Shown here: in pieces, positions 1 to 25,701 of the stretch
Layout: each line of letters starts with the position of its first letter
How positions within the stretch are numbered: the first letter of the stretch is position 1
IMG/VR virus record: IMGVR_UViG_3300044491_000733
Location: 1-25,701 of that record
Reading direction: 5' to 3' (one strand)
DNA length: 25,701 nucleotides
Source of the DNA: a virus
Taxonomy: Duplodnaviria > Caudoviricetes
Made by a program: the position numbers and the translations under genes
The notes under the pieces: generated by a model
What the model saw: the letters and a program-made list of their open reading frames with translations, nothing else
Databases searched by the model: none
Told to the model about the DNA's origin: nothing

Positions 1-123
1 CACTTAATAGATACCCGTGGTGGGTATAAGGCACTTAAATTAGCTCAAGAATTACAGGGCGACGAAAAGGCACAAAAATACTTGAAGGAATCGTTGGTTA
101 ATATTATCAGCGGCCTTCGCTAA
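1..123 (+). CDS. 3' end of a probable prohead protease (gp21-like), truncated by the window edge
   Basis: Frame 1 is open from base 1 to TAA at 121-123 (HLIDTRGGYKALKLAQELQGDEKAQKYLKESLVNIISGLR*). It lies directly upstream of the scaffold and capsid genes, matching the T4-like gp21-gp22-gp23 order. The product call rests mainly on synteny. Confidence 0.65.
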   Translation, partial: HLIDTRGGYKALKLAQELQGDEKAQKYLKESLVNIISGLR

Positions 124-137
124 CAAGGAGAAAATAA

Positions 138-1238
138 ATGTTAGATGCACTGAAAGCACTCTTTGAAAATAACGCTATTTCAGAAGACATCAGACAAGAA
201 ATTGAGGAAGCATGGAATGCTCGAGTTCAAGAGAACAAGATGCATGCCACAGCTGAACTCCGTGAGGAATTTGCTCAAAAGTACGAGCATGATAAGCATA
301 CAATGGTAGAAGCTATTGATAAAATGCTTGAAGAAAGACTTGCGGAAGAAATCACTGAATTCGCCGATGATCGCCAAAAGTTAGCTGAAGCTAGAGCAAA
401 ATATGCAGTAGCAATGCGTGAGAACGCAGACCTAATGAAAAGTTTTGTTGTAGATCAACTATCTAAAGAAATTGGAGAGCTTCACGAAGATCAGCAAGCA
501 ATGGCTAGCAAGTTTAATAAACTTGAAGAGTTCATTGTAGATTCTTTGTCTAATGAAATCGCAGAATTTTATGAAGATAAAAAAGATTTAGCAGAAACGA
601 AAGTACGTTTAGTACGTGAAGCTAAAACACATCTAGCTAAAGTTAAGAAAGAGTTTATCTCCGGCGCAACAAAACTAGTTGTAGAAACAGTTGACAAAGG
701 TTTGAAGAAAGAAATCAGTCAGCTTAAGGAAGACATTGATGCGGCACGTGAAAACGACTTTGGCCGTAAATTGTTTGAAGCATTCAGCAACGAATACCAA
801 AACAGTTACCTCAATGAGAAATCTGAAACAGCAAAACTAATAAAAGTAGTTGAGTTGAAAGATAAGCAATTAGCTGAAGCTAAAAAAGAAGCTGTAGAAA
901 AGGCAACTCTAGTTGAAAGCAAAGACGCTGAAATTAGATCTGCTAAAAATGCAGCACACAGAAAAGAAGTTATGAATGAACTATTGGGTCCACTTAACAA
1001 TGACCAAAGAGAGATCATGTCAGACTTGCTGGAATCTGTACAGACTGAAAGACTACACAAGTCTTTTGAAAAGTACATGCCTAGCGTAATAGCAGGAAAC
1101 ACCCCAGCGAAGGATAGCAAGGCAACACTTACCGAAGGCACACAAATCACAGGCAATAAACAAATTAATGACATGGCTGCAAGCTCAAGTTCTACAGATA
1201 ATGTTGTAGATCTAAGAAGACTTGCAGGATTGAAATAA
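138..1238 (+). CDS. gp22: Prohead core / scaffolding protein (T4 gp22-like)
   Basis: 366-aa E/K/A-rich predicted coiled-coil with AAGGAG RBS at 125-130, immediately upstream of the major capsid gene. It has several L/I-x-E motifs of the kind cut by T4-type prohead proteases. Confidence 0.8.
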   Translation: MLDALKALFENNAISEDIRQEIEEAWNARVQENKMHATAELREEFAQKYEHDKHTMVEAIDKMLEERLAEEITEFADDRQKLAEARAKYAVAMRENADLMKSFVVDQLSKEIGELHEDQQAMASKFNKLEEFIVDSLSNEIAEFYEDKKDLAETKVRLVREAKTHLAKVKKEFISGATKLVVETVDKGLKKEISQLKEDIDAARENDFGRKLFEAFSNEYQNSYLNEKSETAKLIKVVELKDKQLAEAKKEAVEKATLVESKDAEIRSAKNAAHRKEVMNELLGPLNNDQREIMSDLLESVQTERLHKSFEKYMPSVIAGNTPAKDSKATLTEGTQITGNKQINDMAASSSSTDNVVDLRRLAGLK

Positions 1239-1248
1239 GGAGAAAATT

Positions 1249-2412
1249 ATGTCAGAACTACTAGAAAGTCGCTGGCAGGATACAAAAAGTGCACTTCTTG
1301 AAGGCCTAGACGGCAACAAGAAAGCTGTTATGGGTGTTACACTAGAAAATACTAAAAAGTATTTGGCAGAGACAGCTACAGCAGGTGCTTCATCTGCAGG
1401 TAATGTTGCTACACTAAACAGAGTTATCCTTCCGGTAATCAGACGTGTTATGCCGACTGTAATCGCTAACGAATTAGTTGGTGTACAGCCGATGACAGGT
1501 CCAGTGGGTCAAATCCACACACTAAGAGTACGCTACAGTGACACTTTTGACAGTGCTACTGCTGGTGAAGAAGCTCTATCACCATTCAAAATTGCTGAAG
1601 GGTATTCAGGTAACGCAAGTACTAATGCGGCTGATGCTACTGCAGCACTTGAAGGTACAGCTGGTAAGCGTTTAAGCATCCAGATCTTAAAGCAAACAGT
1701 CGAAGCAAAAACCAGAAAGCTATCAGCTAGATGGACTTTTGAAGCGGCTCAAGATGCTCAAGCTCAACAGGGCATTGACATTGAAGCAGAGATCATGGCA
1801 GCACTAGCGCAAGAAATTACTGCTGAAATTGATCAAGAGATCCTAGCATCTCTACGTAGCTTGGCTGGTACAGCTCAAGAAACATACGATCAAGCCGCAG
1901 TAAGTGGTACAGCTACTTTTGTTGGTGACGAGCATGCAGCTCTTGCTGTTCAGATCAACAAAGTTGCTAACAACATTGCAGCTAGAACACGTCGTGGCGC
2001 AGGTAACTACGCAGTGGTATCACCATTTGCGTTAACAATCCTACAGTCTGCGACAACTTCTGCGTTTGCACGTACAACTGAAGGCACATTCGAAGCACCA
2101 ACAAACACTAAAATGGTTGGTACATTGAACGGCGCAATGAAAGTATACGTTGATGCATATGCTGCAGACAGCACAGGCGTTCTTGTTGGATACAAAGGTT
2201 CAAGCGAATCAGACGCACCAGCGTTCTACGCTCCTTATATCCCACTAATGTCAAGTGGCGTTGTACTTGATCCATCAACATTTGAGCCAGTCGTATCATT
2301 TATGACACGTTATGGCTATGTTGAGCTATCAAATGTTGCTTCTTCACTAGGTAATGCGGCAGACTACTTAGGTCTTGTTGCTATTACTAATGGTAATGTA
2401 AGCTTCAAATAA
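1249..2412 (+). CDS. gp23: Major capsid protein (T4 gp23 family)
   Basis: gp23 motifs: LPVIRRVMPTVIANELVGVQPMTGPVGQIHTLR, KQTVEAKTRKLSARWTFEAAQDAQAQQGIDIEAE, EITAEIDQEI, FYAPYIPL, FEPVVSFMTRYG. AAGGAG RBS; followed by a terminator. Confidence 0.96.
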   Translation: MSELLESRWQDTKSALLEGLDGNKKAVMGVTLENTKKYLAETATAGASSAGNVATLNRVILPVIRRVMPTVIANELVGVQPMTGPVGQIHTLRVRYSDTFDSATAGEEALSPFKIAEGYSGNASTNAADATAALEGTAGKRLSIQILKQTVEAKTRKLSARWTFEAAQDAQAQQGIDIEAEIMAALAQEITAEIDQEILASLRSLAGTAQETYDQAAVSGTATFVGDEHAALAVQINKVANNIAARTRRGAGNYAVVSPFALTILQSATTSAFARTTEGTFEAPTNTKMVGTLNGAMKVYVDAYAADSTGVLVGYKGSSESDAPAFYAPYIPLMSSGVVLDPSTFEPVVSFMTRYGYVELSNVASSLGNAADYLGLVAITNGNVSFK

Positions 2413-2425
2413 GCGACACCGAATT

Positions 2426-2454
2426 AAAATAGGCCCTACGGGGCCTATTTTTTT
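2426..2454 (+). terminator. Rho-independent terminator after the capsid gene
   Basis: AAAATAGGCCC-TACG-GGGCCTATTTT then TTT: perfect 11-bp stem, C(UACG)G tetraloop, U-tract. Confidence 0.92.
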
Positions 2455-2467
2455 GACTAAATTTTCT

Positions 2468-2498
2468 GGTTGACTTTTTGTTTCAAATAAGGTATAAA
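2468..2498 (+). promoter_or_regulatory. Sigma70-type (early/host RNAP) promoter for the speD-like gene
   Basis: TTGACT (2470-2475), 17 nt, TATAAA (2493-2498). The same GGTTGACTTT 10-mer recurs at 3180-3189. Confidence 0.65.
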
Positions 2499-2500
2499 CA

Positions 2501-2507
2501 ATAAATA
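2501..2507 (+). promoter_or_regulatory. T4 late-promoter-like box (ATAAATA)
   Basis: Matches the last 7 nt of the T4 late consensus TATAAATA; 11 nt upstream of the speD ATG, which has no Shine-Dalgarno. Confidence 0.45.
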
Positions 2508-2518
2508 AACTTTAATTT

Positions 2519-2890
2519 ATGAAACATAAACATTTAATAGTACGAGCAGAAGTAAGTAATCCTCCAATATACGAACAGACTATTACTGATTGGGCTTCTA
2601 ATTTAATTAGAGACATTGGTATGAAGATTATGATGGGACCTTATGTTAAGTATTGTGATATGGAAGGTAACAAAGGATTTACTTGTGTTACTATTATCGA
2701 AACATCACATGTAGCAATACACATATGGGACGAACAATCTCCAAAATTAATGCAATTAGATGTCTATACTTGTGGAGAGTTAGACACACGAATAGTATTT
2801 GATGCGTTAGATAAGTTTGATCCAGTAAAGATTGATTTCAAATATTTGGACAGAGAAAACGAATTTATTCAAGTACTAGATACTAAATAA
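2519..2890 (+). CDS. speD: S-adenosylmethionine decarboxylase proenzyme family (pyruvoyl-dependent decarboxylase; substrate uncertain)
   Basis: 123 aa with the class 1B AdoMetDC pattern: N-terminal KHLI, GFTCVTIIETSHVAIHIWDE (cf. G.S...L.ESHISIHTWPE) and LDVYTCG. Confidence 0.85.
   Translation: MKHKHLIVRAEVSNPPIYEQTITDWASNLIRDIGMKIMMGPYVKYCDMEGNKGFTCVTIIETSHVAIHIWDEQSPKLMQLDVYTCGELDTRIVFDALDKFDPVKIDFKYLDRENEFIQVLDTK
2883..2889 (+). promoter_or_regulatory. T4 late-promoter-like box (CTAAATA) just upstream of the glutamine riboswitch
   Basis: TAAATA core overlapping the end of speD. The expected start at about 2895-2897 is right at the 5' end of the aptamer. Confidence 0.5.
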
Positions 2891-2896
2891 TAATAC

Positions 2897-2946
2897 AACG
2901 TTCAGCCGATATAGGCCGGAAGTAAGCGCAATGCTGAAGGAACGCA
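2897..2946 (+). ncRNA. Glutamine riboswitch (glnA RNA motif, glutamine-I class)
   Basis: CGTTC(2899-2903)-A-GCC-gatata-GGC-CGGAAGTA-AGC-gcaat-GCT-GAAG-GAACG(2940-2944)C. This gives P1 CGUUC/GAACG, P2 GCC/GGC, the conserved GGAAGUA...GAA E-loop and P3 AGC/GCU, matching the glnA three-way junction consensus. Confidence 0.88.
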
Positions 2947-2970
2947 CTTAACTTTAACAAGGAGAGTGTA

Positions 2971-3162
2971 ATGAACAGATACGATCACCTACTTAAATCA
3001 TACCGCGAGCAAAAAATGAGAGAACGCAAGGAAAAGATCCTTATGAAAACTCGTAGCGAAGTAAACGTGTATGGAAATGGTACAAGTGGATATACTGTTA
3101 CAAACGGACCAAATAGTGGTAAAGTTTTGAAACATATATCTGTTAATCATAATAATAATTAA
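2971..3162 (+). CDS. Small basic hypothetical protein (63 aa) downstream of the glutamine riboswitch
   Basis: Strong AAGGAG RBS at 2959-2964; 10 K/R in the first 28 residues; directly follows the aptamer. Confidence 0.75.
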   Translation: MNRYDHLLKSYREQKMRERKEKILMKTRSEVNVYGNGTSGYTVTNGPNSGKVLKHISVNHNNN

Positions 3163-3179
3163 CATTTTGGTAAAATAAA

Positions 3180-3209
3180 GGTTGACTTTATATCTAAAGA
3201 TGTTATATT
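3180..3209 (+). promoter_or_regulatory. Sigma70-type promoter driving the orphan structured RNA
   Basis: TTGACT (3182-3187), 16 nt, TATATT (3204-3209), with an extended -10 TG at 3201-3202 and an A/T-rich upstream tract. Predicted start about 3216. Confidence 0.7.
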
Positions 3210-3215
3210 AAGTAC

Positions 3216-3432
3216 ATAAGCAACAGAAGAGTAATTAACTTTTGTTTATAGTGCAAGGAAGAGGCCTTTACCAGAAGGGTCTAACTTGACTGTCCAGGGG
3301 TGGTACCCAGGCTTGGTAGTAGAAATACGCTGAGTCACATCGCACTAACCCGCGGGGACAGGTTGTACGGTTTTGAAATGGTATTTCGGTCCGTACTTGT
3401 AGGTGTACCCAAGTCCTACCTATTTTGCTTAT
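3216..3432 (+). ncRNA. Putative ~215-nt structured non-coding RNA, family unassigned
   Basis: No ORF in the track; 52% GC over 3251-3420 (88/170 by hand count) against AT-rich flanks. The ends pair (ATAAGCAA 3216-3223 / TTGCTTAT 3425-3432), there are at least five internal helices, and it is bounded by a promoter and a terminator. Confidence 0.75.
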
Positions 3433-3437
3433 ACTTT

Positions 3438-3462
3438 AAAAAGACGCTTCGGCGTCTTTTTT
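3438..3462 (+). terminator. Rho-independent terminator closing the ncRNA
   Basis: AAAAAGACGC-TTCG-GCGTCTTTTT-T: perfect stem with C(UUCG)G tetraloop and U-tract. Confidence 0.92.
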
Positions 3463-3494
3463 CTTGACTTAAAATCCTTTATATTGTATTGATG

Positions 3495-3501
3495 ATAAAT
3501 A
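3495..3501 (+). promoter_or_regulatory. T4 late-promoter-like box (ATAAATA) starting the virion gene cluster
   Basis: Downstream of the terminator and 88 nt upstream of the ATG at 3590. Confidence 0.6.
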
Positions 3502-3589
3502 CTTGTGTCATAGAGAGAACCTCTAAGATGAGGACTTATGCGGTACCCACCGCGTATTACCTAGAACGTAACATAAAAGGAGAAAACAA

Positions 3590-3964
3590 ATGGGACGACC
3601 TATTAATAAAAGAAACTTTGGTGCCTTAGCAGATGGTACAAATATTACAGTAAATGTAAAAGTTGGTGCTAACAGTGCTACAGATCAAGGTGTGATTTTA
3701 TCACAAAGATCAGTAAATAAATTCAACTGCGACGATGATAAAACACTTGGAGGAAACACAGGTGTTTGTACACTTGTTGCTAAAGCAAGTGGATCGCTAG
3801 CCGCTGACGAAATGTCAATTAACGGTATCATTACAGCTGACGGTTCGAGTGTATGGGTAACAAAGTTATATAATAGAACATGCAGAGACGAAAACAACAA
3901 TAGATATACTTGGAGCATCGCAGATGATTCTTCAGTATCTTATCTAGAACTTGTTGCTATCTAA
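3590..3964 (+). CDS. Hypothetical protein, probable virion component (124 aa)
   Basis: AAGGAG RBS, late-type promoter, beta-rich composition, first gene of the structural cluster. Confidence 0.7.
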   Translation: MGRPINKRNFGALADGTNITVNVKVGANSATDQGVILSQRSVNKFNCDDDKTLGGNTGVCTLVAKASGSLAADEMSINGIITADGSSVWVTKLYNRTCRDENNNRYTWSIADDSSVSYLELVAI

Positions 3965-3971
3965 AGGTATT

Positions 3972-4001
3972 TTGTGTAGGGCTTAGGTCCTACACAATTT
4001 T
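3972..4001 (+). terminator. Hairpin after the 124-aa gene (partial terminator or mRNA stabiliser)
   Basis: TTGTGTAGGGC-TTAG-GTCCTACACAA (11 bp, one G-U) followed by only four T. Confidence 0.6.
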
Positions 4002-4015
4002 CAAAGGAACAATAT

Positions 4016-4972
4016 ATGTCAAAAATTTTAAATGTATCAGATAGCAATTACAAAGTAAAAGTAGCAAGTGGTGGAACTATCACCTTTGATACTGGTGCCG
4101 AAGTAGGTACTGTAGTTGTTACAGGTAATATACAAATACAAGGTACTACTACAACAGTTAATTCAGCAGATTTGATAATTGATGACAATATAATTGTTAT
4201 AAACAACGGTGAAACAGGCGCTGGCATTACTCTAAACACTGCCGGAATTCAAATTGATAGAGGTACTGAAGATGATGCCTTTCTTATTTTTGATGAAAAT
4301 ACTACGCACAATGATCCAGTAAGTCAAACTAATAGACCCGGAACATTTATTTTTAAAGATAACAGTAATTCTATTAGAGGTATAAAAACAAACTCAATTA
4401 CTACAGGCGGATCTGACTTATATTTAATTAACGCAGGAACAAATGTTGTAAGTGTTAGCGGAACAGCAGATTATGAAAATCAAGTTACCGACGATGATGA
4501 TTTACCTAATAAAAAGTATGTAGATGATGCTATTACAACAGGTATTCAAACAATTACAATCCAAAGTATTCAACGTGGTGATTCAGCACTTAACTTATAT
4601 GATAGTAGTTTAGACTCTGGAGTTACACCAGACAGTGAGTTTAGAGTTACAATTGACGGAACAATAGTAAGTTCATTCAAATCAGATCAAATTACTCTTG
4701 AAAATGTTAAATTTACCGATAACACAATTAGTACAAATTCTGGCAATTTAATATTGTCAAGTGCTGGAAGTGCTTTTATTGAAGTAGACGGCATATTAAG
4801 AATGCCTTTACAAGAAGATAGTTCTGCTATTGCTAGTGATCCAAGTAAGATATCATTATATGGCAAAGATCCAAACATTGGAAATACAGGCGTTTGGTAT
4901 AAAAACAAATATGACTACGAAGACGAATTGATAAGTACTAATAGATCATTAATGTTTAGTATGTTATTTTAA
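4016..4972 (+). CDS. Virion structural / fibre-like protein (318 aa)
   Basis: T/D/N/I/G-rich. The VTGNIQIQGTTTTVNSADLIIDDNIIVIN...AGIQIDRG and DLPNKKYVDDAI motifs are typical of phage fibre/baseplate-associated proteins. Confidence 0.65.
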   Translation: MSKILNVSDSNYKVKVASGGTITFDTGAEVGTVVVTGNIQIQGTTTTVNSADLIIDDNIIVINNGETGAGITLNTAGIQIDRGTEDDAFLIFDENTTHNDPVSQTNRPGTFIFKDNSNSIRGIKTNSITTGGSDLYLINAGTNVVSVSGTADYENQVTDDDDLPNKKYVDDAITTGIQTITIQSIQRGDSALNLYDSSLDSGVTPDSEFRVTIDGTIVSSFKSDQITLENVKFTDNTISTNSGNLILSSAGSAFIEVDGILRMPLQEDSSAIASDPSKISLYGKDPNIGNTGVWYKNKYDYEDELISTNRSLMFSMLF

Positions 4973-4984
4973 GGAAAGAAAAAG

Positions 4985-5329
4985 ATGGCAATCGTAAATA
5001 AAAAAATACAAACTTCAGACACAACTCTTTTAACAGTACCAAGTGGCAAAAGATATGCTATCACAGCACTAATGGTATGTAATACACAACCTGAAGATAC
5101 AGGTGGAAGCAATGATTCAATGTTTGATATGCATTTTGTTCCATCAGGACAAACAAGAGGCACAGACGACCCTAACGCTAACCAAATTGTTAATAATTTA
5201 AAAGTAGCAGGAGCAGACACATTTTCTTTTGATACTGAAAAGGTTGTTTTAGAAGCCGGAGATTCTATTATTTTATCAGGACAAGCACCAACAAACTTAG
5301 TGTGTACTGTTAGCTATTTGGAAGTTTAA
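4985..5329 (+). CDS. Small virion-associated protein, ~110-aa TVP family, copy 1
   Basis: TTLLTVPSGKRYAITALMVCN...EKVVLEAGDSI...VSYLEV; paralogous to 13812..14141 and 24387..24713. Confidence 0.7.
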   Translation: MAIVNKKIQTSDTTLLTVPSGKRYAITALMVCNTQPEDTGGSNDSMFDMHFVPSGQTRGTDDPNANQIVNNLKVAGADTFSFDTEKVVLEAGDSIILSGQAPTNLVCTVSYLEV

Positions 5330-5331
5330 CG

Positions 5332-5859
5332 ATGAGATTTTTAAAAGCACAAACAACATCTAGAGGAGTTAATGCTGATGCTAAAGGTGTAAATGTTGAT
5401 TCTCTTGGACTAATTAACGCAAATACTGATAAAGCAATGATTGTCCCAACAGGAACAGAAGCACAAAGACCTTTTACACCACAAGAAGGAATGGTTCGAT
5501 ATAATACAGATGCAAGCGAATTTGAAGTTTATCATCAATCTTTTTGGAAGCCAATTAGATTTAGAGAACCAACAGTTATTACTCAACAAAATTTAGGTAA
5601 CGGTGACGGAACAGAAACTGTGTTTGGTCCGTTAAATTCTGGAGATAGTTTTTACCCAGTACCGGTATCACAAAATAATATTCTCGTTACTATTGAAAAT
5701 GTTTTCCAATTAGCAACAACTAACTATACAGTTCAACAAAGCTCAGGTGGAAATTTAAACGGACCTAACGCACCATACGCAGACGGATATTACTTAGTAT
5801 TTGGCAGTGCTGTACCAACAGGCAAAGTTGTACAAGTATTACATAACTTCGACAAGTAA
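5332..5859 (+). CDS. Virion structural protein (175 aa)
   Basis: Contains the VPTGTEAQRP...GMVRYN module shared with the giant proteins, and a GNGDGTETVF...ILVTIENVFQ...Y...LVFGSAVPTG beta domain. Confidence 0.65.
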   Translation: MRFLKAQTTSRGVNADAKGVNVDSLGLINANTDKAMIVPTGTEAQRPFTPQEGMVRYNTDASEFEVYHQSFWKPIRFREPTVITQQNLGNGDGTETVFGPLNSGDSFYPVPVSQNNILVTIENVFQLATTNYTVQQSSGGNLNGPNAPYADGYYLVFGSAVPTGKVVQVLHNFDK

Positions 5860-5865
5860 TAAATA
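5859..5865 (+). promoter_or_regulatory. T4 late-promoter-like box (ATAAATA)
   Basis: Intergenic, 25 nt upstream of the ATG at 5891. Confidence 0.55.
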
Positions 5866-5890
5866 CAAGTAGTAAACTTAGGGGAACTAC

Positions 5891-8800
5891 ATGGCACAAG
5901 TCGCTCGTATTAGTGGTCAGCTACTACAAGATAATTTACAAAGAGAACTATCTGATCTTAAATTTGATAATGATCTTTTAGTAGTCAAACGAGACAATAC
6001 TCTTGGTATTAATACAACAACAACTCCTAGAAATTTAACTATTGATGGCACATTACGTGCAGCATCAGGAAATAGCGAACCTGATGTTATTTTTAGAAAT
6101 AGCTTAAAAGTTGGCGACTTTATACTTGCTACAACAGGTATTAGTACAGGTACAGGAGATGTTACACTTAAATCTACACACCCTGAAGGATTTATCACTA
6201 CAAACGGAATTGGTAGTTACACTTTTGCTGTTAAAGACGACGGCTTAGTTGCGCTAGGAACCAACGACGGAGTTGGTATTAGACCTGAAGTATACGACGG
6301 TCAAACAGCAATTTGGAATTCTAACGGCAATTACGGTAACTATTGGTATCCAGGCCCTATTAATGCCGCTGACTCACCTGATAACGACGGTACTAGATTA
6401 TATGAGGAAGCTAACTCAATTAGATTAAGAGGTGCTCCGTTTACACAAGCTGAGTTAGATGTTTTTGATTGGGACGAAGACGGCGATATTCAAGCTGATG
6501 ATGTTTTAAAAACAGGAACACTTAACACTGCGTTTGCCAACGGACAAGCCTTTCCGGCATCTCGTGAGTTAGGAGATCACCCAAATTTTGAAGCTCTAAA
6601 ACAACACATTATCGATTACTATCCAAGAAGTGCTCCAAAAATATTAAGATTACAAACAGGCGATACTCTTGAAGTAGACGGAAACATTCATGCTACAGGA
6701 AATATCACATACGGTGGCAACTCAATTACTATTGGTGACGATTCAACTGACACAGCACAATTTTTAGCAGATTTTAAAGACAATATTACTCCTGACTTAG
6801 ATAATGTTTATCATATTGGTAAAGATGATGATAGTACAGGACCACGAAAAGGATTTAGAATTAATGTTGATACACTTAACGCAGATACAGTTGATGCTAG
6901 TGGTATTATCTATAGAGGTATTGAACTTACTAAAGATGTAGGATTAATATTTGTAAGTAACGGCAACGGTAACGACAACAATGATGGAAGAAATGTAGGC
7001 GGCCCGTTTGCTACTATTACAAAAGCATTAAGTATTGCTAAAGACGGCGATTTAATTTATCTATATCCAGGAAGTTATCAAGAAGATTTTCCAATGACTG
7101 TTCCTAAAGGTGTAACTATACTAGGGGATAGTATCAGAGGAGTTGAAATATTACCTACTAGTGCTACACAAAGTAATGATGCGTTTTTATTAAACACAGA
7201 TACTACAATAGAAAATCTCACAATAAAAGATTTCTATTATGATAGCAGTAATGATACTGGTTACGCATTTAGATTTGCTAACGATTATAATAATATTGTA
7301 TTTGAACAAGAGCCTGGCAGATCTCCTTATATTAGAAATATAAGTGTAATTACAAAAGGAAGTACAACATCAGCATCTGATCCAAGAGGTTATGACAGCG
7401 GAGACGCTGGACGAGGAGCATTAGTTGACGGAAATGTAGTAGCACAATCAAGTAGATCGGCAAGTATGCTTTTCCATAGTGTTACATTTATTACACCTGG
7501 AGTTACAGGATTAGTTCTTAAAAACGGTGTAAGAGCAGAATGGCTTAATAGTTTTACATATTTTGCTGAAACATCTATCAAAGTTGAGCAGGGAACAGAA
7601 GGTAGATTATTACAAGATAGTACAATAGAGTACGGCGGCGAACTTAGAATGATTGCTAGTGCTAGTGTCTACGGCAATAAAGGAATTGTAGCAGACGGAG
7701 CAGACTGTTTAGTTTATGCTATTAATCATAATCTTGCTTATATCGGTTCTGGCAAAAATGTTACAAACGATAATACTTTAACTTTACAAGAAAATGAAAT
7801 AACAGAATTAAATGGGGCAAAAGTTTACTTTACATCACAAGACCAAAGAGGTAATTTTAGAGTCGGTGATAAATTTTTAGTTGATTTAGAAAATGAACGT
7901 ACAAGTTTTGATGTGGAAAGTATTTTTGCTGATAATACTAGAGTACAAATTCGACAAGATAATGATGTAGTTACATTAGAACCCGGACAAGTTTCATTGT
8001 CTAATATTGTAGTGTCAGGAAATAATATTGAATCTACAGTATCTAATATTGATATTAACTCAGTAGGAGAAATTAATTTTACAAGCAACGTTACTGCGCC
8101 ACAAATTGATGTAGCAGGAAACTTTACAGTAGGCGGAGCAATTAATAATATCGGCGACAGTCCTAGTGACACAGTAGATTTTGAAACAAATATTAGTCAA
8201 GACTTTGTACCAGGAGATTCAGACGGGTTACGATTAGGTACAGCTAGTAATAGATGGAATACTGTTTACGCAACAACTGCTAATTTTGATAGTGTAAATA
8301 TATCTAGTGAAACTATTGGTACTAATATTACTAATGCTGACCTATATTTAACTGCCCCAGATAAAATTAGATTTGAAAAAATTGAGATTACTGATAATAA
8401 AATTATTAGTAAATTTGATCCTGAAGGAGAATTTGTTGTTGGTGATTCAACAAGTGAAGGATATCCAAATATTTTTAACGGATATCTATCATTAAGAAGT
8501 GTACTACCAAAATTTACTAATATATTAGGAATTCCAGTACTAGGAACAGCAACAGTTACAGACGAAGCAGTTATACATGCAGCAAGTTTATTAGGAAGTT
8601 ATTTAGATAATAATTTTGATGGAGTAGCAGATGATGCTACATTATATGCTGAATTTTCAGATGGATTAACTGCTATTGTTGTTTACGCAGACAGTGCTGA
8701 AGAAACAAGTTTAACATCAAGTCTTGGTGCGTTTAAGATAAACAGAACATTTAGTGTTTACCAAAATGAAATGAATAACTATCAAATTGACGGCGCAGGA

Positions 8801-9949
8801 TCAAACAGAAATCTAGTCCAAGAAAAAATATTTAAGGATCTGCTTGCTCCTAAAATATCATTATTATATAGTGACCTTAGTACTACTAGACAAAGCACAA
8901 TAACTGATGCTATGGATGCCGCACGTGGAGGATATCAAGCAGGTGGCACTCCTGGATATAATTACCCACCTTTTGCTTGGTATACAGACCCGGACGGCTT
9001 GTCATACAATGATTTAGTATATGAATATCTATATCTACTTACAGCTACTATGACAGATAGTTTATCTTGGCGTTCAGGTAGTATAACATCTCTATGGGAT
9101 CCTTACAACTCTATTTTATTATCAAATCAAGATGCCGCAGGATTTTCACTAGTAAACGATACTACATATAATCTTCCAATAACAAATGCTCCTAGTATTG
9201 ATTATTGGACATCTGTTACGGATAATTTAGGCGGAACCAGCAGAGATGTTGAATTGTCTCCAACAAACAATCTATTAATTGATACTACAGGAACAATTAT
9301 TTTGCCTAAAGGAACAGCAGTAGAACGACCATCATTGTCAGGTGCTTTAAGATATAATACAACATATAACACATTTGAAGGTGTAGAAACTTCAGGTAGT
9401 GTTTCACTTGATGGCATTTATGATACTGATCGAGATACTTATTTAGACCTTTCAAATAATCAATTTAATTTTGTTACAGCCGCTCAAACAAATCATACGC
9501 TAAACGGAACACTATTAGAATCAAACGGATTTAGTAGTGATCATAAATTTAGTATTGATAGTAATACTGTTAGTAATGATGTTAACGGTGGAAATAGTAT
9601 TTTAAGATCTAATGGCACTGGTAAAACTATTATTGATGACGGATTTTATCATTTACAAAATAGTAATTTAATTAACACTACTAACGCTATATTTAAATTT
9701 ACACTTACTAATACTAATGGTAGAGCATTTTTAAAAATTGATAACCCAAGTGGTATGGTTGTACCTCAAGGAACTACAGCAGAACGTCCTGTATCACCAG
9801 AAGTTGGGCATACAAGGTACAATTTAGATCTAGAATATGTTGAAACATGGAACGGATCTAACTGGATTAATGCGGCTGGCGAAGTTGAAAGTATTGAAGC
9901 ATCAGATGTCGAAGAATTAGCCTATCTTTTTAACCTTATATTAGACTAA
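5891..9949 (+). CDS. Large virion structural / fibre protein A1 (1352 aa), paralog of 10086..13802
   Basis: N-terminus MAQVARISGQLLQDNLQR parallels MAIGRISGPLLKENLLR. IFVSNGNGNDNNDG...PFATITKAL...IYLYPGSYQE marks a pectin-lyase-like beta-helix entry. Two PxGT..ERP...RYN modules. Confidence 0.75.
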   Translation: MAQVARISGQLLQDNLQRELSDLKFDNDLLVVKRDNTLGINTTTTPRNLTIDGTLRAASGNSEPDVIFRNSLKVGDFILATTGISTGTGDVTLKSTHPEGFITTNGIGSYTFAVKDDGLVALGTNDGVGIRPEVYDGQTAIWNSNGNYGNYWYPGPINAADSPDNDGTRLYEEANSIRLRGAPFTQAELDVFDWDEDGDIQADDVLKTGTLNTAFANGQAFPASRELGDHPNFEALKQHIIDYYPRSAPKILRLQTGDTLEVDGNIHATGNITYGGNSITIGDDSTDTAQFLADFKDNITPDLDNVYHIGKDDDSTGPRKGFRINVDTLNADTVDASGIIYRGIELTKDVGLIFVSNGNGNDNNDGRNVGGPFATITKALSIAKDGDLIYLYPGSYQEDFPMTVPKGVTILGDSIRGVEILPTSATQSNDAFLLNTDTTIENLTIKDFYYDSSNDTGYAFRFANDYNNIVFEQEPGRSPYIRNISVITKGSTTSASDPRGYDSGDAGRGALVDGNVVAQSSRSASMLFHSVTFITPGVTGLVLKNGVRAEWLNSFTYFAETSIKVEQGTEGRLLQDSTIEYGGELRMIASASVYGNKGIVADGADCLVYAINHNLAYIGSGKNVTNDNTLTLQENEITELNGAKVYFTSQDQRGNFRVGDKFLVDLENERTSFDVESIFADNTRVQIRQDNDVVTLEPGQVSLSNIVVSGNNIESTVSNIDINSVGEINFTSNVTAPQIDVAGNFTVGGAINNIGDSPSDTVDFETNISQDFVPGDSDGLRLGTASNRWNTVYATTANFDSVNISSETIGTNITNADLYLTAPDKIRFEKIEITDNKIISKFDPEGEFVVGDSTSEGYPNIFNGYLSLRSVLPKFTNILGIPVLGTATVTDEAVIHAASLLGSYLDNNFDGVADDATLYAEFSDGLTAIVVYADSAEETSLTSSLGAFKINRTFSVYQNEMNNYQIDGAGSNRNLVQEKIFKDLLAPKISLLYSDLSTTRQSTITDAMDAARGGYQAGGTPGYNYPPFAWYTDPDGLSYNDLVYEYLYLLTATMTDSLSWRSGSITSLWDPYNSILLSNQDAAGFSLVNDTTYNLPITNAPSIDYWTSVTDNLGGTSRDVELSPTNNLLIDTTGTIILPKGTAVERPSLSGALRYNTTYNTFEGVETSGSVSLDGIYDTDRDTYLDLSNNQFNFVTAAQTNHTLNGTLLESNGFSSDHKFSIDSNTVSNDVNGGNSILRSNGTGKTIIDDGFYHLQNSNLINTTNAIFKFTLTNTNGRAFLKIDNPSGMVVPQGTTAERPVSPEVGHTRYNLDLEYVETWNGSNWINAAGEVESIEASDVEELAYLFNLILD
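7466..7500 (+). repeat. 35-nt exact repeat shared with 11262-11296
   Basis: ATGCTTTTCCATAGTGTTACATTTATTACACCTGG occurs in both A paralogs. Also 7319-7359 vs 11115-11155 (40/41 identical). Confidence 0.9.
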
Positions 9950-9950
9950 T

Positions 9951-10080
9951 TTCCCAATACGGATAAATAATATTAATGCGAACAAGACCAAATTAGTTCG
10001 CAGGTCCAAACTGTGGTTAGCCAGCAAAGAGCGCAAGCTGAAAACTTAGGCTAGAGGGACAGGATCCCCGTATTGAGGAG
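9951..10080 (+). promoter_or_regulatory. Structured intergenic leader containing a late promoter box (9963-9969) and an RBS-occluding long-range helix
   Basis: CAATACGG (9955-9962) is the exact reverse complement of CCGTATTG (10068-10075), which runs into the GAGGAG RBS (10075-10080). Internal helices TGCGAAC/GTTCGCA and TAGCC/GGCTA. Confidence 0.65.
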
Positions 10081-10085
10081 AGAAG

Positions 10086-13000
10086 ATGGCAATTGGTCGC
10101 ATATCGGGTCCTCTCTTAAAGGAAAACCTCCTACGTAATGGGACGGATTTAGCCTTTGAGACAGACCTATTATACTTGGATGTAACAAACCGTCGAATCG
10201 GTGTTAAGACCACGAATCCACAATACGCACTAGACGTTGCTGGACAAGCTAGAGTTACAGATCTAGAAATAACAAATAACGTATTCCAAATTGGCAATGT
10301 TACTATTAACGGTGATACTGCAACTATCTCAACGACAGCACAAGAATTTGCTATTGCTACTGCTGATAACACTATTGTTGGAAATAGAGTTCTTGTTGGT
10401 GACTTAGAAATAAACAACAACTTTTTAGAAAACACTAATACAAATAGCGATTTATTTATTAGAGCTAACGGCACAGGCGAAGTAAATATTGTTGGTAATA
10501 CTAGAATTGAAGGGAATCTTCACGCAACTGGTAATATAAGCGCCGATGGTAATATTACAATTGGCGACGACGATACTGATAACATTTTTATTAACGCAGA
10601 TATTGCTAGTGATATTATGCCGGATGTTGATAATACATATAACATCGGTGATAGTAACAAACGTTGGGCTACAGGATATTTTGCTAACGTAACAACTAAT
10701 ACACTTACTACAAACGATCTAGATTTTGGTAGTATTGATCTTATTAGTGTTCCGGGAAATATCATTTATGTTTCTACTAATGGTTCTGACACACAAACAG
10801 GAACGCACCCGCAAGATCCAGTATTAACTATTGCTAAAGGTTTAGAACTGGCCGGAACAAACGATACAGTTTACATTTATCCAGGACAATATCAAGAAGC
10901 ATTTCCACTAGTTGTGCCGGTAGGTGTAACAGTAAAAGGACATAGCTTACGTTCGGTAGAGATTAGCCCAACCAGTGGCACACAAAGTAATGACGCTTTT
11001 CATTTAAACGGAGATACTGCCGTTGAAGAATTAACATTAAAAGATTTTTATTATAACAGCGGAAACGATACTGGATACGGATTTAAATTTGTAAACAATG
11101 TACGCATTTACGGAAGATCTCCTTATATTAGAAATGTAAGTGTAATTACAAAAGGCACAACTACAACAAATTTAGATCCAAGAGGATTCGAATCAGGCGA
11201 TGCTGGTCGTGGAGCATTAGTTGACGGCAGTATTGCTGATTCAAACTCAAATGAAGCGTCAATGCTTTTCCATAGTGTTACATTTATTACACCTGGCGTA
11301 AGTGGGCTTAAAATTACTAACGGTTCTAGAGTTGAATGGTTAAACGGTTTTACATATTTTGCTGACAAAGGTATTGAAATTGTAGAAGGTACTGCTGGAT
11401 TAAAAGGCGACGGTAAAACTAGAATTAAATATAGCGGACTTAGCGGGTCTGCTCCGGCTGCCGGAGAAACAATCACATTAAAAGATGCTAATGGAACACA
11501 ATTAGCACAATCGACTATTGAAAGTGTAGATACAAACGAAGTTATTATTGACGGTAATGTAAGTGGATTTATTTTACCGTTGAGTAGAAATAGAAAAACT
11601 GTTACAGCAGTAGGCAATGCGCAAATTGCTACATCTTCTCCAGTCAAGTTCGGAACAGCTGCAGGATTGTTTGACGGTACAGGTGATAGATTTACATTAA
11701 CTACAGCAACAGACTTTGGCTTTGGCACAGGCGATTTTAGTATCGAAGGATGGATTTATATTTCCGACGATGTTGGGACTGAAACAAAATTTGATTTTAG
11801 AGCAGGCTCAGATACTGATAGTGCTATACATTTTTATACAGTAGATAGAGCACCTAAAGTTGATATTGGTAATACAACTGTACTAGCACCAGGAATAACA
11901 TTAATTAATACAACTTGGTATCATATTATGATATCAAGAAAAGGAACAGCGTTAACACTATTTGTTAACGGTGCTGTTCACTCAACAACAACAAACGCAA
12001 CTGACTTAGGAACAACTAAGCCTTTATCAATTGGCGGAACATATTCTAACACGCAAGGATTTGCTGGCAGAATAGACGACATGAGAGTGAGAAAAGGCTT
12101 TGGCGAAGATACAGCATTTTCAGTTCCAACCTCAGCAACATCAGTTGATCAGTATACTGTTTTAAAACTACCTTTCGACGGCGATGACGGATCGCAAATT
12201 ATTACAGACGACGACACATTTATTCAAGATATTGAGTTTAGTGGTGGAGGAACTGCAACAGCATTAACACTAATTGACACAAGTGATTTCGGCGGAGAAG
12301 TACGCAGTATTTCTAGTGCAAGTGTTTATGGTAATTATGGAATTTACGGAGATGGTGCTGGCTGTGTAGTTTATGCTATTGGTATGAATCTTGCTTATAT
12401 TGGCACAGGTAAAGATGTTAGTAACGATGTTACAGAAGTAATCCAAGCTAACGAAATAGTTGCTAACAACGATGCTAAAATTTATTTTAGTACAGTTGAT
12501 CATAAAGGTGATTTTAGAGTTGGCGACTTGTTTAGAATTAATCAGCAAACAGGTGAAGTAACATTTACAAATGCTGAATTCTTATTTAATAACAATCAAG
12601 GTATTACATTTACTGATGGTGTTAATACAACTATCATTGATGGAACAAAGATTGAAAGTGGTAACATTAGAATTAGCGGTAATACTATTAGTAGTACAAG
12701 CGGTGATGTAAACATTAATTCTAGTGCTGGCACAATTAATTTATTAGATAATGTTAATATTACAGGAAACTTAGATGTTTCAGGAAATGTAACAGTTGGC
12801 GGAAATATTACACTAGGTGACGAAGATACTGATACTATACAGATCAATGCGCAAATTGATAGTGATATTATTCCAAATATTGATAATACATATAACTTAG
12901 GTACACCTAATTTATCATGGGCAGAAATGAATGTCGGTAAAGCAATTATTGACGATATTGTTATTGATAACGACACTATTATTACAACTGCTAGTAATGG

Positions 13001-13802
13001 CAATATTAATTTTACAGCTAACGGTACAGGGTCAATTGTAATTGACGATTTGTCATTTAGTAATAACGTAATATCTAATACAACTGGCGATATTAGTTTA
13101 GATCCAAGTAGTCAAAATGTAATTGTAAATAGTACAGGAGCTGTAAAACTACCTAGAGGAACTACAGCAGAACGTCCTGGATCACCAACAACTGGTATGA
13201 TTCGTTATAATACTGATTCAAATGTATTTGAAGCATATGACGGAAATTGGATTCAACTAGGCGGAGTATATGACGATGATCGCGATACATATATTACAGC
13301 TGAATTAACACCTGGAGCAGACGATGATACACTGAGATTTTATGCTGGTGGATCATTAGTAGCAGATGTTACAGCTAATAGATTTGACATACAGCGATTA
13401 GAAGTAGATGATATTGCTATTAGTGGAAATACATTAGAAACTATTACTACTAACGAAAACTTAAATTTGAGAGCAAACGGTAATGGTTTTGTAACTATTG
13501 AGAATTTTAGTTTTAACGGAAATACGATAACTAATACTGTAAATGGTGCTGTTACTACATTGAAACAAGACGGTACAGGATACTTTAAAGTTGAAGGAAC
13601 AGGTGGATTTGTTATTCCAGTAGGTAATAACGCAAATAGACATCCAACACCTGAAACTGGAATGATGAGATATAACAGTGTTGAAGATAGAGTTGAAATT
13701 TATGATATCTCAAATAACTGGGTGTCAGTAGCTGGAGCAACAGGTGCTGTTACATTTAACGATGCTGAGGAAATTGCTATTAAATTAGCATTGACAATAT
13801 AG
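10086..13802 (+). CDS. Large virion structural / fibre protein A2 (1238 aa) with a LamG/concanavalin A-like domain
   Basis: Beta-helix entry IYVSTNGSD...PVLTIAKGL...YIYPGQYQE. LamG-like KFGTAAGLFDGTGD...GDFSIEGWIY...WYHIMISRKG...LFVNG...FAGRIDDMRV at about 11646-12180. GAGGAG RBS. Confidence 0.8.
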   Translation: MAIGRISGPLLKENLLRNGTDLAFETDLLYLDVTNRRIGVKTTNPQYALDVAGQARVTDLEITNNVFQIGNVTINGDTATISTTAQEFAIATADNTIVGNRVLVGDLEINNNFLENTNTNSDLFIRANGTGEVNIVGNTRIEGNLHATGNISADGNITIGDDDTDNIFINADIASDIMPDVDNTYNIGDSNKRWATGYFANVTTNTLTTNDLDFGSIDLISVPGNIIYVSTNGSDTQTGTHPQDPVLTIAKGLELAGTNDTVYIYPGQYQEAFPLVVPVGVTVKGHSLRSVEISPTSGTQSNDAFHLNGDTAVEELTLKDFYYNSGNDTGYGFKFVNNVRIYGRSPYIRNVSVITKGTTTTNLDPRGFESGDAGRGALVDGSIADSNSNEASMLFHSVTFITPGVSGLKITNGSRVEWLNGFTYFADKGIEIVEGTAGLKGDGKTRIKYSGLSGSAPAAGETITLKDANGTQLAQSTIESVDTNEVIIDGNVSGFILPLSRNRKTVTAVGNAQIATSSPVKFGTAAGLFDGTGDRFTLTTATDFGFGTGDFSIEGWIYISDDVGTETKFDFRAGSDTDSAIHFYTVDRAPKVDIGNTTVLAPGITLINTTWYHIMISRKGTALTLFVNGAVHSTTTNATDLGTTKPLSIGGTYSNTQGFAGRIDDMRVRKGFGEDTAFSVPTSATSVDQYTVLKLPFDGDDGSQIITDDDTFIQDIEFSGGGTATALTLIDTSDFGGEVRSISSASVYGNYGIYGDGAGCVVYAIGMNLAYIGTGKDVSNDVTEVIQANEIVANNDAKIYFSTVDHKGDFRVGDLFRINQQTGEVTFTNAEFLFNNNQGITFTDGVNTTIIDGTKIESGNIRISGNTISSTSGDVNINSSAGTINLLDNVNITGNLDVSGNVTVGGNITLGDEDTDTIQINAQIDSDIIPNIDNTYNLGTPNLSWAEMNVGKAIIDDIVIDNDTIITTASNGNINFTANGTGSIVIDDLSFSNNVISNTTGDISLDPSSQNVIVNSTGAVKLPRGTTAERPGSPTTGMIRYNTDSNVFEAYDGNWIQLGGVYDDDRDTYITAELTPGADDDTLRFYAGGSLVADVTANRFDIQRLEVDDIAISGNTLETITTNENLNLRANGNGFVTIENFSFNGNTITNTVNGAVTTLKQDGTGYFKVEGTGGFVIPVGNNANRHPTPETGMMRYNSVEDRVEIYDISNNWVSVAGATGAVTFNDAEEIAIKLALTI

Positions 13803-13811
13803 GAAAAGGAC

Positions 13812-14141
13812 ATGGCAACTAATTTTAAAAATATTATAGGTAAACAAATAGGAACAGAACGAGTTGCTGTGTACACGGTGCCAGCGGCAACAAGTACAAC
13901 TGTTATTGGATTAAACATTGCTAACTTAACAGATAGTATGGTAAGTTGTACTATTGAAATCGGAGACGAAGCAAGTAGTATTGGAACAATGATTAAAGGA
14001 ATGCCTATTGCTCCTGGATCTAGTCTAAAACCGATAGGAAAAGGTGAAAAAATTGTATTGGATGCTAATAATGTGCTATACGTTACAGCAGATCAAACAG
14101 ACTCCTTAGATGTAATTGTAAGTATAGTGGAGATTGTATAA
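13812..14141 (+). CDS. Small virion-associated protein, ~110-aa TVP family, copy 2
   Basis: VAVYTVPAATSTTVIGLNIAN...EKIVLDANNVL...VSIVEIV. Confidence 0.7.
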   Translation: MATNFKNIIGKQIGTERVAVYTVPAATSTTVIGLNIANLTDSMVSCTIEIGDEASSIGTMIKGMPIAPGSSLKPIGKGEKIVLDANNVLYVTADQTDSLDVIVSIVEIV

Positions 14142-14500
14142 TGAGTGATGGTAACTTAGGACAAAGTATTGCTGATATGGTCAATCAGACCGAAGCAAGA
14201 TATTTTTACGGACTTCGTAGAACAGATGACGGTGACCTTTATCTAGCAAAAGTTGATCAACTTAAAGCAGGTGATAGCATTGCTATTAATAAAGAAGGAG
14301 ATCCAGCAGAAAATTACGAAGACTTCGATCAAGGTGAAGATTTTTTCGAAGGAAGAAATGTTAACCATGAAAGAATATATGCTAATCTAAATTATGAACA
14401 ATTTAAATGGGATAATAGAAACATTAACTACTATGTAGATGATAGTGGAAATTTAGTGGCAAGGATTAACGAAGGTTATACCTACCCTACAGGAGTATAA
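14141..14500 (+). CDS. Hypothetical protein (119 aa), translationally coupled to the upstream gene
   Basis: TAATG stop/start overlap at 14139-14143, with GGAG upstream. Acidic and aromatic-rich. Confidence 0.7.
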   Translation: MSDGNLGQSIADMVNQTEARYFYGLRRTDDGDLYLAKVDQLKAGDSIAINKEGDPAENYEDFDQGEDFFEGRNVNHERIYANLNYEQFKWDNRNINYYVDDSGNLVARINEGYTYPTGV

Positions 14501-14506
14501 TAAATA
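14500..14506 (+). promoter_or_regulatory. T4 late-promoter-like box (ATAAATA)
   Basis: Intergenic, 17 nt upstream of the ATG at 14524. Confidence 0.55.
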
Positions 14507-14523
14507 CATAAAAGGTTGAAACA

Positions 14524-17500
14524 ATGGCAGAATTTAAACTAAGTAGAATAAGATTTAATTGGAAGGGCTCCTGGTCCGGTGGTCAAGATTATATTGTTGA
14601 CGATATGGTCGAATATATCGGTTACACGTATGTTTGTTTACGTACACACAGCGCAGGATCATTTACAAATGATTTAGCTGGAACTGATGTTACACCAGCA
14701 AAACCTAAATGGAAAAAACAAAGTGAAGGTGTTACATGGACAGGAGTTTGGACAGTAAGTACAGACTACGGTGTAGGTAACATTGTAAAATATGGAGCTA
14801 GTATCTACCAATGTACTGAAGGACATACTTCTGCCGCAACATTTAGTTCAGGTACAGACGGACTAGTTGCTGATATTGGAAAATGGAAAGTTGTTGCTGT
14901 ATCTTCAGCAGATTGGAAATACAACTGGACTATTAATACATTATATAGAATTAACGACTTAGTAAGATATAACGGTAAAGTTTATAAAGCAACAGCACAG
15001 CACGTTTCGGCTGCAAATACAAACTTAGGTCTAGAAGCTAATCAAAATGACTGGGAAGTATTGTCAGATAGTGACACCTGGAGAGCTGATTGGGCAATTG
15101 GTACACGTTATCGATTAAATGACATTGTTAAGTACGGTGGCTATGTTTACAAATGTATTGTAGGACACACTTCAGCAGATAACGCAACGCTTGGGCTTGA
15201 AGAAGATCAGTCTAAATGGGATATTGTGTATGACGGAGTTGAATACGTTACAAGCACCAACGATGATACAGGTGTAACTTCAGGTTTTTGGCAAGCAGAA
15301 TACAGATATAAAAAGAATGACATTGTTAAACGAGGCGGAAACATTATGCGTTGTTTGGTCGGCCACACTTCAGGCGACGGCGATGATGCATTTTACAATG
15401 ATTATAATTCTAATTATTGGGAAATTTGGCTACCAGGATCAACATACGACGAAGCCTGGGCAGACAATGTATACTATCAGCCAAACGACTTAGTGTTGTA
15501 CGGTGGTTACATTTACAAAGCATTAACATTTAATGTAGGATTAGAACCTAGTAATTATCAAGGAACTGATTGGAATCTTACATTTGAAGGATATAGATTT
15601 AGATACGACTGGAATAACCCAGGTCCAGAAAATGATAGTACAATTACAGATTATAAAACAGGTGATGTAGTTAGATTATCGGGTAGTTTATATATTGCTA
15701 TTCAAGATAGTACAGACTTACAACCAGACAATTGGCCTGATTATTGGGAAAAGATTTCTGAGGGTAGACAATATCGTAATACTTGGGAAGATAATATTGA
15801 ATATTATCAAGGAGATATTGTTGTATGGCAAGGAACATCATATGTATGTACAGCAAATCACTACTCAAGTGAATCTGCTTCAAGACCTGACCAAGACGTA
15901 GAACAACCGGATCAAAATTATTGGAAAATTATGATCCTTGGTACACGTACTAATAAACTAGCAAGACTAGGTGATTTAAAAACTTTTGAAGATCAAGATT
16001 CGACAGCAATTGATACACAACGTTTAGCAATTGGCAGTACTGGACAAGCATTAAGAGCAACTTCAGGACTACCAACTTGGGACAGTTTAGATTTACAAGA
16101 AAATGTTTATTATGTTTCACGTAACGGAATCGACGAAACAGCATCTGGCGGCAGCTTGAACGCACCATTTAGAACTGTAAGATTTGCTATGAATTATCTT
16201 CTACAAGATGAGCCAAATAGAGTTGGCGCAGGAGCAACTGTTAAGGTTATGGGCGGAGACTTTGCTGAAATATTACCAATTAGTATTCCTTCAAAAGTAG
16301 CATTAGTTGGTTCAGAATTAAGATCAACAACTATACGTCCAGCAGTTCAAGGCGAAGATATTGTATTAGGTGAAAGAATTAATTTACACGGAATAATCCA
16401 GCCTCAGATTGAGCTTACTGTTCCTGATAATAATGCTAGACTTGATATGTTTAGAGTTAGAAACGGTTGCGGAATTAGAGCCCTAACACTTAGAGGTCTT
16501 CAAGGTAGTGCGTTATCTGGAAATAATGATTATGGTACACAAAGACCTATTCCAGGCAATGCGTTTGTATCTTTAGATCCAGGCGCTGGTCCAGATGATC
16601 AAAGTGTGTGGGTATCAAATAAATCAACATATGTTCAAGGTGTTACAACAATCGGCGACAAATGTATTGGTATGAAAATTGATGGAGCGTTACATAATGG
16701 CGGTAACAGATCAATTGTTGCTAACGACTTTACACAAGTTATTAGTGATGGTATCGGATACTGGGCAACTAATAGAGGACGTTCAGAATTAGTTAGTGTG
16801 TTTACATATTATTGTCATATTGGCTATCTTGCTGAAAATGGTGGTATTTTACGTGCTACTAACGGTAATAACTCATATGGTAAATTTGGTAGTGTATCAG
16901 AAGGATTTGACACAACTGAAACTCCACAAGTAGCTGTAGTAGACAACCAAAGCGGAGAAGCAACAGTTGACGAAGTTTGGGCAGACGGTAATCAAATTTT
17001 TGCTCTTGCTTATACTAACACAGGACAAACATATACTGGTGCTACAACATCTGTTACACAAGCATCAGGTACTGATTTACTTATGAAGTATGACGAAATT
17101 AGACAAGGTGCTATATCAAGAATCGACTTAGCAATACCAGACGATAGTACAAATGTCGGCGGCAATGGCTTTAAAAGTTTTTCAAACACAGCACAAGGTG
17201 GTGATCTAAGTACCATTACTTTAGCGGCTTCAGAAGTTCGTACAAAAGCACAACTTCTAGGTATGAGAATTTTAATTAAAGAAGGTGCTGGAGCAGGACA
17301 ATATGGCTATATTGCTAATTATAACGCATCTACAAAGGTAGCAACAGTTTATAAAGATAGTGACAGTCAACCTGGATGGGACAATATTGTTCCAGGCAAA
17401 GACAATGTTCTTACACTAAACGGAACTACTGTTTACGACTACGAACCAAGAGTAACTATTGAATCGCCAACCTTTACCAAAGCTGACAGAAATGTTCAAG

Positions 17501-19464
17501 TTGGGTCACATGATATCGGATACAGTGATACATTAGGAATGTGGTATTATGCTCCAACAGGAACAAATGATTGGTACACGTCTTTAGATACTAGTGTATG
17601 GACACAAAATGAAACAGCGTATGCTAGATCATATGTTTCATTTGCTAAAACAGGTTCATTATTGCTAGGATTGTCTAACGGGTCTGATCAATTAGTTTTT
17701 TCAAACGATGGTAGTACTTTTGACCATTCAACATTACCATTAAGCACAACTTGGAAAAAAGTTGCTGTTGGCGGCGAATTAGGTGATACAATTATTTGTC
17801 TTGCTACAGGAAACGCAAATGCTTATGTACAACAAACAGAAACAGCAAGTGATTCTACAGTAATTGCTAGTGATGCTTGGACAGTTGCAGCAACTGGAGC
17901 ATCTGATACTAATTGGGTAGGTCTAGCTTATGGCGCAGGAAAATGGATTGCAATTTCAGAAGATGGAACTACAGTTATTTCAACAGACAATGGTGTAAGT
18001 TGGTCTTCAGGAGCCGCAGTTACACCGCAAGCACCGGAAGTTTATAATGATATTGCTTTTGGTAATAATGCTTGGGTAGCTACAATGGCACAATCAGATC
18101 GAGTAATTTACAGTCACAACGGAACAACCTGGAGTGATTCACAAGTAGTTGGTGATTCCGGGCGTGAAAACTGGGTAGTTGGTTATACCGGTGGATTGTT
18201 CCACTTAGTAAGTTCAACAGGAACTACAGCATCAAGTCATAACGCAAAATATTGGCAAATTAGAGATTCAAACGCAGGTATGACTAGTATTGCTGGAGGT
18301 TATCTAGCTAGTAAGCCGACATTCGTAATGATGAATGACGCATCAAGTACAGCACACGTTTATACAGGTGGCGCAAGAGCTTGGGCAAGAGCAGAAGTTT
18401 CAAATGGTAAACTTAGTTTAATTAAGATTTATGATCCAGGTAGTGGATATATTACAACTCCAACAGTAACAGTTGAAGATCCAGAAGAGTATGGCGAGCC
18501 GTACTTTGCTGTAGACATTAATGATGGTGTTTTACCTCAGCCAATTTTTTATAACAGAGGTACAGGATATCAGAGTGCTCTTATTAAAATAACTGGCGAC
18601 GGTTTTGGAGAAGAATTACAAATTGGTAATACTATGAAAATTAATGGAATTAGTGTTGTACCAGGACCAGGAGCAAACGTTGTGTTTGCTGGAAATGAAA
18701 CAGTATATAGACTAGTTAAAGTTAATTCGCAAACCGGAGTAGCACCAAATATTAGTATTACATTCCAGATATCTCCAACACTAGGAAGATCAACGGCTCC
18801 TTTACATAATACAACAACAACTATACGTGAGCGTTATAGTAGTTGTAGATTAACAGGACACGATTTCCTGGATATTGGTACAGGTAATTTAACAGAAACA
18901 AATTATCCGACATTATATGTTGAAGGACAATCACCCGCTAATGATACAGTACAAGCAAATGAAATTGTTGAGTCTAATGGTGGACGAGTGTTCTACACAA
19001 GTACTGACCAAGATGGTAACTTTAGAGTTGGCGAATTGTTTAGAGTTTCACAGGCACAAGGTGGAGTTACTCTAAGTGCTGACTTCTTTAACTTAGAAGG
19101 ATTAGATGAAATTAGACTAGGTGGAATTAGAGTCGGCGGAACACAGGCTGTTATTAGAGAATTTAGTACAGATAATACATTTGTTGCTAATAGTGATAAT
19201 ATTATTCCAACACAACGAGCATTAAAGGCATATATTGAAAACAGATTTACAGGCGGTGGATCAAACTTGTTTACTAACGAGTTAACAGCAGGTCAGCTTA
19301 ATTTTAAAGAAAGCACCTGGGCTAACACAGCCGGATCAAATAATTCAGAAGCAATGGCGTCTGTAGACACAGACTTTATAATTAACGGACCACTAGGCGG
19401 CGGCTTAGCAGGATTAAATTTATTCCTGTCAGCTCGAATTGAACGAGATGACTTTAACGGATAA
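14524..19464 (+). CDS. Giant virion fibre/adhesin-like protein B1 (1646 aa): 8 CBM5/12-like repeats, beta-helix region, Asp-box propeller-like insert
   Basis: Eight W...W....Y..(N/G)D.V.Y.G..Y.C...H.S repeats at the N-terminus; YYVSRNGID...APFRTV; Asp-box-like SNDGSTF, STDNGVSW and SHNGTTW. Confidence 0.78.
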   Translation: MAEFKLSRIRFNWKGSWSGGQDYIVDDMVEYIGYTYVCLRTHSAGSFTNDLAGTDVTPAKPKWKKQSEGVTWTGVWTVSTDYGVGNIVKYGASIYQCTEGHTSAATFSSGTDGLVADIGKWKVVAVSSADWKYNWTINTLYRINDLVRYNGKVYKATAQHVSAANTNLGLEANQNDWEVLSDSDTWRADWAIGTRYRLNDIVKYGGYVYKCIVGHTSADNATLGLEEDQSKWDIVYDGVEYVTSTNDDTGVTSGFWQAEYRYKKNDIVKRGGNIMRCLVGHTSGDGDDAFYNDYNSNYWEIWLPGSTYDEAWADNVYYQPNDLVLYGGYIYKALTFNVGLEPSNYQGTDWNLTFEGYRFRYDWNNPGPENDSTITDYKTGDVVRLSGSLYIAIQDSTDLQPDNWPDYWEKISEGRQYRNTWEDNIEYYQGDIVVWQGTSYVCTANHYSSESASRPDQDVEQPDQNYWKIMILGTRTNKLARLGDLKTFEDQDSTAIDTQRLAIGSTGQALRATSGLPTWDSLDLQENVYYVSRNGIDETASGGSLNAPFRTVRFAMNYLLQDEPNRVGAGATVKVMGGDFAEILPISIPSKVALVGSELRSTTIRPAVQGEDIVLGERINLHGIIQPQIELTVPDNNARLDMFRVRNGCGIRALTLRGLQGSALSGNNDYGTQRPIPGNAFVSLDPGAGPDDQSVWVSNKSTYVQGVTTIGDKCIGMKIDGALHNGGNRSIVANDFTQVISDGIGYWATNRGRSELVSVFTYYCHIGYLAENGGILRATNGNNSYGKFGSVSEGFDTTETPQVAVVDNQSGEATVDEVWADGNQIFALAYTNTGQTYTGATTSVTQASGTDLLMKYDEIRQGAISRIDLAIPDDSTNVGGNGFKSFSNTAQGGDLSTITLAASEVRTKAQLLGMRILIKEGAGAGQYGYIANYNASTKVATVYKDSDSQPGWDNIVPGKDNVLTLNGTTVYDYEPRVTIESPTFTKADRNVQVGSHDIGYSDTLGMWYYAPTGTNDWYTSLDTSVWTQNETAYARSYVSFAKTGSLLLGLSNGSDQLVFSNDGSTFDHSTLPLSTTWKKVAVGGELGDTIICLATGNANAYVQQTETASDSTVIASDAWTVAATGASDTNWVGLAYGAGKWIAISEDGTTVISTDNGVSWSSGAAVTPQAPEVYNDIAFGNNAWVATMAQSDRVIYSHNGTTWSDSQVVGDSGRENWVVGYTGGLFHLVSSTGTTASSHNAKYWQIRDSNAGMTSIAGGYLASKPTFVMMNDASSTAHVYTGGARAWARAEVSNGKLSLIKIYDPGSGYITTPTVTVEDPEEYGEPYFAVDINDGVLPQPIFYNRGTGYQSALIKITGDGFGEELQIGNTMKINGISVVPGPGANVVFAGNETVYRLVKVNSQTGVAPNISITFQISPTLGRSTAPLHNTTTTIRERYSSCRLTGHDFLDIGTGNLTETNYPTLYVEGQSPANDTVQANEIVESNGGRVFYTSTDQDGNFRVGELFRVSQAQGGVTLSADFFNLEGLDEIRLGGIRVGGTQAVIREFSTDNTFVANSDNIIPTQRALKAYIENRFTGGGSNLFTNELTAGQLNFKESTWANTAGSNNSEAMASVDTDFIINGPLGGGLAGLNLFLSARIERDDFNG
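18986..19031 (+). repeat. 46-nt exact repeat shared with 23915-23960
   Basis: GAGTGTTCTACACAAGTACTGACCAAGATGGTAACTTTAGAGTTGG occurs in both B paralogs. Also a 38-nt exact match, 18871-18908 vs 23818-23855. Confidence 0.9.
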
Positions 19465-19466
19465 TG

Positions 19467-19473
19467 ATAAATA
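19467..19473 (+). promoter_or_regulatory. T4 late-promoter-like box (ATAAATA)
   Basis: Intergenic, 27 nt upstream of the ATG at 19501. Confidence 0.55.
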
Positions 19474-19500
19474 TGTATAATACCAAGAACGGAGCAAAAA

Positions 19501-22500
19501 ATGGCAGAAATTAAACTCGGTAGAATTAGATTTATTTGGAAAGATGCATGGACTGCATCCGCTGAATATCTAAAAGATGATGTAATTAGATATGGCGGTA
19601 GAACATATGTTTGTGTAACCGGACACACAGCTACCACTAATTTCTACAATGACTTAGTAAACTGGAACAAGTTTAGTGACGGTACAGAATGGAAAGCAGA
19701 CTGGACAACAACTACATTTTACAAAATTAACGATATTGTAAGATATGGTGGTATTATCTATATCTGTAATACTGGGCACACAGCGCAGGCTGTACTTGAA
19801 GATGACCAATCAAAATGGGATCAATTTGCTACATCCATTGACTGGAAAGATACATGGACTGCAGCAACAGTTTATAAAGCAAACGACTTAGTAAAATATG
19901 GCGGAAATATTTACATTTGTAATACTGGTCACACTGCCGCGGCCACAAATGCTCTAGGACTAGAAGCTGATATTTTAAAATGGGATTTATTTTCCGAAGG
20001 TCAAGATTGGAAACAAAATTGGGCAACAACAACTCGTTACAAAGTTAACGATATTGTCAAATACGGTGGCACGGTCTATATTTGTAATACAGGACACACA
20101 TCTGCTTCAACAGCAACATTAGGACTTGAAGACGATCAGTCAAAATGGGATTACTTAAACCAAGGTATTGAGTACAAAGGTGAATGGACTAATAACACAC
20201 GTTATAAAATTAATGACGTTGTACTTTATGGTGCTACACTTTGGATTGTTACTACTGACCACACATCAGTTGCTACAAATCCTGACTCACAGCTAGGTAC
20301 ACTACAAGCTGATATTGCTAATTGGGACAAATTTGTTCCTGGTATGGAATTTGAAAACACATGGTCAGGATACGAAAGATATCAACCAGGCGACTTTGTA
20401 ACATACGGTGGTAACCAATATGTTGCTAATGATAACGTATATGCTGAAGTTCCTTCAGGTAGCACAAAATGGGACCTAGTAACAACAGGGTTCAATCTTA
20501 GAGGCGACTGGGGCGACGATTCAACAAATACAGAATATAAAATTGGTGATGTTGTAAGATTAGGCGGTTATACATATGTATGTACAGCTGATCATCAAAA
20601 TCAGCGTCCACCAAATACAACCTATTGGGCTAGACTAAATCAAGGTATTGAATGGAAAGATACTTGGACTGATGCTACTCTTTATGACGCAGGTGATGCA
20701 GTTCGCGAAGGACTAATTAGTTATGTTTGTATACTAGCTCACACATCAGCGGCAGGAAATAAACCATCAGTTGATTCAGCAGGTACATATTGGAATAATC
20801 TAGCATCAGGTTCTGAAGAAAGTGCCTTAACTACTGAAGGTGATATTCTCTATTACAGTGGTTCAGGTCCAGCAAGACTTCCAATTGGTTCAGAAGGACA
20901 AGTATTAAGTGTTGCTTCTACAGGAATTCCAGAATGGAAAGATTTTGCGACAACACCAGATGTATACTATGTTGCTACTAACGGTGTAAATAATCCGTAT
21001 CCAACTAACGGCGGCACATTAGATCGTCCATGGAAAACAATTCGTTATGCGTGTGAAGAAATTGAAAAAGGTCCACGTTATCCAAATGCAGCATCTTTAC
21101 TACAAGAAAATAGAATGTTTATAGCATACGAAACTGCTAAATGGGCAAAGAGACAGATTATCACACAAACAGCCCCGTTCTTTATTGGATTTAGTTTTGA
21201 TGAAGCGGCTTTCCAAAGATTAGCAGGACTTGCTGTTGATTATGCTGTAAGAGATTTAAAGCAGGGCGGAAACAGATATATTAGAGATTTAGCACAGTTG
21301 ATTAAAGATCAAACTGATGGTGATTATTTTGATGTAGGTTCAGAAACACAAAATACTGCGGCTTTAGACTTTGTAGTTGTTCTAGTAGAAAATGTACTAG
21401 ATAGTGCTACACCGGCGGCAGATTATCAAGCATTAGATGGTGTTGCATCAGGTGATAGATATTTACAGATTAAAGATGCTACAAGAGTTGAAGAAGCAGG
21501 TGCTTTAGCAGACATTACAGAGTCAATAACAAATATTAAAAATGCAGTTTCTTTAGGAGCAGGATTTACTATTCCAAAACTAGTAAAAACACATAAAGTT
21601 GTATTTGTTAAAACAGGAACCTACACAGAAGTTCTTCCAATTAGAGTACCGGAAAGAACAGCAGTTGTAGGTGACGAATTGCGTTCAACAAGAGTTGAGC
21701 CAGCAGGGTCAGTTACAGACTCAGGCGATGCAACTTATTCATTAGCTGGAATACTACATATGAAAAGTATTTTAAGCGATATTGTTGAAGGTAATGATAT
21801 TACTGAACAAACTGGCAACACATTAGTACAAAACGATTCAAACCCGTTAAGTACTTCAGCAGTAGGTGCTATTGTTCAAGAATTAGCACAAGAGTTGTAT
21901 GATAAAATTGACTATGACATTAACGGAGCATCAGGCGATTCAACAGCACCAGTATTTAGAGGAACTAATACGTTTGTTGATAATCAAGACAAATTTGCAG
22001 CAATGCGTTTATTGCTACTTAACAAAGATTATATTGCTAGAGATGTTACAAAATATATTGAAGTCAACTATCCTTCATATACATTTGATACAGCGGCATG
22101 TGAAGCTGATGTTAAACACTACATTGACGCATTCATTTATGACTTAGAACAAAGTTATACAGGCGGCGGCACAGAAGGTAGTAACTATGCTACACTGATA
22201 GCAGGTCAAATGTATTCAAATAGTGTTAACGGAAGTACAAAAGAAAATATGTACTTACTGCGTGATGCTACAGGTATTAGAAATCAGTCATTAGGTGGAC
22301 TAAGCGGAACACTAGGATCAGCAAATGCATATGGAACTAAGCGTCCAGATACAGGAGCGTATTGTTCATTAGATCCAGGTTGGGGACCAGACGACGATCG
22401 TGTATGGATTCAAACACGATCTCCATACGTACAAGGTGTATCAAACTTTGGTACAGCGTGTGTTGGACTTAAAGTTGATGGAGATTTACACAACGGTGGT

Positions 22501-24357
22501 AACGACTCGATTGTTGCTAACGACTTTACACAAATCTTAAGTGATGGTATTGGTGCGTGGGTAACTAACCTAGGTAGAGCAGAACTTGTTAGTATCTTCT
22601 CATACTACGGACATATTGGTTATCTAGCTGAAAACGGCGGTAAGATACGTGGTACTAATGGTAACTGTTCATACGGTGATCATGGTGCGGTATCAGAAGG
22701 CGTTGACGCAACAGAGATTCCAATTACAGGAACTGTCAACAACAGAAAACTAGAAGCACAGATTGGTAGAGCATTAACAGACGGTAGTGAAATTATTCAC
22801 TTTGAATACACTAACGCAGGTAATAACTATACAACCGCTACATATCAAATTAGTGGAAATGGTTTTGGTGCTGTTGTTGATAGTGCTAATGTTGTAAACA
22901 ATGGTATCTTTGAAGTAAGATTAAAAAATCCAGATGATGGATCTACTTTTAGTGAAACTGATTTAAACAATGATGGGTTACTAAATGACGCAGACACAGT
23001 TGGAGGTCGTGGCTACGAAACAAGTGCTAATACAGCACAAGCAGGTAGTACAACAACTATTACATTGTCAAACACTGAAACAGCAAACAATACAAAATAC
23101 GTTGGTATGAGAATTGTTATTACAGCAGGTGTTGGCGCTGGACAATATGGTATTATTACTGCTTATAATTCTGGTACAAAGATAGCAAATATTGCTAAAG
23201 AATCAGATAGCACAGCAGGTTGGGATAACTTCCACCACAGTAATGCTGTAGAAGCTACACTTGACGCTACAACAACTTATAGTATTGAGCCAAGAGTACA
23301 AATTACAGGTGGCGGCGGCTCAGGCGCGATTGTTAGAGCAAAGGTTGATACTGGTAAAATTACACAGTTCTTTATTATTAATCCAGGTAGTGGATATACA
23401 TCTACTCCGACATTAACAATTACAGATCCAAGTGAAACACTACTATGTCCAACAGAAGTAAGAGTCGGAAGTGGTGTACTAACACAGCCTACATTTAGTG
23501 CTAGAGGTACAGACTTTGAAACAGCAAGTGCTACAGTAAGTGGCGACGGATATGCTGATTCATTCCAAGCACAGAACTTCTTAAACGTAGAAGGATTATC
23601 AGATATTCCAACAGAAGGATCTAATTTCCAATTAGATGGAGATGATAGATACTTCAAAGTTGTATTTGTAAGAGAACTGTTAGGTAGCGCAGGCAACTAT
23701 AACTGTAATTTACAAATTTCACCAGATACAGGAATTGAAAACGCTCCGGCACATGGCACATCAATTACATTACGTAGACGTTATTCACAAGTACGTTTAA
23801 CAGGACATGATTTCTTAGATATTGGTACAGGTAATTTAACAGAAACAAATTATCCAAACACACCAGTTTATCCAAATGATCCAAATGATGAAGTTAAAGA
23901 GTTTGGCGGAGGAAGAGTGTTCTACACAAGTACTGACCAAGATGGTAACTTTAGAGTTGGACGTTTGTTTAACGTTGAGCAGTCTACAGGTAGTGCGAGT
24001 TTGAATACAAGCGCATTTAGTTTAGCAGGTCTACAAGAACTGTCACTAGGTGCTGTTGGACTTGGACAAGGCGGAGCAACAATTAATGAATTTAGTACTG
24101 ACGGAACAATGAGTGCTAATAGTGATAACGTTGTACCTACGCAAAGAGCAATTATTACATACATCAATTCACAAATTGGTGGAGGTAGTAGCTCTCTGAA
24201 CGTTAACGCAGTAACAGCAGGTAAAATAAATATCACAGGAAATACAATTTCAACTACAGATAATTCACCAATTACAGTTACAACAGGTATGAACTTTAAT
24301 GGCGGTATAAGTGGATCACCAGTAGCAATGAGTTATTTCTTAACAAGTAAAACTTAA
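19501..24357 (+). CDS. Giant virion fibre/adhesin-like protein B2 (1618 aa), paralog of 14524..19464
   Basis: MAEIKLGRIRFIWK parallels MAEFKLSRIRFNWK. Eight CBM5/12-like repeats; shared SIVANDFTQ, RLTGHDFLDIGTGNLTETNYP and GGRVFYTSTDQDGNFRVG blocks. Confidence 0.78.
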   Translation: MAEIKLGRIRFIWKDAWTASAEYLKDDVIRYGGRTYVCVTGHTATTNFYNDLVNWNKFSDGTEWKADWTTTTFYKINDIVRYGGIIYICNTGHTAQAVLEDDQSKWDQFATSIDWKDTWTAATVYKANDLVKYGGNIYICNTGHTAAATNALGLEADILKWDLFSEGQDWKQNWATTTRYKVNDIVKYGGTVYICNTGHTSASTATLGLEDDQSKWDYLNQGIEYKGEWTNNTRYKINDVVLYGATLWIVTTDHTSVATNPDSQLGTLQADIANWDKFVPGMEFENTWSGYERYQPGDFVTYGGNQYVANDNVYAEVPSGSTKWDLVTTGFNLRGDWGDDSTNTEYKIGDVVRLGGYTYVCTADHQNQRPPNTTYWARLNQGIEWKDTWTDATLYDAGDAVREGLISYVCILAHTSAAGNKPSVDSAGTYWNNLASGSEESALTTEGDILYYSGSGPARLPIGSEGQVLSVASTGIPEWKDFATTPDVYYVATNGVNNPYPTNGGTLDRPWKTIRYACEEIEKGPRYPNAASLLQENRMFIAYETAKWAKRQIITQTAPFFIGFSFDEAAFQRLAGLAVDYAVRDLKQGGNRYIRDLAQLIKDQTDGDYFDVGSETQNTAALDFVVVLVENVLDSATPAADYQALDGVASGDRYLQIKDATRVEEAGALADITESITNIKNAVSLGAGFTIPKLVKTHKVVFVKTGTYTEVLPIRVPERTAVVGDELRSTRVEPAGSVTDSGDATYSLAGILHMKSILSDIVEGNDITEQTGNTLVQNDSNPLSTSAVGAIVQELAQELYDKIDYDINGASGDSTAPVFRGTNTFVDNQDKFAAMRLLLLNKDYIARDVTKYIEVNYPSYTFDTAACEADVKHYIDAFIYDLEQSYTGGGTEGSNYATLIAGQMYSNSVNGSTKENMYLLRDATGIRNQSLGGLSGTLGSANAYGTKRPDTGAYCSLDPGWGPDDDRVWIQTRSPYVQGVSNFGTACVGLKVDGDLHNGGNDSIVANDFTQILSDGIGAWVTNLGRAELVSIFSYYGHIGYLAENGGKIRGTNGNCSYGDHGAVSEGVDATEIPITGTVNNRKLEAQIGRALTDGSEIIHFEYTNAGNNYTTATYQISGNGFGAVVDSANVVNNGIFEVRLKNPDDGSTFSETDLNNDGLLNDADTVGGRGYETSANTAQAGSTTTITLSNTETANNTKYVGMRIVITAGVGAGQYGIITAYNSGTKIANIAKESDSTAGWDNFHHSNAVEATLDATTTYSIEPRVQITGGGGSGAIVRAKVDTGKITQFFIINPGSGYTSTPTLTITDPSETLLCPTEVRVGSGVLTQPTFSARGTDFETASATVSGDGYADSFQAQNFLNVEGLSDIPTEGSNFQLDGDDRYFKVVFVRELLGSAGNYNCNLQISPDTGIENAPAHGTSITLRRRYSQVRLTGHDFLDIGTGNLTETNYPNTPVYPNDPNDEVKEFGGGRVFYTSTDQDGNFRVGRLFNVEQSTGSASLNTSAFSLAGLQELSLGAVGLGQGGATINEFSTDGTMSANSDNVVPTQRAIITYINSQIGGGSSSLNVNAVTAGKINITGNTISTTDNSPITVTTGMNFNGGISGSPVAMSYFLTSKT

Positions 24358-24360
24358 TGG

Positions 24361-24367
24361 CTAAATA
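24361..24367 (+). promoter_or_regulatory. T4 late-promoter-like box (CTAAATA)
   Basis: Intergenic, upstream of the AGGAG RBS and the ATG at 24387. Confidence 0.5.
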
Positions 24368-24386
24368 CTAATATAGGAGTGTAAAA

Positions 24387-24713
24387 ATGGCATCAGGAAT
24401 TTTAGGATCAGCAGATCTAGGAGCAAACAGCGATACAAGTGTATATACTGTTCCAGCTGATACTTACAGCGTTGTTACTGTATCTTTTTGTAATAGAGGA
24501 TCAAATACAGCAAGTGTAAGGTTGGCAGTTGCAGCATCAGGTACACCAGGAGCAAATGAATATCTCGAGTATGAGACATCAATTGGTCCAAATGGGGTAC
24601 TTGAAAGAACAGGCATTGTAGCAGACACTACAAAGGTTATTGTTTGTAGATCAAGTCAAGCATCCGTAACGGCAATGGTTATGGGTATTGAAACAGCCGT
24701 ACCAGCGGCATAA
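24387..24713 (+). CDS. Small virion-associated protein, ~110-aa TVP family, copy 3
   Basis: TSVYTVPADTYSVVTVSFCN...LERTGIVAD...VMGIE; AGGAG RBS. Confidence 0.7.
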   Translation: MASGILGSADLGANSDTSVYTVPADTYSVVTVSFCNRGSNTASVRLAVAASGTPGANEYLEYETSIGPNGVLERTGIVADTTKVIVCRSSQASVTAMVMGIETAVPAA

Positions 24714-24733
24714 CGTAGAGATAGGAAAGAAAC

Positions 24734-25183
24734 ATGGGTAGAAGAATTTCAATAGGTTCACCAGGCTTAACAGTTCCTTTCGGTACAACAGCACAAAGAA
24801 CCGCAGATGCAGGAGCAGGATCAATTAGATTTAACACACAAATTAACGTGTTAGAACTATATAATGGTAATGCTTGGATACCTGTGGGAGTTCTGAACGG
24901 CAAGATGGTTACTACAACCTATACTGCTAACTCAGGAGAACAGTTGTTCGTAGATACTAATGGAGGAGGATTTACAGTTAGTCTTCCAGGAAGCCCAACA
25001 ATGGGTGACATTGTAAGATTTTATGACATTCGTAAAACGTTTGATAGTAATAACCTTACAATTGGTAGAAACGGAAAATTGATTCAAGGTGATAGTTCAG
25101 ACATGACAGTTAATACCGAAGGCGCGGCATTTGACCTGGTTTATTCAGGCGACACTTACGGGTGGCGTGTATTTACTGTATAA
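24734..25183 (+). CDS. Tail-fibre-associated protein (149 aa)
   Basis: VPFGTTAQR...GSIRFN module plus YTANSGEQLFVDTNGGGFTVSLPGSPTMGDIVRFYD...NNLTIGRNG...LVYSG..YGW, resembling the repeat unit of T4-like proximal long tail fibre proteins. Confidence 0.65.
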   Translation: MGRRISIGSPGLTVPFGTTAQRTADAGAGSIRFNTQINVLELYNGNAWIPVGVLNGKMVTTTYTANSGEQLFVDTNGGGFTVSLPGSPTMGDIVRFYDIRKTFDSNNLTIGRNGKLIQGDSSDMTVNTEGAAFDLVYSGDTYGWRVFTV

Positions 25184-25202
25184 CGATTGAGGAAAGAACG
25201 TA

Positions 25203-25701
25203 ATGGCATCGTATGCAAGTTATAAAAAAGTCACAACTGACAACATACCTACTGGAGCAATTACCTCTAGTAAGTTACAGCAAGGTGCTGGAGCGTGTAG
25301 ACGAGTAAATTGGATCTACAACGAGCGTGGCATGAGATGTCACCAGTGTGCTAGAGAAAGTGGATGTTGTGAACAAGCAAACGGTAAATGTTGCTATTGG
25401 TGTGTTCCAGATAATGTTTATAAAGTAACCTTTGAAATTTGGAGTGGTGGCGGCGGTGGCCCAGGCCACACATGTTGTAACTGTTGTTCATTCTCAGTTG
25501 GAGGATTTGGTGGCAACTACGCAATTAAAACAATCGATACTAATCCAGGCTGTCAATATAGCGTATGCGCAGGTGGCAGTTGGCCATGTGGTAAATCACA
25601 TACATGTACAGCAGGTATGGGATGTCGCTCATATGTAAATGGACATAACTTATCAAACTTTTGTACAGACGGCGGCTGTCCGGGTTGGATGTGTAACGGT
25701 G
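25203..25701 (+). CDS. Cys- and Gly-rich protein, truncated at the window end; absent from the ORF track
   Basis: GAGGA RBS at 25189-25193 and ATG at 25203, open to the window end: MASYASYKKVTTDNIPTGAITSSKLQQGAGACRRVNWIYNERGMRCHQCARESGCCEQANGKCCYWCVPDNVYKVTFEIWSGGGGGPGHTCCNCC... 20 Cys in 166 codons. Confidence 0.85.
   Translation, partial: MASYASYKKVTTDNIPTGAITSSKLQQGAGACRRVNWIYNERGMRCHQCARESGCCEQANGKCCYWCVPDNVYKVTFEIWSGGGGGPGHTCCNCCSFSVGGFGGNYAIKTIDTNPGCQYSVCAGGSWPCGKSHTCTAGMGCRSYVNGHNLSNFCTDGGCPGWMCNG

Follow-up and report, generated by a model that had tools for sequence, protein, structure and literature searches.

Our preferred reading of this DNA, to which we give slightly less than an even chance, is that a peptide belonging to the nitrogen regulon of SAR11 bacteria, and likely an inhibitor of glutamine synthetase (GS), has been captured by a probable SAR11 phage and placed under a riboswitch that turns on with glutamine. 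The window, by which we mean the whole 25.7-kb virus record analysed, carries in order a major capsid gene, a speD-like gene, the heptamer CTAAATA, an aptamer, the sequence AAGGAG and an open reading frame (ORF) for a 63-aa protein. At low glutamine the 3' end of the aptamer would pair over the ribosome-binding site (RBS) and hide it; at high glutamine the ligand-bound fold would free the RBS, and the 63-aa protein would be made. The gene would likely have been taken from SAR11 hosts, and its phage-borne product would likely bind and damp the host GS. This logic would mirror that of cyanobacterial gifB, which is made at plentiful nitrogen and inhibits GS, with a different protein. The protein is the new element, as glutamine riboswitches on phages have already been published (PMC9004378, PMC9964418).

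An earlier note on this DNA had read the region as a phage-borne nitrogen sensor, built from a glnA aptamer and a helix across the RBS, and its coordinates for CTAAATA, the aptamer, GCACTT, GAGTGT, the RBS and the ORF were all borne out. When the suggested Rfam search was run with cmscan, positions 2897-2948 (plus strand) matched the glutamine-I (glnA) riboswitch aptamer RF01739 with 55.9 bits, above the gathering score of 35 (E 5.2e-10), over the full model (positions 1-53). The predicted helices are P1 (2899-2903/2940-2944), P2 (2905-2908/2914-2917) and P3 (2926-2928/2934-2936). The available text of PMC6698751 names C1, G22, C58 and G59 as ligand-site bases, and that of PMC6212724 describes the long-range G23-C60 pair. 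The window has the three-way junction with its E-loop and all six of these bases, as expected of an RF01739 member (C1=C2899, G22=G2918, G23=G2919, C58=C2943, G59=G2944 and C60=C2945).

Close relatives of the 63-aa protein are encoded at 30 viral loci, 29 of which have sufficient upstream DNA. The aptamer, a TAAATA 7-9 nt ahead of it, the GCACTT/GAGTGT pair and the ORF are kept in all 29, which collapse to 12 distinct upstream sequences, and every one of the 20 related viral loci that were scanned contains RF01739. Across 32 leaders, all five counted P2/P3 pairs vary on both sides; the invariance of P1 in loci found by pattern is partly built in by the search pattern. A pattern scan of viral contigs found at least 120 aptamer stretches in 7 of 64 parts, for an estimated total of about 1100. 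Taken as sequence evidence, these results establish a real glutamine riboswitch of known kind on a phage, for which glutamine binding is predicted.

The proposal that GCACUU (2944-2949) pairs with GAGUGU (2964-2969) to form a translational expression platform was supported by folding, by a swap test and by covariation. The predicted anti-RBS hairpin (2944-2969, plus strand) includes an inner stem (2952-2954/2959-2961) over the AAGGAG of the RBS (2959-2964, plus strand). Its helix takes not only G2944 but also C2945, the partner in the G23-C60 pair, and both are needed for the bound fold; the leader position is thus occupied by a platform that excludes the bound fold, a further mark of RF01739 membership. 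Without ligand, the printed pairs of 2944-2949 with 2964-2969, including G2944-U2969 and C2945-G2968, have probabilities of 0.87-0.99, and P1 pairs have at most 0.04. We mimicked the bound state by forcing P1 and blocking C2945, which costs the hairpin two pairs and weakens it at both temperatures modelled (37 C, -8.1 to -3.5 kcal/mol; 20 C, -12.1 to -6.5 kcal/mol). The inner pair C2947-G2966 then has a probability of 0.33 at 37 C, against 0.89 at 20 C; the model leaves no larger a share of the SD unpaired than before (0.40 to 0.30-0.38). Given this residual helix at 20 C and the lack of a rise in SD exposure, the model shows weakening of the hairpin and not its full opening.

In the swap test, which used viral leaders with an SD and a start 15-40 nt downstream, a 6-bp helix was present in 41 of 93 distinct leaders, against 22.0 +/- 2.4 (maximum 32) in 10,000 swaps. 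At least five anti-RBS pairs can form in 55 of the 93 leaders and fewer than five in the other 38; the helix begins at both ligand-fold bases in 55 of 93. With one row kept per tail type, the native duplex was still stronger (-4.0 vs -3.0 +/- 0.26). In a hand-picked set of 32 rows (the window, 26 of 39 candidates of the common tail types and five further close loci), the helix is 98.4% paired and C-G/U-A exchange occurs in 13 rows; as these rows are related to each other, shuffle counts cannot be read as probabilities. Klahn et al. postulate pairing of C60 to the RBS for gifB (PMC6212724), and the viral leaders provide covariation support for an anti-RBS mechanism that until now was only postulated for that gene. 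We consider it very probable that the aptamer and anti-RBS helix constitute a translational switch whose predicted direction is ON.

CTAAATA (2883-2889, plus strand) is a candidate phage late promoter, from which late transcription of the unit would proceed. TAAATA occurs 16 times on the plus strand of the window, eight of them intergenic or at gene ends. The metatranscriptome runs consist of assembled contigs holding at most 0.25 of the words, from which start, strand and level are not readable. Two structured RNAs that the earlier note had left unmentioned lie further downstream, and both exceed their gathering scores: a manA RNA (3224-3429, plus strand; RF01745, 57.1 bits vs 55.2) and a freshwater-2 RNA (3519-3592, plus strand; RF02980, 64.3 bits vs 49.9), the leader of the next gene (124 aa). 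The manA RNA, a type already known from cyanophages (PMC2864571), is a unit separate from the aptamer and the 63-aa ORF. A promoter scan placed a sigma70-like site of its own before it (3182-3209), and a hairpin and T-run follow it (3431-3470), so the manA region (3224-3463) could here be an independent RNA instead of a leader. RNA contigs related to this region are deep in one run, in terms of contig depth only.

The aptamer is found ahead of many other small genes. Among 94 ORF-proximal viral loci (ORF of at least 26 aa), 91 encode products of at most 65 aa and 93 encode net basic ones; 16 belong to the 63-aa family, 15 carry YRG and 63 are others. As these ORFs are mostly short and net basic, an aptamer followed by a short basic peptide is a common viral cassette. 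At least five further families of short basic peptides, all unclassified, lie behind glutamine-I aptamers in viral contigs (loci L031-L150). One aptamer-controlled YRG (DUF4278-like) peptide (L207:868-1047) has a YRGAEY repeat identical to six residues of alphaproteobacterial PII, as read from loci L317-L341. Judged by these residues, DUF4278 peptides might mimic the PII segment that we take to be the T-loop.

Glutamine riboswitches have been reported in Methylophilales phage Melnitz, Pelagibacter phage Mosig and a Prochlorococcus phage (PMC9004378) and in cyanophage S-CREM1 (PMC9964418). Melnitz, Mosig and S-CREM1 resemble the phage described here in that RF01739 sits on a marine phage, and S-CREM1 also has manA. 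In the available text of those papers, however, the aptamer is tied to tmRNA or lysis timing or its target is left open, and neither an anti-RBS helix nor a SAR11 protein family is described.

The 63-aa protein (2971-3162, plus strand; ATG at 2971) has a pI of 10.1, 12 K/R residues and a predicted N-terminal helix followed by a conserved tail (EVxxNGNGTSGY..GxNxGK). An AlphaFold model has a confident helix at residues 5-27, a weakly modelled tail and a mean pLDDT of 71.8. The protein matched phrog_32989 (E 3.1e-9) and has 1806 relatives at 90% clustering and 111 at 50%; Pfam and NCBIfam contain no family for it, and the ESM Atlas returned unnamed viral clusters, under 0.9. We rejected an EF-hand-like match to a PDB sequence (E 0.039) as chance, because the loop residues vary in the SAR11 copies. 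The family is common in pelagiphages and chromosomal in SAR11. In HTVC008M an unannotated member, split over two frames and with no aptamer, lies between gp025 and gp024 (L452:1416-1586). RF01739 was not found near the family gene in four cultured podophage loci, HTVC008M or 20 SAR11 loci, and five other aptamer-bearing marine genomes gave no match to the family. A search of the open literature, including the available text of PMC2704228 and PMC12753301 (most subscription papers were outside its scope), returned no description of the family or of the glnA-adjacent SAR11 gene. On the strength of these comparisons, the 63-aa protein apparently defines an undescribed SAR11/pelagiphage family tied to nitrogen control.

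The host of the phage is likely SAR11. The earlier note drew its parallels from cyanobacteria, but the genomic context points to SAR11 instead. Pelagibacter phages account for 11 of 12 phage matches to the speD product and for 14 of 15 records in a search for family members; E-values in the latter were weak, and the family profile confirmed six of those 14 loci at E 1e-15 or better. The capsid protein has its best matches, at 66-70% identity, in jumbo phages of Proteobacteria such as PA5oct and BF, for which we assume the label "Rak2-like" applies. These matches led us to reject an origin from T4-like cyanophages. A tree of 66 columns was too weak to give the direction of transfer.

Chromosomal relatives provide the link to nitrogen metabolism. 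Of 151 Pelagibacterales genomes, 84 each gave a single match to the family profile, whereas 300 other Alphaproteobacteria gave no match. In the 83 genomes used for linkage counts (one unpublished genome was left out), the small gene is convergent, tail-to-tail, with type I glnA in 64, non-adjacent in 18 and without a glnA hit in one. Tail-to-tail placement means that it forms no operon with glnA; in loci L297-L299 the small gene follows iscA, and its stop codon and that of glnA lie 2-7 nt apart. The 64 genomes are probably one clade and would therefore represent one long-kept arrangement rather than 64 events. None of them has a PII hit, compared with 14 of the other 19, such that 69 of the 83 family-bearing genomes lack a PII hit and 14 have one. 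When genomes were scanned for the aptamer, the whole unit turned up in one cellular genome, on the chromosome of a Pelagibacteraceae MAG, where the gene lies behind RF01739 among housekeeping genes. Upstream of the small gene in loci L279-L292, which come from the SAR11 order, is a shared leader (about 75 nt 5' of the gene) with neither RF01739 nor any other Rfam match. In it a hairpin loop and a tract further downstream show covariation (CTAC/GTAG, TCGC/GCGA) that may reflect a pseudoknot, and an anti-RBS-like hairpin follows, making this leader a candidate new nitrogen-related riboswitch.

The small gene also shares a promoter element with glnA. In SAR11, glnA and amtB rise under nitrogen limitation, NtrX has been proposed as the nitrogen regulator and a canonical PII network is lacking, according to the available text of PMC3870248. 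Among the promoters examined (five further amt loci were left out), all 16 of glnA and all three of amtB (loci L428-L443 and L446-L448) contain a palindrome, TATGY-N7-RCATR, at -89 to -106; it is a candidate binding site for the SAR11 nitrogen regulator. An alternative definition, TGCA-N9-TGCA, was discarded, as it misfits these promoters. A matrix of the palindrome scored at least 5 bits in 16 of 17 small-gene leaders, compared with 6 of 140 other genes, a background that excludes genes divergent from glnA that share its site. The palindrome is absent from the phage leader (4.5 bits). Twelve of the 16 small-gene sites lie at -35 to -37, just before a -10-like hexamer and the start, which we read as a repressor-like position, as opposed to the activator-like position at glnA and amtB. 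The shared palindrome and its positions would fit a nitrogen regulator that controls the small gene and glnA in opposite directions, and we infer that the host copy would be repressed under nitrogen starvation and made when nitrogen is plentiful. Such host logic agrees with the glutamine-ON switch of the phage copy.

These observations could also describe a nitrogen-regulon effector that stands in for PII by acting on another host target, whether an ammonium transporter, NtrX or an enzyme of the arginine pathway. The palindrome is common to the small gene, glnA and amtB, the gene is enriched in genomes with no PII hit, SAR11 has no canonical PII network, and a target in arginine supply would in addition account for the SpeD fusions described below. 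We nevertheless regard another target as unlikely: the chromosomal neighbour in 64 of 83 genomes is glnA and not amtB, Pfam detects no PII likeness and the PII pattern is confounded by phylogeny.

The case for GS as the target had been made in the earlier note through a loose resemblance to the inactivating factor IF7, with IF7/IF17 and DUF4278 named for comparison. That resemblance did not extend to family membership. Neither NF052599 nor DUF4278 (PF14105) matched the protein, whereas control loci did match (L187, L237 and L200 for NF052599; L158 for PF14105). With hhalign, the 63-aa family aligned to IF7-like peptides without significance (E 0.05-0.07; probabilities about 1%, namely 0.8% and 1.1%). 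Only one of three invariant IF7-like arginines is kept, these columns reading H6, R19 and K26 in the window protein and varying across the family. Single arginine losses abolish IF7 binding (PMC6316151); that the invariant columns correspond to the essential arginines is our assumption, as the available text of that paper gives no IF7 numbers. A gap-free alignment does exist between residues 3-33 and 14 IF7-like peptides encoded behind aptamers of cyanobacteria, with 36-38% identity over 28-29 columns and the same register in 21 of 22 rows. Against the IF7-like profile the window protein scores 28.7, compared with a maximum of 20.9 in 358 basic decoys (z 5.4 vs shuffles), but a score of at least 20 is reached by just 14 of 60 wider-family rows, and glnA-adjacent rows score 0-4.7. 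IF7 (gifA; NF052599) shares a short basic helix with the 63-aa protein, but has no counterpart of the Gly-rich tail, the best conserved part of the 63-aa family. The protein is not an IF7, as judged by these alignments, though by analogy it may work like one.

A similar balance holds for the Synechocystis gifB leader (IF17; PMC6212724), which has an aptamer of the same family, a postulated pairing of C60 to the RBS, a small basic product and production that would likewise take place under plentiful nitrogen. Here, by contrast, the unit is on a phage, the product has a Gly-rich tail and matches neither the DUF4278 nor the IF7 model, and the protein family is SAR11-specific among the genomes searched. 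The riboswitch and translational platform of the earlier reading stood and membership of the IF7 family did not; the idea of GS as target gains support instead from SAR11 relatives that lie beside glnA and share its palindrome. From this genomic evidence we judge the chance that GS is the target to be nearly, though not quite, even. Host transcripts of glnA, gltBD and amt go up with two pelagiphages (PMC12753301), an effect not easily squared with a GS inhibitor made by a phage; one speculative fit would be a late, glutamine-gated saving of ATP and glutamate.

The gene upstream of the unit raises a different explanation. In the window it encodes a SpeD-like pyruvoyl decarboxylase of 123 aa (2519-2890, plus strand; PF02675, E 1.7e-13), 49% identical to the arginine decarboxylase of HTVC201P, and its stop codon (2888-2890) is overlapped by CTAAATA. 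Other phages have the small domain joined to an enzyme of this type: 443 longer proteins match it, PF02675 is present in 120 of 120 among the matches listed, a fused query retrieved 80 viral loci of which 67 have the fusion, and speD is close to several of the free copies. The 63-aa protein might accordingly work with, or regulate, the SpeD-like arginine/ornithine decarboxylase of the phage, its free gene a detached tail, with glutamine turning on polyamine synthesis. This we consider improbable. Common as fusions are, the linkage is not obligate: only 3 of 30 close loci have speD immediately before the unit (four of the 30 with less than 1 kb of upstream DNA), and the gene 5' of the unit is otherwise a capsid gene or others, making the speD-like gene an upstream neighbour and no fixed part of the aptamer/ORF unit. 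The aptamer pattern occurs in none of the 80 fusion-query loci, and one relative has speD and the aptamer followed by a different 144-nt stretch. On SAR11 chromosomes the small gene is free-standing and not linked to the chromosomal speD, and in 11 of the 83 genomes speD gave no hit. Furthermore, the HTVC201P enzyme, at 122 aa, is active without such a tail (PMC9992855). The fusion looks secondary, though its recurrence suggests a shared nitrogen role.

Less probable still is a role in translation, in which the 63-aa protein would bind RNA or ribosomes and adjust protein synthesis to the available nitrogen. Such a role would suit the basic composition of the protein, and a KOW domain was the top PDB row in a Foldseek search with the first AlphaFold model (E 2.7); to our eye the Gly-rich tail loosely resembles half a KOW motif. 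However, that search gave nothing at E 0.001 or better in viral and PDB libraries, each Pfam family matched was hit by at most 4 of 60 members, with no RNA-binding family at a useful E-value, and the linkage to glnA would go unexplained.

Glutamine-I aptamers, some single and some in tandem, also stand before glnA, amt, glnII and gltB/D-like genes of marine Alpha- and Gammaproteobacteria (L161, L181, L165, L172 and similar cellular loci), and RF01739 has been noted in SAR86 (PMC12379486). The response direction of the aptamer before cellular glnA and amt genes is called unknown in PMC6212724; the tails of these cellular aptamers differ from the ON platform, and they probably act as OFF switches. 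That the phage aptamer binds glutamine without switching its gene on, as a constitutive hairpin, an OFF switch or a glutamine-binding RNA in itself, is very improbable, for although the hairpin persists in part in the bound mimic at 20 C and repression would be expected of the cellular aptamers, the viral helix starts at the two ligand-fold bases and covaries, and the cellular glnA and amt leaders have other, longer tails.

The question of how the ocean's most abundant bacterium, SAR11, regulates GS in the absence of PII is still open (PMC3870248). The preferred reading names a candidate for this control, a protein of 56-70 aa encoded beside glnA and borne by phages under a metabolite sensor. 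A broader reading, which we hold to be possible though rather doubtful, is that the family is the missing post-translational brake on GS in mostly PII-less SAR11: a non-cyanobacterial inactivating factor, tail-to-tail with glnA and repressed by the nitrogen regulator, that diverse pelagiphages have captured, some under a glutamine riboswitch and others fused to arginine decarboxylase, steering the nitrogen and ATP use of the infected host. Should GS prove not to be the target, an ordinary phage riboswitch and an uncharacterised peptide would remain. GS control by inhibitory proteins has been called unique to cyanobacteria among major bacterial groups (PMC6212724); if our reading is true, it would extend to Alphaproteobacteria and to viruses.

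Follow-up and report, generated by a model that had tools for sequence, protein, structure and literature searches.

A divergent phage manA RNA, likely a free-standing small RNA and predicted to oligomerise through two loop pairs

Identity of the RNA

The window analysed here is a stretch of 25,701 nucleotides from a Caudoviricetes virus (IMG/VR record IMGVR_UViG_3300044491_000733), a 25.7-kb piece of a record with a CheckV completeness of 9%. On its + strand, at 3224-3429, it carries a folded RNA which is a divergent member of the manA family and not a new RNA class. On balance we favour the reading that it is its own small RNA of about 250 nt, predicted to oligomerise via two loop pairs, with a role in trans, putatively as a multivalent decoy or scaffold, rather than as a switch on the next gene. 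The core matched Rfam model RF01745 over the full length of the model (positions 1-192 of 192) with an E-value of 2.4e-12 and 57.1 bits against a gathering threshold of 55.2, i.e., the score lies just 1.9 bits over the cut-off. The manA covariance model gave no match in 14 control genomes. The sequence-only reading had placed the RNA in an unassigned class and named an Rfam search as the check; the significant full-length match removes the novelty of the class. Its remark that the RNA was not recognisable as a tRNA, tmRNA, RNase P, 6S, SRP or small self-cleaving ribozyme agrees with the Rfam search, in which none of these was found in the window, and ARAGORN detected neither tRNA nor tmRNA there. 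GOLLD and ROOL gave no Rfam match in the window, and the RNA is not a member of either family. Only 18 of 40 homologues scanned reached the Rfam cut-off, so much of the manA branch to which the window belongs is invisible to a standard scan. Among five long related contigs searched with Rfam, a manA copy was reported in three and none in the two others that hold the RNA by sequence, which again reflects the limited reach of the manA model.

The manA motif was described from marine samples, cyanophages and gamma-proteobacteria in potential 5' UTRs, and was rated 'Y' as cis-regulatory and 'y' as riboswitch in the article by Weinberg et al. (2010, PMC2864571). It has been listed since then as a cis-regulatory riboswitch candidate, and the Rfam type of RF01745 is 'Cis-reg'. 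The label is repeated in the text of the recent preprint on manA cages (Ren et al., 2026, bioRxiv 10.64898/2026.07.01.735769), where manA is still called a putative cis-regulatory 5' UTR element and neither biological role nor gene context is given. We found no description of manA as a stand-alone gene in the literature consulted; Additional files 1 and 3 of Weinberg et al. (2010), with motif notes and gene contexts, and the preprint supplements may bear on it. Relative to the article and preprint texts, the free-standing gene organisation and the co-evolving loop pairs are new, while the RNA family itself is known.

In the parts of the RF01745 seed alignment that were compared, seed rows and window copy are alike in the P1-P9 helix order, in a GUGGU-type L5 with an ACC-type L7, and in their occurrence in aquatic phages; complementary L8 and L9 were also found in seed rows from two parts of the alignment. 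The window copy differs from these rows by a long P6 with a bulge, where theirs is short, and from RF01745 by an added closing stem, P0. It also differs in setting, having its own promoter and terminator within a jumbo-phage capsid region, whereas the manA copies described in the published texts stand before sugar, nucleotide or photosynthesis genes.

Homologues and their distribution

We gathered 317 loci: 36 through the downstream gene, 70, 9 and 120 through three sequence patterns, 80 through the capsid gene, together with the window locus and Pelagibacter phage Mosig. A profile search found the RNA in 221 of the loci, 205 of them full-length and 127 distinct, and 79 remained after thinning at 93% identity. 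These 79 non-redundant homologues are 43-93% identical to the window copy, and the set is biased to the window's own branch, from which the patterns were drawn, and is not representative of the cyanophage-type members that make up most of the Rfam seed. Matches to the 120-locus pattern were true in 117 cases, and the search tool estimated that about 690 stored IMG/VR stretches hold that pattern. The nine-locus pattern gave a single true match, and a search among GenBank phages with a second, more divergent homologue gave none.

The RNA is an accessory gene, as many close capsid relatives are without a copy: manA is present in nine of the 41 nearest capsid-gene relatives for which 1.5 kb or more of sequence was available downstream. 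In all 17 carriers among the 80 capsid-gene loci it lies on the same strand, 93-906 nt after the capsid match. A pattern scan of 185,579 cellular genomes returned 15 matches, four of them true (three in metagenome bins). The true matches are probably binned phage contigs, since two of the four adjoin an 85%-identical phage capsid gene. One manA and capsid locus was seen on two long contigs (L328 and L332, 153 and 335 kb) of a single metagenome bin labelled as a marine bacterium; the two contigs are probably of jumbo-phage origin and were placed in a cellular genome by the binning.

An unannotated manA copy scoring 64 bits was found in the cultured SAR11 phage Mosig (MT647606.1 108158-108391, equal to L038:4001-4234). 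It is 74% identical to the window copy over 233 nt and has a promoter; no terminator was detected at this copy, and a rubrerythrin gene starts about 20 nt downstream. Mosig on SAR11 strain HTCC1062 offers a cultured system for studies of manA expression and assembly.

Secondary structure and covariation

The fold was evaluated on a structure-blind MAFFT alignment of the 79 homologues, with 60 base pairs in the manA arrangement. For these pairs, 80.9% of alignment cells were paired compared to 63.3% after shuffling, and the covariation score was 0.485 against 0.177 for shuffled alignments and at most 0.178 when the pairs were slid. Changes on both sides of the pair, i.e., compensatory changes, were recorded in 49 of the 60 pairs, which supports the earlier proposal of a functional structured RNA under selection. 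The folding z-score was -3.05 with the terminator and just -1.91 without it, so the case for structure rests on covariation and not on energy.

All helices lie on the + strand. The variable 5' hairpin P1 (3222-3246) was placed from the Rfam match, folding and the alignment together. P2 (3248-3251/3420-3423) forms the outer core helix, is 97.2% paired and has both-side changes in three of its four pairs. P3 is divided into P3a (3254-3257/3285-3288, 98.1% paired) and P3b (3263-3268/3276-3281, 67.3% paired), capped by loop L3, and the internal loop between them is nearly invariant in the 79 rows. P4 (3290-3295/3356-3361) is 94.9% paired with both-side changes in all six pairs, and closes a four-way junction with P5 (3297-3308, loop L5 at 3300-3305), the long P6 (3310-3336) and P7 (3340-3355, loop L7 at 3344-3351). 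P6 ends in a GAAA loop at 3322-3325, and a GNRA loop occupies the aligned place in 67 of the 79 rows. On the 3' side follow P8 (3365-3396, loop L8 at 3379-3383) and P9 (3399-3419, loop L9 at 3404-3414). Pairing reached 85-100% in P2, P3a, P4, P7, P8a and P9, and was lower (55-75%) in P3b, P6 and the inner part of P8, where the alignment shifts. Thirty-two positions are at least 95% conserved in the 79 rows, many of them unpaired.

Six of the seven helices named in the sequence-only reading are kept across homologues: 3262-3269/3275-3282, 3290-3295/3356-3361, 3310-3336 with its GAAA loop, 3365-3396, 3399-3419 and, limited to the window's branch, the closing stem P0 at 3216-3223/3425-3432, which joins both ends of the RNA. 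Among the 79 rows, the 24 closest have a P0 duplex energy between -4.4 and -8.6 kcal/mol, with compensatory changes in L233, L041, L038 and L222, and in 54 of the 55 remaining rows the duplex is weaker than -4 kcal/mol. The seventh helix, TAGTGC/GCACTA (3249-3254/3342-3347), was abandoned: 62.4% of its cells pair against 64.0% after shuffling, and none of its pairs changed on both sides. Its TAGTGC side is part of P2 and of an invariant linker, and its GCACTA side (3342-3347) is part of P7 and L7. The pseudoknot that had been proposed between this helix and CTGTCC/GGACAG falls with it, and the latter is the ordinary nested helix P4. The present fold adds P1, P2, P3a, P5, P7 and the loop pairs L5/L7 and L8/L9, which were absent from the earlier helix list.

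The tract had also been called free of open reading frames, and this is not strictly so, as a 55-aa frame with a GTG start spans 3300-3467. As a gene it was rejected, having no Pfam or PHROG match and being open in just 12 of the 79 homologues. The minus strand was likewise rejected as the RNA strand; it folds worse (z-score -1.08 versus -1.91) and has no promoter or terminator at its ends.

Transcription signals and gene context

A sigma-70-type promoter is located on the + strand at 3182-3209, with the -35 element TTGACT at 3182-3187, a 16-nt spacer and an extended -10 element TG-N-TATATT at 3201-3209, and transcription is predicted to start near 3214-3216. An intrinsic terminator at 3438-3462 (+ strand) consists of a C(UUCG)G hairpin at 3438-3461 and a U-tract to 3462, and lies wholly 3' of the manA core. 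Both signals had been proposed earlier and were confirmed in the sequence. The predicted transcript, manA RNA plus terminator on the + strand, is about 249 nt with predicted ends at 3214 and 3462. One terminator scan did not list the terminators of manA or the capsid gene, since A-U pairs extend their stems over the U-tracts; a separate scan listed that of manA.

A promoter of like arrangement was found in 59 of the 79 homologues at a fixed distance, ending 31-47 nt before the core anchor, where 4.1 rows were expected from shuffles. A hairpin with U-tract starting 14-33 nt after P9 was found in 42 of the 75 rows with enough DNA, against 0.8 expected, and both signals together in 40 of 75; the predicted transcripts of these 40 are 241-281 nt. 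Terminator hairpins of different homologues often show no sequence relationship, unlike the conserved core, so what is kept is the signal and not the letters. This conservation of promoter and terminator among relatives supports the earlier suggestion of an independently transcribed RNA, with transcript ends as predicted from these signals.

The region upstream of manA is insulated by a terminator of the major capsid gene (2426-2455, + strand, 3' of the Gp23-type gene at 1249-2412), and a terminator between capsid gene and manA was present in all 38 rows with the end of a capsid gene upstream. Downstream, the next gene has a late-promoter-like motif of its own at about 3494-3501 (+ strand). 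This 7-base motif, which we take to resemble the T4 late promoter, occurs on the + strand at 2501, 3495, 5859, 9963, 14500 and 19467, before the genes starting at 2519, 3590, 5891, 10086, 14524 and 19501, so that six of its seven + strand copies in the window stand just before genes; overall it is under-represented in the window, with eight copies found and 13 expected. It is probably the late promoter of the window phage. Among 32 homologues with a called downstream frame, 27 have such a motif after the terminator. The downstream frames fall into about 12 families of unrelated structural and hypothetical genes, as called by a crude procedure; in some rows, that of the window among them, the frame it chose is spurious.

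Twenty rows have no detected promoter, and in eight of these manA directly follows an alphaproteobacterial-type tmRNA or tRNA gene; in L145 it fills the gap between tRNA-Met and tRNA-Gly. We read this adjacency as another way to release a free manA RNA. In L078, L093, L169, L189 and L173 the copy comes directly after a permuted alphaproteobacterial-type tmRNA, with tRNA-Gly between the two in L173, and this placement suggests joint transcription and processing.

RNA libraries provided a view of presence only, not of level, strand or ends, as the 8 of 23 listed RNA runs that were compared were all available as contigs. Runs with parts of the region came from marine, seawater, salt-marsh, aquatic or viral metagenomes. 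Relatives of the manA RNA were present in X1, X2, X3, X4, X9, X10 and X19. Some of their contigs extend past the 3' end, by 207 letters in X1 and, in X3, within a record of 1239 nt. In one contig of 841 nt the end of a relative's capsid gene is joined to manA. Both kinds of contig may stem from DNA or read-through. Two relatives' contigs in X1 had a depth of 443 and 169 on manA against about 2 on the flanks, which, coming from other strains and from contigs chosen for holding the stretch, is to be read as presence only. Enrichment of manA in the virus-fraction RNA libraries was not seen, with almost no cover on manA in X13 and manA covered like its flanks in X9 (a weak test).

The established label would make the RNA a cis-regulatory leader, a riboswitch that controls the downstream gene through ligand-dependent read-through of the terminator. 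Besides the Rfam type and the ratings by Weinberg et al. (2010), this is favoured by the 33 of 75 homologues in which no terminator was detected, some of them running straight into a gene, by the RNA contigs past the 3' end, and by the neighbouring glutamine riboswitch (RF01739, 2897-2948, + strand, 55.9 bits, directly 5' of a 63-aa frame), which shows that the window phage uses such switches. The arrangement at the locus speaks for something else. No expression platform overlapping or competing with the conserved core was found; the terminator stands apart, varies in sequence, and is predicted by an equilibrium model to be formed (p > 0.9) in the full transcript of 39 of the 40 rows with both signals. 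The typical published context, the 5' UTR of a protein gene, is not that of the window, where the terminator is followed by a separate promoter-like motif and the next gene's own leader RNA. The unrelated genes downstream and the L145 copy between two tRNAs count against a switch as well. We regard the riboswitch as improbable here; own promoter, own terminator, the capsid terminator upstream and the next gene's own motif argue against the cis-regulatory label for the window's branch. A branch with its own promoter and a constitutive terminator is genomic evidence that the manA family can work as a free RNA.

Loop-loop pairs

Positions 3380-3383 in L8 of the window can pair with 3406-3409 in L9, and L5 is complementary to L7 over just 3 bp. 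We used an alignment-free test that compared, for each row, loop pairing with the true partner and with permuted ones. For L8/L9 it gave a z-score of 10.1 from 50 distinct loop pairs. L5/L7 reached 2.4, no higher than unrelated loop pairs at 2.3-3.4 (L3/L8 3.4, L3/L5 2.9, L5/L9 2.8, L7/L8 2.3), and four more pairs ranged from -1.8 to 1.5. As values of 2-3.5 arise from relatedness and the shared GGU/ACC theme, just L8/L9 stands out in this test. L8 and L9 occur in nine distinct complementary sequence types, and the weakest match of 3 bp was the sole one in five rows (L142, L218, L247, L205 and L150). In the 32 rows where the L8 core is unlike the commonest one, it pairs with L9 of the same row in 24, with L7 in 10 and with L3 in 7, and three of the L8/L9 misses do pair in the alignment-free test. 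L5/L7 is 85.4% paired in the alignment, with G-C replaced by A-U in 18 rows; where the L5 core departs from the commonest form (24 rows), it pairs with L7 of the same row in 20, with L9 in 14 and with L3 in 4. When mapped on a tree from which the loops had been left out, the L8 core shows 15 changes and the L5 core seven. These comparisons argue strongly for L8/L9, and moderately for L5/L7, as real crossing pairs under selection. Pairing of L3 with L8 or L5 was also considered, L3 and L8 being complementary over 5 bp in the window; it is at most a tentative candidate, because L3 matched just 7 of the 32 variant L8 cores and 4 of the 24 variant L5 cores.

Both L5 and L8 of the window read UGGUA, and in bacterial RNase P a GGU loop captures the ACCA 3' ends of tRNA. 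The UGGU loops could likewise hold the ACCA ends of tRNAs or tmRNA, making the RNA a tRNA trap or processing guide, and the several copies that adjoin tRNA or tmRNA genes would suit such a role. The loop core differs from GGU in L8 of 32 and L5 of 24 of the 79 rows, with a matching change in L9 or L7 of the same RNA. A tRNA end cannot follow changes in the loop, which counts against the trap, and we consider it very improbable.

Five manA RNAs were reported to form closed particles of 8, 10 and 60 copies built from pentamers, as seen by cryo-EM at about 3 mg/mL RNA and 10 mM Mg2+ in the text of Ren et al. (2026, bioRxiv 10.64898/2026.07.01.735769). The intermolecular kisses of the 60-mer are L5-L7' and L8-L9', and the contacts of the decamer are the L6 GNRA loop, L5-L7' and L3-L8'. 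With loop numbers matched by helix order, the window RNA has the cage modules described there: complementary L5/L7 and L8/L9, a GNRA loop at L6, and complementarity between L3 and L8. The decamer contact L3/L8 is without covariation support in the window's branch (7 of 32 variant rows). For the window RNA the oligomeric state is a prediction from sequence, whereas the cages of Ren et al. were observed.

Loop pairing read from sequence looks alike for contacts within and between molecules, and covariation fits intramolecular pairing equally well. The stand-alone RNA could accordingly act as a monomer in which L5/L7 and L8/L9 are internal pseudoknots, the invariant bases form a metabolite or protein pocket or a catalytic site, and cages result from high concentration in vitro. 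A weakly supported 'pseudoknot?' was drawn in manA by Weinberg et al. (2010), which we take to be L5/L7. The conserved unpaired positions suit a pocket or active site, and the cages were obtained at the RNA concentration given above from related manAs whose oligomers range from 8 to 60 copies, a number which may not be under selection. All five manA constructs described in the preprint text did form closed oligomers via L5/L7- and L8/L9-type loops, and L8 is borne on a long stem beside the 5-bp P9, a geometry which we judge awkward for an intramolecular kiss. The monomer appears to us a rather unlikely account, to be taken more seriously than the riboswitch. The co-evolving interface loops are genomic evidence for selection on loop contacts, and the homologues supply natural orthogonal loop pairs for swaps.

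Possible function

The RNA is real and functional-looking, and its function in the window phage can be proposed as follows. Host sigma-70 polymerase would start near 3215 and stop at the hairpin ending at 3462, very probably with no ligand-dependent choice. The ends of the RNA of about 250 nt would be tied by P0 and the core folded round the four-way junction. Judging from the solved relatives, L5-L7' and L8-L9' would then pair between molecules and, together with the P6 GNRA loop, give pentamers and pentamer-based cages, with contacts from L5, L8 and the GNRA loop to L7, L9 and a helix in adjacent copies. The scaffold mentioned among the roles in the sequence-only reading would fit the cage assembly reported for the manA family by Ren et al. 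(2026) in the preprint text. It is possible, though less probable than the preferred reading as a whole, that manA is no riboswitch and that phages encode in it a small RNA which assembles with itself into cages of RNA alone in infected cells. In the window's branch this RNA would have its own promoter and terminator, and elsewhere it would be excised from between tRNA or tmRNA genes. With clipping loops that co-evolve through nine or more sequence types, assembly as seen in vitro would on this view be the form that selection maintains and that does the work, whether as decoy or as container.

More tentatively still, the particle may display its invariant internal-loop bases many times and titrate a host or phage protein, e.g., an RNA-sensing or stress protein; titration of this kind would be in keeping with an accessory role, the gene being absent from many close relatives. 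A decoy or scaffold role could be argued, with similar reserve, by analogy with GOLLD and ROOL. Like manA as read here, these are phage-borne free RNAs often found beside tRNA genes, and they build RNA-only cages via loop contacts according to the text of Kretsch et al. (10.1101/2024.12.08.627333). They are larger, at 659 and over 800 nt, compared to about 220 nt for the window manA.

Surroundings of the RNA

The window capsid protein is 66-70% identical to capsid proteins of phages with genomes of 285-470 kb, among them Sinorhizobium phage Phosso, Vibrio phage 2.275.O and Pseudomonas phage PA5oct. Between the capsid gene and manA are an S-adenosylmethionine decarboxylase gene (2519-2890, + strand) and the 63-aa basic frame behind the glutamine riboswitch (2971-3162, + strand, match to phrog_32989). 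The decarboxylase gene has sigma-70-like and late-like promoter signals of its own and is inserted directly after the capsid terminator. The stretch behind the capsid gene seems to be a favoured site for accessory modules.

Rfam gave three matches in the window, all around the RNA described here: the glutamine riboswitch, manA and freshwater-2. The glutamine riboswitch was also found upstream of manA in nine of 60 related loci scanned. Freshwater-2 (RF02980, 3519-3592, + strand, 64.3 bits) is separate from manA and forms the leader of the 124-aa gene 3' of it (3590-3964, + strand); its 3' end coincides with the start codon, and its 5' side is preceded by the late-promoter-like motif. The same leader before the 124-aa gene recurs in many relatives, including ones which have no manA. 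Long baseplate- and fibre-like genes follow downstream of the 124-aa gene. Two of these genes, in tandem on the + strand within 14524-24357, encode fibre-like proteins of about 1,630 aa, each with six CBM_5_12 carbohydrate-binding stretches near its N-terminus.
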